Assembly: GCA_038040445.1 (NCBI GenBank)
Contig: JBBPIG010000002.1
Span: 257,847 to 321,846 of the forward strand
Length of the DNA stretch: 64,000 bases
Source of the DNA: Candidatus Onstottus frigus
GTDB taxonomy: Bacteria > Acidobacteriota > Blastocatellia > UBA7656
Direction: 5' to 3'
Shown here: piece after piece, positions 1 through 64,000 of the stretch
Layout of the letters: every line of letters begins with the position of its first letter
Numbering within the stretch: the stretch's first letter is position 1
Made by a program: the position numbers and the translations under genes
Notes under the pieces: model-generated
Databases searched by the model: none
What the model saw: the letters and a program-made list of their open reading frames with translations, nothing else
Told to the model about the DNA's origin: nothing

Positions 1-156
1 GGCAACAACAAGGTCCGTTCACGAGACATCATTCTCGCTCCCGGCAAGGACAAAGACGTGAAGGGCTCAGTCGTCGCAATTCCCGACACTGGCGGAGGCG
101 GTAAGCTCAAGTCGGGCGAGATCGCTCCGTTCGAGATTCGGCTCAAGCACAAGTGA
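1..156 (+). CDS. 3' end of an upstream gene (partial; product unknown)
   Basis: Frame open from window edge (…GGGKLKSGEIAPFEIRLKHK*), TGA at 154-156 overlaps GTG start of next gene (GTGA coupling). Confidence 0.3.
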   Translation, partial: GNNKVRSRDIILAPGKDKDVKGSVVAIPDTGGGGKLKSGEIAPFEIRLKHK

Positions 157-1322
157 TCAGAATTTTTCTTCCCAGTAGAATCAGGCTGGCGGCAGCTCTC
201 CTCGCTGTGGCGGCCGTCTCCGCTTGCATGTTCATTGTCCCGGCGGCCAGGGGACAATCTGCAAACAAGGAAGCCGTCCTATCGCCCGAGGCTCGCGCCC
301 TCGTCCGCCAGGCCATCGCTTCGACGGCGCTCGTCTCGGTTCGCAACTCGAGCGATTCTTCCAATTTGGGTCCGCGCGTACGAGGATCAGCGGTAGTCGT
401 GCGCGCCGACGGAGTATTGGTCACCAATTACCATGTCATCTTAAACACCCGGACCAGCCGCTCATACGACGAGATCTTCGTTAGTCTTTCCGGCGACGGC
501 GACGCGCTTTCATCCTCCGCTCGATATCGAGTCAAGCCTCTGCTGATAAACAAGGAATACGATCTGGCTTTGTTGCGCGTGGAATCGGACGCCGCCGGTA
601 ATCCAGTTCCAAAGTCGTTCACCTTTCCCAGCATCGAGATGGCGGACTCGCGCAAAATCAGCCTTTTGGAAGACCTGTTCATCATCGGCTTTCCCGAGAG
701 AGGCGGTTCGACCGTCACAATCAATCGAGGTGTCGTCGAGGGCAAAGATCTATTGGCGAACTGGATCAAGACCAATGCCCGCGTGATCCACGGCAACAGC
801 GGAGGAGCGGCGGTTAACAGCGAAGGCAAGCTGGTCGGCATCCCGACAAAGGTACTCGCCGATGAACAGGCGGTCGACAGAGACGGCGATGGCTTTCCCG
901 ACGACTATCGCCGCTTTGGCGCGGTAGGTTTTCTGCGACCCTCTCACCTTGTTGCCGCGATGGTTGCCCAACTAGACGACAAAAACGCAGTGAGCCAGCC
1001 GGCTCCCGTGGCGCCGAAAATGATCGAGTCATCGAAGCTCATCAGCGTTCGTGGACTCGTCAGGTCGGCTGCGGGCGGCAAGCCAATCGCCGGCGCGCTG
1101 GTTGGGCTTCTCCCGCTTGGAGAGATCAGCGTAACTGAAACGAGTCTGCTGACCTGGGCCAGCACCAACTCCGAAGGCGAGTTTAGACTCAACAGACCAG
1201 TTCCGCCGGGTCGATATACGCTCAAGGCTAAGGCGCTCGCCAGGCAGGCTTACACGCTCGATATCGAAATTGTTCCCAACTCGTCTCTGCTGATCATCGA
1301 GATGCGTGCATCCGATCAGTAA
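153..1322 (+). CDS. Trypsin-like (S1/HtrA-type) serine peptidase with C-terminal carboxypeptidase-regulatory-like beta-sandwich domain
   Basis: Signal-peptide-like N-terminus; catalytic triad context VTNYHV / DLALLRV / GNSGGAAVNSEGKLVGIP; C-terminal ISVRGLV…GRYTLKA CarboxypepD_reg-like segment. Confidence 0.8.
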   Translation: MIRIFLPSRIRLAAALLAVAAVSACMFIVPAARGQSANKEAVLSPEARALVRQAIASTALVSVRNSSDSSNLGPRVRGSAVVVRADGVLVTNYHVILNTRTSRSYDEIFVSLSGDGDALSSSARYRVKPLLINKEYDLALLRVESDAAGNPVPKSFTFPSIEMADSRKISLLEDLFIIGFPERGGSTVTINRGVVEGKDLLANWIKTNARVIHGNSGGAAVNSEGKLVGIPTKVLADEQAVDRDGDGFPDDYRRFGAVGFLRPSHLVAAMVAQLDDKNAVSQPAPVAPKMIESSKLISVRGLVRSAAGGKPIAGALVGLLPLGEISVTETSLLTWASTNSEGEFRLNRPVPPGRYTLKAKALARQAYTLDIEIVPNSSLLIIEMRASDQ

Positions 1323-1729
1323 ATGCCTTCCCTTATTGCAGCCGGCGTGACCGCAAAATCGAAGGCGCTCGAATCCTGACAAGGCGGGCAAGGGCGACGG
1401 CTGCGGAGTTCGAGTTCTCCGGAGCGGTGACCTGAGCGAGGGTGATGCCGGTGTTGGAACGATCGCACAAAGAAATCACGAATCAAGCACTACAAGCTTG
1501 ATTGCAACTTTGTTTATGGTTAGAATGAACTCGCTCGTGGACGGGCAAAGCATCTGGAGCGTCCGCGGAGCGGCAGCAGCACTCAGCCGGTTGTTCTGAT
1601 CGGCGCTCTTTCTGAATCGTCAAGAAACCTGCGGTGGCGACAGCGGATGCCGCCTGACGTTTGGTGTTCGAGCCGGGCTTAATAGGTCAGCCTCCTTCGA
1701 GGCTAGCCGTGAAACCGGGGGCAATCGTC

Positions 1730-2794
1730 ATGAAAAAGAATCTCGCGTGCGCCTTCTTGACCGCGCTCGTCGTTCTAGCGCTGTCCCAAATCCTTGCTCT
1801 ATCGGCCGGACAGGATAATAAAGGCTCGCCCCCGGCCCCAAAAGTCGAACCCGCAAAGGCCAAGCCTTCCGAGACACCCGCCCCGGTCAAGACAAGCGCC
1901 GACGACAACGCGCTCGCCGCAAAACCCGACAATAACAAGGTACAGAAACAAGCTGACGGGAAGATCATCCTGGACACCGAAGTCGTCAACGTGATCATAA
2001 GCGTCACCGATCCTTATGGCAGATTCGTCACCGGACTGGGCAAAGACCACTTTGAAGTCTTCGACGACAAGGTGAAGCAGCAGATAGCGCATTTCACCGA
2101 TGACGACTCCCCGGTTTCCCTTGGGATCGTCTACGATGTATCCGGCTCCATGAAGGAGCGCGTCAGCCGATCCATTCGCGCGCTGCGCCGCTTCATCGAG
2201 ACTTCACACAATGACGACGATTTCTTCCTCATAGGTTTCAATGATCGCGCCAAGCTCGTTCAAGACTTCACCACATCGGGAGACAGCATTCTCGGCAAGC
2301 TGATGTTCGTCAATCCACGCGGCTCGACTGCGCTTTACGATGCGGCCTACCTTGCAGTCGAGAAGGTCCAGCAGGGCCGACACTCAAAGAAGGCGCTCCT
2401 GATAGTCTCCGACGGTCAGGACAACAACAGCCGCTACACATACAAGGAACTTCGCAACAGGGTCAAAGAAGCGGACGTGCAAATCTACGCGATTGGTATA
2501 ACGGATCCGGTCAATGATTCGCTCGCGGGGTTCGGCCGTGGGATTCTTGAAGAAATGACACGGATGACCGGCGGCCGCGCATTCTTCCCCAACGCTTACA
2601 ATGAGCCCGAACTTGTCGAGATATGCACCCGCATCGCATTGGAGCTTCGCCATCAGTATTCCGTCGGCTTCTATCCGACTGACATTGCCAGCGAAGTCAA
2701 ATGGCATAAGGTTCAGGTAAAGGTGAATCCGCCGCGGGGCCTTGGCCGGCTGTCGCTCACCTACCGAGACGGATATCCATCGTTCAAGAAGTAA
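1730..2794 (+). CDS. VWA (von Willebrand factor type A) domain protein, secreted; paralog 1
   Basis: Signal peptide MKKNLACAFLTALVVLAL; MIDAS motif DVSGSM; conserved C-terminal FFP…YSVGFYP…YRDGY shared with paralogs at 2925 and 5743. ORF track starts at 1661 but the hydrophobic N-terminus begins at the internal ATG 1730. Confidence 0.8.
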   Translation: MKKNLACAFLTALVVLALSQILALSAGQDNKGSPPAPKVEPAKAKPSETPAPVKTSADDNALAAKPDNNKVQKQADGKIILDTEVVNVIISVTDPYGRFVTGLGKDHFEVFDDKVKQQIAHFTDDDSPVSLGIVYDVSGSMKERVSRSIRALRRFIETSHNDDDFFLIGFNDRAKLVQDFTTSGDSILGKLMFVNPRGSTALYDAAYLAVEKVQQGRHSKKALLIVSDGQDNNSRYTYKELRNRVKEADVQIYAIGITDPVNDSLAGFGRGILEEMTRMTGGRAFFPNAYNEPELVEICTRIALELRHQYSVGFYPTDIASEVKWHKVQVKVNPPRGLGRLSLTYRDGYPSFKK

Positions 2795-2924
2795 CAACTG
2801 CTTTAGACCGCAATCGCAAACTGCCCTCCCGTTCATGCTTTCGGCAACGGTTGAGGCGCATCCATGCATCCCACGCCTCGGAGTCCTGTTTTCAAATATT
2901 GATACCCCGGAGTAGAATCCTGTT

Positions 2925-3986
2925 ATGAAGTTCGAATCGGGTAGATTGGCTTTCGTCGCCGGCGTGGTTATCACTCTCAGTTTCCTTGTCGCAGGCTTTC
3001 CTTCACCGTCACTAGCCGGCGCCGGTCAGCAGCGACCCGACAAGCCCAAACTCCAGAAACCGCAGCAGCCGAAAGACGACGAGTCGCAACAGAAGCCGCA
3101 ACAGAAGGATGACGCACCCATACGCATTGGCACCGACCTGGTATTGCTCGACGTGACGGTTGTCGATCCGTCGAACAAGCCGGTCATGGACCTGAAGCGC
3201 GAGGACTTCGCGGTGAGTGAAGACAAGCTCGCCCAAAAGATTGAGTTCTTCAGCCGCGACCAGGTGCCGGTATCGCTGGTTTTCACGATCGACACGTCCG
3301 GCTCGATGCGTCCTAAACTGGACACCGTCGTTAAGGCTTCGACCAACCTGGTGAAAGAGAGTCGCTCCGGCGACGAGATCGCTGTCATAGAGTTCAAGGA
3401 CCAGCCGGAGCTTTTAGAAGAGTTCAGCGGCGACATCAATGATGTGATCGATACGCTCAACGGACTAGTCGCTTCGCGTCAGACCGCGATGCTCGATGCT
3501 CTGTACCTTGGTGCCGACTACGCAAACAAGGAAGGCAAGAACCGCCGGAAGGCTGTACTGGTGGTGACCGACGGGCTCGACAATGATAGCTACTACAAGT
3601 TCGGTGAAGTGGTAAGTCATCTTCGGGAGATCGATGTTCAGATTTACCTGATTGGATTCATCAGCGATCTAGATCGGGACTCGGGTCTGTTTAAGAAGAG
3701 CGCGAAAGAAAAGGCTGAGACGCTTCTAAACAAGCTTGCAGAAGAAACGGGCGGCAAGGCCTTCTTTCCCAGAGAACTATCAGAGGTTCACGCAATTGCA
3801 CAGCAGATCTCGACCGATCTGCGTACGCAGTATTCAATCGGCTACTATCCGACCAATTCCAAAAAAGACGGTTCGTTCCGCGCTGTGAAAGTACAAGTGA
3901 ACGGCGGCACACGGCGATTGGTCGCGCGCACTCGCAACGGATACACCGCGCCCCGCGAGGGCGAAGCGCACAACAACAGCAAGTAG
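2925..3986 (+). CDS. VWA domain protein, secreted; paralog 2
   Basis: Signal peptide; MIDAS DTSGSM; same C-terminal AFFP…YSIGYYP…NGYTAP block as neighbours. Confidence 0.8.
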   Translation: MKFESGRLAFVAGVVITLSFLVAGFPSPSLAGAGQQRPDKPKLQKPQQPKDDESQQKPQQKDDAPIRIGTDLVLLDVTVVDPSNKPVMDLKREDFAVSEDKLAQKIEFFSRDQVPVSLVFTIDTSGSMRPKLDTVVKASTNLVKESRSGDEIAVIEFKDQPELLEEFSGDINDVIDTLNGLVASRQTAMLDALYLGADYANKEGKNRRKAVLVVTDGLDNDSYYKFGEVVSHLREIDVQIYLIGFISDLDRDSGLFKKSAKEKAETLLNKLAEETGGKAFFPRELSEVHAIAQQISTDLRTQYSIGYYPTNSKKDGSFRAVKVQVNGGTRRLVARTRNGYTAPREGEAHNNSK

Positions 3987-4380
3987 GCCTGACAGACCCG
4001 TTTCAGGATCCCTGACATCGTCACCGGCAATCTGACCGCGCTCATCAAGCGGGCTCCCATTACCAAGCTAGAATTGTGTCCGTTACCTGATGGAGCGTCC
4101 GCTTACCGCTCATGCTGGTATGACTTTTCGTTGCCGAGATTGCGACGGACGCAGTGTTGCTTTTCTTTGTTCGCTAGAGTCAAGGTGTTGTCTCCCGCCT
4201 GTTAACTACTAAGCTTCAGCAATTCAACCTATCGAGTGTTCGCACAACAATGCCCTAACAGAAAAGAAGACCTTCATTGAGAAGGGGCAGGAACTAATTC
4301 ATATTTGATGGTCTTGCGTTTGATTGATAATATTGCGCGCTGCTTTCTTTGAATTCATTTCCGGAGCGATGAGGTAATCT

Positions 4381-5349
4381 GTGATTAAGACGCTTGTGCT
4401 CAATCGTGAAACCAAAACTTTCACCAAAATTGATGATCCTGATGAAATCAATCAGCTCTGCGCAATACCATCCAATATTATTTGGGTAGATGTGGCTGAT
4501 CCGACAAGCGCCGATTTTGAAGAATTAGCTAAAGAATTTGGCTTTCATCCCCTGTCGATCGAGGACTGCCGCAACGAACATCAGCGCCCTAAAGTTGAAG
4601 AGTTCGAGGGCTACTACTTTATCGTTCTTTATGAAGCTGAATTGGTCCTGGAAAGACATCTGGAACTTCGCGAGTTGAATATTTTTCTAGGCAAGAACTA
4701 TTTAGTCACTGTTCATAGCCAGCCTATACGCACGTTGGAAACTGGTGAACGGCTCTGGCGGGGGTGGACGGATTTAGCTGAAAGAGGCACGGGTTTATTG
4801 GCCTATCTGCTCATAGACGCAATTGTGGATGATTATATGCCTCTGCTTGATGCGATTTCTGATCGAATGGATGAATTGGAGGATAAGATCTTCGTGGATT
4901 TTCAGGCAGAAGCATTGGAAGAGATTTTCCGCATAAAGAAAGATTTGCTCTTCCTGCGCCGGTCGGTCACGCCTTTGCGAGATGTGTTCAATACGCTGCT
5001 GCGTCGCGAACAGCAAATCTTTTCACGCGAGACTTACATCTACTTTCAGGATGTCTTCGATCATTTGATTCGCGTCGCTGACACCATTGATACTCTACGC
5101 GATTTGCTGGGAGCGACAATGGATGCCTACTTGTCGGTTTCAGGAAACCGAATGAATATGGTCATGAAAAGATTGACCTCGATTTCAGCTATTCTTATGT
5201 CGATCACGCTCATTGCCGGAATCTATGGGATGAACTTCGACTTTATGCCCGAACTGAAATGGAGATACGGCTATGTCGGCGCACTAGGCTCAATTCTAGC
5301 GGTTGGTGTTTCCCTTTATCTCTATTTCAGAAGGATCAAATGGCTATGA
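4381..5349 (+). CDS. corA: CorA-family Mg2+/Co2+ transporter
   Basis: C-terminal two TM helices with the diagnostic [11 protein letters not shown] (GMN) motif; GTG start; gene is ~42% GC versus ~60% flanks. Confidence 0.9.
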
Positions 5350-5666
5350 AAGAAAACCAGCTCAACAAACAGAAGCACAAGAGACATAGAGGGTGGAACC
5401 GATTGCGCAGGACTAAAAACGGCGCCGAGACGACCAGGCAATACACGGAGCAAGACATTCACAGCTTGGCGCATAACCAGAGTAGGGTCACCGGGATTAT
5501 GCGCCCCAATACGGGCGACCTTCATATGCCCTCGGATTTAGCAGAGACTGGAGACGGGCAACAGACCAATAGCCCGCCCCGTGTTATGCTGGTAATTATC
5601 ACCCTGGCGTTGATTTTCATAGCTATCATTACCTACCTGGTCAGCCAGATGCCCAAAAAAGATTAA
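5340..5666 (+). CDS. Small hypothetical protein with C-terminal TM helix
   Basis: ATG (MAMKEN…) overlapping corA stop; basic N-terminus, C-terminal hydrophobic helix [20 protein letters not shown]; same low GC as corA. Track ORF begins at 5259 inside corA. Confidence 0.35.
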
Positions 5667-5742
5667 TACTCGCGCCCGCGCTCGTCGACTTTCTTAGCGA
5701 TGGCCGCTTATATTATGAAGATGTGATGCGTCTGGGATTAAA

Positions 5743-6720
5743 GTGAAAGCAGCTTCAACGTTCAAAGGCAGTCCCTGTAAAGCCGGTCTCGCTGGCGCAT
5801 TGGCTACGGTGCTGGTCGTTGCGCCTGCTCTTGCCCAGCAGGATGAGAGGCCCATCAAGCTCGCAACCGATCTGGTTATGGTCAATGCCACGGTTACTGA
5901 CAAAGATGGTACTTTCATTCGCGATCTGAAAACTGACGATTTCGTGATCTACGAAGACGGCGAGGCGCGGAAGATTGACTTCTTTGAAGCGACTGAGGAA
6001 GCGGCGTTGACCTGTCCGCTCGCCGTAGTTGTGGCGATTGACACTTCGGGCAGCATCAGGCAGGAGGAGATTAGCCGCCAGCGCGAAGCTACCGAGAACT
6101 TTGTGAAGCTCGTGCGGCCGGAATCTCTCTTCGCAATCATCGCTTTCAGCAGCGAAACCCGCGTGCTTCAGGACTTCACAAGTGATGCAAGGAAGATCAG
6201 TCAGGCATTTCAGCGACTAGGCGAGGTGGGAGGATCATCAAGAATCTTCGGCTCGATTGACCGCGCGATTTCGATGCTCAAGCGGGCGCCGCGCTTCCGC
6301 AATGGCCGAAGACTTCGCCGTGTCGTTATCGTGCTGACCGATGGCTACGACAACGTCAGTCCACCGGACCAGTCTGAAATGATCCGCCGCGCGAATGATG
6401 CCGAGGTGACCGTTTACTCTATAACACTGCCTTCATACATTGCTGGAGTAGGCGCCAATCAGCGAGCCATGACATTGCTCGACGTGTCGCAGGTCGTGCC
6501 TCGAACTGGGGGCAAGGACTTTTCGGCTGACAAAGACTTAACGCCGATGTTCAAGGCGATTGCTGAAGAGATTCGTTCGACCTACACGATCGCGTACTAC
6601 CCGCCGGAGAAGTTCCGCCGAGACGGGCGGCTTCACCAAGTTCGCATTGAGTGCAAGAGAAGCGGAGCGATAGTTCGCGCCAGCCGCAACACCTATGAGG
6701 CGCCCAGACAAGCATCCTAA
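5743..6720 (+). CDS. VWA domain protein, secreted; paralog 3
   Basis: Signal peptide LAGALATVLVVAPALAQQ; MIDAS DTSGSI; C-terminal TYTIAYYP…NTYEAP block. Confidence 0.8.
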   Translation: MKAASTFKGSPCKAGLAGALATVLVVAPALAQQDERPIKLATDLVMVNATVTDKDGTFIRDLKTDDFVIYEDGEARKIDFFEATEEAALTCPLAVVVAIDTSGSIRQEEISRQREATENFVKLVRPESLFAIIAFSSETRVLQDFTSDARKISQAFQRLGEVGGSSRIFGSIDRAISMLKRAPRFRNGRRLRRVVIVLTDGYDNVSPPDQSEMIRRANDAEVTVYSITLPSYIAGVGANQRAMTLLDVSQVVPRTGGKDFSADKDLTPMFKAIAEEIRSTYTIAYYPPEKFRRDGRLHQVRIECKRSGAIVRASRNTYEAPRQAS

Positions 6721-6786
6721 ACTAGCGCCAAAGGCACGAGGATCAAGAACTAGAAAACAATCCCTGGCTGGAATAGTATTCATAAT

Positions 6787-7005
6787 ATGAAACGACCGCG
6801 TGAACTTCGTATTTGCGCATTCTCGCTTTTGAGCGCAAGTGCACTACTTCTAATAGGCATCGGGGTCGTCTCAGCTCGACCGGCTCAACAACCCACCCTA
6901 TCGCAGGATTCGCGACCACGGAAGGTAACTCAAGAACAAACCGATAAGCCAATCAAGCTGAGCGCGAGTCTGGTCACCGTTATTGCAGCGGTTGGCCGAT
7001 TCTGA
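6787..7005 (+). pseudogene. Truncated N-terminal fragment of a fourth VWA paralog
   Basis: 72-aa ORF: signal peptide plus DKPIKLSASLVTV matching ERPIKLATDLVMV of paralog 3, then terminates before the VWA domain. Confidence 0.45.
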
Positions 7006-7123
7006 AACAGAACCTGTGCTCCCGCAATTGCGGATGGACTGCTGCGGATGGACTACTCGGCTAGCCAGGCGTGCGGCCGACCGTCAAACCATGGGACGGC
7101 CTTTTAACGGAGCCTTAACGCTA

Positions 7124-7140
7124 ATGTCACAACTTTGTAA
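7124..7140 (+). promoter_or_regulatory. Candidate Pho-box-like direct repeat upstream of pstS
   Basis: TGTCACAACTTTGTAAC: two TGTMAC-like half sites at ~10-11 bp spacing, ~65 bp upstream of pstS; GGAGG RBS at 7187-7191. Confidence 0.25.
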
Positions 7141-7203
7141 CGCGGCGTCTTTATACTCGGCTCTTAGGATTTCCACACTTCTTCGTGGAGGACACGAGTC
7201 TAA

Positions 7204-8292
7204 ATGATCAATCAAAACAGAGCGGCGCGAACCATCGCCGCGTTCCTTGTAGCCGTGCTGTCCGCACTAGTTCTCAGCGCTTGCACGAGCTCACCGACGG
7301 GTTCGAACGCCGAGGTACGGTTAACCGGCGCGGGGGCGACTTTCCCAAATCCGATCTACCAGAAATGGTTCAGCGAGTACAACAAGGCCCACCCAAACCT
7401 GAAATTCGACTATCAATCAATCGGGTCGGGCGGCGGCATCAGACAAATCTCGGAGCGAACTGTTGACTTCGGCGGATCGGATGCGCCCATGAAAGATGAG
7501 GATCTCAAGACAGCCAAAGGCGAGATCCTTCATATCCCAACTGTACTGGGCGCGGATGTGATTACGTACAACTTGCAGGGCGTCTCGACAGACCTCAAGC
7601 TCAGCCCCGAAGCGATTGCGGGAATTTTTCTCGGCCACATCACAAAATGGAACGATCCACAAATCGCATCGTCGAATCCGGGGGCAAATTTGCCCGCGTC
7701 TGACATTGCAACCGTGCATCGGTCGGATGGCAGTGGCACCACTTTCGTGTTTACCGACTATCTTTCAAAAGTGAGCCCCGAGTGGAAAGAGAAAGTGGGC
7801 GCGGGAACGTCGGTCAACTGGCCGGGCAAAGGCCTGGGCGCTAAAGGCAATGAAGGCGTAACCGGTCAAGTAAAGCAGACGCCGAACTCAATAGGGTACG
7901 TCGAGCTGATCTACGCAGAGCAGAACAAGCTCCCATATGCTTCGGTAAGAAATGCCGCCGGAGGGTTCGTGCGCCCCGAGCTTGAATCAATCACGGCGGC
8001 CGCCGCGGGAGCAGCGGGCCAGATGCCGGATGATCTCAGAGTGTCGATTACAAACTCGCTCAGTGCCAGCGCATACCCGATCTCGTCCTTTACTTACCTG
8101 CTCGTATACAAAGAGCAGCAAGATCAAGCGAAGGGAAAGGCGCTCGTCGATTTCTTATGGTGGGCGATTCACGATGGCGAGCAAATGGCGAAAGACTTGC
8201 TCTACGCTCCGCTTCCGCAAGAGGTGGTCAAGAAGGCCGAGCAAAAAATCGACTCGATCACCTATCAAGGTAAGCCGCTTCGCACGAGCTAG
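7204..8292 (+). CDS. pstS: Phosphate ABC transporter substrate-binding protein PstS (lipoprotein-type)
   Basis: Lipoprotein signal (LSAC); GAGATFPNPIYQKWFSEY…SIGSGGG…HRSDGSGTT PstS signature. Confidence 0.9.
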   Translation: MINQNRAARTIAAFLVAVLSALVLSACTSSPTGSNAEVRLTGAGATFPNPIYQKWFSEYNKAHPNLKFDYQSIGSGGGIRQISERTVDFGGSDAPMKDEDLKTAKGEILHIPTVLGADVITYNLQGVSTDLKLSPEAIAGIFLGHITKWNDPQIASSNPGANLPASDIATVHRSDGSGTTFVFTDYLSKVSPEWKEKVGAGTSVNWPGKGLGAKGNEGVTGQVKQTPNSIGYVELIYAEQNKLPYASVRNAAGGFVRPELESITAAAAGAAGQMPDDLRVSITNSLSASAYPISSFTYLLVYKEQQDQAKGKALVDFLWWAIHDGEQMAKDLLYAPLPQEVVKKAEQKIDSITYQGKPLRTS

Positions 8293-8319
8293 CTGCAAGT
8301 CCAGTTCCGGAATGTCTTC

Positions 8320-9336
8320 ATGAATCCTGTGACACCAGATAGCGCGGCGTCGACTGCTGCTCCTCTCCGTTCATTTCCCAGGTGGGTCGCATCGTTACTC
8401 GCGTCGTCACTTGGAAAGGGGCGCCTCGCGGATCGGGTGTTCAAGCTGACGACTCTTGTTTTCGCGGTAGCGATAGCCGGGCTGGTGGTATTGATAATTG
8501 TTCAGATGGCCAGAGACTCGATGCTTACGTTCGAGAAGTTTGGCCTGAGTTTCATCTGGCGCGAAGTGTGGGACCCGGTGCGCGACGAGTTCGGCGCACT
8601 GCCATTTATCTACGGCACCGCAGTGTCTTCGATAATCGGCTTGTTGATTGCCGTGCCTGTGAGCATAGGCATTGCAGTTTTCCTCGTGGAACACGCGCCA
8701 CGAGTCCTTTCAACGCCCGTCTCGTTTCTGGTGCAGTTGCTTGCGGCCATTCCGTCGGTAGTGTACGGCTTATGGGGCATCTTCGTGCTGGCGCCCTTGC
8801 TGCGCGACTCGGTGTATCCGCGAATTCAATCCGCATTGGGCTTTCTTCCCCTGTTTCAGGGGAATCCGAACGGGCTTGGGTTGATGACCGCCGGGATAAT
8901 CCTTTCGATCATGATCGTGCCTATCGTCACCGCCGTCACGACTGACGTCATGCGAGCAGTTCCCCGAGCGCAGCCTGAAGCATCACTCGCGCTCGGCGCC
9001 ACGAAGTGGGAGGCAACGCGGGTGGTGCTACAAAACGCGAGATCGGGCATAACCGGCGCTGTGATACTCGGCCTGGGCCGGGCTGTGGGCGAGACGATGG
9101 CGGTAACAATGGTCATCGGGAACCGGCCACACATCTCGGCGTCGCTCTTCGATCCTTCCTTCACTATCGCATCAGCCATTGCAAACGAGTTCACCGAAGC
9201 CACGACCGAGATTTATCGCCACGCGCTGGTCGAGCTTGGGTTGATCCTGTTCATAATCACCTTCGTGATTAACGCGCTAGCCAGGCTGCTTGTGTGGGGA
9301 GTGACGCGCGGACAAGGGAAGGTTGCGCATGCGTAG
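8320..9336 (+). CDS. pstC: Phosphate ABC transporter permease PstC
   Basis: Multi-TM permease, EAA-like region, position in pstSCAB order. Confidence 0.9.
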   Translation: MNPVTPDSAASTAAPLRSFPRWVASLLASSLGKGRLADRVFKLTTLVFAVAIAGLVVLIIVQMARDSMLTFEKFGLSFIWREVWDPVRDEFGALPFIYGTAVSSIIGLLIAVPVSIGIAVFLVEHAPRVLSTPVSFLVQLLAAIPSVVYGLWGIFVLAPLLRDSVYPRIQSALGFLPLFQGNPNGLGLMTAGIILSIMIVPIVTAVTTDVMRAVPRAQPEASLALGATKWEATRVVLQNARSGITGAVILGLGRAVGETMAVTMVIGNRPHISASLFDPSFTIASAIANEFTEATTEIYRHALVELGLILFIITFVINALARLLVWGVTRGQGKVAHA

Positions 9337-10165
9337 TCAACGGCGTCGCAAACTGCTGAGCAGTGTGATGACCTTTATGACCGGCCTATTTGCCGCGCTG
9401 GTCATCATCGCCCTGATAGTCATCCTCGGTTACATCGCGGTTACCGGCGTGAGCGAATTGAACATCAGTTTCCTGATCAACAGCCCGAAGCCTGTCGGCG
9501 AACCGGGCAGCGGAATCGCCAACGCGATCGTCGGCACACTTATCCTGATCGGGATAGCGTCCGCAATTGGGCTACCGGTTGGAATACTGGCCGGGCTTTA
9601 TCTGGCCGAATTCGCTTCGAGTCGGTTCGGCAACGCGCTGCGCTTCTTGATCGACACACTGACGGGCGTTCCGTCAATCGTCGTCGGCGTGTTTGTATGG
9701 ACGGTGATGGTCCGTCCGATGGGTCACTTCTCGGCGATGGCTGGCGGTGTATCGCTTGCTATGATAATGATGCCGATAGTCGCGCGCACCACGGAAGAAA
9801 TGATTCGGCTCGTGCCTCAGAGCATGCGCGAGGCAGCGCTTGCGCTCGGCGCGCCGGTGTGGCGAATGAGCCTGGGAGTAGTGCTGCGGGCAGCAGCAGG
9901 CGGCGTTGCAACAGGCGCGATGCTTGCGATCGCTCGCATTGCGGGCGAGACCGCGCCGCTGCTATTCACTGCGCTCAGCTACAATTACATGAGCACGGAC
10001 ATAAATCAGCCGATCGCGTCGCTTACGTATCAAATTTTTTACTATGCAGGGTCACCTTACGAGCAGTGGCACGCGATGGCCTGGGCCGCAACGCTCGTGC
10101 TGGTTGCGATGATACTGGCTATCAACGTCGCGGTGAAGTTCCTTGCGAGGAACCGTTATCAATGA
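9323..10165 (+). CDS. pstA: Phosphate ABC transporter permease PstA
   Basis: Multi-TM permease overlapping pstC end; EAALALGA motif. Confidence 0.9.
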
Positions 10166-10431
10166 GCGCGCTACCAAACAAAAAGCGCGTGCTTCTTCTT
10201 TGCACAGGCAATTCGTGCCGCAGCCAGATGGCCGAAGGCTGGTTGCGCGAGCTAGCCGGCGATGAGTTCGAGGTGTCAAGCGCTGGAACCAATCCGACGA
10301 GCGTGAATCCGATGGCGGTCCGAGTGATGGCCGAGCTCACAATAGACAGAGCGTCAGATCAACATTTATGCAAAGGCGAAATCTCGCAGGAACAATCGTA
10401 CGCGCCCCTTATATGGAAAAGGAAACCGTAG
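10163..10431 (+). pseudogene. Truncated low-molecular-weight phosphatase / ArsC (LMW-PTP family arsenate reductase)-like gene remnant
   Basis: [62 protein letters not shown]: intact CX5R P-loop and first ~60 aa of the fold, then diverges and stops at ~89 aa (full length ~140); ATGA overlap with pstA stop. Confidence 0.5.
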
Positions 10432-11231
10432 ACCCCCAGTTCAAAGCCCACAACCAGTCGGGTGAGTTGGCGCCGGAGCTCAAGATGAGCATCGAGAAGC
10501 TGAACTTCTACTATGGCCGCGTTCGCGCTTTGAAAGACATATCGCTCGACATTCGCTCGAAACAGGTGACTGCCTTCATCGGGCCGTCAGGCTGCGGTAA
10601 GTCAACGCTGATTCGCACCTTGAACCGAATGAACGACGTGATCCCGGGAATTCGCGTCGAGGGTTGCGTGACGTTGGATGGTCAGGATCTGTACGCGCCT
10701 GCGACGGACGTGGTGGAGTTGCGCCGCCGCGTGGGGATGGTCTTCCAAAAAGCGAACCCTTTCCCGCGCTCGATCTTTGATAACGTCGCCTATGGCCTTA
10801 GAATTAACGGGATGACCCGCTCAAAGGCCGAACTCGCTGAAAAGGTCGAGGCCAGCTTGCGAGCGGCGGTTCTCTGGGACGAGGTGAAAGATCGCTTGAA
10901 GGAATCGGCATTCGGGCTGTCGGGCGGACAGCAGCAGAGGGTTTGCATTGCGCGAGCGCTCGCCGTAGAACCCGAGGTGGTTCTGATGGATGAGCCGACT
11001 TCGGCGCTTGATCCGATAGCAACGCAAAAGATCGAAGAGCTGATTGCCGACCTCAAGCAGAAGTACACGATTGTGATCGTGACTCACAACATGCAGCAGG
11101 CAGCTCGCATCTCGGACCGGACGGCATTCTTTTGGCTGGGAGAGCTGATCGAGTTCAACACAACGGAAAAGATATTCACGAAACCCGAAAAGCGAATGAC
11201 TGAGGATTACATCACCGGGAGATTTGGATGA
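10368..11231 (+). CDS. pstB: Phosphate ABC transporter ATP-binding protein PstB
   Basis: Walker [13 protein letters not shown] signature LSGGQQQR, Walker [13 protein letters not shown]; true start probably MEKETV at 10413. Confidence 0.9.
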
Positions 11232-11237
11232 ATGATG

Positions 11238-11320
11238 GTCCGTAGTCCGTAGCTCTCTCCACTACGAGCCAGGTCTAAGGACTACGGACCACGGACTACG
11301 GACTACTGACTACGGACTAT
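11238..11320. repeat. REP-like palindromic element (GTCCGTAGTCCGTAG … CTACGGACCACGGACTACGGAC)
   Basis: Inverted repeat arms visible directly; second copy of same family at 23297-23350. Confidence 0.6.
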
Positions 11321-11324
11321 TAGC

Positions 11325-11984
11325 ATGCATAAGCGACTCATCGAAGACAATCTGGACCTGCTGCGAGACAAGCTGCTGATCATGGGCGGCGCCGCCGAAA
11401 AAGCAATCATGCTCTCGATGCGGGCGCTCATCGAGCGCGACTCCGACCTTGCTGAGCGCGTTATTCGCGAGGACGACGCGATCGATCAAATGGAGCTGGA
11501 GATCGACCAGATGTGCGTCGACGTGCTTGTCCTCAAACAGCCTGCGGCCAGCGATCTGCGTTTCGTCGTATCGGTCGCCCGAGCGGCGCCCACCGTCGAG
11601 CGCATAGCCGATCACGCCGTCAACATTGCTAAACACGCGCTCTCGCTTAACAACCAACCGGAGATTGGCGCGCGTATCGAGCTGTCTACCATGGCGAAGG
11701 TCGTGCAGGAGATGTTGGTCGATGGGCTGGACGCCTTCACATCAGGCGATCCCGAACGCGCGCAGGCAACCATCTCGCGCGACGATGAAGTGGATGCGCT
11801 CTACGACAGACTCTTCGCGCAGATGATTGAGGCAATGACGCGCGACTCATCAACTGTATCGCGCGGCGCCGAGTGGTTGTTTGTGTTGAAGCATCTCGAA
11901 CGCATAGCCGACTACGTAACCAACATCTGCGAGCAGATCGTCTATATGGCACGCGGACACGTCATCAAACACACTGTATGGTAG
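11325..11984 (+). CDS. phoU: Phosphate signalling complex protein PhoU
   Basis: Two PhoU repeats, position after pstB. Confidence 0.9.
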   Translation: MHKRLIEDNLDLLRDKLLIMGGAAEKAIMLSMRALIERDSDLAERVIREDDAIDQMELEIDQMCVDVLVLKQPAASDLRFVVSVARAAPTVERIADHAVNIAKHALSLNNQPEIGARIELSTMAKVVQEMLVDGLDAFTSGDPERAQATISRDDEVDALYDRLFAQMIEAMTRDSSTVSRGAEWLFVLKHLERIADYVTNICEQIVYMARGHVIKHTVW

Positions 11985-12691
11985 CAAGCGATCAGACCCG
12001 CCTCCGCACAATAATCATCGTCGAAGATGACGAAGACATCGCCGACTCGATCCGTTACAACCTGGAACGGGAAGGCTTTCGCGCTCGCCTGGCGGCGACG
12101 GGCGAAGACGCGCTCAACCTGATACTCGATCGTCCGCCGAATCTTATACTCCTCGATCTCAATCTTCCCCACATGAGCGGCTTCGAGTTGTGCCGCCGCT
12201 TGCGCTCTGAAGCGACGACCGCGCAGGTGCCAATACTGATGCTAACGGCGCGCACGGATGAAACAGATAAGGTGCTCGGCTTGAACATTGGCGCCGACGA
12301 CTACATAACCAAGCCGTTCAGCATGCGCGAGCTTGTCGCGCGAGTTAATGCCGCGCTGCGCCGCGCGGAGGGTTCAGAGGTCAATCGCCCGGTCTTCGAC
12401 GACGGATCGCTCAGGATCGATCCTTCTACTTTCACGGTGAACTATCGCGGGCGCGATGTGCGGATGACGCGCAAAGAGTTCGCCTTGCTGTCGGAACTCG
12501 CGCGCAATCAGGGTCGCGTATTGACGCGCGAGGTGCTGCTCGACCGAGTGTGGGGCGTGAGTTATTACGGTGATTCCCGCACGCTGGACGTTCATATTCG
12601 AAGGCTTCGTCAGAAGCTCGACGATCCTTCGGTGATTGAAACAGTAACAGGGATAGGATATAGGTTGGTCGATAGCCGCAAGCAGAACTAA
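11978..12691 (+). CDS. phoB: OmpR-family response regulator, PhoB-like
   Basis: Receiver (IVEDDEDI…DLNLP…) plus winged-helix trans_reg_C; ATG overlaps phoU stop (ATGGTAG). Confidence 0.85.
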   Translation: MVASDQTRLRTIIIVEDDEDIADSIRYNLEREGFRARLAATGEDALNLILDRPPNLILLDLNLPHMSGFELCRRLRSEATTAQVPILMLTARTDETDKVLGLNIGADDYITKPFSMRELVARVNAALRRAEGSEVNRPVFDDGSLRIDPSTFTVNYRGRDVRMTRKEFALLSELARNQGRVLTREVLLDRVWGVSYYGDSRTLDVHIRRLRQKLDDPSVIETVTGIGYRLVDSRKQN

Positions 12692-12694
12692 TTG

Positions 12695-12776
12695 GATTCT
12701 AGATTTCGGATTTTGGATTGAGGGAACAGCGCCTCCAACGCCACGTTCGACAATCTAAAATCTAAAATCCAAAATC
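12695..12776. promoter_or_regulatory. Long imperfect palindrome between phoB and phoR
   Basis: TCTAGATTTCGGATTTTGGATTG … CAATCTAAAATCTAAAATCCAAAATC; arms are reverse complements around a GC-rich loop. Confidence 0.5.
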
Positions 12777-12779
12777 AGT

Positions 12780-14216
12780 ATGAAGGATCTTGCCCGACGA
12801 GTCTGGTTGGTGACCTTTGGAGCGCTGCTTATCTTTGTGGTCTACGAGACTATCAAGACAGTGCTGTTCCCACACCTCTCGGCGATCAACTCGCACCTCA
12901 TCACCGTTATCGTAGTGGCAGTGATGACCTTCTTTGTGTCGCGCTACGCACTCGGCCGTTATGGCGGCGCTCTGGGTGAGATTCAGCGCCAAACTGCGAT
13001 CACCGAAGAAACGAATCGGCTGTTGGCCGGCGTGCTGGCCACGATGCGCGAGGCCGTCTTGATTGTCGATTCACAGATGCGCGTCGCGCTCTACAACGAT
13101 GCGGCGGCGCGGATATTCAAGCTCCCGGCGGCGAGTGCGGGTAAGCCGGGCACGCGTCGGCCAACGTCTGAGAGCACAATCGGCGAAAGCTTCAACGGAG
13201 AACCGATGCCCGCACGCTCGCAGATTGATCCGGCCTGGGCTTCATCTGGCGTCGTCGACTCGGCTCGCGCGTATCGCTTGACGGACGCGACTCGAGATCC
13301 GGCAATCAACAGGGCCTTCGCCCGCGTGATAGAAGACAAGACGCCGGTCGAGTTGCGCGTCGAAATGGCAGACCGCGAACGTCGCAGTTTTCAGTTGAAC
13401 ATCGTGTCGCTTGGCATCGATCTCGCGGTGGGAATCTTCTTCGACATCACTCAACTCGAGAGGCTCGAACGCGTCCGGCGAGAATTCTTCGCCAACCTGT
13501 CGCATGAGTTGCGCACTCCGTTGACGGCGATGCTGGCTTGCTCAGAGACCCTACTGAGTGGCGCGATAGATGATCCGGCCAGCCGAACGAGGTTCGTTGA
13601 AACTCTCTTCAAACACGCCACGCGGATGAGCGAACTGATCTCGGACATCTCGGATCTCTCAGCTATCGAGTCGGGTCAGGTCGAGCTTACCCTCAAGCCT
13701 TTGAGGCTGCGGCCTGTCGTCGCCGATGTTGTTGCTCTACTCGAGTCGCGCAAAGCAGATATCGACATCTCCTTCAGCGCGTCGATTGGCGAGGATGTCT
13801 TCGTGCAGGCCGACCGCACGAGGCTGGAACAGATTCTGTACAACTTGATTGACAACGCGGTGAAGTTCAACCGGCCGGGCGGCTCCGTCAGGGTCACGGC
13901 GGAAGAACAAGAAGGGGGTGTTGTCGTAAGCGTCGAGGATACAGGCGTCGGAATCGAAGCATCTGATCTGCCCCGCATCTTCGAGCGGCTCTATCGCGGT
14001 GACAAATCACGCTCTCGAAAGACGGAGGGCACGGGGCTGGGGCTTGCCATCGTCAAGCATCTGGTACGCGCGCACGGCGGCGAGGTTTCCGTTGTGAGCA
14101 AGCTGGGCGCCGGCTCTTGCTTTACATTCGCGATGCCAGTCGCGCCCACCACGGAAAAAGCTGATGCAGGTATTTGCGGCCCTCTGGAATCATTGATAGC
14201 CAAGCAGACCAAATGA
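12780..14216 (+). CDS. phoR: Sensor histidine kinase, PhoR-like
   Basis: N-terminal TM, PAS-like region, H-box LSHELRTPLT, HATPase_c (N, G1 DTGVGI, G2 GTGLGLAIV). Confidence 0.85.
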   Translation: MKDLARRVWLVTFGALLIFVVYETIKTVLFPHLSAINSHLITVIVVAVMTFFVSRYALGRYGGALGEIQRQTAITEETNRLLAGVLATMREAVLIVDSQMRVALYNDAAARIFKLPAASAGKPGTRRPTSESTIGESFNGEPMPARSQIDPAWASSGVVDSARAYRLTDATRDPAINRAFARVIEDKTPVELRVEMADRERRSFQLNIVSLGIDLAVGIFFDITQLERLERVRREFFANLSHELRTPLTAMLACSETLLSGAIDDPASRTRFVETLFKHATRMSELISDISDLSAIESGQVELTLKPLRLRPVVADVVALLESRKADIDISFSASIGEDVFVQADRTRLEQILYNLIDNAVKFNRPGGSVRVTAEEQEGGVVVSVEDTGVGIEASDLPRIFERLYRGDKSRSRKTEGTGLGLAIVKHLVRAHGGEVSVVSKLGAGSCFTFAMPVAPTTEKADAGICGPLESLIAKQTK

Positions 14217-14521
14217 CCGACAAGCACAAAGATGTTGATTCGTACCTCGATTCTCTGAGCGCACACAAAAGACCTCACTTGAACAAGCTGCGCGCTATGA
14301 TTCGGAAAGCCGTTCCCAAAGCTACAGAGTCAATCAAATACAACCTGCCCTACTACGAAGCCAATGGTATGCTGTGCGCCTTTGCTGCTCAGAAGAACTA
14401 TTTCAGCTTCTATGGGCCATCCACATCTTCCCGCGAGAGTGAATGGCCCCTTCGCGTTCCCCAGGGAACGCAGGCCAGGTCCATGGTAGTGAAGCGTGTT
14501 GAACTTCACGTCAAATGTTGA
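14213..14521 (+). CDS. DUF1801 (YdhG-like) family small protein
   Basis: MTDKHKDVDSYLDSL…IKYNLPYY pattern typical of DUF1801. Confidence 0.45.
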   Translation: MTDKHKDVDSYLDSLSAHKRPHLNKLRAMIRKAVPKATESIKYNLPYYEANGMLCAFAAQKNYFSFYGPSTSSRESEWPLRVPQGTQARSMVVKRVELHVKC

Positions 14522-14736
14522 TGAATGTTCTGTGAACCTTTCCGACTCCCAAATAATTCAGCCAAAAGCGCGAGGTTTCTTCGCTAGGACAATTCACACA
14601 AAGTTAAGAGTGAGGCCACACCAATCTAACTCTTCGCGCCTATCCTTCATGAAGCTGGACGCCGGCTAAGCGCCCTGAAGCACACCTCGCCGCGGCTGAC
14701 AGCGCGCGGACTGTGCGAGCAGGACAGGGAGGAATC

Positions 14737-15204
14737 ATGAATACCCGCTATCTAGAAGAGCACGCCGTTGAGACAGCTCAATTCAACCTCACCCGGGTCG
14801 ATCGGCGCATTGATGAGCACCGCGCACACACCTTGCTGCTGGAACTTAGTTCATCCGCGGCATTGGATCGAATCGACCGAGCAAGGCTCGATGGAGATAT
14901 TTGCACATTTTGGTCCGTCGAATTCGCGAACGAATCTGAAGAAGAATTTGCGCGGACGCTTGAAGCGCATCGAATCCTCTGGCGGTACAAACCTCGCACG
15001 TTTTCCGTCGAATGGGACCAGGAAGGAAACTTTGTGGATAGCTTCACTCCGGGCTTCTATCTACCAGCGCAAAACAGATACCTTGAGGTGGCAGCGCCGG
15101 ATTGTCGCGTATCCGCCATCGCTCGGAAGGTTCGACTGCTTCGCCAGCAGTACTCCCTCATCAAAATCGATCTGATCTTCTGGCAGGGATCGTCGCAAGC
15201 ATAG
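14737..15204 (+). CDS. Hypothetical protein
   Basis: 155-aa ORF, no recognisable motif. Confidence 0.35.
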   Translation: MNTRYLEEHAVETAQFNLTRVDRRIDEHRAHTLLLELSSSAALDRIDRARLDGDICTFWSVEFANESEEEFARTLEAHRILWRYKPRTFSVEWDQEGNFVDSFTPGFYLPAQNRYLEVAAPDCRVSAIARKVRLLRQQYSLIKIDLIFWQGSSQA

Positions 15205-15415
15205 TTGTTCAATCGGGTCAATCAGCTCTGCTCTCTCCCTCTTCCCGGCGTCGCGGCTTTTACAAATATTTAATCCGCTCGTCACGTGAATTTAACGCGC
15301 GCGTCATAGCATCCCACTCCGCACTGTGGTAAATTCTTGGCCACTTAATTACCGTTGTGACCTAAGGGGTAACTGAGACCCTAACGCGTTTTCATCAAGA
15401 CAAACGGAGGTGGAG

Positions 15416-15829
15416 ATGGTTATAGATTTCGTGCCTATTAAGATCACCCGAGCAGATGAGAGCAAAGTGCGGCGGGCATCGGCCAGCAAAGAACGTTATG
15501 TTGTGCCTTTCGCGCTGTCCGCTAAGCCGCCTCGAGATTGGGAAGACATTTTTGACGACGTCTGGCGATCTCATCGCAAGGGATCGGCCGCTCCAAAGGC
15601 ACAAGCCTACGTGAGAAAAAGCGAACTGGTGATCGAGTGTGCTCTCAGCGAAATCAAGCCGGTCTTTCCAAACCTCCGCTCATCGGTGGACGCCGCCAAC
15701 GAGAAGTACCTGGTGTTCCTGAAACAGAAGGCCGAGAAGGATGAAAAGAAGCGGCGCAAGCGTGAAGAGGAAAAGCTTTTAGAGAGAACAGCGGTGCACG
15801 AGGCACTTGAGGGCCTGGACTTCTCGTAG
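15416..15829 (+). CDS. Hypothetical protein with Lys/Glu-rich C-terminal helix
   Basis: GGAGG RBS 5-6 nt upstream; no family recognised. Confidence 0.4.
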   Translation: MVIDFVPIKITRADESKVRRASASKERYVVPFALSAKPPRDWEDIFDDVWRSHRKGSAAPKAQAYVRKSELVIECALSEIKPVFPNLRSSVDAANEKYLVFLKQKAEKDEKKRRKREEEKLLERTAVHEALEGLDFS

Positions 15830-15945
15830 CTCGCATCCGCGCCTTAAGACCATCGGAGCAGCCAGTAACTGGCCACCTGTGCGAACACAGCATAGCCAGC
15901 CGGAGATACCGCCTACGGAGAATAGAGTATGGGCACTTTAGTGAT

Positions 15946-16248
15946 TCAAAGGTCGCGTAGGAAATCGCGGGGATCCCTATCCTTCAATTGAATCTTCTTG
16001 CGAAGCCGCCCGATCGCCTTGTTCGCCTGATTGTACTTCATCACCGCTTGTTCGATTTGCCTCTGACGCTCGAGCTGGCGCGCATTGCCGCCAATCGTGG
16101 AGATGCGCTCGGCATCGTTATAGTCTCGGACCACGCGGCGAATAACCATGGCTCGATTCTCAGCTTTGCGCACCAGCCGTCTAGCTTTCTTCTCTACCTT
16201 CTTTGACATCTTTTGCAACCCTGTATGTTCCATTGTGATTCCTGCCAT
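15946..16248 (-). CDS. Small basic hypothetical protein
   Basis: ~90-100 aa, Arg/Lys-rich, predicted helical; start ambiguous (three in-frame ATGs). Confidence 0.35.
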   Translation of the reverse strand: MAGITMEHTGLQKMSKKVEKKARRLVRKAENRAMVIRRVVRDYNDAERISTIGGNARQLERQRQIEQAVMKYNQANKAIGRLRKKIQLKDRDPRDFLRDL

Positions 16249-16526
16249 GAAGCAAATCTAAACGAGCAGGGTTATCAGAGTATGAATTCTTGTTGAAATA
16301 GTTGTGAACTCTGCGGGTTCGTAAGATGACCTTCCATCGGCAAAGCTTTCACATCTATTTAACGTCACCTTCATAACTCATTAACCGTGCCCTGCTAGAC
16401 TCCGCCATCTGAATGGCCAGATTGCAAAGCTGAAGCGGCGACACACATACCAATTTTCGCCGTTTCCACCTGGGTTGTCTGCGCAGGCGACTTGAATCGA
16501 CTAACCAGGCAAACAATTCTCTCAAC

Positions 16527-19500
16527 ATGAGCAGGAGGCATAGACTGATGAAGCCAAGAACTACGCATATCCGCCCATTTCTCTACAAGAAACTAGCGAA
16601 GACACTAATCGTCTTCTTGCTGCTATCAGGTTTCACCACACCGTGGTCCAAGACCTGGGCGCAGTCGGGTCCGACCGGCACATTGACCGGCGCGGTCACC
16701 GACCAAACCGGCGCACTGGTGGCTGGCGCCGCCGTCACTATCACCAACGCCGCGACGAAATCCAGCAGGAGTGTCACCACAGATCATGAAGGGCGATGGA
16801 AGGTTACCGCCCTTGATGTTGGCACTTATACTCTCGTTGTTGAGACCACAGGCTTTAAGAAGGCGATTGCTGAGAGAGTCGAGGTCGAAGCGGCAGTCCC
16901 GCGAACCGTCGATATCAAGCTTGAGCCCGGCGCGATCCAGGAGGCGGTAAACATTGTTGCCGGGAGCGAGGTGTTGCAGCGCGAGACAGCTACAACCTTC
17001 CGTCAGCTCAACTCGCTCGAGCTACAGGAAGTGCCTTCGTCGACGCGCAGCTTTACTCACCTGCTGTCAGCCGAAGCAGGCGTGAGCGCAGACCTTCCGC
17101 CAGTGCTCACAAACAGCAATGGCAATCTCTCGCCGTCGGTAAACGGTTTGCGCCCCACGTCAAACAGCCTGCAGTTTAACGGCGTTGACACCACCAACAT
17201 CACCTCGAACGAAGGCTCGCTTACGGACAACATTTCGCCCGCACCTGAAACGCTTCAGGAGGTCAAGCTGCAGACGAGCCTCTATGACGCCTCAACCGGG
17301 CGGAGCGGCGGCGGGAACTTCCAGTTGATAACCAAGTCGGGCGGCAACGACTTCCACGGCTCACTCTACTGGTTCCTTCAAAACGAGAAGTTCAACGCGA
17401 ACGACTTCTTCTACAACAAAGACGGGATCAACCGGCCGGTGGCGCGCCGCAATGAAGGCGGCTTTGCTATTGGCGGCCCTATCATCAAAGAGCGGTCGTT
17501 TTTCTTCGGAAGCTACCAGCGAACGCAGGCCAAGACTGGGTTTGTGCCGACCGCGCAGAGCATCACTCTGCTTCCGCGCGCATTGGATTTAGTCGGAACT
17601 GATCGCTCGGCTGCGGCTTTGATCAGTGCTTTCAAGCAACTCAATCCCGGCTTTAACCTCAACGCTTCGCAGGTGTCGAGGTTTGCGCTGAACCTGCTTA
17701 ACCTCAAGAATCCGGCAACAGGCGGCTTCATCATCCCTGCGCCGAGCAGCCTTCCCGGAGTAAAGGATTTGGTTGACGCCAATGGGGTCCCGCTGGTGGA
17801 TCTTGAAGGAAATCCGCTCGCGCGCTTGCGTCAGGTCTTTCCCGCTGAGTTCGAGCAAGACCAGTTCACCCTTCGCAACGATACGCAGTTGACGACGGCT
17901 AACAAGCTGGCCGTCACATTCTTCTTCTCGAATTTCCCCGGCCTCGATCCCTTTCCGGATCCATCGAGCCTTGCATCCCCGTTTACCCTCGAGCGTAATG
18001 ACCGCGCGCGGGCGCTTTCCGTTTCTGACATTCACTTGATAAGCAGCCGGGCCGTCAACGAAGCGCGCTTTGGCTATTTCAAGCTGAATAACACGCGGCA
18101 GGGCGCCGCGCAGTTTGACGGCATCACAAGTGAGAGCGTGCTTGAGGGGACAGGGGTGCCGATTCAGCAATTCAACCCTTCCGTGCTGTTCGACGACAGC
18201 TTGGCCACACGCCGTCTCGGACACTACACGGCCGCTCCGAATTTCAATTTCTCGTTCGGATACCCGAATGACTCCTACAACACGCGCAAGCAGCAGACCT
18301 ATACGTTAGCGGACATTCTCTCTTACACGCGGGGCGCGCACACGCTGCGACTGGGCGGCGAGTACAAGCGGCACTTCTATGACACGAGTTTGCCGGAAGA
18401 GCAGCAGACCGAGTTTGAAAAACAGCGCGGCTTCACGTCGCTGCTTCGAGGGTTGACGACCGAAGGCGATACCCAGTTCGGCATCACCGAAAAGAATTTC
18501 CGCATGCACGATTTGAGCTGGTTCGTGGCTGACGACTGGAAAGTCTCGCGCCGTCTGACGCTCAACGCCGGCCTGCGTTGGGACTGGTTCGCTTGGCCCA
18601 CCGAAAAGAACGGCCGCATCGGCAACGTGGATTTCGAGCAGGTCGGACCGAACCTTTTGCCGAGCGCTTTCATCGTGCCTAAGAATGTAAAGTCCACGGG
18701 TTTCGGCGCAATTGACGCAACGGTCGCAACCGCGGTGAAAATCGATAACAACCACACGCTGAAAGGGGAGGACCTGAACAACTTCCAACCGCGATTAGGA
18801 TTTGCCTGGACCCCATTTGACTCAAGCCGTCTGGTCGTTCGCGGCGGCTACGGAATCTTCTTTGACCGTCCATCTGCGGCGTTCGTCAACACGATCTTTT
18901 CAAACTATCCATTCCTGCGCGAGATCGAAGTGACAGCCCCGAGCAACGCCGTTCCTTTCCTGACCGCGTTCTCGCAGCAGAATCCGAACTTGCCGTTTAG
19001 CCAGTTCCTGCCGTTCAGGATTATCCTCAGAAGCGGCGTATATGAGATACGCGACAACACCGGCGTGACAAGAGGCGCGGACGGCACGCTCAACGCGAAT
19101 GATCCTGCCACCGGACAGCCCACCCTCGGTAACATCGCCGAGACGTTCGAGTTTCGGGCGATAGACCGCGGCCTGCGCACGCCTTACATCCAGCAATGGA
19201 ATCTGGGGTTCCAGCACGAGCTAGCCAAGAATCTGCTCATCGAAGCGCGATACGTTGGGACTAAGGGGACAAAGCTGCTGCAAGCTCTCGCGTTCAATCA
19301 GCCATTCGATTTGAATGATCCTTCGACCCCTGACTACATCTATCAGCGTTTCGTTGATGCTTACGTCGCGGCAGGCTCGCCGCGCGGCGCGCTCAATGCC
19401 GGAAGCACGGCGCGCGCGCGCGGCCTTGGCAAGGCGTTCGGATTCACGAATCCGCTCAGTGGCCAGATCGACCTGAACTTCTCCCAGCCGGTTGCGCTTG

Positions 19501-20396
19501 TGAACGGCCAGCCCAACCTCACGCAGCGAGTCATAATACCGTTCGAGGCTCGCGGGGTGAGCCTCGGGTTCAACATACCTGAAGCGCTGCTTCTCACATC
19601 AAGTGGCAATTCAACCTATCACGGATTGCAGCTTGGCTTGATGAAAAGGATGTCGAACGGATTGCAGTTCAATGCCGCATACACCTTCTCGAAATCAATG
19701 GACACAAGCTCGTCTGATCCCGGCTCGACGGCAGGCGGCGGCAAGCCCGACGTTCCAAACGTCGGATTCGTGCTTCAGGGCAATCAGCGAGACGTTCGCT
19801 CGAGCCGTGCGCTTTCGGACTACGATCGGCCGCATCGCGTCTCATTGTCGTTCGTCTACAACATTCCAAGCTTCGGCAGCGATTCGCGCCTGTTCACAGG
19901 CTGGCAGATAGCCAGTTTCATTCAGGCGCAGTCCGGCACTCCGTTCAGTATCTTTACATCGGAGCCTGAAGCGCGAACGCTGGGAGATCTGCTCTCTTTG
20001 AATCTCGGAGCGGGCGGACTGTACCGGCTAGGCTTTGGGCGTCCTAGCCTCAAACCGGGCACGACACTTGACGATCTCAGGCGGACGGGAGCCGACCCGA
20101 CTGAGGCTTTCTTCAACAAGGATGTGCTTGCCAGCCCGCTTGGGGGCTTTGGCAACATCGGGCGCAATGTTCTTCGCGGGCCGAATCAGAAGCGATTTGA
20201 CGTGAGCCTGTCGAAGACGACGAGGATAGTTGAAGACGTTAACATCGAGTTCCGTTGGGAGGTTTTCAACCTCTTCAACAACGTCAACTTCGCGACGCCC
20301 AACAACGACCTGCAAGACCGGCTTGATCTCGGAACGATCACAAACACGGTAGGCGGGCCGCGCGTGATGCAGTTTGGGCTGAAGCTCAGGTTTTAG
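16527..20396 (+). CDS. TonB-dependent outer-membrane receptor with N-terminal carboxypeptidase-regulatory-like domain
   Basis: Signal peptide; CarboxypepD_reg-like (TGTLTGAVTD…GTYTLVVE); plug; long beta-barrel ending in aromatic …GLKLRF. Confidence 0.85.
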   Translation: MSRRHRLMKPRTTHIRPFLYKKLAKTLIVFLLLSGFTTPWSKTWAQSGPTGTLTGAVTDQTGALVAGAAVTITNAATKSSRSVTTDHEGRWKVTALDVGTYTLVVETTGFKKAIAERVEVEAAVPRTVDIKLEPGAIQEAVNIVAGSEVLQRETATTFRQLNSLELQEVPSSTRSFTHLLSAEAGVSADLPPVLTNSNGNLSPSVNGLRPTSNSLQFNGVDTTNITSNEGSLTDNISPAPETLQEVKLQTSLYDASTGRSGGGNFQLITKSGGNDFHGSLYWFLQNEKFNANDFFYNKDGINRPVARRNEGGFAIGGPIIKERSFFFGSYQRTQAKTGFVPTAQSITLLPRALDLVGTDRSAAALISAFKQLNPGFNLNASQVSRFALNLLNLKNPATGGFIIPAPSSLPGVKDLVDANGVPLVDLEGNPLARLRQVFPAEFEQDQFTLRNDTQLTTANKLAVTFFFSNFPGLDPFPDPSSLASPFTLERNDRARALSVSDIHLISSRAVNEARFGYFKLNNTRQGAAQFDGITSESVLEGTGVPIQQFNPSVLFDDSLATRRLGHYTAAPNFNFSFGYPNDSYNTRKQQTYTLADILSYTRGAHTLRLGGEYKRHFYDTSLPEEQQTEFEKQRGFTSLLRGLTTEGDTQFGITEKNFRMHDLSWFVADDWKVSRRLTLNAGLRWDWFAWPTEKNGRIGNVDFEQVGPNLLPSAFIVPKNVKSTGFGAIDATVATAVKIDNNHTLKGEDLNNFQPRLGFAWTPFDSSRLVVRGGYGIFFDRPSAAFVNTIFSNYPFLREIEVTAPSNAVPFLTAFSQQNPNLPFSQFLPFRIILRSGVYEIRDNTGVTRGADGTLNANDPATGQPTLGNIAETFEFRAIDRGLRTPYIQQWNLGFQHELAKNLLIEARYVGTKGTKLLQALAFNQPFDLNDPSTPDYIYQRFVDAYVAAGSPRGALNAGSTARARGLGKAFGFTNPLSGQIDLNFSQPVALVNGQPNLTQRVIIPFEARGVSLGFNIPEALLLTSSGNSTYHGLQLGLMKRMSNGLQFNAAYTFSKSMDTSSSDPGSTAGGGKPDVPNVGFVLQGNQRDVRSSRALSDYDRPHRVSLSFVYNIPSFGSDSRLFTGWQIASFIQAQSGTPFSIFTSEPEARTLGDLLSLNLGAGGLYRLGFGRPSLKPGTTLDDLRRTGADPTEAFFNKDVLASPLGGFGNIGRNVLRGPNQKRFDVSLSKTTRIVEDVNIEFRWEVFNLFNNVNFATPNNDLQDRLDLGTITNTVGGPRVMQFGLKLRF

Positions 20397-20506
20397 CGAG
20401 CCTTAGAACTAAACGGACAGGCCGGTCGGGTTCTCTGACTTTGCTTTGTCTGTATGGGATGGCTCACGCCGAGGCTACTTGAGCGTGAGCCATCCCGATT
20501 TGCAAT

Positions 20507-20920
20507 TTGAAACAAGCAGGCCGGCCCCGGTTTGGCGAACAAATGGCATCAGAACCAAGATTCTCATTCAGGCAACTCTCACGCGCAAACAACGATCAAG
20601 ACGCAAACGTCTACGATGATGGCTACCTGCGCGTAGAGTACGACAACTATTACGTCGCCTGCGGCGGAAAGCGGATTTCGCTTCCGCTCAAAGAGTTTCT
20701 GATCTTTTCTCGGCTCGCGTGCAACGCCGATCGCATCGTGCCCTCCGAAGAGATATGGCGTTATGCGTGGGGCGACTCGCCATTCAACTCACTGAGCCTT
20801 CGTGTACACATTCATCGCCTGCGACGGACGTTTCAGCCGTTCGGTCTTCGGATAGAGAGCATGGTCGGAGTCGGCTATTGCCTCTCAGTCGAATCACGAG
20901 GGTTAGACATTCAAGAATAG
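20507..20920 (+). CDS. Stand-alone OmpR/PhoB-type winged-helix DNA-binding domain protein (no receiver)
   Basis: ISLPLKEFLIFSRLACNADRIVPSEEIWRYAWGD…LRVHIHRLRRTF…GVGYCL = trans_reg_C. Confidence 0.55.
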   Translation: MKQAGRPRFGEQMASEPRFSFRQLSRANNDQDANVYDDGYLRVEYDNYYVACGGKRISLPLKEFLIFSRLACNADRIVPSEEIWRYAWGDSPFNSLSLRVHIHRLRRTFQPFGLRIESMVGVGYCLSVESRGLDIQE

Positions 20921-21561
20921 ATTGCCCGCATACTGGAATATCCGCACGAACCGGTCTTGCTATCGTGTACTAAGCGTCGAGAAAAGCGTCGGCATTCTCT
21001 GGTCTTAACCGGGAGCCTTCGATCGAACTGAATCGCAGGAAAAAACCGCGCTCGCGCAAGTGCGAGGGTAGCGGGAAGCTGCGGCTGACGATATTCAAGC
21101 AACCTCGTACGCGCACAGTGGTCAGGTTTCAGTAGCGAGCGATCTGGGCCGCGGCTCGCCTTTCATCTTCACAATTGAGAGCCCGCTCGAGCACACATTC
21201 CCACAACCTCCCCTCTAACCTGCTGGAGTTCTTCGCTTCCATCAGAAGATTCCCGAGATTGACACGCGTAACGTTTGGAGTTTCATACTACACGCAACGG
21301 CCACACTTCGGATTGCCGCGGGATTTCCATACTTCAGGAGACGCCTGGCCTTAGGGCCAACATTAAGGCCCGAACAGGCTGGTGGAGGAAGCGAGGCGTC
21401 GCTGCTCAGGCAGTCTCCGCCGCGAATCCTCCGGCCGGTTTGAGTTTAGTTATGCGCGCGCCCATCGTGTGAACTGTTCGCCAGCCGCCCGTCAACGTTC
21501 CGATCCCCAATAGCCGCGTGGCAGGCCAGCACAACCCCACAACGGAATTGCGGGAGCGCAC

Positions 21562-23277
21562 CTAGGTTCGCGCGAATATGTCTCGCTCTTCGCCAAGCTC
21601 GCGCGCGGCCGGTGTGATTATGGTCTTGCCGTTGATGTAGATCTTCTCGTGCGCCGCCATTGCGAGCTTCACATCCTCCTCACAGACGAAATCGTAGACT
21701 CGTCCGTTGCTCGCTCGATTCGTTGACGCCGGCGGCGCAGCTTGCGATGGCGCCTGTTGGTGCGGTCTCTCAAACGAAGTGCCGGCAGGGCTAGGAAGCT
21801 GCGACAGCGGTTGCGCGGGTGGCTGAACACGGCGTTCGGCCAGGAACCGATCTACAAGCGCGGCAATTTCGGCGCGATCGACCGTCGCCGCCGGCCGCGC
21901 TACTGGCCGCGCCGGCGCGGCTGCGTGATTGATCGGCTTCGTCTCGAACGCGATGCGTTTTATGTCTAGGAGATGGCGCGGCGAGATGTTGTCCGAGGTA
22001 ACGTTCCCTCCCCACGATCCGCACCCAAGCGTCATCGACGGCTCGAGGTCGGTTGTGAAGCCAATCGCTCCGTGCGTCGAAGGGCTGTTGACCACAACTC
22101 GCGACGCGGGCATGCGAATACCGTATTCGCGAGCGGCATCGCGGCTCTCGGTGTGGATCGAAGCGGTGTGACCCATGCCTCCGTATCTGAGTATCTGAGC
22201 GCATCGTTCGCAGCCCTGTTCGAAACTATCAACCACGTAGTAAGCAAGTATCGGCGAGAGCTTCTCCATCGACAGCGGATGATCGCGCCCCACGCCGGAA
22301 AGCTCGCAGATCAGCACGCGAGTTCCGTCGGGTATCGTGAGCCCGGCCATCTCAGCAATAACCTTCGGGCTCTTGCCGACAATCTTCGGATTGAGTGTGT
22401 TAGTGGCCGTCGCGACGACCCGCGTCAATGCGTCCTGTTGTTCCTTGCCCAGGAAGTAAGCGCCCTCGGCAAGCAGCCGCTCTCGCACGTGCGAGTCGAC
22501 TGCCCGCTCGACGACGATCGCTTGCTCTGACGAGCAGATGGTCCCGTTGTCGAAACACTTGCCGGTAAGAATATCGCGCACAGCTTTCGAGACATTGGCT
22601 GAGCGCTCGATCATCGCCGGGACGTTGCCCGGCCCGACGCCGAAGGCAGGCTTGCCGGAAGAGTACGCCGCGCGCACCAGGCCTATTCCGCCCGTTGCAA
22701 GTATCACCGCGGTTCGCTTGTGCTTCATCAGCTCCTGTGTGCCTTCGATCGTCGCTACGGTCATGCATCCGATCGCGCCTGCGGGCAAGCCGGCTGCTTC
22801 CCCCGCTTCGCGCATCACCCGCGCTGTCTCGTTGATGCAGTTGGTAGCCGACGGATGCGGGCTCAACACCACTGCGTCGCGAGCCTTGATGGCGATCAGG
22901 ATTTTGAAGATGGCAGTGGAGGTCGGATTGGTCGAAGGAATTATCGCGGCTACCACGCCCCGCGGTGAAGCGACTTCGATTATGCTGTCGGTCTGGCGAA
23001 CGACGCCGACGGTACGCATCGGCTTGATAAAGTTATAAACCTGTTCGGCTGAGAATCGATTCTTGCTGGCCTTATCTGCCGCTGAACCGTAGCCAGTTTC
23101 CAGGTGGGCCATCTCGCCGAGGCGGTAGGCGTCTTCCAGTGCTACGCGGGCCATCGCGCCCACGATCTCGTCAACTTTCTCTTGTGCGAACGCGCCTAGT
23201 GTCTTTTGTGCTTCGTGCGCTCGTTCGACAAGCTCTCGCGCCTGCTCGATGGATTTCAGGTCCTTGTCGCTGCTCAT
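21562..23277 (-). CDS. CoA-acylating aldehyde dehydrogenase (PduP/EutE family) with ~120-aa C-terminal extension
   Basis: Core matches PduP/EutE throughout ([10 protein letters not shown]…; catalytic Cys in [11 protein letters not shown]); C-terminus has amphipathic helix [18 protein letters not shown], Pro/Gln-rich linker, and conserved ~40-aa tail [38 protein letters not shown]. Confidence 0.85.
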
Positions 23278-23296
23278 GACAACTGCTCAATCAAAG

Positions 23297-23350
23297 AGTC
23301 CGTAGTCCGTCCGTAAGTGTGCAGCCGGCAAATTGCTACGGACTACGGAT
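23297..23350. repeat. REP-like palindromic element, second copy (AGTCCGTAGTCCGTCCGTAAG … CTACGGACTACGGAT)
   Basis: Same arms as element at 11238-11320; lies between BMC-H and aldDH genes. Confidence 0.55.
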
Positions 23351-23353
23351 TTC

Positions 23354-23749
23354 CTATTTAGCTCGCTCTTTCGAAGGGGTAGGAGAAGACAGCGAGCGCT
23401 TGCCGTCCTCTTGCGCGCCAGCCGTCAACTGGCCGCGGGCTTCTCCGCCGAGTTGCGCACCAGGGTTGACGATCCCACTCGATTCCAACACTTGCTCGAG
23501 CTCCTTATGGGGACGCGGTATTACATGAACGCTGACCAACTCGCCGACGCGACGGGCCGCAGCCGCTCCCGCGTCGGTCGCCGCCTTTACAGCGCCGACG
23601 TCGCCGCGAACCAACACGGTCACGTAGCCGGCCCCGATGTACTCGCGGCCAACAAGTACGACGTTGGCGGCTTTGACCATTGCGTCAGCGGCCTCCACTG
23701 CTCCCACGAATCCTTTGGTCTCGATCATTCCTAGTGCTTCGGTATTCAT
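23354..23749 (-). CDS. Bacterial microcompartment shell protein BMC-H (PduA/CcmK type) with ~45-aa C-terminal tail
   Basis: [30 protein letters not shown]…[39 protein letters not shown]: near-canonical Pfam00936 sequence. Confidence 0.9.
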
Positions 23750-23848
23750 AGATAAGAATCCTCCGAGAATTGCGGCTTTAAATGAGCTTGGGCGCGAGCT
23801 TTGGCGAGAGTGCTCACGGAGAGACTGAAACTAACAAAACGTGCACAG

Positions 23849-23960
23849 TGCGTCAAGCACACCCGAAGTAGCTCGGACTCTAGTCTGTGTTGTCCTTGCT
23901 GCGCAGAGCGTCAAGCACACCCGAAGTAGCACGGACTTTAGTCTGTGTTGTCTTTGCTAG
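23849..23960. repeat. Two tandem direct repeats of ~58 bp upstream of the BMC operon
   Basis: GCGTCAAGCACACCCGAAGTAGC(T/A)CGGACT(C/T)TAGTCTGTGTTGTC(C/T)TTGCT repeated at 23849 and 23907. Confidence 0.6.
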
Positions 23961-24117
23961 TCCCGTCAATAGCATCGCCAACAGACTGAATTCTAGGCTA
24001 CTTCTAGATAACCATCACAGCGCGATTGCTTGACAGCCTTAACTCCTTGTCTTAAGATGACGATCTACAAATCCCCTTCAAGTTGATGGCAGGAGCTAGA
24101 GAGGTCGCTCGGCTAAT

Positions 24118-25056
24118 ATGCCGACACTGGGCGAAGAACTGAGACACAAGCGGGAACAGCGCGGTATCACGCTTGCTGAAATAGCGGAAGCGACCCGGAT
24201 CGGCACGCGCTTTCTGAAAGCCATCGAGACGGACAATTTCTCCATCCTTCCAGGCGGAATCTTCACCCGCTCCTTCATCCGAGCATATGCCAAACACGTC
24301 GGCATGAACGAAGACGAAGCGATAGGATTGTATCTCGAACAGGTCGCGGGCCCGACCATTGAGCAACAACAACCAGCAGATCAACCCAACATTCAGACCC
24401 CGCCGGCGGAGAAGATAACCAAGCTGGCGCCCACTTCATCCGGTATCGCCAGACCGGCAGCGCCCGTTGCCGCGAGTTCACGCCGCTTCGAGCCGGTCAC
24501 CTTTCGTCAGTCGCCTGCCCGCACAAGCTGGCCGACGATCGTGATCGGCGCGGGAATTGTGATTTTCATCGTGATCATTGTGATCGCTCTGGTTAAGCAG
24601 CTCAATCAAGGGGGAGGTGAAACCGAATCGCAAGCCACTTCTTCTGAGCAAAAGAATGCGCCTTCGAAGCAAGCTCCTCAAACGGGGAAACAGCCGGCGG
24701 CTCAACCCGGCTCGCGCTCGTCCGGTGAGCCTGCTTCCCCGCCGCCCGCGGAAACGTCTTCGCCTCCGGCATCGGCGCCGGCTGGCGAGCCGCTCCTCGT
24801 CAAGATCGAAGCAGCTACCGGCGATAGTTGGGTCAAATACCAGGTCGATGACGCCAAGCCGACTACTCTGGTATTGAAACGGGGCCAGTCCCAAGACCTT
24901 CCTCCGGCCCAAAGCCAGGTCACGCTGAACTACGGCGACCGGACTACGCTCAAGCTAAAGATCAACAACCGCGATGCCAACTTCCCTGCCGACACCCCAA
25001 AATTCGCTTCGCAGGTGGTCATCTCCAGGAACAATTTCCGAACGTTCTTTCAATAG
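24118..25056 (+). CDS. RodZ-like membrane protein (HTH_XRE N-domain, single TM, DUF4115-like C-domain)
   Basis: LRHKREQRGITLAEIAEATRIGTRFLKAIE HTH; TM WPTIVIGAGIVIFIVIIVIALV; Pro/Ala-rich linker; C-terminal beta domain. Confidence 0.65.
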   Translation: MPTLGEELRHKREQRGITLAEIAEATRIGTRFLKAIETDNFSILPGGIFTRSFIRAYAKHVGMNEDEAIGLYLEQVAGPTIEQQQPADQPNIQTPPAEKITKLAPTSSGIARPAAPVAASSRRFEPVTFRQSPARTSWPTIVIGAGIVIFIVIIVIALVKQLNQGGGETESQATSSEQKNAPSKQAPQTGKQPAAQPGSRSSGEPASPPPAETSSPPASAPAGEPLLVKIEAATGDSWVKYQVDDAKPTTLVLKRGQSQDLPPAQSQVTLNYGDRTTLKLKINNRDANFPADTPKFASQVVISRNNFRTFFQ

Positions 25057-25142
25057 AACGCGCCGCGAGATCCTACCGTCCCGAAGAATCTTCAGTGTCT
25101 CAAAACACCCGCCTCTATTATGGACGAAAGTGGAGATTCTTT

Positions 25143-26600
25143 TCAGTGTCGGAGTTTTTCTACCCAGCTCTTAACTAACTGAGGGATCGAATCAGCGGCG
25201 GCAGAATCAAAAGCGCGACCGCCCTCAGCGAAATGTGGCGCGTAAATACCATATATGTTTGACCAATCTCTCAGGCTATCAGCCGATCCACCCTCCACCA
25301 AGAGAAGGACAGGTTTGCTTTGCCCGTGGAAGAATCCAGCTTCATATGGAAGATTCTTACCCAGCACGTCGGACCCACTTAGACCTACGACAAGAACGAT
25401 AGCAGCGTCGGCGATCCACATTTTCGCTGAGACTTCATTAAAAATCAGGACCGGGGCCTCTGGCTCTCGTTCGGGGGACGCCTCCAGCGCCATGCATCCG
25501 TTAGCAACCAGGTTGTCGCGAACGCTGCGCGCAATTTGCTCGGCACGAGAGTCGCTAGTAAACCGACGGGAGACAAAGATTGGGATCTGGCCGTCCGGTA
25601 CGCGTTTCTGTTCATGCCGCACCTGGTAGAGAATGTTCTTCGGAACATGGGCAACGACTGCATCGGGAGTACGAGGGTAAACCGAATCAACGCCAGCTAT
25701 TCCATCGTTCATGTTCACTTTTATCAAATACTCTGGCGGAAGGTCGAGAAGGTCAGTTTCTACTCCTTCAAAAATACCATCACTGTTGCTCCCACCCTTC
25801 GGCTCACAGACGGCAACTAGGACAGCGTTACCCGCTGATGCTCCGCCGCGCCTTAAGAGCGTGGATAGTATGTTGAGATTACGGTCAACCAGAATTTGAG
25901 TTAGCACCTTCAAAGCTCCAGGCCGGTCGGAATGCTCGATAGATACGGTTTTCGCTCCCTTATAAGGAAATACGAAGCGGAGAAGGCGCTCATCCGTATC
26001 GGCTGAAACGACAGCTTTGGTCAAATCAATATTGTTGCTTAGACTCCCATAACGTCGGGCAATCTCTCTCTTCCAGCGGGTGCGCATCAGCCACCCGTGT
26101 TCAACCTCGCCTTTATCGGTCCACCTGACATGTCGCTGTGGAAAGTGCTCGATACGAACCCTTTCAAAACCCCGATCTGTGAGTGTCCGCCTTAAGGATT
26201 GCGATCGGACCGGGAAAGCTCTTCTGCCCTGCATAGGCTCACATATCAAGGTAATATCATGGAGCGCTCCTCCTTCCATTGTTATTGACTCGGCAAGCGC
26301 GATATTGAGATTGCTAACTACATCGACGGCACCAGCGACGACGCCGGGCTGATCCCGGCGACGACACTCAACGCGTATCATCCGATGACGCTGGAAAGGG
26401 TCGAGCACTGACACGATGAGATCACCAACCGGGCGTTCCCTTCCTTCAATTAACGATATGTAACATCGCGTATAGGATTGGAAGCCCAGAGGCGCGCGAT
26501 GCCACCAAGGCAGAGGTAAGTCAGTTCGATCCCGTGGCAGGCTTATTAGATCACCCAGAACTTGCATCTTGAACCTGTAAGTTAAGGGGCCAGCCAACAA
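25143..26600 (-). CDS. Tandem ACT domains fused to a C-terminal TIR-like (DUF1863/flavodoxin-fold) domain
   Basis: ACT1 RMIRVECRRRDQPGVVAGAVDVVSNLNIAL…; ACT2 TVSIEHSDRPGALKVLTQILVDRNLNILS…; C-terminus IPIFVSRRFTSDS… AKMWIADAAIVLVVGLSGSDV…YEAGFFHGQSKPVLLLV resembles a TIR-like betaA / alphaC-W…E…KPV pattern; ~50% GC; TTG start at 26600 or ATG at 26567. Confidence 0.5.
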   Translation of the reverse strand: MLAGPLTYRFKMQVLGDLISLPRDRTDLPLPWWHRAPLGFQSYTRCYISLIEGRERPVGDLIVSVLDPFQRHRMIRVECRRRDQPGVVAGAVDVVSNLNIALAESITMEGGALHDITLICEPMQGRRAFPVRSQSLRRTLTDRGFERVRIEHFPQRHVRWTDKGEVEHGWLMRTRWKREIARRYGSLSNNIDLTKAVVSADTDERLLRFVFPYKGAKTVSIEHSDRPGALKVLTQILVDRNLNILSTLLRRGGASAGNAVLVAVCEPKGGSNSDGIFEGVETDLLDLPPEYLIKVNMNDGIAGVDSVYPRTPDAVVAHVPKNILYQVRHEQKRVPDGQIPIFVSRRFTSDSRAEQIARSVRDNLVANGCMALEASPEREPEAPVLIFNEVSAKMWIADAAIVLVVGLSGSDVLGKNLPYEAGFFHGQSKPVLLLVEGGSADSLRDWSNIYGIYAPHFAEGGRAFDSAAADSIPQLVKSWVEKLRH

Positions 26601-27009
26601 ATTGTTGCTATTAGATCTGACTTCTGAACTATGGTGGCTCCTTCGAAGGCACTCGATACTACTATTTTGTCAAAAGGATGTCCACTACATAAGCACATTG
26701 AACTGAGGCTCCCGTTATACCAAGAGCAAGCATAGACTTCAGCCTATCCGAGATACTCCAGCCATCGACGTATTAAACTGACGTATTCAACCAATGTTAT
26801 TACTTAATCGGATTGCGAAGCCGCGTTAGCAGCGCCTACCAATCATGATCGGGGTTTGCGACATGACAACTACGTCACAAGTGGCAAGGAATGCGGTAGC
26901 GAGAGAGCCTGGAGGCTTAACACCGAAGGACGAAAACTTCATCAGTTAGCCCTCTCCGCAAGTTGTGGTCGTTGCGAGTCGCAGGAGAATGATTGCACCG
27001 TTTTTGATT

Positions 27010-28401
27010 TTACCGAACCTTTTCAAGTCGCCTTAGCGGCTTGCTCGCTACCGCACCTCGATCGCATACACCAGGAACTGCAAATCGCTGGCATAACTCA
27101 GCTACATCGGCAGCAACCATTTTGTGAATGGAAGGTCGATCGAGACTATTGCACACTCGGTCAATCAATCCCGCAATAACGGCCATTTCCGGCTCTTTCA
27201 TGCCCATCGACGTTACTGCCGGTGTGCCTATTCGAACACCACTAGTAACTGATGGCTTACGGGGATCGCCTGGCACCATATTGAAATTGGTGATGATCCC
27301 TGCCTGAGCGAGGGCTACCGCGAGATCTTTGCCTGAAAAGGGCCGATCCCGGAAATCCATGATCAGCATATGATTGTCTGTTCCACCACTCACTAACTGA
27401 TAGCCGAGGTTGATTAACTCAACACCTAGTGCGTTCGCATTGCGAACGACCTGCTCGCCATAGTCCCGAAACTCCCTAGTCGTAGCTTCCTCAAGGGCCA
27501 CGGCAAGAGCCGCAATAGTATTCATATGTGGGCCACCCTGAAGATGCGGAAAGACGGCCCTATCGATTCGCTTTGCGAGATTGAATTTTGAATCCGCGTG
27601 GTATTGCTCCTGATAACGATCCTCAAGGCGGCTTAGTATGAATCCGCCACGAGGACCTCGCATAGTCTTGTGAGCCGTGCTTGTAACCACATCACAAACA
27701 GGCACTGGATTTGGATGGGCACCAGCGACTATTAGCCCGCTTACGTGTGCGATATCAGCAACCAAATATGCGCTTACCTCACGCGCGATCTCGGCGGCGC
27801 GCTCATAGTCGAAGACGCGAGGATAAGCAGTGCCGCCAACCCAGATTAGCTTCGGCCGCTCACGGAGCGCCGTATCGCGCAGCACGTCGTAGTCAATCAT
27901 CCCGGTACGGTGATCAACTCCGTATGGGATACGCTGGTAGTCCGTTCCGGAGAAATTGACACCCCACCCGTGCGTTAGATGGCCGCCTTCCGGGACCGAC
28001 ATCCCCATCACCTTGTCTTCCCGCTTGAGAAGCGCGCGATATACTGCTTGATTCGCAGGCGAGCCGGAATAAGGCTGCACATTTGCGTGCTCCGCACCGA
28101 AAAGGTCCTTAAGCCGAGTCTTAGCGAGTTCTTCCAACTCGTCTACAATGTCGTTCCCTTCGTAGTAGCGCGCTCCCGGATAACCCTCAGAGTATTTATT
28201 GGTAAAGATTGATCCGGTCGCCTCAAGAACTGCTAGGGAAGCAAAGTTTTCGGAGGCAATTAGCTTGAGAGTTGTTAGCTCCTGTCTTTCCTGTCTCATC
28301 AACAATTCATAGACTGCAGGATCGACCTGTTTCAGGTGAGCCAGTGGACGACCGTTCGCCATGCCTACTATTCTCTTCGTTTTTGTCGCGGTGTCAATCA
28401 T
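27010..28401 (-). CDS. glyA: Serine hydroxymethyltransferase (island-borne copy) with short N- and C-terminal extensions
   Basis: Full SHMT homology including PLP-lysine region VVTSTAHKTMRGPRGG; AGGAGG 7 nt upstream of ATG 28401; ~52% GC. Confidence 0.9.
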   Translation of the reverse strand: MIDTATKTKRIVGMANGRPLAHLKQVDPAVYELLMRQERQELTTLKLIASENFASLAVLEATGSIFTNKYSEGYPGARYYEGNDIVDELEELAKTRLKDLFGAEHANVQPYSGSPANQAVYRALLKREDKVMGMSVPEGGHLTHGWGVNFSGTDYQRIPYGVDHRTGMIDYDVLRDTALRERPKLIWVGGTAYPRVFDYERAAEIAREVSAYLVADIAHVSGLIVAGAHPNPVPVCDVVTSTAHKTMRGPRGGFILSRLEDRYQEQYHADSKFNLAKRIDRAVFPHLQGGPHMNTIAALAVALEEATTREFRDYGEQVVRNANALGVELINLGYQLVSGGTDNHMLIMDFRDRPFSGKDLAVALAQAGIITNFNMVPGDPRKPSVTSGVRIGTPAVTSMGMKEPEMAVIAGLIDRVCNSLDRPSIHKMVAADVAELCQRFAVPGVCDRGAVASKPLRRLEKVR

Positions 28402-28818
28402 AAAACAGCCTCCTAGCTAGGATACCCTGCTGCCGCCAAATAATCCTCTAGAGACATTTAGCCGTCAACTCCGCAGCGGAAAAACCACAACGGGAACTCT
28501 GTCACACGCTGCATTGCGGTTTCCGTCATCTCTTTGGATGTCGCAGACTAGCACTTGCAAAGACTGCTGACAAGGGCCAACTTTTGGGGGCTTCAAGGCA
28601 ATGCACTGTTCTGAGACCCGCTGCTTACGCGAAGTGTTCCACGACCACCGCGGTTCAGACACGAGTCCACAGCGCGGCTGTTACATCTCTAATATCAAGC
28701 GATCCCAACCAATCCTCGTGCGCACCACTCCCTTGCCGTCTCGAAAACACTCAGCACGCTGAATTCCAGCCTACACCGTTTCGAGGCGCGCTCGCCGTGA
28801 TCGCTGTCACCCATAAAT

Positions 28819-29103
28819 GTGATCGCTGACACGTTTTCTCGCGAGCAAATGCCCTTCGCACTTTTCTTGAGTTCCAAGGGGTTGGATTCAAAGCAAACTT
28901 CTGGCATGGTTAAAAAGAGAGCGCGCGCTGGACTAGACACCGTCACCATTGCTTTTGCAAACCCTCAAGCAGTGTTGGAGCAAACATTGATCGTCCGCAA
29001 TCACCCGGAAACTCTTCGCGCCGGTCTTTTGTTTACGGGATACGGTCAGTGTGACGCCGAGCGTGTCCGCGAATTGTTGGAGGATCCTGTGACACTTAAC
29101 TGA
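28819..29103 (+). CDS. Possible small ORF immediately upstream of the NDT-like gene
   Basis: 94-codon ORF ending 23 nt before the next start; no homology recognised. Confidence 0.2.
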   Translation: MIADTFSREQMPFALFLSSKGLDSKQTSGMVKKRARAGLDTVTIAFANPQAVLEQTLIVRNHPETLRAGLLFTGYGQCDAERVRELLEDPVTLN

Positions 29104-29126
29104 CTTTGATGACAAGGAGCACTAGA

Positions 29127-30068
29127 ATGGACTCAAGCAAAACTACGCCAGGACACACTACCAACGGCGAGGAGTGCTTTGTGGTTATGCCGGTACGTGA
29201 TCCTGACGGCTACGCACCGGGACATTTTAAGCATGTGTTCGATGATATATTCGCACCCGCTTGTGACAAGGCTGGGTTTCGACCGATTCGCGCAGACCAG
29301 GTTCGAGCGACAAATCTCATACACCTGGACATTTTGCAAAAGCTAATCGAATCACCAATGGCGTTATGTGACTTAAGCAGTCGGAATCCAAACGTACTCT
29401 TCGAGTTGGGGCTCCGACAGGCTTTTGACCAACCAGTAGTCCTGGTTCGGGAAATTGGCACAGATGACATTTTTGATATCGGTCCGCTTCGATATACCGA
29501 GTATCACAAAGAGCGTATTTACCATGAGGTACTTGAAGATCGGGAGAAGATCGCAATTGCGATAGGCGCCACGCGCGAAGCATTCGAGAGTGGGCAAGGA
29601 GTCAACTCAATCATCAGATTACTGTCGCTCAGTCAACCCGCGAGCTTGGCCGATTTGCAAGAAGCTGACAGGGATCCCCTTCTCCAAATAATACGCGCTG
29701 AAATGAGTGAATTGAGATCTGAGTTTAAGGCTGCCTTGAGAATATCTGATGCTTCGCAGCTTGCGTGGGTCGCACGCTCGCTTCGAATCAACGAGGCAGT
29801 TGAGGAGATTGCTCGTCGCCAATTGGATAAACTTCAACAGGACTTATCAATTTCAGCGTCACTCGATTCTGAACCCGGGCCTTGGGCAGAGAGGAGAAGG
29901 AAGAAATGGGAATTGATTAAAGACGGGATAGGACTTTTAACGACCATGAGGCGAGCCGTAGGAGAAGAGTCAGACCTACTTTCGTCAATCAGCGCTTTAG
30001 CGAAGCGTTACAACGATGCCGAAACAGAGTACCTTGATGAAGAGATTGAAAACATAAACCCGAGTTGA
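29127..30068 (+). CDS. Nucleoside-2-deoxyribosyltransferase-like / TIR-like (flavodoxin-fold, SLOG-type) N-domain fused to a ~190-aa coiled-coil region
   Basis: AAGGAG 8 nt upstream of ATG 29127; ECFVVMPV…ALCDLSSRNPNVLFELGLRQAFDQPVVLV ('MP' + 'NPNVxFELG…PV' motif); rest is heptad-rich helical; ~49% GC. Confidence 0.5.
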   Translation: MDSSKTTPGHTTNGEECFVVMPVRDPDGYAPGHFKHVFDDIFAPACDKAGFRPIRADQVRATNLIHLDILQKLIESPMALCDLSSRNPNVLFELGLRQAFDQPVVLVREIGTDDIFDIGPLRYTEYHKERIYHEVLEDREKIAIAIGATREAFESGQGVNSIIRLLSLSQPASLADLQEADRDPLLQIIRAEMSELRSEFKAALRISDASQLAWVARSLRINEAVEEIARRQLDKLQQDLSISASLDSEPGPWAERRRKKWELIKDGIGLLTTMRRAVGEESDLLSSISALAKRYNDAETEYLDEEIENINPS

Positions 30069-30133
30069 GCCACTGAGCAATCTTACCTCACCAGGTTGCA
30101 TTCGGTTATACTGCAGGGCCTACGATTTGGCTA

Positions 30134-32170
30134 ATGGAAGAAGTATTCGGCCCGGGCGGATTAATCGCCCAACATCATCCCAACTACGAATACCGGCCCG
30201 GCCAGGTCGAGATGGCCGAGGCTGTCAACAATATCCTTAAGGACGGCGGCCTCGCCTTGATCGAAGCCGGAACCGGAACCGGCAAAACGCTCGCGTATCT
30301 GATACCCGCCATCGCAGCCGGACGCCGTGTGCTTGTGTCAACCGCGACAAAGAACCTCCAAGAGCAACTGCATAAAAAAGACGTTCCCTTTCTTCAACAG
30401 ATCATCCCGCGTGAGTTCAAAGTCACTTGCATGAAGGGCCGCTCGAATTACGTTTGCCTTCATCGGATGAAGAAGGCCGCCGGCACGCCGATGTTACAAG
30501 GACTCGAAGAGATCGATTACTTCGATCAGATTCGGAAATGGGCGGCCGAGAGCAAAACCGGCGACCGTGCCGAGCTAACCGACCTCCCCGAAGACCTTTC
30601 ATTCTGGCCCCAGATCGACGCGCGAGCCGATACGTGTCTCGGCCAGAAGTGTCCGGACTTTGACGCGTGCTTCATAACGCGAATGCGGCGCGAGGCGATG
30701 GAGGCCGACGTGGTGATCGTCAATCATCATCTCTTCTTCGCCGATCTCGCGCTGCGCGGCGGAGACTACGGCTCGGTGCTGCCCGACTACAATACGGTTA
30801 TCTTCGACGAGGCGCACGAGCTTGAAGACGTTGCCGCTTCTTACTTCGGCACAAGCGTTTCGAACTACCGCGTGAATGACCTCGTCCAAGATGCAAACAA
30901 ACTCGCGATCAAAGAGCCCGAACAGCAAGGAGAGTTGCTAAAGGCGCTGGCGAGATTGACTCAGCGATCGGATATGTTCTGGCTATCGTTTCGCGGAGGC
31001 AGCCTCGACGACGATTCGCCGGAAGGCGGCGGCAATGCTTCGCCATCCAGTGGCCGGTGGCAATCGAACAGAAACACATACCGGCCCCGCGGCTCTTCAC
31101 TGGATGGACGCTATCCGCTGAGCAGCTCGCGGTTCGCTCGAGTCGATCGCGAAGACAACCTTACACCGACCGCGACCGGTGAAGCTTACATCGCGCTCAG
31201 TAATGCCATCGATCGTCTGACAACCATGCTCGGCGTCGTGAAGGACCCGCCGGCGGAACTCGACAACATCGTTCGGCGAGCACAGAGCCTGAAGTTCGAT
31301 CTTGAGTTCGTCGTGAGCTGCGATCAGCCGGATTTCGTCTACTGGTGCGAAAAACGCGGCCGAGGCGTGTTCATCAATGCGACGCCGATCGACGTGTCCG
31401 GCATACTGGAAGAAAACCTCTTCGCCAAGTTGCAAACGGCCGTGCTGACTTCGGCAACGATGACCGCCGGTGCAGCCTTTGATTTCATCCGCGGCCGGCT
31501 CGGCATTCGACAAGCTCGTGAGTTGATCGTCGAATCTCATTTCGATTTTAAGAAGCAGGCAGTGCTTTATCTTCCCCGCGGCATGCCCGACCCGCGAAGC
31601 CGTGACTTCCTGGACGCGTCGGTGGACGAAATCGTTCGGATTCTGGAAGCGACTCGAGGGCGCGCGTTTGTGCTGTTCACGAGCCTGGCTTCGATGCGCG
31701 AGACGCACGAGCGAGTGCGCGACTTGATCGACTATCCAACTTTCATTCAAGGCCAGGGTTCAAAGACAGGTCTGCTCGATCGCTTTCGAAAGACTGAAGG
31801 GGCGGTGTTGTTTGCGACCTCTTCGTTCTGGCAAGGCGTTGACGTTCAGGGCGAAGCGCTCTCCTGCGTGATCATCTCGAAGCTGCCGTTCGCGGTCCCC
31901 AGTGATCCGGTCGTCGCCGCTCGCCAGAAATACATCGACGATCAAGGCGGCAATTCGTTTTATCAATACTCGGTGCCTCAAGCAGCGATCACCTTGAAGC
32001 AAGGTTTGGGCAGACTGATTCGTTCAACTAGCGACAAAGGTGTCCTTTCGATATTGGACCCGCGAGTGAAGACGAAGTCCTACGGAAGGGTTTTTCTCCA
32101 AAGCATTCCTCAATGCCGCGTGACTTCAAGCATCGAGGAAGCAGCGGCGATCTTCACGGATCATACCTAG
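30134..32170 (+). CDS. DinG/XPD (Rad3)-family ATP-dependent DNA helicase with FeS-cluster cysteines
   Basis: Walker A AGTGTGKT; four Cys (CMKGRSNYVC…C…CPDFDAC); DEAH box FDEAHE; helicase C-terminal motifs; ~70-aa low-complexity Ser/Gly/Arg insert. Confidence 0.85.
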   Translation: MEEVFGPGGLIAQHHPNYEYRPGQVEMAEAVNNILKDGGLALIEAGTGTGKTLAYLIPAIAAGRRVLVSTATKNLQEQLHKKDVPFLQQIIPREFKVTCMKGRSNYVCLHRMKKAAGTPMLQGLEEIDYFDQIRKWAAESKTGDRAELTDLPEDLSFWPQIDARADTCLGQKCPDFDACFITRMRREAMEADVVIVNHHLFFADLALRGGDYGSVLPDYNTVIFDEAHELEDVAASYFGTSVSNYRVNDLVQDANKLAIKEPEQQGELLKALARLTQRSDMFWLSFRGGSLDDDSPEGGGNASPSSGRWQSNRNTYRPRGSSLDGRYPLSSSRFARVDREDNLTPTATGEAYIALSNAIDRLTTMLGVVKDPPAELDNIVRRAQSLKFDLEFVVSCDQPDFVYWCEKRGRGVFINATPIDVSGILEENLFAKLQTAVLTSATMTAGAAFDFIRGRLGIRQARELIVESHFDFKKQAVLYLPRGMPDPRSRDFLDASVDEIVRILEATRGRAFVLFTSLASMRETHERVRDLIDYPTFIQGQGSKTGLLDRFRKTEGAVLFATSSFWQGVDVQGEALSCVIISKLPFAVPSDPVVAARQKYIDDQGGNSFYQYSVPQAAITLKQGLGRLIRSTSDKGVLSILDPRVKTKSYGRVFLQSIPQCRVTSSIEEAAAIFTDHT

Positions 32171-32207
32171 AGGAGCGTGTAACAGACATTTCGCAGTGAA
32201 GACGTGT

Positions 32208-32320
32208 ATCCGCGCAAATCCGCCGGATCAGTGTCATCCGTGGTCTATGCGGCACTAGCAAACCGATTCTTCCGAACGGATAGACCACCGATGAAACGGA
32301 TTCGACGGATTTGCGCGGAT
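32208..32320. mobile_element. MITE-like ~110-bp palindromic element, copy A
   Basis: Terminal inverted repeats ATCCGCGCAAATCCG…CGGATTTGCGCGGAT and inner arms CATCCGTGGTCTAT…ATAGACCACCGATG; homologous copy at 63088-63186. Confidence 0.55.
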
Positions 32321-32820
32321 CTCTTATCGGTCACCAGTTGAAGACGGACTACGCCGCCGCCATCACCGCCTACCGGGAGGCGTTCGAGCTGTGGCGCACC
32401 TTGTCGGTCGAGAGCGTGGACGTGGCCACCGCCCTGAACGACCTCGCGGGTGCCGAGCAACTCTGCCGCGATCTTGAGGCGGCGGAGCGAGATTATCGCG
32501 AGGCGCTACGAGTCGCCCGCGCGGTCGGTTACGTCGAGGGAGTGGCCGACTTCACTGGCAGTCTGGCTGCGCTGGCGCTGGATCGGGAAGACTGGACGGG
32601 GGCCGAGACCTTGGCCCGCGAGGCACTGCCCTTGTCCGAAAAGTTGGGCCGCCAGGAACTGATTGCCCTCGACAGTAGACGCCTCGCCCAAGCGCTGGTG
32701 CGGCAGGGCAAGCCCGCCGAAGCCCTTCCCCACGCCCAGCGGGCGGTGGCAATCTTCACGCGGCTCGGCTCGCCCGAGCTCGAAGACGCCCGCGAGATCC
32801 TGCAAGAGTGCCAGTCTTGA
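32311..32820 (+). CDS. TPR-repeat protein (short, possibly 5'-truncated by the adjacent element)
   Basis: TPR-like helical repeats; TTG start lies inside the palindromic element; 68% GC. Confidence 0.45.
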
Positions 32821-33404
32821 CCGTCCGAAGAAAATCAGGAGTTGGAACCCTGTCGCAGGGGCCGGAATCGGGTCAGCAACGCTACGCGAGCGCTACGATT
32901 GCAGTTTAGAACCGGCTTCGGGAAGCGAGGCATTGAAGGCGTTTTGGACTCTGCGGCCCTGCCTACCTCTTGACGAGCACCACTGGCGATTGTTCCGCCG
33001 CAGACACAGACTAAAAAAGTCTGTGCTACAAAGGACCGGCACGAGAACCCGGCCTCCCAACAACGATCGATGAAATGATCGAGCAACTGGGCTACATCAT
33101 ATCGAGAGAGAGAGTAACAACGTTGCACGGGTAATTCACTTTCTTGGGAGCACGAACAGTTTCAACGACGCCCCAAGTTGCCCCTCGAATGCTGTTCGCG
33201 CGCTCAACGTGCTTTGAAGAGTTTCGCAAGGAAATTCCATTGCAACCCGGCGCAAGGGATGATAGGTTATGCACCGCTACGCCAAATTTCAGCCTGTTAA
33301 GTATCCTCGGCAGGCTCTAACGTGAGTTTAATCGTCTGTTAGCACCTCCTTCTGCTGAAGCAGATTTCGGCTCGAACGATGGTTTAATTGCTAAAGGAGA
33401 CACG

Positions 33405-35480
33405 ATGGCAATAAAGAAGCAGCCACTTGTTTTGGGTGACCAAAGTCGCAAGTGTCAACCGCGTCTTCGGATGATCGCCAACGGGAGCGATAAGGTTAAC
33501 ACGGTAAGAGCCGAGCAATGTTCGTCGCTCTCGGTAACGAACTCCAAGCTTCTCAAAGAGATTCCCCTCCTGCGCGGCGAGGATGCGGTCCCATTGAAAA
33601 GGATCGAGCTTCCAAAAAGCGTCATGCCCAAGACACAAAAGCAGGTGCCCGCGGATATTCTCGCCAATGTCTTCATCGAAACACTCGATGCCACGGCGCC
33701 GCAGAAACGAAAGTTTCCCGGAGAGCGGGCGCGGAAATCGAATCTGGTGACCGCTCAGGTTCCTCTCAACAAGATCAAGGAGATTGCCGCCAGGGACAAC
33801 GTTACTTACATAGAGCTGGGCGAACGGCTCGCCGCACCCACGCCAACAGTCTCCGCCAAATCAGTCGCGGCGCCCTCCCAATCCCTGCGCCGATTCGGCA
33901 CCGCACAGCAAAGGAAGAACGCTGAGAATGTGCTGATAGGAATCATAGACGTGCAGGGCTTCGACTTCTCACATCCCGATTTTCTTGATGCCGGCGGGCA
34001 GACCAGGTTCGTACGGATCTGGGATCAAGGAGGCTCGACCCGCCCGCACCCAAAAGGCGTCAAGCAATTCGCTTACGGATCGGAATTTCGTCGAGAGCAT
34101 CTGAATGCCGCGATTGCGGCCGCGCCCAAACTCAAGCTTCCTCCTTTTGAGTTAGAACCGCAGTCACAGATGGCGGTTGGCTCGCACGGCACACACGTGG
34201 CTAGCATTGCTGCCGGCAATCGCGGCGTCTGCCCTGAGGCTATGATCGCCGGTGTGGTCATATCGCTTCCGGCGGCAGATCAGGACCGGCGTAAATCCTT
34301 TTACGATTCGACGCGCATTGCCGACGCCGTTGATTATCTCGTCAACCTCACGGCCGAGTTCTCCGCCAAACGGAAGGAGCCTGTGCGCCTGTCGGTCAAC
34401 ATCAGTCTGGGCACCAATGGACACGCGCACGATGGTTCGAGTGCGATCTCGCGCTGGATTGACGCCGCGATGTCCCTTCCGGGTCGCTGTGTTTGTGTTG
34501 CCGCGGGCAACGCCGGACAAGAAGTCGCCGCCTTTGAAGGCGACAGCGGATTCGTCATGGGCCGTATCCACACCAGTGGCGGCGTCCCCGCACGCGATCT
34601 GGTGAAAGACATCGAGTGGCTAGTGGTGGGCAACGGGATCGCGGATGTTTCCGAGAACGAGCTGGAGATTTGGTACAGCCCGCAGGACCGCTTCGCTGTG
34701 ATGGTTCGTCCGCCCAATTCGACGCAATGGATCGGCCCGGTTGAGCCCCGCCAGTTTATCGAGAATCGGCAACTCAAGGACGGGAGTTTTCTGAGCATCT
34801 ACAATGAGCTTTACTATCCGGCGAACGGGGCCAACTACATTTCGATCTACCTTTCGCCGCTGCTTTCCGAGAAGGGAATCGTCGGAGTGCAGGCCGGACG
34901 CTGGACGGTACGCTTGCTCGGGCGCGAGGTGCGCGACGGCCGCTATCACGCATGGATCGAACGTGACGACCCGCGCCCTCAGGGCCGGTTGGGCGAGCGG
35001 GAGATGTGGCGATTCCCCTCCTTCTTTTCCGAAGCGTCGAATGTTGACAACTCATCGGTCAGCTCGCTGGCCTGCGGCAACCGCGTTATCGGTGTGGCCA
35101 ACCTGGATGACGCGGCCGAGCGCATCCACATCACAAGCAGTCAGGGGCCAACTCGGGACGAGCGAAACAAGCCGGACACGGCGGCTCCAGGCACGAATAT
35201 CCCCGCAGCCAAGGGTTTCGCCGGGCCTGATGACCTGTGGATCTCGATGACCGGCACCAGCATGGCCAGTCCTTTCGTAGCCGGCGTCGCCGGACTGATG
35301 CTGGGCGTTGAGCCGAAACTCACCGCGGCGCAACTCGAAGGCATCATCATCCGCACCGCCCGCCCTCTGCCCGGGGCAAGCTTCAAATGGCTTAATGATT
35401 CGGGCTTCGGAAGGATTGATCCCGATGCTTGCCTGGCAGAAGCGGCGATGATCAATCAACGGGAGGACAAAACAAAATGA
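33405..35480 (+). CDS. Subtilisin-like S8 serine peptidase, apparently intracellular (no signal peptide)
   Basis: Asp GIIDVQGFD, His GSHGTHVASIAAG, Ser GTSMASPFVAGVAGLM; ~180-aa N-terminal region of unknown function. Confidence 0.85.
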   Translation: MAIKKQPLVLGDQSRKCQPRLRMIANGSDKVNTVRAEQCSSLSVTNSKLLKEIPLLRGEDAVPLKRIELPKSVMPKTQKQVPADILANVFIETLDATAPQKRKFPGERARKSNLVTAQVPLNKIKEIAARDNVTYIELGERLAAPTPTVSAKSVAAPSQSLRRFGTAQQRKNAENVLIGIIDVQGFDFSHPDFLDAGGQTRFVRIWDQGGSTRPHPKGVKQFAYGSEFRREHLNAAIAAAPKLKLPPFELEPQSQMAVGSHGTHVASIAAGNRGVCPEAMIAGVVISLPAADQDRRKSFYDSTRIADAVDYLVNLTAEFSAKRKEPVRLSVNISLGTNGHAHDGSSAISRWIDAAMSLPGRCVCVAAGNAGQEVAAFEGDSGFVMGRIHTSGGVPARDLVKDIEWLVVGNGIADVSENELEIWYSPQDRFAVMVRPPNSTQWIGPVEPRQFIENRQLKDGSFLSIYNELYYPANGANYISIYLSPLLSEKGIVGVQAGRWTVRLLGREVRDGRYHAWIERDDPRPQGRLGEREMWRFPSFFSEASNVDNSSVSSLACGNRVIGVANLDDAAERIHITSSQGPTRDERNKPDTAAPGTNIPAAKGFAGPDDLWISMTGTSMASPFVAGVAGLMLGVEPKLTAAQLEGIIIRTARPLPGASFKWLNDSGFGRIDPDACLAEAAMINQREDKTK

Positions 35481-36826
35481 AGCTGACCGTCTTTCAATCC
35501 GACAAGGGGGACTGCCTTCTGCTGACAGGCGCGGACGGGCGACGGATGCTGGTCGACGGCGGAATGCGTGCCTCTTATTCAGAGCACGTCGCGCCCGCGA
35601 CGGGCAAGCTGCGCGACAACGGCGAGAACATCGACGTCGTTTACGTCTCGCACATCGATCAGGATCACATATCGGGCGTGCTGCAAATGATGGACGACGA
35701 AGTTGCCTGGCGCATTCATGATTTCCAGGTGACTAACGACAACCCCAATCATAAGGAGCCCGATTCCCCACGCCCGCCGAAGGTCGCCCAGATTTGGCAT
35801 AACGCCTTTCACGACCAGATCAAAGACAATGCCGGTGAGATCGAGGAAATGCTGGCGGCTTCGGCGGCTATCCTCTCAGGCGCTGGGAGAGAGTCCGTCA
35901 GAGAGCTTGCGTCGGCGCAGGACGAGCTGGTGACAAGCATCGCCGAGGCGATCAAGCTGACCAAGCGCGTCAGCCCGGCTCAACTCGGCATCAAACTGAA
36001 TGTCCCGGCCAAGGGAAAGCTGATGCTGGTACGCCCCTCAACCACCGCCGCCATCAAACTCGGCGGCATGCGGTTCTCCATCATCGGGCCATTCTCCGCG
36101 GACCTGACGAAGCTGAGAGCGGAATGGAACAAGTGGCTGACCGATAATAAACCGCAGCTAAAATCCATACAGGCAGCGGCCAAAAAAGACGAGGCCAGTT
36201 TTGGCGCCGCCGAGATCGACGACCTCCTTCTGCCGAAGCTCGCGCAGGCGGAGCAGATGAGCGCGCTCTTGACGCCGGACGACTTGGCAACGGCGTTCAA
36301 ACTCGGCGAGCGCGAGAATGTTACAACTCCGAATCTCGCCTCGCTGATGTTCTTCGTCGAAGAGAATGGAAAGACGCTGCTTCTGACAGGCGACGGTCAC
36401 CATTTAGATATCTTGAAGGGTCTCAAACACATCAAGAAGCTGAACGGTTCGGGGGGTATCCACGTTAATGTTCTGAAGGTCCAGCATCACGGCAGCGAGC
36501 ACAACCTTAATGAAGCCTTCTGTCGAGCCGTCACCGCCGACCACTATGTTTTTTGCGGAAACGGTAAACATGAGAATCCTGACTTGCAAGTGATTGAAGC
36601 GATCGCGGATTCGCGCATCAGCACTGGCGCGAAGCTCAGCTCAAACCCTCAAGTGGGCAACCCGTTCAAGTTTTCGGTGAACAGCAGTTCAACCGTAACG
36701 AAAAACGCCGAGGCTAAGGCGCACATGAAGAAGGTTGAAAAACTCTTCAGCAACCTCGCCAACAAGAGCAATGGAAAGATGAGCTTTTTCTTTCTCAAAG
36801 GTTCGAGCTTCGAGGTTCAGATATGA
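35477..36826 (+). CDS. MBL-fold metallo-hydrolase-like protein (variant HxDxDH motif)
   Basis: VYVSHIDQDHISG, later LLLTGDG and KVQHHGSEHN; GGGAGG RBS; ATG overlaps S8 stop (ATGA). Confidence 0.6.
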   Translation: MKLTVFQSDKGDCLLLTGADGRRMLVDGGMRASYSEHVAPATGKLRDNGENIDVVYVSHIDQDHISGVLQMMDDEVAWRIHDFQVTNDNPNHKEPDSPRPPKVAQIWHNAFHDQIKDNAGEIEEMLAASAAILSGAGRESVRELASAQDELVTSIAEAIKLTKRVSPAQLGIKLNVPAKGKLMLVRPSTTAAIKLGGMRFSIIGPFSADLTKLRAEWNKWLTDNKPQLKSIQAAAKKDEASFGAAEIDDLLLPKLAQAEQMSALLTPDDLATAFKLGERENVTTPNLASLMFFVEENGKTLLLTGDGHHLDILKGLKHIKKLNGSGGIHVNVLKVQHHGSEHNLNEAFCRAVTADHYVFCGNGKHENPDLQVIEAIADSRISTGAKLSSNPQVGNPFKFSVNSSSTVTKNAEAKAHMKKVEKLFSNLANKSNGKMSFFFLKGSSFEVQI

Positions 36827-37943
36827 GACCTGCGCCGGCTCACCAAGCCGCATAGAGGTGTTGGTTTCATCGCACAAAGGGAATCCGTCTATGAGCGCGC
36901 CAAAGAGAAGGTCAATATCCTCACCTGTGCCCATTCCGCGCTTCAGCGTGTCAGCGGCATTTTTATTTTCCTTCAACCTCGCGAGGTCATCGCCGGTCAG
37001 ACCAGACGCATCGTCATTGATGTTCTTGATTTTGGTCCCGCAAAAGTCGAAGAGCCGTTCCAGCTTTTGGTCCGGCGTTGAGGCGTTGGCAATCGTCGCC
37101 TGAGCCGCTCGTCTTATGTCGTCATTCACCTTCATCTTTGACGTGTATTCATCGTAAACACTCTTATTGAAATCAACTGACATCGAGTATCGCGACGGCT
37201 GGTAAAAGGCGGGCATCCAGGAGCGCACCTGGTCCTCGGGAGGCATGTGAGGCTCATAGTGAAACCCGTGCACGTTGGTCATCGAATCGCTGAAACGTTT
37301 GTCCTTCTCCATCACCATCGGCGTGGATGCCATATTAAACGGCTTGGCGCGAAAGCCCAGAAATATCTCGGAGGAGGTCTTCAGGGTATACTTAACGAGT
37401 TGAATCGGAATGTCTCTCTGAAAGCTCAGACGCGCGAAGTAGCCCGAGGAATCGTGTCTCACTTCGCGCCAGCGATACTCAATTATCACACCCGGTTCCA
37501 CAGCCGGCATCGCAAATGTCTTTGCATTTATCTTGACGCGGCGAAGCTTAACAAGCGTGCTGTCGAAGATGGCTTCGTTCTTCAGCTCTACTATCGTGCC
37601 GTCGGCTTTGATGGTGCGTCCGGCGATGTCCTCGATTGTTCTTCGAAGAGTAAAGGAGTTCTATTTTGCTGCGCAGTTCTTTGCCGCGCTCTGTGAATAT
37701 CTTTATGCGGACGTAGTTCGCAAACACGGTCTTGCCGGGGCTGAAGTCCACTTGCACGTCCCAGAATATCGCTTCTGCGTCCGCGTCTGGTTCCACGACC
37801 GGCGCTTTCAAGGCGAGATGGGCCGGGTCAACGGGTTTCCAGTCAATGGGTCTCCGGTCATCGCCGGCGAGCGCCGGGACGGCTGCGAGCAGGAAACAAA
37901 CGAGAGTAAAGAACACGCGTGCACGTACACGATGTGACGTCAT
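36689..37943 (-). pseudogene. Secreted DUF3857-like protein interrupted by a single frameshift (two ORFs 37548-37943 and 36689-37510)
   Basis: Upstream ORF has signal peptide and ends in out-of-frame junk; +1 frame near 37640-37660 continues as …TIEDIAGRTIKADGTIVELK… directly into downstream ORF MPAVEPGVIIEYRWREV…. Confidence 0.5.
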
Positions 37944-38508
37944 CGAGGCTCCTCCTCTTCAATATTCAAGTATGCTAGAACCGATCTCTGACCTGAGCGC
38001 GATGTGAAAGGAACAACTGTACCAAAAGGACTCGGGGAGTTGTGATTATATTCATAGCGAGGCTGAGTTGTAAACAAGTAATTGTCGAGAGGAGAGAAAC
38101 GTCATACTATCGTGCGAAACACAAGCAACCCTGAGAAAAGGACTTAGGAATATGGCAAAGAGGATCAACCCGGGAATGTTCACGAAAGCCAACGTCGAGT
38201 TGTTGGGATCAGGTCCATCGGCGCGGACCGAATGACTGTTGGCCATGGAATGGACCCACGGCGCGGGCGACCGTCTCTTGGATATTTGGCGTTCGAGGCT
38301 GTGGTTATGTTATGACTCAGCGTTTCGTGTACATCACCGTAAACTCTCTGCCCGAGAGCGAGCACGGCATCAAGGTGCGACCCGCGCCTGACTACACACT
38401 GGGCGAGATGTGCTGCAACCCTAAGCACATCGTCGAGCTTAGACGTGGGAGATCAAGGCCGACACACTGAAACGTCGGTCGCGGCTTGGATCGACATCGG
38501 GCTGGCCC

Positions 38509-40035
38509 TTACTTCTGAAACACCTTATCAACGGGGATCACCTCAACCTTCGTCGGATTGAAATTCAGCTTGTAGCTCTCGATGATCTTGTCTTCATCCA
38601 GGATTTCTTTCGGAGGCAGTGACGTGTAGCTGATCGGCGAAGGCTTGCCCTCGACCGCCGCTTGCTTGAACGCTTCGGCGTCTTTCGTCACCACCGCGAT
38701 CTTAACGTTGTCCGCTTGCAGGTGTTTCTTGATCGCTCGATTCGCATCTTCGAGCTTTAGCTTCGCAAGCTGATCGCGCACATAATCGGTGAAGCCGGGT
38801 ATGCCGTAGTACTTGCTGTCAATCGCGTAGCCCAACTGCGCGTTCTGTGTCTTCGTCAGAGCGTTCACGTTCTTGGTCAGAAACCGCCGCGTCGCCTCGA
38901 AGTCCTCTTGTGACATTCCACTTTGCACAAGTTTGTTCAGCTCATACAACGCGGCGCGCAATGAGAACACTCCGTTCTTAGGCTCGACCGGTCGAATCCA
39001 CACCTGGAAGATCTGCTGGCGCCGGCCGAGGTTCGGGTCAGGCTCGAACTGAAACATCCCGCGAGGAAAGTATTCGATATAAGCATAGTCGCCATAGTTC
39101 AGCCCGCGAATCTGTCTGAGCCGCTTATAGAGGTAGCTGTTGCTCGATCGGTGCTGGCCGAAATACGACTGTACCAGTAACAGCGCGGGCCAGTCCGGAT
39201 CGGACCGCGTGACCGAGATCGGAAAGCCGAATGATATCGCGGTGCCCGGCGTGTCCTTCTGAATGATTTGCATCTCGAGGCCGCTGATTTTCTCAGGTTG
39301 AGCCAGCGTGGGCTTCGACGCCGCGCCCGCCGGGAGCTTTGCGGCGACGTCCGATTGAATTTTCTCTTCGAAGCCCTTCGGATAACCGCCCGCCAGCCCG
39401 AGAACGAAGTTGTCCCGCCTGTAGTTGTCCCGGTAGAACCTCTTCAAATCGTCGATCGTCAGTTTCTCGAGCGACTCGACCGTCCCGACGTTTTGATGCC
39501 CATACGCGTGACCATTGTAAATCGAAACGTACAGCGCTTCCTTGCCGAGCTCCTCATCATTGTTGCCGCGAAGGCTCTCTTTCAAAAAGTTGATCGCGTC
39601 GGTGCGAAGGCGAGTGAAGTCATCCGAGCGAAAGCCCGGATCGAGCAACATGCCCGAGATGATTTGATAGTACTTTTGAAGATTGTCGGCATGCGTCGTG
39701 CCAACGAAGACCGTCATCTCTTTGTCTACTTGCGAGCCGAAGCCGGTTGCCATCGGGTACATAGCCTCAGAGATTTGTTCGTAGCTCATCGCGCGGCTGC
39801 CGCCATCCGAGATCATCGCGGCGGTCAAAGCGGCCACTCCCTCTTTGCCTTTGGGGTCCGACGCCGAACCGGCATTGAACAGCAAACGAAAGCTCACCAG
39901 AGGTGAAGAGTTGGGCAGGAGCACTGATGCCATGCTTGAGGAAGCCTTTCCGGCCCGCGCGAGGCCCATACCCGGCGCGGCGACCGCCAGGATCAACGTG
40001 ACTGCAATCAGCGCCAGCCGGCTACTTGCTCGCAT
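38509..40035 (-). CDS. M16-family peptidase, non-catalytic (M16B-like) subunit
   Basis: Signal peptide; insulinase fold without HxxEH; overlaps and follows catalytic partner. Confidence 0.8.
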   Translation of the reverse strand: MRASSRLALIAVTLILAVAAPGMGLARAGKASSSMASVLLPNSSPLVSFRLLFNAGSASDPKGKEGVAALTAAMISDGGSRAMSYEQISEAMYPMATGFGSQVDKEMTVFVGTTHADNLQKYYQIISGMLLDPGFRSDDFTRLRTDAINFLKESLRGNNDEELGKEALYVSIYNGHAYGHQNVGTVESLEKLTIDDLKRFYRDNYRRDNFVLGLAGGYPKGFEEKIQSDVAAKLPAGAASKPTLAQPEKISGLEMQIIQKDTPGTAISFGFPISVTRSDPDWPALLLVQSYFGQHRSSNSYLYKRLRQIRGLNYGDYAYIEYFPRGMFQFEPDPNLGRRQQIFQVWIRPVEPKNGVFSLRAALYELNKLVQSGMSQEDFEATRRFLTKNVNALTKTQNAQLGYAIDSKYYGIPGFTDYVRDQLAKLKLEDANRAIKKHLQADNVKIAVVTKDAEAFKQAAVEGKPSPISYTSLPPKEILDEDKIIESYKLNFNPTKVEVIPVDKVFQK

Positions 40036-41371
40036 TTTGTTTCTCCTTGTGCGCGAGAACCACCGTCGTGCGCTTCGTCTCGACGAAGTACTTGCGGGCC
40101 ATCTGCTGAATGTCTTGTGGCGTGATCGAAGCGTACAAATCGTAAAGCTTGTTCAAGGTTTCCGGCGTGCGCTTCAGTGAAATGTACGGAGCAAGGTTGG
40201 CGGCTAGCGCTTCGGAGTTATCCAGACTCAGCGCGAAGCCGTACTTCAGATTCGACTTCACCGCGTTCAATTTGTCGGCCGCGACCGGCGTCGTCCTGTA
40301 CGAGTCAAACGCCTTGATCAGCTCCGCCTTCGTGTACTCGATGTCCTTCGGGTCTTTGACACGAGCCACAACCGTCAATAGGTAAGGATCGCGATGGTCT
40401 TCAAAATCGGCGAAGATCGTGTCAACCCTCTGCTCCTTGATGACCAGCTTCTGATAGAGATCCGAGGTCTGCGAGAAACCGAGGCTGCTGATCAGGTCAA
40501 GCGCGGGCTTGTCCTTCTGATCATCAGAGTAGGCCGGACCTTTGAACGAGACTGCGACCCACGGCAGCGTTGGCGTGGGCCAGGCAACTTCGGTGGATAG
40601 CGGGGCGGTCTGTTCAGCCTCAGTTGGGATCTCCGGTGTGTAGTTGCCGCGCTTCCAGCCGGCCCAATACTTGTTGACCATTTGCAAAACGGCGTCGTGC
40701 TTAACGTCACCGGCGACGATGATGGTCACGTATTCGGGCCGATAGTAGCGCTTGAAGAACTCGAGGCTGTAGTCGTACATATTCGGCATGTTCTCGACGT
40801 CGCGCAGGAAGCCCATCGTAGTATGCTGATAGGTGTGAGATTTGAAAGCGATCTCGCGAAGCGCCTCGTAGATCTTGCGCACCGGACTGGAAGCGTTCTT
40901 GTTATACTCGCCCAGCACCGCTCGGGTTTCGGTCTTGAAGAGATCCACGGGCACCTTCAGATTCTGAAAGCGGTCGGCTTCGAGCATCATTATTTGATCG
41001 AGGTCTTCCTTCGAGAATACAGTGTGATAGACAGTGCGGTCGTCGCTGGTGTAGGCATTCGAATCCGCGCCGGCGTTCTTCAGCGCTTCGTTGTATGCGT
41101 CAGCCGAGAACTTCTCCGTGCCGCGAAACATCAGATGCTCGAACAAGTGAGCGAAGCCCGACTTGCCAGGTTCGACCTCATTGCGCGAGCCGGTGTTCAC
41201 GGCTATGTAGAGCGCGACGATGTTCGGGTAATCGGTCGGAATGGTGATGACCCGCAACCCGTTAGGCAGATCGTCGGTGAAGTATTTGTACGGGAAAATC
41301 TTGTTCTGAGCTGGCGTGGTCAATGGCATAACGATACTCAAGAGAAGAAGCGATGCTTTGAACAATCTCAT
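40022..41371 (-). CDS. M16-family (pitrilysin/insulinase-like) zinc peptidase, catalytic subunit
   Basis: Signal peptide; inverted zinc motif GFAHLFEHLMFRG (HxxEH) and downstream Glu. Confidence 0.85.
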   Translation of the reverse strand: MRLFKASLLLLSIVMPLTTPAQNKIFPYKYFTDDLPNGLRVITIPTDYPNIVALYIAVNTGSRNEVEPGKSGFAHLFEHLMFRGTEKFSADAYNEALKNAGADSNAYTSDDRTVYHTVFSKEDLDQIMMLEADRFQNLKVPVDLFKTETRAVLGEYNKNASSPVRKIYEALREIAFKSHTYQHTTMGFLRDVENMPNMYDYSLEFFKRYYRPEYVTIIVAGDVKHDAVLQMVNKYWAGWKRGNYTPEIPTEAEQTAPLSTEVAWPTPTLPWVAVSFKGPAYSDDQKDKPALDLISSLGFSQTSDLYQKLVIKEQRVDTIFADFEDHRDPYLLTVVARVKDPKDIEYTKAELIKAFDSYRTTPVAADKLNAVKSNLKYGFALSLDNSEALAANLAPYISLKRTPETLNKLYDLYASITPQDIQQMARKYFVETKRTTVVLAHKEKQNASK

Positions 41372-41494
41372 TTCAGCTTACCTCGATTGTGGATGATTTG
41401 ATTATCGTTTGGCGGTGAGGGAGTCCGCAAGGCGGCGACGTAGATCGGAAAACGCCCAGAGATGTGAAGTGGGAAGTCGGCGATCCGACGGGGT

Positions 41495-41710
41495 CGCAAG
41501 CCCGCGTATGCGGGCGATAGCGTGTAGCCCAGGGCAAGTCTGCGCAGCCCTGGGAGCTGGCGAGTGGTGCCCCCGTCCGTCCACCCAAATCGCACAAGCC
41601 CGCGTAGCGGGCGACAGCGTGTAGCCCAGGGCAAGTCTGCGCAGCCCTGGGAATCGGCCACGCGGCTATGCGGCAAGCCCGCGTAGCGGGCGACAGCGGT
41701 AGAGTCCCTC
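41495..41710. repeat. Tandem array (~2.5 units, ~85-95 bp) of a GC-rich hairpin-containing repeat
   Basis: Unit CAAGCCCGCGTA(T/G)CGGGCGA(T/C)AGCGTGTAGCCCAGGGCAAGTCTGCGCAGCCCTGGGA with two stem-loops, repeated with variable linkers. Confidence 0.6.
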
Positions 41711-41889
41711 AAGGAGGACGGGTGGCTTCTACGGCGAGCTACAAACAACGCTCTCCGACCACCGGCTCGCGCGTTGGCGAGTAACATCCGAATCAGCCGC
41801 TGAGCTTAGGCTGAACCTTTCTTCGCCGAAGACATCTCAAGGACACGCTCTCGCCCGCGTACGCGGCCTGTGCCCCGTCCGCTGTGCCG

Positions 41890-43011
41890 CTAGATGCGCG
41901 GCTCTGACGGCACGAGCGCGAAATCGGGATTGTTCTTGCGGCGCCAGATGAAACCGTCGAGGACGTAGTGAACCAGTTGAGGAAGCGCGAGCAGAGGCAC
42001 GAGCACCAGCTTGAATGTTCCTATCTCCCACGGCGAGCCGAAGAGCCAGCTTCGGCCTTGCCACACGCCGCGATCCCAGAACATCTCCTCGATGTAAGCG
42101 ATCGCCCATAGCGAGACAAGAAACACCGCCGGACCCTTCGCAAAGATCCGATAGACGCCCCGTCCGGCCGTTTGCTTCATGCGCACGCGGCTGTACCAAT
42201 AGATCAACGCAAAGTAGGGCACTCCGTGAATCACAACGTTCGTGACGGTAAAAGCATAGTCCGAGTTGTAACCGACTATTCCAACATACCAACAGACCGC
42301 TGTCGTCACCACGACGATGTCCTTGCCGGGATTCCCTTCCCGTTTCACGAGCCAACCATACAAAGACTTGAACGTGTAGAGACCAAGCGCGAGCCAGTAG
42401 ATCGGCGCGGCGATTCGCTCGATCATCGAAGGCATCGTCGCGAAGTCGTTAGTCAGAAACCACCAGAACCTCCGCGGCAGATGGGTGTGCCAGTAGATCA
42501 GCGGATACAGCGTCGCCGCGTAGATCGCAACCGTGTCGATCCATTTTCCAATAGCATCGCGCTCGCCGGCACGCGCTCGATAAAGCGCAACCCAACCGTA
42601 CTGCTGCCGGATGAAATGAAAGACCGCCAGGTAAGCGAGAGCTCGCCAGAAGACAAGTTCACCTTCAGAGTACAGCGCCACTCCGATTGCAAGACCGAGC
42701 ACGGGTACGAGCGAATACAACCACGGCCTCCGCCTGAGTTCATCTGTGTCGAGATAGACTCGAAAGCTGGTCGACCAAACGTGCGCGACATCGATCAACA
42801 ATACCGCAGGCACCCATGCCCAGTCAGGCGCGTCGCCGTTGAGCACTCCCGCGCGCGCGCCGATCCACAGAGCGAGGAGAGACACCACCGCGCTGCCGAG
42901 AAAGACGGTTAGGTCTGTGCGCGCGGAGAACAACCACGGGAAGTGACGCGCCGCCGCGGAAACGCGGACACTCGGTGAATCAACGGCGTTGTTGGTTGCG
43001 ATTGAGCTCAT
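41890..43011 (-). CDS. Polytopic integral membrane protein, Trp/Tyr-rich, family not identified
   Basis: ~9 predicted TM helices; FHFIRQQYGW, VIHGVPYFALIYWY segments. Confidence 0.55.
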   Translation of the reverse strand: MSSIATNNAVDSPSVRVSAAARHFPWLFSARTDLTVFLGSAVVSLLALWIGARAGVLNGDAPDWAWVPAVLLIDVAHVWSTSFRVYLDTDELRRRPWLYSLVPVLGLAIGVALYSEGELVFWRALAYLAVFHFIRQQYGWVALYRARAGERDAIGKWIDTVAIYAATLYPLIYWHTHLPRRFWWFLTNDFATMPSMIERIAAPIYWLALGLYTFKSLYGWLVKREGNPGKDIVVVTTAVCWYVGIVGYNSDYAFTVTNVVIHGVPYFALIYWYSRVRMKQTAGRGVYRIFAKGPAVFLVSLWAIAYIEEMFWDRGVWQGRSWLFGSPWEIGTFKLVLVPLLALPQLVHYVLDGFIWRRKNNPDFALVPSEPRI

Positions 43012-43132
43012 TGATGTACCTTAGACTGTCCAGTCTGAGGACTCCCAGAACCGCCGGGATAAGAGAACGAATAGTTGCGCGTCAGCGGACCCATCAACTC
43101 GGACGCTTGCCGAATGCCGCAGACTAGACAGT

Positions 43133-44797
43133 CTACGGTACAACTTCAGCCAGCACTTCTTCAGCAGTGCGAATGCCATGATAAAGCGCTTCCTCAAACA
43201 ACGCCACTCCGCTCAGGTCCGTATGCGCGAAGTGAATTCCACGATACGGCTTCGAAGCGGCTCGCCGAGCTTCGCTCCACACGAAGCCAGGTCTCGGTCT
43301 TATCATCGCGTGCCCCCACCGCATCACATCCAGTCGCTCGGTCAATGAGCGAATCTCAGGGTGAGCGCGAGACAAATCAGTCAGCGCGATGTCCGCCCAT
43401 TCATCCCGACCTGCGGCGAGCAGCTTTGATCGTGCCGCTCGTGGATCAGAATCGCAAAGCGGATAGTAGTAAGTAAACACCGTAGGGCCGCGATCCAGCC
43501 CGCGCTGATGCGTCGCTACAACGTAGCCGAGCGATGGACTCTCGTAAAGCACGTTGTCCCACGCCAGCGGGAAGCCGCGATCCTTCGGCCTGTCTTTCAA
43601 AAACAGATTCGCCACCATCCACGCGCCGTATTGAAACTCCGCGACATGAGCCGGTGGATTCTCTCGATAGGGCCGAATAACGTAGCTGCTCAAAAAGTGC
43701 GGCGCAGCGAAGATCACTTGATCGGCGTGAAACCCGGTGGCGTTCCGCCCTTCATGATCAACAGCAATCAAATCCACGCCGCTTCGCCCGTTCGGATCAG
43801 TCGGAATGATCTCTGCCCCCGCGAGCCCCAGTCTGACTTTCGATTTCACCTTGCCGTAAAGGTGAGACACCAGCCGGCCGTTTCCCTCCGGCCAGGTCAT
43901 CAAGGGTCGCGCTTCGGCGCCGGGCTTGGTCACGCGCGAACAAAAGTAAAAGAGTCCCGCCCACGCGCTCGTTTGATCGATCGTCAATCCATAATCATCA
44001 CGGCAGCCATAGTCAATCACCCAACGAAGTCGCGCTGAATGCCATCCACGGCGGTCGAGCCATTCGGACATCGTGAACTTGTCGAGCGCAGTGATTTCGG
44101 CGTCGTCAGTTCCGGTCGCAACAGGAATCGCAAACGCGCGCCGGCCTCGCGCGTCACGCCACCCGACCAATCGACTGACCTCGGCGTTGAAGGCCTCGAA
44201 CTGCGCGAGGTCTTCCGCGCTCGCTCCCGCATGGAGGTAGAGACCTTCATACCAGCGGCCTCGATAGTGGACTCGCTCTTCGGGATCACGACATAGGAAC
44301 TGCTCGGCAACGATAGGCTCGCCATCATTGTCACGGCCTTCCAGAATGCGCATCTCATCGAGCAGCGCGACCAGCGCGGTGTTCTCTTTCATTGGAGCCG
44401 GGAGATAATGCGCGCCCCAGGGATAAGCGATGAGCGGCGACGCTCCGCTGCGAGAGGTTCCTCCCGGCGCCTTCTCAAGCTCAATCAAAACAAAATCTTC
44501 GAAGCCGGCTTTAAGCAACTTCCACGCGGCCGAAAGCCCCGCGATGCCGCCTCCGACGATGACCAGGCGCGTGCGCTCCCATTGATCGCGCGAAGGCGTG
44601 ATGCTGAGGCCGTCGCGAATGCGATGACCGATCACGTCGGACGCGCCGACGATTTCTCCCGGCGGCAATGGCGGCGCTTCATGCGAGCGACAAGCTGCGA
44701 GCGCGGCCGGCACACCCAAAAACGCCGCAAGCACCTCGCGTCTTGTGAAGCTATGGCCGCTTGATGAACCAGCACGCATCGAGTTGAAACAGTCCAA
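43133..44797 (-). CDS. FAD-dependent oxidoreductase (amine-oxidase/desaturase-like fold) with twin-arginine signal
   Basis: Tat-like SFTRREVLAAFLGVPAALAA; dinucleotide fold VIVGGGIAGLSAAWKL…GGT. Confidence 0.7.
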   Translation of the reverse strand: MDCFNSMRAGSSSGHSFTRREVLAAFLGVPAALAACRSHEAPPLPPGEIVGASDVIGHRIRDGLSITPSRDQWERTRLVIVGGGIAGLSAAWKLLKAGFEDFVLIELEKAPGGTSRSGASPLIAYPWGAHYLPAPMKENTALVALLDEMRILEGRDNDGEPIVAEQFLCRDPEERVHYRGRWYEGLYLHAGASAEDLAQFEAFNAEVSRLVGWRDARGRRAFAIPVATGTDDAEITALDKFTMSEWLDRRGWHSARLRWVIDYGCRDDYGLTIDQTSAWAGLFYFCSRVTKPGAEARPLMTWPEGNGRLVSHLYGKVKSKVRLGLAGAEIIPTDPNGRSGVDLIAVDHEGRNATGFHADQVIFAAPHFLSSYVIRPYRENPPAHVAEFQYGAWMVANLFLKDRPKDRGFPLAWDNVLYESPSLGYVVATHQRGLDRGPTVFTYYYPLCDSDPRAARSKLLAAGRDEWADIALTDLSRAHPEIRSLTERLDVMRWGHAMIRPRPGFVWSEARRAASKPYRGIHFAHTDLSGVALFEEALYHGIRTAEEVLAEVVP

Positions 44798-44982
44798 GGA
44801 TTGTGAGAGTCAACCTAACTTTGCAAAAGGAGCGGGGCAAGCCACTCATGCAAAGCGGTGCGCTTCAGATTCTCGAAAATACCCCCAACTTCAGTTGGGG
44901 GAATTTCAAAACCCTGACGCGCACCTATCCCACCTGTGATCTTTGCACCACGCCGATAGCCTTGATTTGGTTCGTAGCGCTC

Positions 44983-45672
44983 TCACTTTAACGAGGGCCT
45001 GCGAAGAATCGAAACAACCTCTTTTCCCCCAACCAGCGTGTCGCCCACGGTGACACCGACGAACACGAATCCCTCGGCGCCGGCCTCGTTCAGTTCTTTT
45101 TGCATAGTCGAAGTTTTCTTCGTCGCAAGAAGCTTGTATTCCCACTGCCCCGGTTTAGCTTCTAAGTCACGTTCGAGGATTACGACGACTTCCTTGCCGC
45201 CAAACGTGGACGAGTAAACAGACTGGCCTTTGAACTCGAAACCGGCGTTGCCAGCCTGTTGTAATTCTTTCTGCATTGTAGAAGTCTTGCTGGTCGCAAG
45301 CAGCTTGTAGTCGTAGCGCTTCTTTGGCGCGGACGGGTCTCGCGACATGATGACTACGACTTCCGAACCGCCGAAGGACGTCTCGCCGCCCATTGTGCCT
45401 TCGAAGTGGAATCCCGTGTCGGCCGCCTCGTTCATCTCCTTCTGCATCGTCGATGTCTTGTTGGTCGCGAGAAGGCGAAACTCGCGCTGGTCCAACGGGC
45501 GGGCAGATGGCTGAGCATCTGCCGCTGCGGTTGGACTAGTCGAGACGAGTCCTGTTGTCGCTATGACATCAGGGCGCTCTCGCTCACCGCGTTTGCTGCT
45601 CGATGCGCCCGCCTGCCCAGAGGCAACTCCGGTCAAACACAAAACAACCATACAGATTCGTATTAACATCAT
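44983..45672 (-). CDS. Secreted protein built from three tandem ~55-aa repeats
   Basis: Repeats (F/Y)(R/K)[12 protein letters not shown](M/L)(N/Q)EA…GF-F-G…GG-EVVVI-RD occur three times. Confidence 0.6.
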
Positions 45673-45702
45673 CTCCTCCTTGATTTCCTTAGACGCCAGG
45701 TC

Positions 45703-46407
45703 TCAACCCGGGGGCTTCGTTGTAACGCTCGTAGTTCTGTTCCGAATCGAATCCGGAACCAGCCAGGACACTCTTGCTTCCCTGTTGTAGATACGAACGA
45801 CAAGTTCGGCCTCCTTGACCGACGCTGAGAGTATCGGTTGGCCCTGGTCAGTCGCGAGCCGGAACACCATCCAGAAAACATCGTAGTTGTAATCTCGCTC
45901 GGCCACGCCAGCGAGCGCCTTTACCGCGCGCAGTTTTGGAGTATTGACTCCGCCCACCGGTTGGATATCGCCTTCTTTAAGATTTTTTGGCTGAAGAAAC
46001 GCCTGCCATTCGAGCGGTATGACACCGGAACCTTCGTCAGGATCAATCTCCACCATGATTACGGTGTCGCCGGCCGCTTCAGCTTCGGCAACCAGCGCCT
46101 TCGTAGTGTCCTCGGAAAGCCGGCTTCGCATCTGTTCAAGCCGGGCAGAGGCTCTTATGACTTCAGGGGCCAGCCACGTCGCCCTCAACTTGTAGTTCGA
46201 AGCTCGCTCCGTATGGAGACCACGAAAGCTCCAGATGCTTCCGACCCGACCGCTCTTACGCATGCTTCTGCCGATTGTCTGAGTTTGCTGCGCGCTCCAT
46301 CTCAGGTAGTCGTCGCCCTGGGCGGAAGCCTGACCCAATGCAAGTGCAGCGAGAGCTCCAACCCCAGACAGCACAACATTGAGTGTGAGTGTTCTTGATA
46401 TTCGCAT
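45703..46407 (-). CDS. Secreted hypothetical protein
   Basis: Signal peptide, no recognisable motif. Confidence 0.45.
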   Translation of the reverse strand: MRISRTLTLNVVLSGVGALAALALGQASAQGDDYLRWSAQQTQTIGRSMRKSGRVGSIWSFRGLHTERASNYKLRATWLAPEVIRASARLEQMRSRLSEDTTKALVAEAEAAGDTVIMVEIDPDEGSGVIPLEWQAFLQPKNLKEGDIQPVGGVNTPKLRAVKALAGVAERDYNYDVFWMVFRLATDQGQPILSASVKEAELVVRIYNREARVSWLVPDSIRNRTTSVTTKPPG

Positions 46408-46465
46408 GACTAGTCCCCGTGAGTGAGAGACCTCTAATTACCTCTTAATATGTGATCAGATCTTA

Positions 46466-47971
46466 TCACTCAAATCGCTTCCATTCCGATTCGTAGTAAC
46501 GGACGAGCGTTTGATTGTCCAATCGGTTGATCTCGACCGGCACGGCGCTCAAATCCGAAGGCAAGACGAACAGCGCGGCAATCGCTTGATCGTCAAGGAA
46601 GCGCAAACCGGCCGGCGCGCGAGCCGGCGGATCGAACGGCGCCACGCGAGCGAGCGCGAACCCCCACACGCCAAATGAAGGCACCGCAGTTTGGTAAGGC
46701 CTTACCGCAAAGCCCGCCGCTTCGATCGTCTTCACTATGCACCAGTACGAACTCCTCGCGAACAGCGGCGAAGTGCATTGCACCGAGACGGCCGCATCAG
46801 GCGCCAGGCTCGCCTTCAGCAAGCGATAGAAGCGCGTCGTGTACAGCTTTCCCAACGCGAACGTGTTTGGGTCGGGGAAATCGATAATCGCCGCATCGTA
46901 GGGACCGCGCGCGGCATCGAGCCAGATCATCGCGTCTTCGTTGACCACCTGAAGCCGCGGGTCCGCAAAGGAATGCTCATTCAGTTCGGCGAGAGGAGAG
47001 AAAGCTTCGGACAGTTTCGTCATCGCCGGATCCAGATCAACCAGGGTGACCGATTCGACCGACGAGTGGCGCAAGATCTCCCTCAATGCGAGCCCGTCGC
47101 CTCCGCCGAGCACCAGCACATTGCGCGGTGAGCCCGCAAGCATCATAGCCGGATGAACCAGGGCTTCGTGATAGCGATACTCGTCGGCCGAGCTGAACTG
47201 CAGATGCCCGTTCAGGAAAAGTTGAAATCCGGCGCGGCCTCTGGTAACGACGATCCGCTGATACTGCGTAGTTCGCGTGTAGATGATCTCGTCGGCGAAC
47301 AACTCGTCTTCTGAAAGCGTCGTCAGCGCGTTCGCTTTGATCAGGCCGATCACCAGCAGCGCGATGACGATGACGGCTCGCCCGCGAAGCCCCGACACTT
47401 CGCCTTTGATCAGCGGCCGCATGAACCACGTCGCCCACAAGCCCACCCCCGCGTTCAATAGTCCGAACACCAACGACGTTCGAACCAGCCCAAGCTTCGG
47501 CACTAAGAAGAGAGGAAACAAAAGCGAAGCGATCAACGCGCCTACATAGTCGAAGGTCAGCACGCGCGAGACCAGCTCTTTGAAATCGAGCACGTCTTTT
47601 AGTATTCGCATCAATAACGGCAGCTCGAGGCCGACCAGCACGCCTATGACGAACACCACGCCGTAGAGGACGACGTGAAAGTAGCTCAGCCGCCCGAAGC
47701 TCAAAAATAACAGCGGCGCTGACGCGCCTCCGAGCAGCGCCACCGCCAACTCGACCTCGATGAACTTGCGCGCGAGTCCGGTCTCAATGAACCGCGAGAG
47801 CCACGCGCCCACGCCGAGAGCGAAGAGGTATATTCCAATGATGAGCGAGAACTGAGTGACCGAGTCCCCGAGCACGTAGCTGGCGAGCGTTCCAGCGAGC
47901 AGTTCATACACCAGCCCGCAGGTCGCGATGATCAGCACGTTCAGAAACAATACAGGCGTGCGGTTCATCAA
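46466..47971 (-). CDS. Membrane-anchored spermidine-synthase-like polyamine aminopropyltransferase (N-terminal multi-TM domain)
   Basis: C-terminal SpeE fold [15 protein letters not shown]…VTLVDLDP…IIDFPDP; N-terminal ~7 TM helices. Confidence 0.8.
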
Positions 47972-48250
47972 CTACCCGTGGATCGCGGCCGAGACGATCA
48001 ACGCGATGCCGATTATCACCGCTGCGATGACGATTCCAAGAGCGACGTTCTGATCTTCCTCCAGCTCCTTGCGAATCGAAAAAGGCGAGACCTTCACGAT
48101 GATCCAGAATGCAATCGCGAACAGGAGCAGCCCGATCAGCGTGAACGCAAGCGTTTCCACGATCAGATCGACTATCTGGTTCATCGGCACTACCAGGGCG
48201 ATAGTGGAAGTGAGTTTGGTGTCGAGCAACTTCAGCATGTGTGCGGGCAT
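47972..48250 (-). CDS. DUF350-family small membrane protein
   Basis: Two-TM ~90-aa protein abutting the SpeE-like gene with no gap. Confidence 0.65.
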   Translation of the reverse strand: MPAHMLKLLDTKLTSTIALVVPMNQIVDLIVETLAFTLIGLLLFAIAFWIIVKVSPFSIRKELEEDQNVALGIVIAAVIIGIALIVSAAIHG

Positions 48251-48433
48251 TTATTTTCCTCCTCGGTAGCCTGCGTGCCAGAAGTGAAACGAGCGGTAGC
48301 CGCCCGGCGATTGCCTAACGTCGGCGGGCACGCGCTGTCTTTCAGGGTCGCCGAATTCCTTTCCGGTGAACGCAACGAATCCATAACCGGCTATGATGAT
48401 GGCTCCAATGATCAGATAGAGTTTGGTTAGCAT
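48251..48433 (-). CDS. Small membrane protein (hypothetical)
   Basis: 60 aa, one TM helix plus basic tail; no gap to DUF350 gene. Confidence 0.3.
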   Translation of the reverse strand: MLTKLYLIIGAIIIAGYGFVAFTGKEFGDPERQRVPADVRQSPGGYRSFHFWHAGYRGGK

Positions 48434-48443
48434 AAGGCCTCCA

Positions 48444-48483
48444 TGGTTCCGGGTTCAGGGTTCCGGGTTCCGGGTTCCGGGTT
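48444..48483. repeat. GGTTCCG heptamer tandem array (left flank of four-helix-bundle cassette)
   Basis: GGTTCCGGGTTCAGGGTTCCGGGTTCCGGGTTCCGGGTTGG. Confidence 0.7.
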
Positions 48484-48491
48484 GGTGAAGT

Positions 48492-48881
48492 CTACTTATA
48501 CTTCGCTCCCTTCATATCCGATTGGCGAAGGTAGCCCATCAGGCCACCAAGAAGCCGCTTTGTGGAACCGGTAAGTCTCTTAAGAGAGACGAAGTCCTCC
48601 TCACTGATGTAAGCCTGATCGAGCGCCACGTAGAGTTGCGCCTCAAGCTCCCCTGCAGATCCCTTAGCAATTGCAAGAAACTGCATGAACTCCTTTGTAC
48701 CGCCGCGCTCAAACCCCTCGGCGATGTTTGACATCACAGAAACAGTCGCGCGCCGAATCTGATCTCGGAGCCCGAAGTCCCTTGAGAACGGACCAACCTT
48801 CGAATGCCGATACACTTCGCGCGTCACCTCACGGGCCTTTTTCCAGGCTTCAATGTCTTCAAACTTCTTAAACGTTGCCAT
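48492..48881 (-). CDS. Four-helix-bundle protein of the 23S-rRNA-intervening-sequence (IVS) protein family
   Basis: FEDIEAWKKAREVTREVY…SNIAEGFERGGTKEFMQFLAIAKGSAGELEAQLYVA = TIGR02436/PF05635-type signature. Confidence 0.75.
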   Translation of the reverse strand: MATFKKFEDIEAWKKAREVTREVYRHSKVGPFSRDFGLRDQIRRATVSVMSNIAEGFERGGTKEFMQFLAIAKGSAGELEAQLYVALDQAYISEEDFVSLKRLTGSTKRLLGGLMGYLRQSDMKGAKYK

Positions 48882-48936
48882 CGTGATTCTCCTTCCTCTT
48901 GAATGTACCCAGGAATTCGAACAACTTAGTACCAGG

Positions 48937-48981
48937 CCCGGAACCCTGAACTCTGAACCCTGAACTCTGAACCCCGAACTG
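48937..48981. repeat. Inverted copy of the heptamer array (right flank of the cassette)
   Basis: CCCGGAACCCTGAACTCTGAACCCTGAACTCTGAACCCCGAAC = reverse complement of GGTTCRG repeats. Confidence 0.7.
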
Positions 48982-48983
48982 TC

Positions 48984-50978
48984 TTAACTCCCAAACGGAC
49001 TGTAATCGCTATCCGCCCAGCGGCGCTTCTCGAAGCTGAAATGATAAACCATCATCATCAACGGGAGGAGCGAAACGAACAGCATCACCAAGAACAAATG
49101 CAGAGCCCGAGGGACGCCCTGATCGATGCGGACGCTGACCGTCGCCGGCTGCTGCCACTTCTCCCACTGCGCCTCGAGCCGCAGCATGTACTGGCCTGCA
49201 GGCATTGCAGAAAGGTGAATGGTTGGAGATTGACTCCCTTCGCTCCACGATTCGCCGCTATCGACACCGTGATAATACTCGACCGGCATCGAGAAAGATT
49301 GAACCTCCCCTGTTGCGTCGTCTATCAAATCTCCTTCGACGTACAGCCATGAGTTGTCGACGTTGGCCCGCGCAGTCACCCTGAGGTTCTGCCGGCCTTT
49401 CAACTGAAACGGCTCGCTGAAGATCACCTGCGTGCCCTCGGCGTTAGCGACCGGCTGCAGCGCAAACGTCTGATCGAAGACCTTCGTGCGAGAGCCAGTC
49501 GCAATTATCACCAAGCCCAGCAGGAAGGTCGCCGCCAACATCAGGATCCAGTACTTGTAGACCTTCTTGTGAAGAAACAGTTGATTGGGCGCGATCTTCG
49601 ATGTGCGTGGAAGGTCGGTCATGCCAAAAGACTTCTCGACATCCTCGCGTTTCACGTAAGTCCCGAGCGACCAGTTGATCTCGCCCGTCTGCGCCGAGCT
49701 CACCTTCTTGCTCTTCTTCTTCGACGTGGGCTCGGTGTCTTCTTCCACTCCGAGCTGAACCAGCGAAGCCTCCATCGACAGCATTCGAGGCGGATGAACG
49801 TAGTCGACAGCACGCGTCTGCTCGCCCACGGCAACCTTCCAATAGAACTCGCCGATGACGTACTCAACACGCGCGATCGCGTCTTGATAGATCTTGTAGC
49901 GCTCGCCCTGAAACTGAACCGTGTCGCCCTTGCCTCCGAACGAACCGGTTTTGTGAAAAACGTCGCCGGGCGGGACCGCTTGCACGTAGCTCCAGTTGTC
50001 ATCGCTTCGCACCAGCCAGCGGAATCCGATCTGCGGGTTGTAGAGCAGAAATTCTTCCCAGTAATAGCGCACGCCTTCGAACTCGACGCTGCGGACCATG
50101 AACCCGATGACCATTTGCTTGACGCCTTCGAACTCGCCGACAGAGCCGATGGGAATGATCGGCGGAGTCTTCGGCGGCTGAAGCGCCTGCATGAACTCGA
50201 GCCGCCCGTGACTCACATCGAGCAGCGCGCCGCAGTTCGGACACGTCACTCGAAGAGTCTGATCCGGCGCGCGCAGCTCGAGCGGCCCTCCGCATTGCGT
50301 GCAGTTAAGCTGAGTCGCTGCGACTCGACGCGCTTCTCGCTCAGGCGAAGCCGTGCCGGCTAAGCCTAGTTCCGCGAGCGTCGCTACGCGTCCGACAAAC
50401 ACGAGCGGCGGGGCCTCACTGTAATCGAGCGTCGCAAAGATACCGTTCGGTCCAGACAGATCGGCGAACTCGTACTCTTCGCCCGGCACAAGCCGGTAAG
50501 GTATTTCGCCTTTCGCGCCAAGCTGAGTCGCAACGCTCTTCTCGGCCACGGTCAACGGCACCGAGGTTCCCAAAGCAGCCACCGGCCCGCCGAGTTGGAT
50601 CATTTCGAAAGGCGGGATCAAGCTTTGCTCTGGGATGGACTGCTGAAAAGTCAGGTAGAATCGGCCCTGCGCTTCTGCTATCCAGCCCCAGCGGCCGTCT
50701 TGAAACGCGGCATACCACTCGTCCCACATTCCGCCCGCTTCGTGGCCGAGTTGAGCGCGTCCTGTTAACTCGAAGGGAACGCCTTGATACACGCCGCGTA
50801 AACCAACATCGAGCGGCGAGCCGGTTTCAACGAGGTCCGCGACTTTGCCCAGATCTTCAAGCTTGCGATCGCCGCGCGCGACTACTGAATGACAGAACTC
50901 GCACACGACGACGATGGACGAGCCCATCTTGAAAGCGATTGGCGCGCCGCATGCTGGACAGGAGACTTCAACACTCAC
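48984..50978 (-). CDS. Double zinc-ribbon / DUF4178-like membrane protein
   Basis: Two CxxC…CxxC ribbons (CPACGAPIAF…CEFCHSV; CTQCGG…CPNCGA), central TM; start overlaps speH stop. Confidence 0.6.
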   Translation of the reverse strand: MSVEVSCPACGAPIAFKMGSSIVVVCEFCHSVVARGDRKLEDLGKVADLVETGSPLDVGLRGVYQGVPFELTGRAQLGHEAGGMWDEWYAAFQDGRWGWIAEAQGRFYLTFQQSIPEQSLIPPFEMIQLGGPVAALGTSVPLTVAEKSVATQLGAKGEIPYRLVPGEEYEFADLSGPNGIFATLDYSEAPPLVFVGRVATLAELGLAGTASPEREARRVAATQLNCTQCGGPLELRAPDQTLRVTCPNCGALLDVSHGRLEFMQALQPPKTPPIIPIGSVGEFEGVKQMVIGFMVRSVEFEGVRYYWEEFLLYNPQIGFRWLVRSDDNWSYVQAVPPGDVFHKTGSFGGKGDTVQFQGERYKIYQDAIARVEYVIGEFYWKVAVGEQTRAVDYVHPPRMLSMEASLVQLGVEEDTEPTSKKKSKKVSSAQTGEINWSLGTYVKREDVEKSFGMTDLPRTSKIAPNQLFLHKKVYKYWILMLAATFLLGLVIIATGSRTKVFDQTFALQPVANAEGTQVIFSEPFQLKGRQNLRVTARANVDNSWLYVEGDLIDDATGEVQSFSMPVEYYHGVDSGESWSEGSQSPTIHLSAMPAGQYMLRLEAQWEKWQQPATVSVRIDQGVPRALHLFLVMLFVSLLPLMMMVYHFSFEKRRWADSDYSPFGS

Positions 50979-51418
50979 CGGCGACTCACCTCACGCGCTG
51001 AAGTCAATTCCGAAACCTGCGCCTCGAATGAAGGGCGGCCGCTTGCTTCGAGTGAATCGTGGTCGGCAGCCGCTTGCGAGCCGCGAGCAGCCGTTCGCAC
51101 GGTCACTCGACTCGCGTTAAGCATCGCGCGCAAGCGCTCTTCCCAGGCGAAGGGCGGACGCGGACGGCAACAATAGAGATTGAACGTCGCTAGTCCCGTC
51201 TCAGGAAACGTATGGCAAGCGAGGTGAGATTCAGTGAGCAAGTACAACCCGGTTACACCGCCTGGCTGCGGGAACTGGTGCCACATCGGATCGCCGACAA
51301 CGCGCAGACCGAGATCCGCGATGACCTCTTCGCAAACACTGCGAACCGTGTCGATGTCGCGAAGAGCTTCTGCCGAACAACCCTCCGCGTCAACCAGCCA
51401 CTCAGTGCCAACATTCAT
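50975..51418 (-). CDS. speH: S-adenosylmethionine decarboxylase proenzyme (class 1B, pyruvoyl-dependent)
   Basis: LTESHLACHTFPE processing/active-site motif; ORF track extends to 51643 but the conserved protein starts at MNVGTEW (51418). Confidence 0.8.
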   Translation of the reverse strand: MNVGTEWLVDAEGCSAEALRDIDTVRSVCEEVIADLGLRVVGDPMWHQFPQPGGVTGLYLLTESHLACHTFPETGLATFNLYCCRPRPPFAWEERLRAMLNASRVTVRTAARGSQAAADHDSLEASGRPSFEAQVSELTSAREVSRR

Positions 51419-51709
51419 GATGATTGCTCTAGAAGATTCCCTTGAGTTCGCCGCTGAACCGAGAAAGAAACGTGGCGATTCTGACGACGAACGGTGACAG
51501 GTTACAGGGAGAGATTGCGGCGTGCAAGGCTGGTGCGTGTTGCCACGTGAGAGCTGCTGCATAGAGCGAAGGGGCTTGCTTAGTAATCGGGGTGTATGTA
51601 GGATTTGACTCGCAAGCACCTCGAAGGCACGGATCCTCACCACGCGATATCGGAATTATCCTTGGCCTCAAGACTCTCGAGTTGAGACCTTAGCGAGTGA
51701 TGCTGCCTC

Positions 51710-52528
51710 ATGGCACCTGGTTCAGTAGGCCGGGTAATGCCGCCAGCATCGACCAGAAAAGGACTCTATATGACTAACAGGATTCCACCGGTTTTAGGCA
51801 ATGCCCGTAAGTATGGCTCAGTAGTCCGCAATTACTTGGCAGCCGGTCTAATAGGTTTGCTTTTGGTATCGACAATGATGCGGACGGTTGAGGCGGCGGA
51901 CGGCGACCTCGATACAACTTTTGGTTCGGGCGGGATAGTAAGGTCGAACTTCTTTTTTAACGCGATAGCAATCCAAAGCGATGGCCGGATGATCGCTGCC
52001 GGAGGTATCTCCACTCTTACGAATGCCGGTTTTGAATTTGATTTTGCATTGGCTCGTTACAACATCAATGGGAGTCTTGATCCGACCTTCGGCTCGGGCG
52101 GCAAAGTTACGACTCATTTCCCCACTGTGGAGTCTGTGAGAGCACTCGCCATCCAGGGTGATGGCAAGATCATTGCCTCAGGGGTTCTCGGCAATCTAGC
52201 AAGATACACTAGCGACGGAAGCCTCGACGCAACCTTTGGCGCAGGCGGTAAGGTTAAGGCCGAAATCGACGTTTTCTCAGTGGCCCTCCAAAGCAACGGC
52301 CAAATCGTTGTTGCAGGCGACGTTCTCATGAATCCCAGTGATACTGACTTCGCGCTAGCCCGATACAATGCTGATGGAAGCCCGGACCTCACGTTTGGGC
52401 CAGGTGGCAAGGTAGTCACTGCGTTTTCCAGCAGCTATGATTTCGCGCTTGATGTCTTGATTCAAAATGACGGCAAAATCGTCGCTGTTGGATACTCCAA
52501 CAATGCAGGTTCCTTTGCGGTTACGTGA
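51710..52528 (+). CDS. Delta-60 repeat (TIGR02608-like) secreted/anchored protein, part 1
   Basis: N-terminal anchor; repeated DFALARYN-DGSLD-TFG-GGKV… units. Confidence 0.6.
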   Translation: MAPGSVGRVMPPASTRKGLYMTNRIPPVLGNARKYGSVVRNYLAAGLIGLLLVSTMMRTVEAADGDLDTTFGSGGIVRSNFFFNAIAIQSDGRMIAAGGISTLTNAGFEFDFALARYNINGSLDPTFGSGGKVTTHFPTVESVRALAIQGDGKIIASGVLGNLARYTSDGSLDATFGAGGKVKAEIDVFSVALQSNGQIVVAGDVLMNPSDTDFALARYNADGSPDLTFGPGGKVVTAFSSSYDFALDVLIQNDGKIVAVGYSNNAGSFAVT

Positions 52529-53136
52529 CAACCGATTTTTTCAATGGCGACGATCTTGGGACTGACGTTGCCCTCCAGGCCGACGGCAAGATCATCGTTG
52601 TAGGACAGATTAAAACCTCTAGCAGATTTGATGAGGTATATCATTTCGGACTGGCCCGATACACCAGCGCGGGTAGCCTTGACGCGACCTTTGGCTCCGG
52701 CGGTAAAGTCATCACCATTGTCTCTAACGATGGCGACCGAGCGACTGGCGTAGCGATCCAGAGTGACGGCAGAATTGTTGTTGCAGGCCAGGCCAGCAAC
52801 TCAGATTTCCCGGGCGTGCTAGCTCGATACAACAACGTAGTTTTCGACACCTGCATCCGGGATGACAGCAATGGGAGTATCCTGACGCTAAACTCAATTA
52901 CAGGGGACTACCTGTTCACAACTTGCAGTGGTCTTACTATTGGAGGGACAGGAACACTAATCAAGAAGGGCGGTATCATTACTCTGCAGCACTACGGCCC
53001 TGACCGCAGGGTAATCGTCAAGATCGATATGAGCGCAAACAAAGGCAATGCGTCAATTCAGATCTTTTCGCAAGGGATGACTTTCACCATTATGGACCGA
53101 AACACTGCCAACAGTTTCTGTGTATGTACGTCGTAA
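52525..53136 (+). CDS. Delta-60 repeat protein, part 2 (probably the same gene, frameshifted or split)
   Basis: Continues the same repeat (LARYTSAGSLDATFGSGGKV…); starts GTG overlapping part-1 stop (GTGA); T6 homopolymer 10 nt downstream. Confidence 0.5.
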   Translation: MTTDFFNGDDLGTDVALQADGKIIVVGQIKTSSRFDEVYHFGLARYTSAGSLDATFGSGGKVITIVSNDGDRATGVAIQSDGRIVVAGQASNSDFPGVLARYNNVVFDTCIRDDSNGSILTLNSITGDYLFTTCSGLTIGGTGTLIKKGGIITLQHYGPDRRVIVKIDMSANKGNASIQIFSQGMTFTIMDRNTANSFCVCTS

Positions 53137-53312
53137 GCCTAGTATTTGACCTAAAGCAGACACGCGAGCCCGCGACGCTAGTTTTGGCCGGTTGGGCGGG
53201 ATGCGAGCCTTTCAGTCCTGGCGATAACCGCCACAAGCCTTCCGACGAGGGCGTTAAGACGAGTAGTTAAGGCTAAACCCAACCGCCAACCCGAAGCGTG
53301 ATCGCGATCAGT

Positions 53313-54164
53313 CTACCTACCAAGCCGCTTCGACGGATACCCGATGTGAATGTGCGCTCCCGTAGCCGAACCCGAAACAGCATGCCTAAATGCGATGAAC
53401 GGAATGCCTGCGCTGCGCAAGTAAGCCATCAACGCCTGGCCTTCCGCGCTGTCGGGGCTCACGGCTACGTCTATCGAGTTGTGGTGATCGAAGCCCAGGT
53501 GGTCGTGAACCGCTGTTTGTCCGAACGCGCTTATGGGTAGCGCATGATTGAATCTCAACGCGAAGAAGCCTTGAACCTTCGCGGCGTCGGTCAGCACCCA
53601 GTGCGCCGGCCCGTTGTACCGAATCAGCGCGGCGGTTGTTTGATAAGCTCCAAGACGCGACGGCCCAAGCTTCGCCAATTGCTCTTCTGCTTTCGCTTCC
53701 GCAATCAAGTTGTCAGCATCAGTCATCTGCTTCTTGGTGTCGGCAACCTTCGTTTGCGCGACTGCCAGCGCTTGTTCGCTCTCATCAACTTCCTTTTTTG
53801 AAATGATGCTCTCGACAAGCAAGGCCTTCCTCTTTTCAAGCGTCTCGGCAAGGGCCTTCACGTCGTTCTCTTGAAACACCAGCAGCTTTCCGAGACTCGC
53901 CTTGTAATCGTTAGCGGCGGCGATGACTTCGGCCTTCGCCTTTGCCACTCGTTGGGCGAGGCTCGGTTCGGACTTGCGGGGCGCTTTCTTCTTGCCCTGC
54001 GCTAGCGAAGTCCCCATGGTTGCGATTAACACCAGTATCAGAACGATGCCGCAAACCCCAACGCTGAGCCGCCGGTGTACTCGCAAAACACGCGCGCGAT
54101 CCATACACCGCAGTACGTTTAGCTTTAAGTTTATTTGGGCTTCTTTCGTTCCGCAGTGCATCAA
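53313..54164 (-). CDS. Membrane-anchored coiled-coil protein with C-terminal M23-like metallopeptidase motifs
   Basis: TM anchor; long Ala/Lys/Glu coiled coil; C-terminal H-x3-D (HLGFD) and GSATGAHIHIG (HxH). Confidence 0.4.
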   Translation of the reverse strand: MMHCGTKEAQINLKLNVLRCMDRARVLRVHRRLSVGVCGIVLILVLIATMGTSLAQGKKKAPRKSEPSLAQRVAKAKAEVIAAANDYKASLGKLLVFQENDVKALAETLEKRKALLVESIISKKEVDESEQALAVAQTKVADTKKQMTDADNLIAEAKAEEQLAKLGPSRLGAYQTTAALIRYNGPAHWVLTDAAKVQGFFALRFNHALPISAFGQTAVHDHLGFDHHNSIDVAVSPDSAEGQALMAYLRSAGIPFIAFRHAVSGSATGAHIHIGYPSKRLGR

Positions 54165-54424
54165 ATCTTCCTTCGATCGTAGCGCTCTGCAAGCCGCCAG
54201 CGTTGAACCATCACCACCTGACCGTCAGGCTTGAGCCGCACGCTGATTTCATCTCTGCGATTCGGCCTTCCGCCTTCGCCGCGCGCGAGCACATCTACAA
54301 CTTCTCCGTAGCGAATCACGCTGGTGAAGGTCCGAAACCCCACGATGTCGCCAACTCGCACCGTCTTAATCATAACACTCCGAGGCCGGTCGCGCGCAAA
54401 GACGCCAAGCCGCAAAGAGCGCAA
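54161..54424 (-). CDS. Small DUF1918-like protein
   Basis: MIKTVRVGDIV…RYGEVV…RLKPDGQVVMV SH3-like pattern; likely start 54373. Confidence 0.35.
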   Translation of the reverse strand: MRSLRLGVFARDRPRSVMIKTVRVGDIVGFRTFTSVIRYGEVVDVLARGEGGRPNRRDEISVRLKPDGQVVMVQRWRLAERYDRRKI

Positions 54425-54478
54425 AGCTTCTTCGCGCCTTAGCGTCTTGGCGTCTTTGCGTTAACGTGCCCTTCACGC
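54393..54478. repeat. Hairpin repeat (GCAAAGACGC…GCGTCTTTGC family), copy 1, at the 3' end of the RidA gene
   Basis: CAAAGACGCCAAGCCGCAAAGAGCGCAAAGCTTCTTCGCGCCTTAGCGTCTTGGCGTCTTTG palindrome followed by GCGTTAACGTGCCCTTCACGCC. Confidence 0.55.
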
Positions 54479-54952
54479 CTTCACTGCGATGCACTCGACT
54501 TCAATCCCCATCCCTAGGAGCAACTGACTGCCGACAGTCGCCCGCGCGGGATAGGCTTCGGTGAAATAGCGTTTGTACGCCTCGTTCATCTTGCCGAAGT
54601 TCGCAAGGTCTGCGAGATAGACGTTCACCTTGACCACGTCGGCGAGCGTGGCGCCAGCCCCTTCGACTATGGCTTTGATGTTCTCAAGGACCTGGATCGC
54701 CTGCTCATCAAAAGTCGCGGCCATCTTTCCGGTCTTCGGATCGAACGGTCCCTGCCCGGCGACGTAGATCGTGTTGCCGGCGACGATCGCCTGACTATAC
54801 GGGCCTACCGGCTTCGGAGCGCGATCAGTGGATACTTTCTTCTTCCCGGCTTTGGCCTGAGTCGAGTTCGTTGTGGCAAGCGCGCTGCCTGCGGTCCCAG
54901 CCGCGGCAAGCGCCGTCGCGCCACTGGTCTTGATGAATTTTCTTCGCGTCAT
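54473..54952 (-). CDS. RidA/YjgF-family protein with twin-arginine signal
   Basis: MTRRKFIKTSGATALAAAG Tat motif; RidA fold signature. Confidence 0.8.
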   Translation of the reverse strand: MTRRKFIKTSGATALAAAGTAGSALATTNSTQAKAGKKKVSTDRAPKPVGPYSQAIVAGNTIYVAGQGPFDPKTGKMAATFDEQAIQVLENIKAIVEGAGATLADVVKVNVYLADLANFGKMNEAYKRYFTEAYPARATVGSQLLLGMGIEVECIAVKA

Positions 54953-55016
54953 TTCTATCGCTCCTGTTATGCGCCTGCGAGGCGCGGTGGTATTCGATTC
55001 AGCGTGAAACCAAGCT

Positions 55017-55110
55017 TAACGCAAAGACGCAAGGCCGCGAAGAGCGCAAAGTCTCTTCGTTCTTTGCGTCTTTGCGCCCTTGCGTCCTTGCGTTAAGTTC
55101 CCGTTCACCT
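55017..55110. repeat. Hairpin repeat, copy 2, at the 3' end of the GNAT gene
   Basis: AACGCAAAGACGCAAGGCCGCGAAGAGCGCAAAG…CTTTGCGTCTTTGCGCCCTTGCGTCCTTGCGTTAAGTTCCCGTTCACC. Confidence 0.55.
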
Positions 55111-55111
55111 G

Positions 55112-55702
55112 TCAGACGGATTCTTCGGGCTTCCCGACACGCTTTGCCATCCAGATGTCCGGTTTGCCAAAGCCACTCGCGTCTGGAATGAGGCCGACAA
55201 TTTCAAAACCAACTTTTTGATAGAACTCAAAGGGATGCTGACGCAGATTCTGTATCACTCGAAGCTTGCCCAAGACGTCCGGGTAGAGTTCAATCCCACC
55301 CACGGAGGTCCGAGAGTTCTCATCGTCGGTGCCTAGCATAATTGTCGTACCCCCCCGCTGAGCAACTTGTTGTTCAAGATCCAACACCAGCGCGCGACCC
55401 ACTCCTTGCCTCTGCCAATCCCGGCGGACGACCAACGGATGAAGCTCCCAAACGTGTCCGGTCTACTCTTCAATCCCGCCGATCCAGCCTTGTACGTTGC
55501 CCCCTTCGTCAACGGCAATCCTGGTGATGCGCCCCGGTTGAAAAGACTCTCTCACTTCCGCTAGAGCGTCGTCGAGATTCGTCCAGGCCTCCGAACCAGT
55601 ATCACGAAAGCCATCCACGAGAAGCCTCGCAGCTTGCTCGACCGCTCGGGTGTTATCAGCAGTGAGATCGATGATTCTCATACAACCTTCCGGCGCTCTC
55701 AC
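55112..55702 (-). pseudogene. AAC(6')-I-like GNAT aminoglycoside N-acetyltransferase homolog interrupted by one in-frame TAG
   Basis: The two ORFs are in the same frame; read-through gives …GWIGGIEE*TGHVWELHPLVVRRDWQRQGVGRALV…YPDVLGKLRVIQNLRQHPFEFYQKVGFEIVGLIPDASGFGKPDIWMAKR; the stop replaces the conserved Tyr (AAC(6')-Ii: …YGITGWELHPLVV). Confidence 0.7.
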
Positions 55703-56760
55703 AACGTCTTCAGCGACGCGATCAGCGCCTTACGATCTTCCGCCGAAAGATCCAGCCCGAACTCTTGCCCCTTCACCGCACGCGTCTTCACTTCAGAGCC
55801 CTTGAATCCTGTCGGCACATAGTCGTCTCGCAAGCGTCGGCGGTCAAACCAATCCTCAAGAGTAGCAACGGAGCCGCTGTGCTCGAAGGGCCCTCTATAC
55901 CACACACCCTTCAGCGAAGGTACTTTGCACCGGATACGACGGGCTCGAACGATGACGCGCTAACACTCCCGGCGGAATCGCCTCATGCGGCGAGGCAAGG
56001 TCTTCAACTGACATCTTGTCGAACTTGTTCTCCGGTTTGGAGTCACCGCCGGGCACGGTAAAGAGTAAACGTTCGAGGGTCCGTGGGGCGTCAACTTTGT
56101 CGGCTGCTGATCGGAAGTCATAGGCCAATGCGCGGTCGAACGGGGAATTGCCCTGCGCGCCTTTGGGGATTCTTCCGTACGGCATGACCCGTGTGTGGCA
56201 CATCGCGCAAGAGAGAATTCCAATCTCGACCTCTCCTTTTTCCGAGATAACGTAGCGGTAAAACGGTAACGTGCCGTCCTTAGCAACGTGCGCTATTGTT
56301 GTTGAGTACCATTTCGCCTCTTCAGGTAAAGCTCACTACTCGGCCCTAGGGCGCCCAACTTGCCGGTGCCTATGGGCGCGTCGAATACAAGTTCGCCCGC
56401 CTTTATCCAATCTTGCTCTGTCCTGAGTTTTGAAGCATCGAAGATGATTTCTGGTTCCAGCTTGCCAAGCCCTTCGATGTATTCCGGCGGCTCTTTATCC
56501 GGGGCGTACACCGGATAGCTCTTGTAGATTGGCCGAACAGGGATGCGGTAGTAGTAATCAGCGGGAATATGCTTCGGTGAGCTAGCAGGATCGGAAAGGG
56601 GTATTTCTAACGCGGCGATCTCGGTGTCCACCCAGGTCTTTGGTATCTCAGGCTTCCAGTTGTTAGGAGTCCTCTGCGCATCACCTCTACGGGCGAAGAC
56701 AACGCACCCCAACACGAGCAAGAGAGCAAGGAAGTACCGCTTAAGGTTTCTGTGATTCAT
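55699..56760 (-). pseudogene. Secreted mono-haem c-type cytochrome gene broken into three ORFs by at least two frameshifts
   Basis: Signal peptide ORF (56293-56760) runs into stop; +1 frame continues …AHVAKDGTLPFYRYVISEKGEVEIGILSCAMCH (CxxCH) into ORF 55895-56203, which overlaps out of frame with 55699-55905 (…AEGCVV / WYRGPFEHSG…). Confidence 0.5.
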
Positions 56761-56919
56761 CAGAGCCCCCGTCGCAACTGTCGGTAGTTATCCACCATTC
56801 CTATCGTTCGAAGCAGCAGCTTCTGCTGCAGTCTAAGGGTGCGTACCTCGCGACGAGTAGTTTGCGGTTGTGGAGCATAGGGCCAGTTGGAAGGTCGCTC
56901 GCCACCTAGATGAACCCTG

Positions 56920-57384
56920 TCACCGTTCCACTTCATCACCCTCTTTCGTTCTCGCCAAGGCGGCTTGCTTCAACGCGGCCAAAAGTTGCTTGATCATGTC
57001 CTGATCGAGGAGCGCTGCTTTGTCGAAGTGATAGTGGGCAGTCCACCGTTCACCCGTTTTCTCGGCGATTTCATCTCGGGGCACAACCGAGAGGAAGAGG
57101 GTCGGGACATCAGCATTTTTCGGCCCGAGTTCTTTGTTTTGAAGTTTCTCAGCGAGTTCGAGGCCACCAAGACCGCCAGATCTCCAAGAAGCTGGATCGT
57201 CAAAGACCAGATCAAGCAGTACAACATCGAAAGGCTCCGACCTCAGCAGGTGCTCAGCGGTGGAGATGTCTGCAGCCGCGGACACCAGCCACCCTTCTCT
57301 CTCAAAGAAGAGTCCCAACGGACGAAGCAGAGACGTCGCATCGTCGTCAACCCAAAGGAGGCGGAGGTTCTTGGTCATGATCAA
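56920..57384 (-). CDS. Stand-alone response-regulator receiver domain protein
   Basis: LRLLWVDDD…DVVLLDL…; no output domain; start overlaps upstream gene end. Confidence 0.75.
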   Translation of the reverse strand: MIMTKNLRLLWVDDDATSLLRPLGLFFEREGWLVSAAADISTAEHLLRSEPFDVVLLDLVFDDPASWRSGGLGGLELAEKLQNKELGPKNADVPTLFLSVVPRDEIAEKTGERWTAHYHFDKAALLDQDMIKQLLAALKQAALARTKEGDEVER

Positions 57385-57965
57385 CCCAGTCGTGGTAGAG
57401 CCAGTGAAGAAAACTCGTTTAGAGCAGAAAGCAACAGTTCGTGCTGGCTCTGGCTAATTACCGACAATGCCCTATCTATCTCGGTGGCCTCGCGGTCACC
57501 GATCTCCAGCCACTGGCCGTCCCATACGCCAGTCATGTCCAAAAAGAGGGAGATCTCGATCGCTTTTTCCTTCGCAACCTGAAAGCGACGACGCTCGTCG
57601 TTATCAAACACGCTGTGATGCTCACGGTATGCCGTGATAACCGCGTCTTGGGCGTGTTGCACGCGCTCGCGTCGTTCAGCGGCAAGCAATGACTTCGGCG
57701 CAGATCTGATCAAGAGCAGCATCTCGTCTTGGAAGCTCTGAATCGCTTTGGAACTTTCGCGAATAGCCTTCTGCTTCTCGCGCCACTGCTCGATCGCAAT
57801 ATCCCAGGCCCGACCGTCTCGCGTAAGACTCTTCTGCTGACGACTATACGAACGCGACTGGAGAAACTGAAGGATGCCAGTAGTAATCGCGACGAGCAGG
57901 GCCGACCCGGACGTTACTAGCGCAATGAGAATCTGAGTATCCATGCCTTCGATTTCTCGGCTCAC
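57381..57965 (-). CDS. Membrane-anchored helical hypothetical protein
   Basis: One N-terminal TM helix, remainder helical; 4-nt overlap with receiver gene. Confidence 0.4.
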   Translation of the reverse strand: MSREIEGMDTQILIALVTSGSALLVAITTGILQFLQSRSYSRQQKSLTRDGRAWDIAIEQWREKQKAIRESSKAIQSFQDEMLLLIRSAPKSLLAAERRERVQHAQDAVITAYREHHSVFDNDERRRFQVAKEKAIEISLFLDMTGVWDGQWLEIGDREATEIDRALSVISQSQHELLLSALNEFSSLALPRLG

Positions 57966-58033
57966 GATCGCCGAAGGTGTTCTAGCTGACGATCGTGCGG
58001 CGCGTCTTTCCTCGCTAAATGTGTATTGAAGAG

Positions 58034-58654
58034 TTATAACGCTGTTTGCGGGCTGGCGCTGGGCAACGGCACGATCGCCGGGAACTCATAGACGAATTTG
58101 AGCAACATCTCTGTAAATACTAATATCTCCTTTGCATCCGTCTCCTCCATTAGGACTATCTCGTGAGTTGCCTCGTTTCCCTTTCTGCGGATGTGATCGA
58201 CCCAGTGTCGGCCATTCGGCGGGATATACCCATTCGCGGCGAGAAAGTCCACATACTCGATGAACCTCAAACCTTCTTGCGCCCCTTGTGCAACTGCAAT
58301 GTTCATCAGCAGTTTTCTACAGAGCAATACGGCTCCAGTGTAGCAGGTTACTCCAACACAACGTCTCGCTTCTTCGTAGACGGCTTCAACAGTTTCAGGT
58401 AGATGTTGTACTGGTGTGCCAAAGGCCGGTGAAGGAAGAACCGAGCCTGTCGGAGCAAAGAACGCCGGTCCGCGGCAGTTCGGACAGATGTAGACTCCTC
58501 CGGTCTGTGCGCCACTCGCGTCCTGGTGCTGACCAATCATGTAACCCCGATCCGATGAGACTGTGCGCGAGCAATAGCCGCAGATCCAGCTTTTGTTCTC
58601 AATATACTGAAGACTTTTATAGTTTGCAGAGCGCCCATCAATGAACGGTTCCAT
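58034..58654 (-). CDS. Zinc-ribbon + DUF4145 domain protein (paralog 1)
   Basis: CGYC…CPNC ribbon; C-terminal FLAANGYIPPNGRHWVDHIRRKGNEATHE = DUF4145 signature. Confidence 0.6.
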   Translation of the reverse strand: MEPFIDGRSANYKSLQYIENKSWICGYCSRTVSSDRGYMIGQHQDASGAQTGGVYICPNCRGPAFFAPTGSVLPSPAFGTPVQHLPETVEAVYEEARRCVGVTCYTGAVLLCRKLLMNIAVAQGAQEGLRFIEYVDFLAANGYIPPNGRHWVDHIRRKGNEATHEIVLMEETDAKEILVFTEMLLKFVYEFPAIVPLPSASPQTAL

Positions 58655-58777
58655 AAATGCTCCCCTGTTACACGGCTCGATAGCCGCCTTGATCTCGACG
58701 ACAGGCTGTCAGCTCACGGCCTGAGCAACCCGAGGTATCACGCGAACTGCGCTTCGCGACCTCCGTTGCATGCGCTT

Positions 58778-59620
58778 TCAGACCTCTTCGGCTGAGTCTA
58801 GCTTCTTCATTTCTACAATAAATTCTGCATATTCATCATAGCCCTCAAGATATTCATCGAGTTCCTCTTGATCAAAAATGTAAGTGTTCTTAACAGGACT
58901 GTCCACCAAGGGTACAATCGCGATCACTTTATAGCGCGAATTCCAGAATTGATCTAAAGTAGCTTTATCAATCGTGGTTGACTCGAAGGGCTTCAATAAG
59001 TACTCAGTCATGTAAAAGGAGAGTTGATAGAGTAAGGAGGAACCACTCGCGACAACAGATTCTGCATCTTCCCTCTGTATATCTTCTCCGTGAATAGCTC
59101 TGTTGCAGATTGAAATAACTTCGCGCGTTGAACGCGCAATCTCTGGTGGCAATATCTCTGTGTTAGAGAGTATATGCACGAGCTGGCCTGCGGTCTTAGA
59201 GCGGCGATCCCGATTATCTTTATGCGTTATCCGGTAGAGCTTGTTGAGGGCTTTCTCCAACTCGATCCTAAGCTTCGCCAGGGCAAGAATTGGATCAGTA
59301 TCAGCCAATGCCTTAATGCTTTTGGTGGTATTTTCGGCTTCTAGGACCTGCCTAGGAGCGTCGCTCTCAGACTCAGTGATCTGTGCAGAAACTTCCTCCC
59401 TTATTCTCTTTACTTCCTTCGGATCAATCTCCGCCTCGAAATCACCTATCTTGATCTTTGTGATAGCCGAAATGAAAGGGCTAAGAAGGATGACGAGTAG
59501 GAGAATTATGGAAGTGTTATCTATCTTGATCGGCTGAAATGACAGGGTGTGTGCTATTAACATAGAAAGCGCGAGCAACAATGTAATCCACCATAGATGA
59601 GATACCAGGAATCTTTTCAT
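58778..59620 (-). CDS. Membrane-anchored DUF4145 domain protein (paralog 2)
   Basis: Two N-terminal TM helices; QLVHILSNTEILPPEIARSTREVISICNRAIHGE DUF4145-like; ~42% GC. Confidence 0.5.
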   Translation of the reverse strand: MKRFLVSHLWWITLLLALSMLIAHTLSFQPIKIDNTSIILLLVILLSPFISAITKIKIGDFEAEIDPKEVKRIREEVSAQITESESDAPRQVLEAENTTKSIKALADTDPILALAKLRIELEKALNKLYRITHKDNRDRRSKTAGQLVHILSNTEILPPEIARSTREVISICNRAIHGEDIQREDAESVVASGSSLLYQLSFYMTEYLLKPFESTTIDKATLDQFWNSRYKVIAIVPLVDSPVKNTYIFDQEELDEYLEGYDEYAEFIVEMKKLDSAEEV

Positions 59621-59779
59621 AGCGCTAATTCACCTCTGGAGGTCCAACTTTGAATGGTCCCCGTAGTCATACCACGGCGATTGGGCCGTGTAATCAAGAT
59701 CGGATCAGACTCCGTTAAGGTCGCAGAACCATACGGCGACTAGGGAGCATGAGCAAGAATGACGAAGCAGCCCGACGTG

Positions 59780-59848
59780 TGATATATACACCACTTACTC
59801 CGAGCCGACCCGGATTATACGGCAACGTGCCGGATGTGCAACGCGAGC
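59780..59848. repeat. Conserved ~60-bp upstream leader, copy 1 (before paralog 2)
   Basis: ATATATACACCACTTACTCCGAGCCGACCCGGATTATACGGCAACGTGCCGGATGTGCAACG. Confidence 0.55.
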
Positions 59849-59875
59849 GATGTTTAGGCTGCCACATATCAGACT

Positions 59876-60520
59876 CTATTTTAAAGGGGGCTTGCTCGCA
59901 TCCGTAAGTTTCTGATTAAGCGCATCGCGCTTCTTCTGAAGTATTGCTGGCTGCACAAAATAAAAATCAAATAGCGCTTCGAGGGTATCGAGCAGCCACT
60001 CTGCTTCTTGTGGTTCAACCTCAATCACCGCGCCGGTATTAGTGCTCTTAATCGGATGAGCCGCAAAGTTTCCTACTACCCTTACTGCATCAACCGCGTC
60101 CGACAACTGCGAGGGTAGTTGTCTCGAGTCTATGACCTGCTGAATCTCATCGCTTAGATTTCCGTGCTTTATACCAGCCTTGTCTCGAAGAATCATCTGA
60201 AGACAACGGCGGCTCAATGCTGCACTTGCCTTCTCACTATCAGGCATAACCAGACAGGCTTCTGTGTAGTCCGACGAGAGAGGCTCGGGCACCTCTGGCG
60301 CGACGGGTGAACGAGTTGAGGCCTTGGGATAAATCCTAATTTGTAAAGTCCGTACATTATGACCAGCTTGTAGAGTGTATACAACAAGTTCTATAGTCAA
60401 TTCGCGGCAGGAAGGGCAGAGCGTATGGCGTACATTCCAGTTACGTTTACCGTCCTGTTGAAGGTGGGGTTCAGCCCAGATGTCGTGAAATGCGACCGTA
60501 CAGTGGGGGCATCTTAGCAT
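59876..60520 (-). CDS. Zinc-ribbon + DUF4145 domain protein (paralog 3)
   Basis: CPHC…CPSC ribbon; C-terminal VIDSRQLPSQLSDAVDAVRVVGNFAAHP DUF4145-like. Confidence 0.6.
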   Translation of the reverse strand: MLRCPHCTVAFHDIWAEPHLQQDGKRNWNVRHTLCPSCRELTIELVVYTLQAGHNVRTLQIRIYPKASTRSPVAPEVPEPLSSDYTEACLVMPDSEKASAALSRRCLQMILRDKAGIKHGNLSDEIQQVIDSRQLPSQLSDAVDAVRVVGNFAAHPIKSTNTGAVIEVEPQEAEWLLDTLEALFDFYFVQPAILQKKRDALNQKLTDASKPPLK

Positions 60521-60593
60521 AATAGTTCTCGTGATCCCTCGTAGTTTGTGAACTGACTAAAGCGAAGTAACCAAATCTCACGTGAGCGGGTCT

Positions 60594-60655
60594 GTAATAT
60601 ATCGCTTACTACGAGCCGACACGGATTATACTGCAACTCACCGGTTTTGCAACGG
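60594..60655. repeat. Conserved upstream leader, copy 2 (before paralog 3)
   Basis: AATATATCGCTTACTACGAGCCGACACGGATTATACTGCAACTCACCGGTTTTGCAACG. Confidence 0.55.
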
Positions 60656-60657
60656 GA

Positions 60658-61461
60658 CTATCCCAATTGTATTTCAGTAGGGACCTCCGGATTCATCAAC
60701 GACGCGCCGCCGTCCGCATATATCACCTGTCCCGTTATCCAGCTAGCTTGAGCCGAACAAAACAGCGACACAACGTTGCCGATATCTTCCGGCGTTCCGA
60801 GGCGCCCCATCGGAGTCCACCCGCGTTGGTGCCAATTGCGAAGAAGTTCTTGCGCTTCCTCGGGCAGCGTGTTCAATACGCTGTCCTCGGTCCATCCGGG
60901 GCTGATCGCATTCACCGTGATGCCGCGTTTGGCGAGGGCTACCGCGAAATAACGAACGAGTGACTCGAGCGCTGCCTTCGCTGAGCCCATGCCAACCCAG
61001 GGTTGCAACCCGCCAGTGCGGCTCCCTTCGGCGTAGGTGATTGCGAAGATTCTTCCGCCGTCGCCCATCAGTGGAATCGCCTCTCGAACCGCAACGAGGA
61101 ACGCCTTCGCCTGTGAATCAAACGCTGCGTCCCACTGTTCCAGCGTGATGTCCAACGGGCCTTGGAAGAACGCCGGTATCTCGGGGCGTGCGTTGCTCAC
61201 GAAGATGTCAATCTTCCCAAAGGCCTCTTTCACCTTCCGGACCATACTGGTGATCTCTTCCGGATGCATAACATCAGCCTGCACCACCACACCATCCGAT
61301 CCGCGCGTGCGGACTTCGGCGAGCGTGTCTCTTGCGGCAGCCTCGTTTTGGTAATAGTGGACGGCTACTTTGACGCCGCTCTCCGCCAGTTTCAGGGCGA
61401 TTCCCCTGCCAATGCCACGGGAGCCGCCGGTGATCAGCGCGTGCTTTCCGTTTAGCGACAT
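60658..61461 (-). CDS. SDR-family NAD(P)-dependent oxidoreductase
   Basis: TGGSRGIGRGIA cofactor motif, catalytic region, ~267 aa. Confidence 0.85.
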   Translation of the reverse strand: MSLNGKHALITGGSRGIGRGIALKLAESGVKVAVHYYQNEAAARDTLAEVRTRGSDGVVVQADVMHPEEITSMVRKVKEAFGKIDIFVSNARPEIPAFFQGPLDITLEQWDAAFDSQAKAFLVAVREAIPLMGDGGRIFAITYAEGSRTGGLQPWVGMGSAKAALESLVRYFAVALAKRGITVNAISPGWTEDSVLNTLPEEAQELLRNWHQRGWTPMGRLGTPEDIGNVVSLFCSAQASWITGQVIYADGGASLMNPEVPTEIQLG

Positions 61462-61615
61462 GTCGACCTCCTTGAATGCGCCGTCGAAGTTTGAAAGGCA
61501 TCTCCAATCGCAAAGCTGCGATCAGGCAATCTGATTCCGCAAGAGCCGGACTAGACCGCGAAAGGCCGCAGACCGGGCCTGCGATTAGGTATCACACACG
61601 TTGCCAGCCACCAAG

Positions 61616-62455
61616 TTACGTCCGGCTCGTCTGCATCGCCACAGCCTTCCAACCACTGCCTTTGTTGATAAGCGTCAGCGTGTAAAAAGCGGTGAACGGG
61701 CTGGCATCTCCAGTGCCCTCGGAGCCGGGGATCGACGAGCGTTGACGCGGCGATGTTCCGCGCACAACCGCCGTGTCACCATACACCGAGACGGTCACGT
61801 TGTTGGTCTCCAGCTTCGAATACTTCAAGCGACCTGATCCGAGTTGATCGAGCAATTGCTGCCGGGTCATTTGCTCTCCGGCGGCATGCGTCCAGATGAA
61901 GCTTTCATCCATCAACGATTCCAGTGTTTTGATATCCGCAGCGCGTATGGCCTTATGAAAAGCGGCCTCGCTTGCAGCGACTTCTTTCTTGGCGTCTTCT
62001 TCTGAGCGCGGCATCCGGGTCGCCTGCCAGCTCACGACCTGCCACTTGCCGTTGCGCTTGAGAAAGGTGCCGGTGTTCAAGTAGTTCGAGGTCTCGCTCT
62101 TCCCTTCCTTCATGGTCGTGCCAACCAGCCGGAACGCGACTATCGCGGTATTGCCGTACTGCTGAATTCGAATGTCTTCGGCAGCGTAAGTAGTCGCCGG
62201 ATCTCTGGGCTTGGGGGCCGACGCCGAGCGCTGATCCCGCATGATGTCCGCCTTGCCGATCCGCCGCCCGGACGAGCCGGTATAGATCAGGTCCTGGGCC
62301 CAGAACCGGTCGTGAATCGCGGCGTCGTTGCGCGAGGCGCCGTCAAGAAACTCCTTCAGCAGCCTGGTCAGTGGGGCCTCATCCTGCGCCGTCTGCGCCT
62401 GCAGGCCAAGCGCCAGCATCAGCACTACGATCACGGGTGACAGAACTCGCTTCAT
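61616..62455 (-). CDS. Secreted protein with two tandem NTF2-like/SnoaL-like (DUF4440-type) domains
   Basis: Signal peptide MKRVLSPVIVVLMLALGLQAQ; two ~120-aa halves with similar pattern; track ORF begins 62485. Confidence 0.5.
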   Translation of the reverse strand: MKRVLSPVIVVLMLALGLQAQTAQDEAPLTRLLKEFLDGASRNDAAIHDRFWAQDLIYTGSSGRRIGKADIMRDQRSASAPKPRDPATTYAAEDIRIQQYGNTAIVAFRLVGTTMKEGKSETSNYLNTGTFLKRNGKWQVVSWQATRMPRSEEDAKKEVAASEAAFHKAIRAADIKTLESLMDESFIWTHAAGEQMTRQQLLDQLGSGRLKYSKLETNNVTVSVYGDTAVVRGTSPRQRSSIPGSEGTGDASPFTAFYTLTLINKGSGWKAVAMQTSRT

Positions 62456-62633
62456 GTGTTTGCTCCGTAGCAGAATTATCGGCAAGCCCGCCTTGCCGCT
62501 CTTGGTAGTCAGTCAAGGTAATTGTCAAACGAAGGTGTATGAACTTCGGCAGAGCGTCCAATGCCGAACGAGGCCGCGTGGCTTCAACTTGAGAGATGAT
62601 CCTCAAGCCGAGGTGCGCGTGAGCTCGAGCGAC

Positions 62634-63020
62634 TTAGCGGGCTCCACCGCGACGGGTTACTCTACCAACCCTCTGATCCCCTTTTAGGATCAGCTCACAG
62701 GCCCGGAGAGCATACTCCTCGAAGTCCTCGAGCGTGGCAGCCAGAATCACCCAGGCATTCTTCCCCGATCTCCAGAAGGAGCGCCTCGGTAGCTGGGGGA
62801 ACTCCTTGCGCAGGCTCTCAATGTGTTCGGCCAGAGTATAAAGCCAAACGCCATTGAACCGCGGCTGCTTAGCGCTATCGCGGACTGAGAGAAGGAGTTT
62901 CTGGTCGAGGTAGACATAGGTGAACCCGAACATCTGTTTGACGGCCGGACGAATCGGAAGTAATTCATCAAGAACGAACTGAAAAGGAGATTGTCTCTTG
63001 TGGAAAACATCAGCCTTCAT
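62634..63020 (-). CDS. TfoX N-terminal-domain family protein
   Basis: KQMFGFTYVYLDQKLLLSVRD…FNGVWLY pattern of TfoX_N. Confidence 0.5.
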   Translation of the reverse strand: MKADVFHKRQSPFQFVLDELLPIRPAVKQMFGFTYVYLDQKLLLSVRDSAKQPRFNGVWLYTLAEHIESLRKEFPQLPRRSFWRSGKNAWVILAATLEDFEEYALRACELILKGDQRVGRVTRRGGAR

Positions 63021-63087
63021 TGTTTGCTTCCTGGCCAGTGCCCTGTAACAGCCGTTTCGCTAGCGATCAAACGGGTACGAAATCAGT

Positions 63088-63186
63088 GCGAATCCGTCAA
63101 ACCCGAGTCATCGGTGGTCTATCGGTTCCTAAGGATCGCATTGCCATAGACCACGGATGACACTGATTCGGCCGATTTGCGCGGAT
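63088..63186. mobile_element. MITE-like palindromic element, copy B
   Basis: CATCGGTGGTCTAT…ATAGACCACGGATG…CGGCCGATTTGCGCGGAT, homologous to 32208-32320. Confidence 0.5.
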
Positions 63187-63336
63187 ACCGCCCTTCACGT
63201 GAAGCGATGTTACGGGCCACTAGTTTGAACGATCCACCAACCCCGTTTGCTGGATTGGCGGCAGACAATGTCGGGGACGTGCTCGTTAGGTCGAGCGTAA
63301 TTCCACCAAGTGGCGTTTGCGAATTGCCCCAGTACA

Positions 63337-64000
63337 CTATTCGCAATAAGTCTCAGTCAGCTTGCGGAAGTGGTAGCCCATAGCTGCCAGCCTCATCGAA
63401 TCAGCAAACGCTCCGCGATGATGCGCGAGTGTCTGGGTCATGAACCGCCAGAACTCCATCCGGTCGCGATCTCGCACGCCCAGCTTGAGCGTGATTCGCG
63501 TCAGCGCGGACACATCTCGCATAAATGAGTTCCCTCGCTGTGATTTCGGTCCGGGCTGCGAGACTCGCTTCAAACATTCAAGCGCGCGATCGTAGTATTC
63601 GCGAGTGTCGTAGATCGTTCGCAAGATCGACTTGTAGCCCTCCACCAGCCGGGTTGAATCCATTCGCGTGATGAAGTTCAGGTCCGAATGCGTATTGTTT
63701 CCACCGCTCTCGCCGAGCAGCCGTCCTTCCCCGTTCAGCCTTCGCCAGAGCTGCGTGTTAGGCAACGCAGTCAACAGCCCGACCATCGCCAGCGGAATCG
63801 CACTCTCCTTTATGAAGGTGATCATGCGATCGAAGATGTCGTCGGGATCGTTGTCGAAACCGACAATAAAACCGGCCATCACCTCAATGCCGTAGCTCTG
63901 AATCTTCTTGACCGATTCGAGAAGGTCGTGCCGCATGTTCTGACCCTTCTGGGCTTCTTTCAAGCTTTCCTGGACCGGCGTCTCGATTCCCAGGAACGCG
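63337..64000 (-). CDS. B12-binding radical-SAM protein, C-terminal (DUF4070-type) part; continues past window end
   Basis: FIVGFDNDPDDIFDRMITFIKESAIPLAMVGLLTALP… typical of the radical-SAM/DUF4070 C-terminal region. Confidence 0.55.
   Translation of the reverse strand, partial: AFLGIETPVQESLKEAQKGQNMRHDLLESVKKIQSYGIEVMAGFIVGFDNDPDDIFDRMITFIKESAIPLAMVGLLTALPNTQLWRRLNGEGRLLGESGGNNTHSDLNFITRMDSTRLVEGYKSILRTIYDTREYYDRALECLKRVSQPGPKSQRGNSFMRDVSALTRITLKLGVRDRDRMEFWRFMTQTLAHHRGAFADSMRLAAMGYHFRKLTETYCE

Follow-up and report, generated by a model that had tools for sequence, protein, structure and literature searches.

The window, a 64-kb stretch of DNA, contained two adjacent genes on the reverse strand that are associated with bacterial microcompartments (BMCs). 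The first gene of the pair encodes a BMC-H shell protein (23354..23749, 131 aa), and the second encodes a CoA-acylating aldehyde dehydrogenase (AldDh) that was predicted to be of type I (21562..23277, 571 aa); an earlier sequence-only reading of this DNA had placed the pair at the same coordinates (21562-23749). The two genes were separated by an intergenic spacer of 76 bp (23278..23353, reverse strand), in which the terminator scan found no terminator-like site. The pair is probably co-transcribed, as inferred from the shared strand, the short gap, the lack of a terminator in the gap, and the conserved gene order. A weak terminator-like site was located approximately 500 nt downstream of the AldDh gene, the promoter scan did not find a minus-strand promoter upstream of the BMC-H gene, and the counts of promoters and terminators in the window scan were not above those in shuffled sequences. 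No Rfam matches were obtained across the whole window.

A gene encoding a RodZ-like HTH_25 membrane protein (24118..25056, forward strand; PF13413 at 76 bits plus RodZ_C) was located divergently upstream of the BMC-H gene. The same arrangement was found in 25 loci, as well as in two of the three contexts that were chosen by AldDh similarity, and the RodZ-like gene is a conserved neighbour of the pair. On the other side, a convergent winged-helix ORF (20507-20920) was considered as a response-regulator stump left by the deletion of an extended locus. This was rejected; the only similarity of the ORF was to the PhoB-like regulator of the window (38%), and it was not conserved beside the locus elsewhere. 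Neither BMC-P nor a second BMC-H was detectable anywhere in the 64-kb window, in agreement with the earlier remark that the BMC-P vertex and other core genes are missing beside the pair; the BMC-P probes did work elsewhere, matching genes for BMC-P at dozens of further loci, and one of these genes was confirmed with Pfam.

The 131-aa protein matched PF00936 at 100 bits, far above the cutoff of 24.5, and covered profile positions 1-75 of 75 in order. It contains a single, non-permuted BMC domain above the Pfam gathering threshold, as had been proposed from its sequence. The domain proper (aa 5-80; 23510..23737, reverse strand) harbored the edge lysine (DAMVKAA), the IGAG pore motif, and PRPH, and the nearest solved structures were PduA and EutM. 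The C-terminal tail, predicted earlier at about 45 aa, was found to span approximately 43 aa (aa 89-131; 23357..23485, reverse strand). It is rich in Gly, Ala, Gln, and Ser, had no match in Pfam, and is probably disordered. Furthermore, this tail was conserved only in close relatives (56-64% identity in loci L003 and L004), and distant orthologues lacked it.

The catalytic core of AldDh (aa 1-452; 21922..23277, reverse strand) aligned with PF00171 over aa 11-402 (86.8 bits) and with PDB relatives over aa 3-449, contained the catalytic-cysteine motif GTICSSEQ at aa 245-252, and showed a mean identity of 0.90 among homologues. TIGR02518 was by far the best model (610.3 bits, just under the equivalog cutoff of 620.1), and the AdhE N-terminal model scored 551 bits, whereas the EutE/PduP-type model PRK15398 scored 240 bits, under its cutoff of 403. 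Likewise, the PDB entries 5J78 and 3K9D scored 485-500 bits, compared to 144-192 bits for PduP structures. These scores bear out the identification of the 571-aa protein as an acylating aldehyde dehydrogenase, but not its description as PduP/EutE-like. Based on the profiles, we take the enzyme as a type I (EUT2/AdhE-like, TIGR02518) relative that is not necessarily the acetaldehyde-specific equivalog; its substrate need not be acetaldehyde because the TIGR02518 score fell just below the equivalog cutoff. The model alignment began at residue 4, and the enzyme thus carries no N-terminal extension, which accords with the reported lack of an N-terminal encapsulation peptide (EP). The extension is instead C-terminal, and this position of the EP is not unusual because C-terminal EPs are the rule for type I AldDhs (Sutter et al., 2021, Nat Commun 12:3809).

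In the tail that follows the core, a helix and a terminal module of approximately 46 aa were conserved, and the Pro/Gln linker between them was variable. AlphaFold2 predicted a helix (pLDDT ~63-79), a disordered linker (<55), and a folded mini-domain. The EP-like helix (aa 468-481; 21835..21876, reverse strand) was delimited by the AlphaFold2 model, by conservation, and by the TIGR02518 alignment, which spans it (aa 4-481 aligned to profile positions 1-486 of 488). Among 120 homologues, the identity to the window protein was 0.93 in the helix, compared to 0.59 in one of its flanks and 0.34 in the other, the linker, and it was 0.82 in the terminal module. The helix is a short conserved helix that is set off by a poorly conserved linker, as in a canonical EP, and similar EPs form the ends of EUT2-type enzymes. 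Its Ile, Leu, Val, Phe, and Leu residues fall within one 140-degree arc, and its hydrophobic moment (muH 0.45-0.52) was not significant, being reached by 11-12% of shuffles. The linker (aa 482-525; 21703..21834, reverse strand) is rich in Pro, Gln, Ala, and Ser, and the distance from the VDRFL motif to the module ranged from 35 to 64 aa among homologues. The sequence-only reading had described the same tripartite tail and the sequences that it quoted were found here; it had also named clustering with non-BMC aldehyde dehydrogenases together with a tail that is not conserved in orthologues as grounds for abandoning the claim, and the helix and the module were conserved here.

The gene pair corresponds to a type of BMC locus that has already been catalogued. 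The ACI type is restricted to Acidobacteria, mainly subdivisions 4 and 6 (Sutter et al., 2021, Nat Commun 12:3809, Supplementary Data 2). Its main locus encodes a pfam00596 aldolase with a C-terminal EP, a pfam00389/02826 dehydrogenase, a BMC-P triplet, and a BMC-H, and a pfam00171 AldDh with an EP near its C-terminus, followed by a domain of unknown function of about 50 aa, is located outside the main locus (Sutter et al., 2021). A BMC-H with standard motifs sometimes lies beside the satellite AldDh, and a fourth BMC-P is occasionally present (Sutter et al., 2021). The window pair shares with the ACI satellite locus of Sutter, Melnicki, Schulz, Woyke, and Kerfeld (2021) the acidobacterial host, a pfam00171 AldDh with an EP and then a domain of about 50 aa, its placement away from a main locus, and an adjoining BMC-H with the Lys, PRPH, and pore motifs. 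Nothing substantive differs; the fourth BMC-P that is occasionally present is missing from the window copy, and an additional tail of ~43 aa is found on its BMC-H. The pair as a locus is therefore not new and matches the ACI type, and the earlier proposal of a BMC satellite locus composed of a BMC-H and an acylating AldDh with an EP-like tail and module coincides with the published satellite. The ACI main-locus genes (aldolase, hydroxyacid dehydrogenase, and BMC-P triplet) were absent from the 64-kb window. The pair presumably belongs to an ACI organelle that this genome encodes in full, the main locus of which would lie outside the DNA that was read. No later study of ACI came up in the literature searches.

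The same unit recurred widely. A BMC-H followed by a module-bearing AldDh was present in more than 45 acidobacterial species genomes, and a BMC-H preceded the AldDh in all three contexts that were chosen by AldDh similarity alone. The acidobacterial host was judged indirectly, from related proteins and loci: an identical protein (P0001) was found in an Acidobacteriota MAG, homologues with 79-89% identity were named Blastocatellia, and orthologous loci occurred in Pyrinomonadaceae and Vicinamibacterales. Of the two options offered earlier, a satellite or an unusually reduced locus, the second is not borne out, since a unit of just these two genes is what is commonly found in this clade. Acidobacterial BMC loci had also been called poorly characterised; this applies to experiments, yet the loci have been catalogued since 2021.

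The terminal mini-domain of AldDh (aa 526-571; 21565..21702, reverse strand) was predicted by AlphaFold2 to adopt a beta-alpha-beta-beta-alpha-beta fold (pLDDT 89.4). When searched alone, the tails of AldDh and BMC-H did not match any family in Pfam or NCBIfam, and no solved structure resembled the mini-domain significantly (best Foldseek E = 0.24). A sequence search of the PDB with the module profile gave only a non-significant match to E2 peripheral-subunit-binding domains (E = 0.6); a possible permuted resemblance to these domains was noted and is not relied on. The mini-domain was carried by 594 representative clusters, and all of the 150 clusters listed were ends or fragments of the window AldDh lineage. 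The idea that it is a tag common to several ACI cargo proteins was rejected on the basis of these 150 clusters.

Profile comparisons connected the mini-domain to EutQ. An HMM of the AldDh module matched the N-termini of clostridial EutQ (E = 5e-4 and 1.4e-3) and the C-terminus of PduL (E = 2.5e-6). A EutQ-N profile, which was built from the N-termini of proteins collected solely via their cupin domain, matched more than 45 AldDh modules (E = 2.7e-7 to 0.02) and the window module at E = 2.1e-4, compared to 0.24 for the best reversed decoy. HHalign of the module against EutQ N-termini yielded a probability of 98.3% (E = 1.2e-14, 42 columns). Judged by these profiles, the mini-domain and the N-terminal H1/H2 segment of EutQ (residues ~3-46) are homologous. 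Related segments were also detected in PduL-type phosphotransacylases and, more weakly, in flavoprotein-like proteins and EutT. The module and EutQ showed a complementary distribution: the loci of EUT2 AldDhs without the module encode EutQ (L070 and L077), and a EutQ cupin gene was not found within 10 kb on either side of the satellite locus in any of 40 module-bearing AldDh loci. Literature searches found no published link between the AldDh terminal domain and EutQ.

Taken together, the pair is likely to be the AldDh satellite locus of an ACI metabolosome, with an AldDh tail that combines an EP helix and a shell-docking mini-domain. The organelle would be an ACI-type metabolosome, i.e., a catabolic BMC of a Blastocatellia-like acidobacterium, and BMC-H would serve as a standard hexameric shell tile. 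Inside this organelle, the enzymes of the main locus would supply an aldehyde that AldDh turns into acyl-CoA, and the catalogue suggests that the aldehyde could arise from a sugar phosphate through the class II aldolase. The tail may consist of two separate targeting elements joined by the disordered linker. The helix, as a putative homologue of EUT2-type C-terminal EPs, would drive cargo coalescence or encapsulation, and the mini-domain would dock AldDh onto shell hexamers, plausibly those of the co-encoded BMC-H; these roles are proposed because of the homology of the two elements to EUT2 EPs and to the H1/H2 segment of EutQ, respectively. AldDh may thereby partly take the role that the separate adaptor EutQ plays in Eut organelles.

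The docking role of the module is inferred by analogy with EutQ, in which the role of the segment was mapped by in vivo deletions. EutQ binds EutM and EutL, and its residues 1-99 are enough to target GFP (PMC12487888); the EutM pull-down was lost when the N-terminal 100 aa were removed (PMC4827028). Rather than docking onto the shell, the module might bind a different core component, for example the phosphotransacylase or the hydroxyacid dehydrogenase, as an adaptor, or it might act in the oligomerisation or condensation of AldDh. The occurrence of related segments on several different cargo enzymes is equally compatible with such a cargo-cargo "glue", and the non-significant resemblance to the E2 domains, which dock partners, points weakly in the same direction. 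However, Salmonella EutQ that lacked residues 9-41 went with the cargo and was detached from the shell, and binding of cargo EPs by EutQ mapped to residues 63-99, with no NMR shifts for residues 2-62 (PMC12487888). These results make the adaptor role unlikely. With regard to shell docking, the binding surface may differ from that in EutQ because a EutL-type protein is usually missing from ACI shells.

It is less probable still that the pair functions without a closed organelle, in a genome without pentamers and the ACI main locus, with BMC-H forming sheets, tubes, or scaffolds that tether AldDh. The lack of BMC-P and other core genes in the 64 kb would fit this arrangement, as would the unrelated genes that flanked the two-gene unit in all of the contexts examined, and a module with an adjacent BMC-H could be a self-sufficient pair. 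However, the catalogue places the AldDh satellite in genomes that hold the ACI main locus with its BMC-P triplet (Sutter et al., 2021), and related Pyrinomonadaceae loci contained a BMC-P directly after AldDh. An ordinary cytosolic acetaldehyde dehydrogenase with an incidental BMC-H neighbour and a tail unrelated to microcompartments is already disfavoured and highly improbable: its best sequence relatives do include non-BMC enzymes such as AdhE, but the BMC-H and AldDh genes are kept side by side in more than 45 species, the 150 listed module carriers all belong to the BMC-linked AldDh lineage, and segments homologous to the module occur in other BMC-locus proteins.

Under the preferred reading of an ACI satellite with a docking tail, the new element is the link between the terminal domain listed in the catalogue as of unknown function and the mapped shell-association segment of EutQ. 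This link provides a concrete hypothesis, cheap to test, for the attachment of cargo to the shell of an organelle that is uncharacterised and occurs in acidobacteria, which are abundant in soil. The profile matches suggest that several microcompartment types make use of one and the same small folded module. More tentatively, and with somewhat less than even confidence, the module might be an unnamed, widespread BMC shell-docking mini-domain that forms a second class of targeting signal beside amphipathic-helix EPs, located C-terminally on ACI AldDhs and some PduL, N-terminally on EutQ, and possibly also on flavoprotein-like proteins and EutT; the ACI AldDh, with an EP and this domain on one protein, would then itself be the bridge between shell and cargo that EutQ forms in Eut organelles. 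If the module binds shell tiles, it would be of use as a compact new tag with which to load engineered microcompartments.

Compared with known enzymes, PduP and E. coli EutE (type II, IPR012408) share the reaction class and the organelle role with the window AldDh, but they carry an N-terminal EP, which the window enzyme does not, and the sequence similarity is much lower. The N-terminal domain of AdhE is alike in fold and Cys motif, and AdhE bears an alcohol dehydrogenase domain in place of the module. The EUT2-type AldDhs (IPR013357/TIGR02518; Listeria 3K9D and Geobacillus 5J78) have the same catalytic fold, Cys motif, and EP-like C-terminal helix. However, these enzymes end at the EP, whereas the window lineage adds the linker of 35-64 aa and the folded 46-aa module, and this addition is what is special in the window AldDh. 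The N-terminal region of Salmonella and E. coli EutQ shares the two-helix layout with the module, as judged from the AlphaFold2 model and the published AlphaFold description, and in both proteins a disordered linker ties the H1/H2-type segment to another targeting element. In EutQ the segment is N-terminal, with the helices H3/H4, which bind EPs, and a cupin acetate-kinase domain after it. In the window AldDh, by contrast, it sits at the C-terminus of an enzyme that is itself cargo, and its companion is an EP instead of an EP receptor.

The bacterial microcompartment (BMC) shell protein gene BMC-H (23354..23749, minus strand; 131 aa) and the CoA-acylating aldehyde dehydrogenase (AldDh) gene (21562..23277, minus strand; 571 aa) proposed in the sequence-only reading were both confirmed as ORFs, separated by 76 bp. 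The 131-aa protein matched PF00936 with 100 bits over the whole 75-position profile, contained the edge lysine, the IGAG pore motif, and PRPH, and had PduA and EutM as its closest solved relatives. The 571-aa protein matched PF00171, and by far its best NCBIfam model was TIGR02518 (acetylating acetaldehyde dehydrogenase; 610.3 bits, cutoff 620.1), followed by the AdhE N-terminal domain model (551 bits), whereas the EutE/PduP-type model PRK15398 scored 240 bits (cutoff 403). The PDB neighbors concurred (5J78, 500 bits; Listeria 3K9D, 485 bits; AdhE, ~378 bits; PduP-type structures, 144–192 bits). The earlier label "PduP/EutE-like" was corrected, and by these profile scores the enzyme is classed as type I rather than as the PduP/EutE type. 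It was also correctly described as lacking an N-terminal encapsulation peptide (EP), as no N-terminal extension was present.

Searches by tblastn with the BMC-H and three probes for the vertex shell protein BMC-P found no further shell genes in the 64-kb window; the same BMC-P probes did detect BMC-P in dozens of loci elsewhere, one of which was Pfam-confirmed. A scan of species-representative genomes seeded with BMC-H yielded 80 loci, and in more than 45 of these BMC-H was directly followed by an AldDh bearing the same C-terminal module (hosts: Pyrinomonadaceae, other Blastocatellia, Vicinamibacterales, Bryobacterales, Terriglobia, and Acidiferrales). As BMC-H had served as the seed of this survey, three contexts picked by AldDh alone were also inspected, and all three consisted of the minimal pair with unrelated flanks. 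The two-gene pair is typical, and the suggestion of an unusually reduced locus did not hold. In a Pyrinomonadaceae subgroup (fetched locus L010:12439-16227; also L005-L008, L011, L014, L019, and L028), the AldDh was followed by genes for BMC-P (PF03319), for ACT-domain, zinc-ribbon, and DUF711/PF05167 (481 aa) proteins, for an uncharacterized 188-aa protein, and for a second BMC-H; these extension genes were missing from the window. The accessible part of the description of the acidobacterial type (ACI) in the BMC catalog (Sutter et al., 2021) does not mention an ACT and DUF711 pair within a BMC locus.

A gene for a RodZ-like membrane protein (HTH_25 and RodZ_C; 24118-25056, plus strand) lay divergently upstream of BMC-H, an arrangement found in 25 loci, which could reflect conserved synteny or a regulator. 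Convergent with the AldDh gene was a 137-aa winged-helix ORF (20507-20920, plus strand) that contained a Trans_reg_C domain alone, without a receiver domain, shared 38% identity with the C-terminal portion of a PhoB-like regulator also encoded in the window, and was not conserved beside the locus in other species. The unrelated flanks encoded a 485-aa protein bearing one ACT domain (25143-26600, minus strand), which had no counterpart in the fetched loci, and a 1289-aa CarboxypepD_reg/outer-membrane beta-barrel protein (16527-20396, plus strand). Farther away in the window, near 11–14 kb, is a PhoU/PhoB-like/histidine-kinase cluster. Two loci labeled "uncultured Clostridia bacterium" (CAZPQE010000092.1, L003) and "Heliomicrobium sp." (JAJNQA010000012.1, L021) carried acidobacterial-type genes, including the module (BMC-H 87–90% identical to that of the window; AldDh core 82 and 66%, respectively), likely due to mis-binning or mislabeling, or otherwise to recent transfer. 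The AldDh frame was split into at least two pieces in several MAG assemblies (L006:10484-12270, L025:10376-12091, L046:10424-12425, and L069:10299-12125); these are probably assembly frameshifts and not pseudogenes, and they explain many short module-bearing "proteins" in the representative library.

The C-terminal tail sequences quoted earlier were present in the AldDh, and their layout was the same in all 120 homologs listed (79–100% identical and 553–600 aa long; sources, Acidobacteriota and Blastocatellia MAGs). Relative to the window enzyme, identity averaged 0.90 for the catalytic core (aa 1-452), 0.59 for the spacer (aa 453-467), 0.93 for the helix (aa 468-481), 0.34 for the linker (aa 482-525), and 0.82 for the terminal module (aa 526-571), and among these homologs 35 to 64 residues separated the conserved helix motif VDRFL from the module start. 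No solved chain in the PDB aligned past residue 449. For the 130-residue tail, AlphaFold2 predicted the helix (pLDDT ~63–79) followed by a disordered linker and then a folded terminus; the module alone was predicted as a beta-alpha-beta-beta-alpha-beta mini-domain (mean pLDDT 89.4) whose helices span module residues 11-19 and 34-42. The hydrophobic residues of the aa 468-481 helix lie on a single face, with a hydrophobic moment that is statistically unexceptional (matched by 11–12% of shuffles). The TIGR02518 alignment (AldDh aa 4-481, profile positions 1-486 of 488) spans this helix, and similar helices form the C-termini of EUT2-type type I enzymes from the fetched loci (e.g., ...IEEIVRRVLAELKR); it is therefore the counterpart of the C-terminal EP of those enzymes.

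The module matched no Pfam family and had no significant Foldseek match in the PDB. In E2 peripheral-subunit-binding domains (3rnm_E / 1zwv_A), helix 1 (..TLATPAVRNLAMENNI) resembled the second half of the module and the last helix its first half (..EEDV..A), which would be a permuted order; the resemblance was not statistically significant (E = 0.6). A profile search against 1.84 billion representative proteins (E ≤ 1e-3) matched 594 clusters, and each of the 150 hits listed was either a C-terminus or a fragment of an AldDh from this lineage; a tag common to ACI cargo proteins was therefore rejected. An HMM from 150 diverse modules, run on every ORF in the fetched BMC loci, matched the C-terminus of PduL-type phosphotransacylases (L058, E = 2.5e-6; L068, E = 3e-3), the N-terminus of clostridial EutQ (L070, E = 5e-4; L077, E = 1.4e-3), and, weakly, the C-terminus of PF02441 flavoprotein-like proteins; values for the N-termini of E. 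coli EutQ and EutT were 0.11 and 0.68. Segments related to the module or the EutQ N-terminus were located in L058:5202-6224, L068:5231-6265, L018:13312-14085, L033:11726-12460, L040:11096-11845, L067:5578-5958, L070:3705-4421, L035:9988-11514, and L083:17503-18306. The PduL segment was backed by two independent profiles; the PF02441 case was weaker, as were N-terminal segments in a 127-aa Anaerolineales protein and in EutT-like adenosyltransferases and an internal segment in a 509-aa Treponemataceae protein.

A reciprocal profile built on eight non-AldDh instances retrieved all AldDh modules, a result that is partly circular because the module HMM had chosen its seeds. In an independent test, EutQ proteins were gathered via their cupin domain only, and an HMM of their first 55 residues was run on the ORF set with reversed decoys. 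It detected more than 45 AldDh modules in register (E = 2.7e-7 to 0.02), including that of the window (E = 2.1e-4, compared with 0.24 for the best reversed decoy). HHalign of the independent AldDh-module and EutQ-N profiles gave a probability of 98.3% (E = 1.2e-14) over 42 columns, corresponding to EutQ residues ~3-46. The module aligned to exactly the H1/H2 segment. By profile comparison, the "unknown" AldDh domain of the catalog is homologous to the stretch of EutQ on which shell association depends; no published link between the two was found in the literature searchable here.

In Salmonella, EutQ residues 1-99 are sufficient for targeting GFP to Eut organelles, and when residues 9-41 (helices H1/H2) are deleted, EutQ stays with the aggregated cargo but is separated from the shell (PMC12487888). 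Binding of the EutC and EutE EPs maps to residues 62-99, with no involvement of residues 2-62 by NMR, and EutM and EutL are binding partners of EutQ (PMC12487888); in pull-downs, EutM binding needs the N-terminal 100 residues (PMC4827028). The distribution of module and EutQ was complementary: EUT2 AldDhs lacked the module and their loci in L070 and L077 encoded EutQ, whereas a EutQ cupin gene was found within 10 kb of a module-bearing AldDh in none of 40 loci. The H1/H2 homology, the function of EutQ, and this distribution lead us to propose two elements in the AldDh tail, in which the EP helix would drive cargo coalescence and the EutQ-H1/H2-like domain may dock the enzyme onto shell hexamers, plausibly of the co-encoded BMC-H. 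Against shell docking modeled on EutQ, ACI shells generally lack EutL-type proteins.

According to the catalog, the ACI type comprises 125 loci, occurs only in Acidobacteria (mainly subdivisions 4 and 6), and has a satellite AldDh with an EP near the C-terminus and then a ~50-aa domain listed as of unknown function; occasionally a BMC-H with mostly standard motifs accompanies this AldDh. BMC AldDhs of type I (IPR013357) carry a C-terminal EP and those of type II an N-terminal EP (Sutter et al., 2021); we found no later literature on ACI. This agreement supports the reading of a BMC satellite locus, and the window locus is therefore one more instance of the cataloged ACI type and not new as a locus. 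What is added to the catalog is the EutQ homology of its "unknown" AldDh domain, which is directly testable.

Follow-up and report, generated by a model that had tools for sequence, protein, structure and literature searches.

A low-GC patch of three foreign-type genes in an acidobacterial genome, among them a putative ACT-gated TIR/NDT-like protein

Genes and composition of the low-GC stretch

The window, meaning the whole 64-kb stretch of DNA analysed, contains three genes at positions 25100-30100, bordered by genes for a RodZ-like protein and a DinG/XPD-family helicase. The sequence-only reading of this DNA had given the same three open reading frames, strands and domain contents. The features are listed below.

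24118..25056, + strand: RodZ-like gene, left border, context only (Pfam HTH_25 and RodZ_C; GC3 0.65)
25143..26567, - strand: gene A, 474 aa, with a conserved N-terminal domain followed by a pair of ACT domains and, last, an NDT/TIR-like domain
25149..25586, - strand: NDT/TIR-like domain of A; putative catalytic Glu codon 25341-25343, motif N-L-P-Y-E-A-G-F
25707..25952, - strand: ACT domain 2 of A (Pfam ACT, 28.0 bits, cut-off 27)
26145..26378, - strand: ACT domain 1 of A, βαββαβ topology in the model
26409..26567, - strand: N-terminal domain of A (MQVLGD..LPLPWWHRAPLG..), the best-conserved region of the A family
26568..27009: A-SHMT spacer, 442 bp, 46.8% GC, not conserved in relatives
27010..28401, - strand: serine hydroxymethyltransferase gene (SHMT, glyA-type), 463 aa (PF00464, 493.8 bits)
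28402..29126: SHMT/C divergent intergenic region, 725 bp, without a conserved element
29127..30068, + strand: gene C, 313 aa, NDT/TIR-like head and long helical stalk; start ATG 29127 with an AAGGAG site
29169..29585, + strand: NDT/TIR-like head of C; invariant Glu codon 29403-29405, motif N-V-L-F-E-L-G
29646..30056, + strand: helical stalk of C, hypervariable across the family
30134..32170, + strand: DinG/XPD-family helicase gene of native composition (Pfam Helicase_C_2, DEAD and DEAD_2; GC3 0.67)

The claim of a low-GC island is borne out: at 51.4%, against 55.8% for the whole window, positions 25100-30100 have the lowest GC among all 5-kb windows (mean 55.7%, sd 1.9%). The RodZ-like and DinG flanks, said to lie near 60%, were measured at 57-58%. 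While the dip in total GC is only ~2.2 sd, the contrast is stronger per gene, with GC3 at 0.51 (A), 0.52 (SHMT) and 0.48 (C), compared with 0.66 for the median gene of the window (sd 0.08). The three genes form the longest low-GC3 run in the window, and the related contigs L098 and L106 show this contrast too. Because further low-GC3 genes occur in the window (CorA, 4381-5349; three DUF4145 genes, 58034-60520), the dip is notable, not unique.

These measurements support a foreign-like composition for A, SHMT and C. That the dip is ordinary variation, in native and vertically inherited genes that nothing special links, is extremely improbable. The modest total-GC dip, the other low-GC3 genes such as CorA and the stable arrangement in relatives would fit such an explanation, but the length of the run does not, nor do the family-wide low GC3 of A and C in many hosts, their patchy occurrence across phyla and the nearest named relatives of the SHMT, which lie in other phyla.

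The genes had also been called tightly arranged. The gaps are in fact 442 bp between A and SHMT and 725 bp between the divergent SHMT and C, and the only tight spacing is the 65 bp separating C from DinG. A leader of ~700 bp upstream of SHMT is indeed present as the 725-bp gap, but it is not conserved: the leaders in relatives measure ~290 and ~460 bp, blastn against L098 and L106 found no match, and neither an Rfam match nor a conserved small ORF was found in the region. The near-palindrome GTGATCGCTG(T/A)CAC occurs in it twice, at 28797-28832.

One module or separate genes

The trio was found in three related Acidobacteriota contigs only (the window, L098/L099 and L106), in the order A-SHMT-C-DinG. 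The sequence-only reading had taken A, SHMT and C for a candidate metabolite-sensing signalling or defence cassette. In it one TIR-like protein might, for example, make a signal to which the other responds, with the SHMT supplying or consuming the sensed metabolite. The retained gene order, the low GC3 common to all three genes and the membership of A and C, on either side of the SHMT, in one fold superfamily speak for such a cassette. Within that superfamily, however, profile comparison shows no close kinship between the two proteins (hhalign probability 5.6%).

Synteny largely refutes the cassette, which we consider very improbable. The trio is confined to one lineage, SHMT, A or DinG was found near C in 0 of 80 C-family loci, and partner genes were likewise absent from the ~14 other A lineages. 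The spacers are long and unconserved, relative L003 has glyA, A and DinG without C, and in L098 a remote homologue stands in for A while SHMT and C stay. A search with PADLOC matched no known system at the locus. The biology of C is distinct and tied to mobile and defence islands, so that its membership in a cassette is not supported.

Domain structure of gene A

The start of A is placed at ATG 26567, since 55 aligned homologues all open with MQVLGD; the TTG at 26600, chosen by the ORF tool and by the sequence-only reading, was rejected for the same reason. The NCBI record covers only the last 314 aa. The AF2 model has a pLDDT of 88.8.

In the N-terminal domain, P18, W21, W22, H23, R24, A25, L27 and G28 are invariant across 15 loci. 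The domain had no match in Pfam or, by sequence, in the PDB, and an hhalign comparison with SpoVT/AbrB was negative.

Both ACT domains proposed for A hold, the second by its Pfam match and the first by its modelled topology and by fold matches to the tandem-ACT proteins SerB2, 1u8s, 2nyi and PurU. In ACT domain 2, H223 and N243 are invariant and D225 is near-invariant (485-aa numbering). The ACT domains of PGDH are among the best PDB matches of the A-family profile to this domain, although weak ones (E 0.004-0.08); H-x-D-x-P-G and N-I-L-S of A align with H-E-N-R-P-G and N-I-A-A of PGDH, and the invariant H/D/N fall on the H-E-N...N positions, which, going by the E. coli PGDH structure, are probably residues of the serine site. 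The best full-length Foldseek match of A is SerB2, which has an ACT-ACT module plus a catalytic domain and whose structure has serine at the ACT.

The assignment of TIR/NDT-like domains to A and C stands as to fold and catalytic-position Glu, the latter kept in 50 of 56 A sequences (89%), and the nearest structures are the enzymes MilB, NDT and Rcl. It falls short at the level of Pfam: no Pfam TIR model detects the window's A or C, and the PF05014 matches seen in relatives lie below the cut-off. No description of an ACT-TIR architecture was found in the searchable literature, in agreement with the earlier claim that it is undescribed.

Distribution and neighbours of the A family

The A family comprises ~150-340 clusters (152 at E<=1e-30), patchily distributed over at least six phyla, and has no universal partner gene. 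Its effector can be exchanged: the sensor module (profile positions 1 to ~300) is fused to a Pfam TIR_2 domain in P0369 (45.3 bits, cut-off 28) and joined to a CAP12/Pycsar-TIR-like domain in P0343.

Four arrangements place A beside a serine or glycine gene: glyA then A (the window and L106), glyA, A, one further gene and DinG without C (L003), A then serA (L111), and serA then A (L112). By our estimate, 4 of ~17 A lineages beside glyA or serA far exceeds chance (~1e-3 per locus). The A genes concerned belong to two clades only ~41% identical to each other. They may all come from related soil Acidobacteriota, so that their independence is only partial. In about 13 of the ~17 lineages no Ser/Gly gene lies 10 kb or less from A, and P0001 (65%), the closest homologue outside the clade, lacks an SHMT. 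For A, the proposal of metabolite sensing is genuinely strengthened by the four arrangements and the weak ACT2/PGDH alignment; for a three-gene module it is not supported.

In other surroundings A resembles a defence gene, as in L109, where it lies amid IS elements, the restriction genes Mrr and MmeI, and DUF3800; in L009 it adjoins an IS110-type transposase. The very divergent homologue that fills the slot of A in L098, with SHMT and C unmoved, looks like conflict-type turnover. Together with the patchy distribution, a GC3 below that of the neighbours in 9 of 11 loci, the exchange of the effector for TIR_2 and the precedent of DUF4062/Swarozyc for single-protein TIR-like defence, these settings are consistent with A and C being plain single-gene abortive-infection proteins. 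Both would be TIR-like NADases, the ACT of A would sense a phage-induced metabolite change, and the adjacency to glyA/serA would reflect hitch-hiking or a hotspot coincidence. We regard this explanation as unlikely. Chance would very rarely produce four distinct glyA/serA adjacencies, the neighbours of A are mostly housekeeping genes, A homologues were found in none of 50,697 phage and 72,556 plasmid records, and searches of PHROG and PADLOC gave no match to A.

The serine hydroxymethyltransferase

Sequence comparison indicates a canonical, catalytically intact SHMT, with full-length canonical matches (NCBIfam PRK00011, 527 bits, cut-off 335) and the PLP-Lys motif TSTAHKTMRGPRGG. The strong ribosome-binding site attributed to it is present, an AGGAGG 7 nt upstream of ATG 28401. 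Its nearest named relatives, from Mesorhizobium and Planctomycetota, are 66-74% identical, and it shares only 47.5% identity with its syntenic counterpart in L003. It is the one SHMT in the 64 kb, and it looks more like a foreign-type enzyme in the slot where L003 has a glyA of native composition.

Gene C and its surroundings

C belongs to a large unannotated family (>1050 homologues); it has no Pfam or NCBIfam match and hits phrog_3634 with E 7e-23. The identity of 60-70% among homologues is limited to the head, which has 40 invariant columns, the catalytic-position Glu among them. In the AF2 model (pLDDT 81) the stalk consists of helices 191-255, 260-285 and 292-317. Some homologues end in wHTH domains or SSB-like D-D-I-P-F tails.

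Within two genes to either side of C, 30 loci hold, among others, 8 phage-type integrases, AbiH, AbiE, bSEFIR, a restriction enzyme, AbiU and PD-Lambda-2, and one homologue lies amid CAP12-TIR, AAA_15/21, Shedu SduA_C and CdiI genes. Relatives occur in 50 phage and 69 plasmid records, and the GC3 of C is below that of its neighbours in 30 of 33 loci. The DinG gene is context only, lying outside the conserved neighbourhood of the family (no DinG at the 80 loci). Since C is directly upstream of DinG in three relatives (gap 47-65 bp in this lineage) and a phage homologue precedes a DNA helicase gene, a role in DNA replication is possible.

These helicase neighbours, and the wHTH and SSB-like ends, would also suit TIR/NDT-like domains that are non-enzymatic, with C a scaffold or adaptor at replication forks and A regulating serine/one-carbon genes allosterically or transcriptionally. 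In A, the N-terminal domain would bind DNA or a partner enzyme, the ACT domains would sense the ligand and the TIR-like domain would serve as an oligomerisation scaffold. In animals, many TIR domains serve purely as scaffolds. No part of A is more conserved than the N-terminal domain, and its LP-x-P-WW-H-R-x-P-L-G-x(4)-T is, in our impression, loosely like AbrB/SpoVT looped-hinge motifs. We nevertheless hold this to be decidedly unlikely: that domain lacks a SpoVT (hhalign), PDB or Pfam match, the Glu at the catalytic position never varies in C and is kept by 89% of A sequences, the 40 invariant columns of the C head are typical of an active site, and the closest structures, MilB, NDT and Rcl, are enzymes.

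Proposed roles of the three genes

The explanation that we favour, and to which we give about an even chance, is that the 5-kb stretch holds three genes of foreign composition, each working as a unit of its own and not as part of one system. A would be a stand-alone sensor-effector protein, whose tandem ACT module would bind a small amino acid (L-serine or glycine being the likeliest) and control a C-terminal domain of the TIR/NDT N-glycosidase class. From its fold and conserved Glu, this domain is predicted to cleave NAD+ or a nucleotide, and A may thus be an amino-acid-gated NAD+/nucleotide-cleaving enzyme. Its position just downstream of glyA here, and beside glyA or serA elsewhere, would then arise because A is functionally tied to serine/glycine metabolism.

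The SHMT is probably a glyA-type enzyme, ordinary and active, from a Planctomycetota/Mesorhizobium-like clade, likely acquired horizontally, and may serve as the working glyA of the genome rather than as an additional copy. C would be a singleton unrelated to these two, mobile by horizontal transfer and inserted ahead of the native DinG gene. By analogy, it is most likely a one-protein anti-phage or conflict effector, in which the stalk would sense or oligomerise and the head would hydrolyse NAD+ or nucleotides.

Comparison with known systems

Like A, the mycobacterial phosphoserine phosphatase SerB2 (ACT-ACT-HAD) and SerA/PGDH (a catalytic domain with a serine-binding ACT) carry an ACT module, tandem or terminal, on a Rossmann-like catalytic domain. 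As noted earlier, SerB2 is the best full-length Foldseek match of A, the PGDH ACT is among the best sequence matches of ACT2 with H/D(N)/N aligned, and A genes adjoin serA and glyA. Unlike these enzymes, A has a TIR/NDT-like catalytic domain instead of a HAD or dehydrogenase domain, an additional conserved N-terminal domain, a patchy, HGT-like distribution and a ligand that is predicted only.

The bacterial TIR sensor-effectors Thoeris ThsB, TIR-STING/CAP12, TIR-SAVED and SpbK share with the present proteins a catalytic-position Glu and a sensor fused to a TIR-class effector, and a true TIR_2 domain is found in P0369, a relative of A. Neither A nor C of the window, however, has a Pfam TIR match, the locus has no ThsA, CD-NTase or CRISPR partner, and an ACT sensor with TIR was not found described in the searchable literature.

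To the NDT superfamily (NDT, Rcl/DNPH1 and the CMP hydrolase MilB) and the NDT-like effectors of type II retrons, A and C are linked by the sub-threshold PF05014 matches of their relatives and by the F/M-E-L-G core motif, which resembles the nucleophile motif of Lactobacillus NDT. They differ in scoring below Pfam cut-offs, in having extra sensor (A) or stalk (C) domains and in having no reverse transcriptase or ncRNA nearby.

In PsyrTA/RqlHI, an NDT-like toxin is paired with a RecQ-family helicase antitoxin, and C likewise lies 47-65 bp upstream of a helicase gene. The helicase here, however, is of the DinG/XPD type, is native in composition and occurs in L003 without C; the C family has no recurrent helicase neighbour, and PADLOC gave no PsyrT match.

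Swarozyc is a DUF4062 TIR-like NADase with a helical stalk (bioRxiv 10.64898/2026.05.01.722283). C and its homologues differ from it in having no Pfam DUF4062 match, and C is shorter and lacks the Swarozyc auxiliary domain. The two nevertheless share an N-terminal TIR-like head with a catalytic Glu (putative in C) near residue 100, followed by helical stalks (bioRxiv 10.64898/2026.05.01.722283), and both are single-gene units with defence-island neighbourhoods and a patchy, HGT-like distribution.

Composition and gene structure of the low-GC stretch

The GC content of positions 25100-30100 is 51.4%, compared with 55.8% for the whole window, and is the minimum among all 5-kb windows (mean 55.7%, sd 1.9%). 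Three genes occupy this stretch, between two flanking genes:

24118-25056 (+), RodZ-like gene, left flank
25143-26567 (-), gene A, 474 aa: N-terminal domain, ACT1, ACT2 and NDT/TIR-like domain; catalytic-position Glu codon at 25341-25343
27010-28401 (-), glyA-type serine hydroxymethyltransferase (SHMT), 463 aa
29127-30068 (+), gene C, 313 aa: NDT/TIR-like head and helical stalk; Glu codon at 29403-29405
30134-32170 (+), DinG/XPD-family helicase gene, right flank

The contrast with the flanks is sharper in GC3 than in total GC: values of 0.51, 0.52 and 0.48 for A, SHMT and C stand against 0.65 and 0.67 for the RodZ-like and DinG-like genes and a window median of 0.66 (sd 0.08, from 44 ORFs of at least 150 aa). 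The low-GC island described in the sequence-only reading is therefore real, being both the minimum of the 5-kb windows and a GC3 drop shared by all three genes. These form the longest low-GC3 run in the window, though other low-GC3 genes are present. A CorA-type Mg2+ transporter gene (4381-5349, +), with 45% GC and a GC3 of 0.50 the lowest-GC gene of the window, lies amid surroundings of native composition, and three tandem paralogous DUF4145-domain genes (58034-60520, -; GC3 0.47-0.56) form a second compositionally foreign patch.

The original gene calls were correct in outline, and the starts of A and C were amended. Gene A begins at ATG 26567 (-), giving 474 aa, and all 55 of 55 aligned homologues begin MQVLGD; C begins at ATG 29127 (+), behind an AAGGAG site and where similarity to its relatives starts; and SHMT begins at ATG 28401 (-), behind an AGGAGG site. 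The NCBI record of the metagenome-assembled genome (AABO57_03380, P0002) annotates only the final 314 aa of A, while the 474-aa frame is intact; the N-terminal domain and first ACT missing from that call are conserved in all homologues. The description of the genes as tightly arranged did not hold, as the spacers measure 442 bp between A and SHMT and 725 bp between the divergent SHMT and C, with 65 bp between C and DinG.

Neither spacer contains a recognizable Rfam family, and upstream of SHMT none was found at the gathering threshold or at E<=1. A riboswitch or leader RNA at this position was rejected, given the missing Rfam match and a region not conserved in relatives. Small ORFs of the two spacers have homologues in none of the fetched comparison loci. 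The search for mobile-island borders found no tRNA in the window and no flanking direct repeats. Within the SHMT/C spacer, the near-palindrome GTGATCGCTG(T/A)CAC occurs twice at 28797-28832, with 22 bp between the copies, and could constitute an operator; relatives do not preserve the pair, as their spacer is different throughout. To the left of the RodZ-like gene, an aldehyde dehydrogenase with a long C-terminal extension adjoins a BMC-domain shell protein (21562-23749, -), apparently as part of a bacterial microcompartment locus, and the same pair precedes RodZ in the related locus L099.

Conservation of the three-gene arrangement

The sequence-only reading had proposed A, SHMT and C as a single metabolite-sensing module. 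Within the lineage of the window the three genes are indeed co-localized. In L098/L099, from a related Acidobacteriota genome, SHMT, C, DinG and RodZ are 90%, 81%, 76% and 62% identical to their window counterparts, and the order is RodZ, a further gene, an A-like gene, SHMT, C and DinG. Similarly, L106, whose SHMT is 80% identical, carries DinG, C, SHMT and A, the latter with an orthologous N-terminus. Outside this lineage the co-localization breaks down: the A-family loci have no neighbour common to all, and none of 80 metagenome loci of the C family contains SHMT, A, DinG or RodZ (0/80).

Even among the three relatives, the spacers are unconserved. Furthermore, the A slot of L098 (GCA_038040485.1, 5015-7984) is filled by a 553-aa remote homologue, which aligns with A over the N-terminal domain and both ACTs (hhalign probability 98.4%, 20% identity) and whose different TIR-like C-terminus does not align with that of A. 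This looks like a cassette replacement at a fixed position. The same locus has an extra gene for a 362-aa membrane-anchored protein.

The lineage-restricted synteny, the unconserved spacers and the exchanged A gene in L098 therefore fail to support a three-gene system, and the interpretation as an integrated cassette is likewise unsupported. Setting that idea aside averts a cassette-level experiment that would probably be misleading.

The SHMT gene

SHMT is an ordinary, canonical enzyme. It matches PF00464 with 493.8 bits over 399 of 399 model positions, NCBIfam PRK00011 with 527 bits (cut-off 335) and the Geobacillus SHMT with about 420 bits, and its PLP-binding lysine motif TSTAHKTMRGPRGG is intact and aligns with TTTHKTLRGPRGG of 2vmv. 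Outside its own clade, whose members are 90% and 80% identical to it, the closest relatives share 66-74% identity. Among them are the SHMTs of Mesorhizobium, Aminobacter and Bradyrhizobium, with metK adjoining and metE nearby (L104), and those of Planctomycetota, with native composition (L105). In Mesorhizobium sp. J8 (L104:8001-16996), SHMT is directly upstream of metK and near metE, in a stretch whose GC3 is below that of the adjacent thi genes and which looks like an acquired methyl-cycle cluster.

At the corresponding position of L003, a relative with the order glyA, A, a further gene and DinG, the SHMT is of native composition and only 47.5% identical to that of the window, compared with 55% for DinG. 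Together with the GC3 of 0.52, this divergence suggests that the window gene was acquired horizontally. The sequence-only reading called it an extra copy; the 64 kb contain this one SHMT, and the gene may have replaced the resident glyA instead of being added to it.

Assignment of A and C to the TIR/NDT class

The TIR/NDT calls for A and C stand at the level of fold, as follows from the domain analysis of both proteins: a flavodoxin-like βα fold superposable on TIR structures was found, as was an NDT-like fold. At the level of sequence the calls fail, since neither protein passes a TIR or NDT model. The Pfam models TIR, TIR_2, DUF1863 and CAP12-PCTIR_TIR match neither A nor C at E<=0.1, and the PADLOC "TIR effector" profile matches C weakly (E 9e-6). 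No window protein matches PF05014 (nucleoside 2-deoxyribosyltransferase); the best A relative, P0052, reaches 26 bits, under the cut-off of 28.8, and matches occur in 6 of 52 C homologues, the best with an E of merely 0.028. CAP12-TIR is likewise sub-threshold in the A relatives P0343 and P0052, and the TIR matches of P0369, P0343 and P0052 concern swapped or divergent domains. Direct homology between the domains of A and C was considered and rejected, as they align in register without significance (hhalign E 0.007, probability 5.6%).

Gene A: a putative amino-acid sensor coupled to a TIR/NDT-like domain

Pfam detects one ACT domain in A (PF01842, residues 218-255, 28.0 bits, cut-off 27), and a precomputed match to this family is present in most homologues. 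The AlphaFold model, built from 56 sequences (pLDDT 88.8), resolves four parts: a small N-terminal domain (12-64, 485-aa numbering), two βαββαβ ACT domains, and a C-terminal α/β domain. ACT1 comprises the elements E75-82, H87-94, E99-108, E113-121, H133-142 and E146-152, and ACT2 the elements E217-224, H229-239, E242-250, E258-267, H273-285 and E294-298. This tandem fold finds matches in SerB2, 1u8s, 2nyi, PurU and the AHAS small subunit. An AbrB/SpoVT identity for the N-terminal domain was rejected (hhalign against SpoVT, probability 0.1%; no PDB or Pfam match).

PGDH ACT domains are among the best PDB matches of the ACT2 profile, albeit weak ones (E 0.004-0.08). In this alignment the invariant His223, Asp225 and Asn243 of A fall on the H-E-N...N positions of PGDH, which we take to be the serine-contacting His344, Asn346 and Asn364 of the E. 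coli enzyme. The alignment thus offers a weak but coherent pointer to a serine-like ligand. In the C-terminal domain, the motif N-L-[AP]-H-E-x-G-F-[LM]-Q-G-Q-G-K-P contains a glutamate (Glu420; Glu409 in the 474-aa numbering) in 50 of 56 sequences, which, judged by motif position rather than by residue-level superposition, would sit where NDT/TIR enzymes have their catalytic glutamate.

A profile search of 1.84 billion representatives returned 152 A-family clusters at E<=1e-30, a number that rises to 343 when the threshold is relaxed to E<=1e-10. In one member, P0369, the N-terminal domain and both ACTs are fused to a true Pfam TIR_2 domain (45.3 bits, cut-off 28); in another, P0343, the sensor module is followed by a helical insert of ~150 aa and a CAP12-TIR-like/NDT-like domain. 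Through these exchanges of the C-terminus, TIR-class effectors are thus joined to the sensor module, and this speaks for an enzymatic output of the TIR type. Several further variants of 580-650 aa have C-termini with no Pfam match.

In 9 of 11 loci A has a lower GC3 than the genes around it, and transposases or restriction genes occur at some loci. Relatives of A were found in neither phage nor plasmid collections, and A has no PADLOC or PHROG match. Across 13 loci from species-representative genomes, spanning Acidobacteriota, Bacteroidota, Planctomycetota, Gemmatimonadota, Alpha- and Betaproteobacteria, and further metagenome loci, no neighbour is common to all. In addition, all-against-all ORF clustering around A (18 loci) and C (81 loci) returned no conserved partner genes, only antisense shadows and lineage-specific neighbours. 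The gene between A and DinG in L003, hyp195, was rejected as a relative of C (no tblastn or Pfam match).

The most striking feature of the neighbourhoods is the linkage of A to the serine-pathway genes glyA and serA in several lineages.

Adjacency of A to glyA and serA
glyA→A: window and L106; gap 442-500 bp
glyA→A→x→DinG: L003; gap 235 bp
A→serA (PGDH with ASB and ACT domains): L111; gap 111 bp
serA→A: L112; gap 106 bp

By our own estimate, glyA or serA would be either neighbour by chance with a frequency of ~1e-3 per locus; with 4 of ~17 lineages observed, chance is therefore extremely unlikely. The A genes concerned belong to two clades that are only ~41% identical to each other, with clades lacking such neighbours in between, and serA occurs at L111 and L112 and near none of the remaining A loci. 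The independence of these cases is only partial, because all may come from related soil bacteria.

In the mechanism that we consider most likely for A, an amino acid, probably serine or glycine, would bind at the ACT interfaces and thereby shift the TIR/NDT-like domain to another oligomeric or activity state; as its fold, conserved glutamate and the TIR_2 swap suggest, this domain would hydrolyse an N-glycosidic bond, either in NAD+ or in a nucleotide. A further-reaching possibility, which we put forward tentatively and to which we give clearly less than even weight, is that the A family comprises undescribed amino-acid-gated TIR/NDT-type enzymes, in which L-serine or glycine on the tandem ACT domains switches cleavage of NAD+ or a nucleotide on or off. 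Were A so gated, the recurrent glyA/serA adjacency would mark a genuine functional partnership, and serine and one-carbon status would be wired directly to NAD+ or nucleotide pools. Gene A could then be a metabolic checkpoint, or it could watch, as part of immunity, for phage hijacking of one-carbon metabolism. With about 150-340 clusters and confident structure models, the family is directly testable. What remains of interest is thus this undescribed family of ACT-TIR/NDT sensor-effectors recurring beside serine-pathway genes, along with the large, unannotated TIR/NDT-like family of C on mobile and defence islands.

Gene C: a single-gene defence candidate

The C family exceeds 1050 clusters, and C has no PDB homologue at the sequence level. 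While its stalk is hypervariable, the head retains 40 invariant columns in 52 sequences and 60-70% identity across phyla. The invariant positions include Glu100 (320-aa numbering), in N-V-L-F-E-L-G, a putative equivalent of the TIR/NDT catalytic glutamate by motif position, not by residue-level superposition.

Two genes per side were scanned at 30 loci (108 proteins). The neighbours include eight phage-type integrases, as well as AbiH (2), AbiEi/AbiEii, bSEFIR, a type II restriction enzyme, AbiU, PD-Lambda-2 and PDC-S01 (3). The genes around one homologue encode a CAP12-type TIR protein, an AAA_15/21 ATPase, CdiI and Shedu SduA_C, while another homologue has conjugative-element-type genes about it in Chitinophaga. 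Relatives of the head are present in phages (50 records; Staphylococcus, Streptococcus, Klebsiella, E. coli, Dorea) and on plasmids (69 records), phrog_3634 matches C with an E of 7e-23, and in 30 of 33 loci C has a lower GC3 than the genes around it (mean difference 0.17). This pattern fits a mobile conflict or defence protein encoded by a single gene. In the window, C appears to have been inserted just upstream of a native DinG gene, and L003 has DinG without C. The family, which is unannotated, numbers more than 1000 clusters and has a highly conserved head, occurs on integrase-bearing and defence islands, prophages and plasmids. It is a reasonable new candidate for single-gene defence, in which, by analogy and context, the variable stalk would sense or oligomerize and the conserved head would act as the hydrolase.

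Several features of individual homologues may be recorded here. Among 120 listed C homologues, six (P0098, P0100, P0101, P0102, P0116, P0172) end in E-E-D-F-D-D-I-P-F or V-D-D-I-P-F, copying the extreme C-terminus of bacterial SSB, the docking site for genome-maintenance proteins; P0130 and P0140 have a MarR-type winged-helix domain at the C-terminus instead. Escherichia phage vB_EcoM-689R2 (L107, 1458-2375) carries a C-like gene in its replication module, flanked by nuclease and DNA helicase genes, with a separate "TIR-like domain-containing protein" and a DNA polymerase a few genes away; C of the window is likewise directly upstream of a helicase, DinG. Distant head relatives on Rhizobium/Agrobacterium plasmids (matches H17, H18, H21-H30) are annotated "TRAFs-binding domain-containing protein", which hints at a link to the MAP3K/ASK1 N-terminal domain family.

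Comparison with known systems

A search with PADLOC-DB v2 identified no known anti-phage system: A and SHMT gave no match and C one weak effector-domain match, and the neighbours are RodZ, SHMT and DinG. The nearest described architectural analogue of C is Swarozyc, a portal-activated NADase with a DUF4062 TIR-like head, catalytic Glu97 and helical stalks (bioRxiv 10.64898/2026.05.01.722283). Unlike in Swarozyc, however, DUF4062 matches neither C nor any of 52 homologues among the families listed at E<=0.05. PsyrTA is an NDT-like toxin conserved beside a RecQ-type helicase, whereas the helicase of the window is of the DinG type. Neither DinG nor any other helicase recurs beside C in 80 loci; as the two genes adjoin in one lineage only, a PsyrTA-like pairing of C with DinG was rejected.

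Enzymes of the TIR and NDT-like kind play a central part in bacterial, plant and animal immunity. To our knowledge, the known triggers of the bacterial enzymes are phage proteins or signalling nucleotides. An ACT-gated TIR-class enzyme tied to glyA and serA would, if A proves to be one, represent a new input logic, leading from a primary metabolite to the cleavage of NAD+ or nucleotides.

Follow-up and report, generated by a model that had tools for sequence, protein, structure and literature searches.

The window analysed here, a stretch of 64,000 nucleotides from Candidatus Onstottus frigus, contains an intact open reading frame (25143..26600, complementary strand) for an uncharacterised protein in which two ACT domains are followed by a domain of the nucleoside deoxyribosyltransferase (NDT)/TIR fold group. 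This protein is probably a metabolite-switched enzyme that cleaves NAD+ or a nucleotide, and is of a kind not yet described; that it is catalytic, what its substrate and ligand are, in which direction it is regulated and what it does in the cell are inferences on our part. Similarity searches returned 89 homologues (E = 1e-210 to 5e-57), and the family, which comprises about 100 cluster representatives, is a real conserved bacterial family, far beyond a chance pattern in one sequence. What we observed was the architecture, the fold class of the C-terminal domain, the conservation of a Glu within it, a patchy distribution and the lack of any partner gene. We found no paper describing the fusion of ACT domains to a TIR or NDT domain.

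Gene, distribution and neighbourhood

The reading frame encodes 485 aa when counted from the TTG at 26600, and both the frame and the peptides quoted in the preliminary description, IPIFVSRRFTSDS (residues 339-351) and AKMWIADAAIVLVVGLSGSDV...YEAGFFHGQSKPVLLLV (residues 392-436), were found in the translation as described. Because more than 80 full-length homologues (31-65% identity, about 480 aa) begin with MQVLGDL, corresponding to residue 12 here, translation most likely starts at the ATG at 26567, giving a coding sequence of 474 aa plus the stop codon (25143..26567, complementary strand; open reading frame list and 83 aligned homologues), while the mechanically called frame runs on to the TTG at 26600. 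Residues are numbered throughout from this TTG, with residue 12 being the Met of the ATG at 26567. A weak match to a sigma-70-like promoter, TGGACA-17-TAGTAT (26656..26684, complementary strand), lies about 90 nt upstream of the ATG and comes from a consensus scan only, which gave 3 sites against 1.7 expected. It falls inside a 440-nt intergenic gap, the upstream gene being that for serine hydroxymethyltransferase (SHMT), and a search of this gap for riboswitches or other known RNAs gave no Rfam match at E <= 1.

Members of the family were found only in metagenomes and MAGs, spread over six phyla, with hosts among the MAGs including Acidobacteriota, Bacteroidota, Nitrosospira, Alphaproteobacteria, Planctomycetota and Gemmatimonadota. 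In 13 of the 17 loci compared, the family gene had a lower GC3 than the genes around it (z as low as -8); in locus L003 the SHMT gene has native GC3 (0.77) and the family gene does not (0.56). Taken together, distribution and base composition suggest an accessory gene that is mobile by horizontal transfer. No homologue was detected by tblastn in plasmids and phages.

An all-against-all comparison of open reading frames across 21 independent loci revealed no conserved partner or neighbour gene. The sole shared neighbours were SHMT and DinG, common to the window and L003, which are two related acidobacterial contigs; in both, the family gene is directly downstream of SHMT on the same strand. We treated this linkage as local synteny and not as a system, and a conserved operon partner was rejected, there being no gene common to the 21 loci. 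About half of the loci have purely metabolic neighbours, and in L023 the family gene is downstream of a class-V aminotransferase. Several other copies are surrounded by defence or mobile genes: L020 (Nitrosospira) has DUF4062-STAND, ThsB_TIR, CHAT and IS elements, L025 has Mrr, MmeI_TRD, DUF3800 and IS elements, L005 and L024 have toxin-antitoxin pairs, and L022 has AAA_13. The protein under study matched none of the defence protein models of PADLOC-DB v2 (0 families at E <= 1).

In the window, the family gene is located inside a 5-kb block of low GC3 together with a second NDT/TIR-like gene, which matches a PADLOC TIR effector model (E = 9e-6). The neighbouring 320-aa NDT/TIR-like protein was also considered as a homologue of the C-terminal domain, with a marginal outcome (hhalign probability 2.9%, E = 0.016, motifs in the same register).

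ACT domains and accompanying conserved modules

The whole protein was modelled with AlphaFold2 (mean pLDDT 91.2). The presence of tandem ACT domains, proposed in the preliminary description, was borne out by several lines of evidence. ACT domain 1 (residues 73-153; 26142..26384, complementary strand) was assigned from the secondary structure of the model and by hhalign against the second domain, and ACT domain 2 (residues 214-300; 25701..25961, complementary strand) from Pfam and the model. DSSP of the model gave the right beta-alpha-beta-beta-alpha-beta order in both units (residues 75-152 and 217-298), the elements of ACT1 being E75-82, H87-94, E99-108, E113-121, H133-142 and E146-152. Pfam ACT (PF01842) scored 28.0 bits on ACT2, slightly over its cut-off of 27 (E = 1.9e-6), and was found in all 83 family members. 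ACT1 gave no direct Pfam ACT match; profile-profile alignment with ACT2 (hhalign probability 96%, E = 1.7e-9) indicates that the two are homologous. In Foldseek searches, the best matches of the full model were tandem-ACT enzymes, namely SerB2 (top match, E = 1e-8), GcvR-like proteins, PurU and the regulatory domains of aspartokinase, the tandem ACT region matching these and many other tandem-ACT structures with probability 1.00; the rmsd over the whole alignment is 9-20 A, and the relative domain orientation differs from that of these structures.

The motifs D83-x-P-G86 of ACT1 and D225-x-P227-G228 of ACT2, which fit the Gly-containing ligand loop between strand 1 and helix 1 of ACT domains, are near-invariant, distant relatives included, and N99 and E104 of ACT1 are invariant. 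The probable ligand-site residues of ACT2, H223, D225 and N243, were confirmed by translation, are invariant in the family and recur in 20 to 24 of the 26 distant relatives. The ACT2 profile aligned without gaps to residues 344-372 of Escherichia coli 3-phosphoglycerate dehydrogenase (PGDH), in a weak match (E = 0.55) that placed H223, D225 and N243 on H344, N346 and N364, the serine-binding residues of that enzyme. Since ACT2 has His, Asp and Asn at three L-serine-binding positions of the PGDH ACT domain, an amino acid, or a metabolite akin to one, is the probable ligand of the ACT pair. A NikR-like His/Cys metal site (H114-x5-C120 with C265) was set aside, as distant relatives carry Leu, Ile or Val in place of C120.

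Two further modules, strongly conserved and overlooked in the preliminary description, accompany the ACT pair and are the best-conserved regions of the protein. The N-terminal domain (residues 12-72; 26385..26567, complementary strand), with the motif LPLPWWHRAPLG, has at least 90% conservation in 25% of its columns, the maximum among all regions, and its motif P-W-x-x-R-x-x-L-G is retained in relatives of 22-30% identity. Searches with 21 to 29 sequences of this domain gave no Pfam match and no PDB sequence match. The spacing P-x3-R-x2-L-G-[ILF] is that of the loop-helix of AbrB/SpoVT DNA-binding domains, and hhalign against AbrB picked this very register; with a probability of 0.07% and neither Pfam nor PDB matches, an AbrB/SpoVT (or MazE) DNA-binding domain is unsupported. 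The inter-ACT segment (residues 154-213; 25962..26141, complementary strand) is modelled as a beta-hairpin, a helix and two strands, carries the invariant motif VVSADTxxRxLRFVFP and has G169, D192, S199, D201, R205, R208 and P212 as invariant residues, the last three also being retained in distant relatives. It has no similarity to ACT profiles, and a third, degenerate ACT domain was ruled out for both the N-terminal and the middle segment (hhalign probability <0.5%). The N-terminal and ACT parts are better conserved than the proposed effector domain, so that the core function might reside in them. They are separated from that domain by a poorly conserved linker (residues 301-336; 25593..25700, complementary strand) that contains one long helix in the model (H321-333), has no column conserved at 90% or more and is absent from divergent short members.

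The C-terminal domain and its conserved Glu

The C-terminal 150 or so residues (residues 337-485; 25146..25592, complementary strand) were assigned to the NDT/TIR-like superfamily from a domain model (pLDDT 84), Foldseek and Pfam matches in family members; in the model they alternate between beta and alpha elements in a flavodoxin-like fold. NDT and DNPH1 structures (2a0k, 8pqs, 7o62 and 8rqd) were the best Foldseek matches in the PDB (E = 6e-4 to 3e-3, TM 0.5-0.57, TMt 0.5-0.72), closely followed by TIR domains, those of L6 (2e-3) and Bacillus cereus (8fz9, 6e-3); among viral proteins, the matches were NDTs (E = 1.3e-4) and TIR-domain proteins. All of the NDT and TIR matches are weak, whether by Foldseek (E about 1e-3 to 1e-4, TM about 0.5) or by profile search of the PDB (E 0.3 to 1.5), and the similarity to the NDT fold is moderate.

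A Pfam scan of the protein under study gave no match in this domain (PF05014, none at E <= 1; PF10137, none). Across the 83 members, the commonest C-terminal Pfam match was NDT (PF05014), found in 22 at E <= 0.1 (best 1.1e-5) and always below threshold; distant relatives scanned individually reached at most 26.5 bits against the cut-off of 28.8 bits. The TIR-like family of Cap12 and Pycsar (PF10137, CAP12-PCTIR_TIR) matched 13 of the 83 at E <= 0.1 (best 9.4e-4), likewise all below threshold. Among 20 relatives of the domain that are more distant, five lying outside the family (P0192, P0193, P0199, P0204 and P0217) exceeded the PF10137 gathering threshold of 24.7 bits, scoring 27.0 to 38.4 bits. 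Because the protein itself has no PF10137 match while these distant relatives pass, its link to PF10137 is, as judged from profile scores, transitive only. The nearest outside relatives carry the domain in fusion with signalling modules, be it a receiver domain, ACT, pentapeptide repeats or an LMW phosphatase. TIR_2 (PF13676) was matched by a single member (E = 6.5e-4), canonical TIR (PF01582) by none of the 83, ThsB/DUF1863 (PF08937) by none of the 83 at E <= 0.1, and no family sequence matched DUF4062 (PF13271).

The preliminary description had called this domain TIR-like, of the DUF1863 type. On the model, it belongs to the TIR/nucleoside-deoxyribosyltransferase fold group and contains a conserved Glu in the E-x-G...GKP motif singled out in that description, so that "TIR-like" is correct in the broad sense only; the specific assignment to DUF1863/ThsB did not hold, given the lack of PF08937 matches, the lone TIR_2 match and the closer structural similarity to NDT and DNPH1. 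The contrary outcome that the description had named, an unrelated fold without an active-site Glu, did not occur: the fold is NDT/TIR-like, and Glu420 is kept.

Glu420, the predicted catalytic residue (codon 25341..25343, complementary strand), is located in the motif NLPYE420AGFFHGQSKPVLLLV, as confirmed by translation, and in profile searches aligned with the nucleophile of Lactobacillus NDT (1f8x and 9gn4; weak, E 0.3-1.5), which is Glu98 in the L. leichmannii enzyme. It is retained in 75 of the 83 close homologues, being lost in the other 8, and in 25 of 26 distant homologues (22-35% identity), together with F342, G422 and K429. Of the other deoxyribose-binding residues of NDT (Tyr7, Asp72, Asp92 and Asn123), the active-site Tyr7 lies opposite the conserved Phe342, in a stretch where the alignment is insignificant.

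Proposed mechanism, alternatives and related systems

We propose that the protein is a stand-alone, ligand-gated N-glycosidase, a sensor-effector enzyme with NAD+ or a nucleotide as candidate substrate, a proposal that we regard as evenly balanced between right and wrong. The N-terminal two-thirds (the novel conserved domain, the two ACT domains and the intervening segment) would act as a small-molecule sensor, and the C-terminal domain as the N-glycosidase, with Glu420 attacking or activating the ribosyl C1' of NAD+, a nucleotide or a nucleoside. ACT domains and NDT/TIR enzymes both function through dimer or oligomer interfaces, and a switch of assembly state is therefore proposed, in which binding or loss of the ligand at the ACT pair would change the assembly state and thus form or break a composite C-terminal active site. 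As biological context we favour a response to stress or an anti-phage function that would shrink the cell's pool of NAD+ or nucleotides. A more specific version, in which a single protein serves as an immune or stress switch, its tandem ACT domains reading the pool of an amino acid or other primary metabolite and directly gating a TIR-like NAD+/nucleotide glycosidase, seems unlikely; if true, it would make an ordinary metabolite-binding domain, in place of a dedicated second-messenger receptor, a new sensor class for TIR-type effectors, together with a new, strongly conserved N-terminal domain. The switch of assembly state in our main proposal has precedents, in that the NADases TIR-STING and PycTIR are activated by ligand-induced oligomerisation (PMC9402430, PMC11224242).

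The best-placed alternative, possible though on balance improbable, is a housekeeping enzyme, an ACT-regulated, NDT/DNPH1-like N-ribohydrolase or deoxyribosyltransferase of salvage or one-carbon-linked nucleotide metabolism that would be under feedback by serine, glycine or another amino acid and have no role in conflict. The structural precedence of NDT and DNPH1 over TIR domains and the prevalence of PF05014 among the C-terminal Pfam matches are consistent with such an enzyme, but every one of the PF05014 matches falls short of the threshold, and equivalents of the Tyr7 and Asp92 of NDT appear not to be retained (Tyr7 as judged from the insignificant alignment). Likewise, the tandem ACT domains resemble those of SerB2, GcvR-like proteins and PurU, all of serine, glycine or one-carbon metabolism, the ACT2 residues fall on the serine site of PGDH, and SHMT or a class-V aminotransferase is upstream in the window, L003 and L023; the SHMT adjacency, however, is confined to 2 of 21 loci, both on related contigs that also share DinG, and a very rare family, patchy over six phyla and foreign in composition in most hosts, is not what would be expected of a core enzyme. 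Were the protein a feedback-regulated nucleotide hydrolase, it would still represent a new regulatory design within the NDT/DNPH1 family.

A narrower form of our own proposal, a dedicated single-gene abortive-infection system in which the ACT pair would sense how phage infection perturbs a metabolite pool and the TIR-like domain would deplete NAD+, appears doubtful. The defence and mobile genes around L020 and L025, and in part L005, L010, L021, L022 and L024, the GC3 that is low relative to the host, the second NDT/TIR-like gene in the low-GC3 block of the window and the affinity of the C-terminal domain to PF10137 all point towards it, but the protein itself lacks a PADLOC match, phages and plasmids lack the gene, the surroundings are metabolic at many loci, and we found no paper linking ACT domains to phage sensing or phage defence systems.

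Less probable still is a non-catalytic, metabolite-responsive regulator, whose C-terminal domain would do no more than bind a nucleotide or mediate oligomerisation and whose N-terminal domain would provide the output, for instance by binding DNA or a protein: conservation does peak in the N-terminal domain and the inter-ACT segment, the AbrB-like spacing and register agree, and one divergent subclade has lost Glu420, S344, R346 and W395 yet retains the N-terminal and ACT part, but the AbrB relationship is without statistical support, the persistence of Glu420 with F342, G422 and K429 in distant relatives argues for a selected active site, and the nearest outside relatives are members of an NADase effector family.

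TIR-like and NDT-like N-glycosidases are central immune effectors in bacteria, plants and animals, usually triggered by nucleotide second messengers or protein sensors, and ACT domains are classic allosteric amino-acid sensors in metabolism. If the ligand-gated N-glycosidase is real, the levels of primary metabolites would directly gate the destruction of NAD+ or nucleotides, tying metabolic feedback to cell suicide or growth arrest, and a function could be assigned to hypothetical proteins in about 100 clusters and to two conserved sequence modules that are new. With so small and stand-alone a family and an obvious point mutant in E420A, the idea lends itself to direct testing.

Several known systems share parts of this design. 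ThsB/DUF1863 TIR domains (PF08937) have the same strand-1 F-x-S and E...GKP pattern, and the B. cereus TIR domain 8fz9 is among the structural matches, but no member of the family matches PF08937 and there is no ThsA partner, the 21 loci having no conserved partner gene at all. DUF4062 (Swarozyc/TEP1), a further precedent for our proposal, has distant similarity to TIR and NDT domains and a conserved Glu, and recent work showed that it hydrolyses NAD+ (bioRxiv 10.64898/2026.05.01.722283); our family resembles it in having only distant TIR/NDT similarity, a conserved Glu and fused sensor modules, which are variable in DUF4062, but does not match PF13271 and meets DUF4062 only as a neighbour gene in the Nitrosospira locus L020.

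As for tandem-ACT enzymes, SerB2 likewise has two ACT domains N-terminal to a catalytic domain (putative in our family), and the H-x-D...N of ACT2 occupies the positions of H344, N346 and N364 in the PGDH ACT domain. The family differs from them in the nature of its C-terminal domain, NDT/TIR-like instead of HAD, formyltransferase or kinase, in its extra N-terminal and inter-ACT modules and in the relative orientation of its domains. NDT and DNPH1/Rcl (PF05014) are the best structural matches, and the E-x-G...GK motif puts Glu420 on the covalent nucleophile Glu98. These enzymes, however, are free-standing proteins of about 150 aa without sensor domains, whereas the family has Phe at the Tyr7 position (in an insignificant alignment), no apparent conserved equivalent of Asp92, and three conserved residues that are foreign to NDT, namely S344 and R346, which follow strand 1, and W395.

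Cap12 (TIR-STING) and PycTIR, of CBASS and Pycsar, sense through a STING or cyclic-nucleotide-binding domain, whereas our family would sense through tandem ACT domains and a novel N-terminal domain, and the family gene stands without an adjacent cyclase or CD-NTase gene or any other conserved partner. They are alike in combining a small-molecule sensor and a TIR-like N-glycosidase domain with a Glu, putatively catalytic here, in one polypeptide; the nearest outside relatives of the C-terminal domain exceed the PF10137 threshold, and the ligand-driven assembly that we propose is modelled on Cap12 and PycTIR.

Gene extent and domain architecture

On the minus strand of the window, positions 25143..26600 hold an unbroken ORF of 485 codons counted from a TTG, and both peptides cited in the preliminary description occur in its translation. 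A database search retrieved 89 homologs, nearly all 470-500 aa long and 31-65% identical across about 98% of the length, and in an 83-sequence alignment essentially all of them begin at MQVLGDL, which is ORF residue 12. Judged from this alignment, translation most probably begins at the ATG at 26567 and yields a product of 474 aa (residue numbers here are counted from the TTG). The public annotation truncates the gene, since the identical database entry, from an NCBI Acidobacteriota MAG (locus tag AABO57_03380), is merely 314 aa long; it covers just the last 314 codons and leaves out the N-terminal domain and ACT1. No curated family spanning the entire protein was found.

A full-length AlphaFold2 model built with the family alignment (mean pLDDT 91.2, pTM 0.79) predicts a small N-terminal domain (residues 12-72); ACT1, with the order beta-alpha-beta-beta-alpha-beta (75-152); an inter-ACT hairpin, helix and two strands (158-210); ACT2, a second beta-alpha-beta-beta-alpha-beta unit (217-298); a long helix (321-333); and an alternating beta/alpha domain with five strands (339-484). 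Pfam ACT was matched in all 83 homologs, and in the window protein by the second unit only (E = 1.9e-6; 28 bits, just over the cut-off of 27). Profile-profile comparison of ACT1 with ACT2 gave a probability of 96% (E = 1.7e-9), aligning their D-x-P-G loops and a common C-E-P motif. When the whole model was compared with the PDB by Foldseek, tandem-ACT proteins came out on top, including mycobacterial SerB2 (E = 1e-8), the GcvR-like 1u8s and 2nyi, PurU and aspartokinase regulatory subunits. The two ACT domains are therefore confirmed by sequence and predicted structure, and the overall architecture proposed earlier, an ACT pair followed by a C-terminal domain, was right.

C-terminal domain, presumed active site and putative ligand site

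Residues 316-485, modelled separately (pLDDT 84), had as their best PDB matches the nucleoside 2-deoxyribosyltransferases (NDTs) of T. brucei (2a0k, E = 6e-4), Chroococcidiopsis (8pqs) and Desulfotalea (7o62), alongside human DNPH1 (8rqd, 8qhr), with TM-scores of 0.5-0.57 for the query and up to 0.72 for the target. TIR domains followed close behind (flax L6, E = 2e-3; B. cereus TIR, 6e-3), and in a viral structure library the top rank again went to NDTs (E = 1.3e-4), TIR-domain proteins taking ranks 6, 8 and 16. Sub-threshold C-terminal Pfam matches among the 83 homologs were to PF05014 (NDT) in 22 and PF10137 (Cap12/Pycsar TIR-like) in 13; TIR_2 was matched in one and ThsB/DUF1863 in none. 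The domain had been described as TIR-like of the DUF1863 type; its fold superfamily is borne out by the NDT and TIR structural matches, but the specific family is ruled out by the Pfam result. A search of 1.84 billion representative proteins with the C-terminal profile retrieved 570 at E <= 1e-3, those outside the family having different architectures. Among the 20 of these proteins that were scanned, most from outside the family, the majority matched PF10137, PF05014 or both (five passing the PF10137 threshold), and the partner domains included a receiver domain, a low-molecular-weight phosphatase, and pentapeptide repeats plus ACT. We conclude that the C-terminal domain is a member of the TIR/NDT N-glycosidase fold group, placed between NDT, to which it is closest in structure, and the PF10137 TIR-like family, to which the transitive sequence links point most clearly.

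Architectures among the homologous proteins P0176, P0193, P0217, P0121 and P0132 include pentapeptide repeats, ACT and a C-terminal-type domain in 611 aa, a receiver joined to PF10137 (327 aa), and PF10137 joined to a low-molecular-weight phosphatase (318 aa); members of the ACT family of 645-656 aa in this set carry an insertion of about 150 aa ahead of the C-terminal domain.

Lactobacillus NDT matched the family profile weakly (E 0.3-1.5), exactly at the catalytic motif, where the query "nlahEfGFlqGQgKpvllLv" lies opposite NDT "LGMELGYALSQGKYVLLVI" and Glu420 falls on the nucleophile Glu98. Glu420 is retained in 75, G422 in 81 and K429 in 82 of the 83 close homologs; in 26 distant full-length relatives of the same architecture (identity 22-35%), Glu420 is present in 25, F342 and G422 in all, W395 in 22 and R346 in 20. 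Retention at this distance argues for a selected residue, with a putative catalytic or ligand-contact role. Counting against this are eight close members, a divergent short subclade, in which Glu420, S344, R346 and W395 are missing; with the linker helix also lost, their effector domain may have been inactivated or repurposed. In P0075, P0078, P0083, P0085 and P0087 of this subclade (443-463 aa), the N-terminal and ACT parts are retained and the linker helix is absent.

The ACT2 profile aligned weakly (E = 0.55), without gaps, on residues 344-372 of E. coli 3-phosphoglycerate dehydrogenase, and in this alignment the invariant H223, D225 and N243 fall on H344, N346 and N364, which bind allosteric L-serine in that enzyme. 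These positions are retained in 20 to 24 of the 26 relatives with 22-35% overall identity, the ACT1 counterparts D83 and N99 are retained, and the conserved R251 position of ACT2 lies opposite the conserved E104 of ACT1. The pattern supports a putative functional small-molecule site in the ACT pair, whose ligand, we infer, is plausibly an amino acid.

Conservation is highest in the N-terminal domain, where 25% of the columns reach at least 90%, compared with 5% for the C-terminal domain. Throughout the close family the N-terminal motif LPLPWWHRAPLG does not vary, and neither does the inter-ACT motif VVSADTxxRxLRFVFP; both can still be recognised in distant relatives. Neither module matched a known family; an ACT-like nature was rejected by profile comparison, and an AbrB/SpoVT identity, prompted by motif spacing, was without statistical support. 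The two modules may form a coupling element between sensor and effector.

Genomic context and distribution

On the minus strand, a serine hydroxymethyltransferase (SHMT) gene precedes the gene at a distance of 440 nt; a weak promoter-like site lies within this gap, and no Rfam element was matched there. On the other side, 86 nt away, lies a convergent RodZ-like gene (24118-25056, plus strand), encoding HTH_25 and RodZ_C separated by a long low-complexity Pro/Ser/Ala-rich middle. GC3 is 0.48-0.52 in a 5-kb block at 25.1-30.1 kb versus 0.65-0.80 in the flanks. This block (25100-30100) comprises our gene, the SHMT gene and a gene for a 320-aa protein. The low-GC3 SHMT (463 aa, with terminal extensions) is just 48% identical to the SHMT of L003, a related acidobacterial contig, which has native composition, and may thus have been acquired as a second copy. 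The 320-aa protein (29106-30068, plus strand), encoded between SHMT and a DinG-type helicase, has an NDT/TIR-like N-terminal domain with the motif NPNVLFELGLRQAFDQPVVLV and matches a PADLOC 'TIR effector' model (E = 9.4e-6), whereas Pfam gave no match. Its uncharacterised family is very large, with >1050 homologs some 300 aa in length; over the first 60% of the chain, identity is 60-75% among members from Acidobacteriota, Bacteroidota, Verrucomicrobiota and Pseudomonadota. The similarity of this protein to our C-terminal domain is only marginal. At 21562-23749 (minus strand), a BMC-domain shell protein adjoins an aldehyde dehydrogenase of 571 aa whose C-terminal tail is long and rich in Pro and Ala; the pair resembles a portion of a bacterial microcompartment locus.

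L003 likewise has SHMT followed by a homolog, with the same DinG-type helicase nearby, and across 21 independent loci no recurring neighbour other than SHMT/DinG was found. Defence or mobile neighbours occur at L020 of Nitrosospira (DUF4062-STAND, ThsB_TIR, CHAT, IS elements), L025 (IS elements, Mrr, MmeI_TRD, DUF3800), L005 and L024 (toxin-antitoxin pairs), L022 (AAA_13), L010 (DUF4365) and L021 (Uma2); other copies lie among ordinary metabolic genes. At L020, positions 1-4400 (contig CAADGK010000114.1) form a dense defence island beside the homolog, encoding a DUF4062-nSTAND-AAA_16-FGE-sulfatase protein together with ThsB_TIR and CHAT/TPR-S proteins; beyond these come IS110 and IS3 transposases and an SNF2 helicase.

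Scanning a single genome for each species with one strict peptide pattern, which gives a lower bound, placed the family in at least 13 species, all MAGs, of Acidobacteriota, Bacteroidota, Nitrosospira, Alphaproteobacteria, Planctomycetota and Gemmatimonadota. In 13 of 17 loci the gene had lower GC3 than the genes around it (z down to -6 to -8). No match was found in the plasmid and phage sequences searched, and no PADLOC model matched the protein. Given its patchy distribution, its GC3 and the lack of a recurring partner, it behaves like an accessory gene that stands alone and moves horizontally. A possible defence role is suggested.

Proposed mechanism and relation to known systems

The protein is read most economically as a sensor and effector in one chain, in which a metabolite would be bound by the ACT pair together with the two conserved extra modules and would set the dimer/oligomer state, which in turn would control a Glu420-dependent N-glycosidase site in the C-terminal domain. 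The candidate substrate would be NAD+ or a nucleotide/nucleoside, and the ligand could be activator or inhibitor. ACT ligands are bound at domain interfaces, and NDT active sites are assembled across subunits. Ordered assembly is required by TIR NADases, as in TIR-STING and PycTIR (PMC9402430, PMC11224242).

We regard the chances that the protein is a catalytic, ligand-gated enzyme as evenly balanced. A purely metabolic NDT-like enzyme, for which the lead of NDTs in structure speaks, appears unlikely. Within the catalytic, ligand-gated model, a dedicated anti-phage NADase is a still more doubtful special case, with defence genes beside some copies and metabolic genes beside others. A non-catalytic regulator, for which the subclade missing Glu420 speaks and against which the wide retention of that residue elsewhere counts, is improbable.

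Our literature search found no paper on an ACT plus TIR/NDT fusion or on defence effectors that use ACT domains for sensing. A recent precedent is DUF4062, which is equally far from TIR and NDT, has a conserved Glu, and proved to be a NADase (bioRxiv 10.64898/2026.05.01.722283). Proteins joining a sensor to a TIR-like effector are already known; what is new here is that the sensor is an ACT pair, accompanied by two conserved modules that are likewise new.
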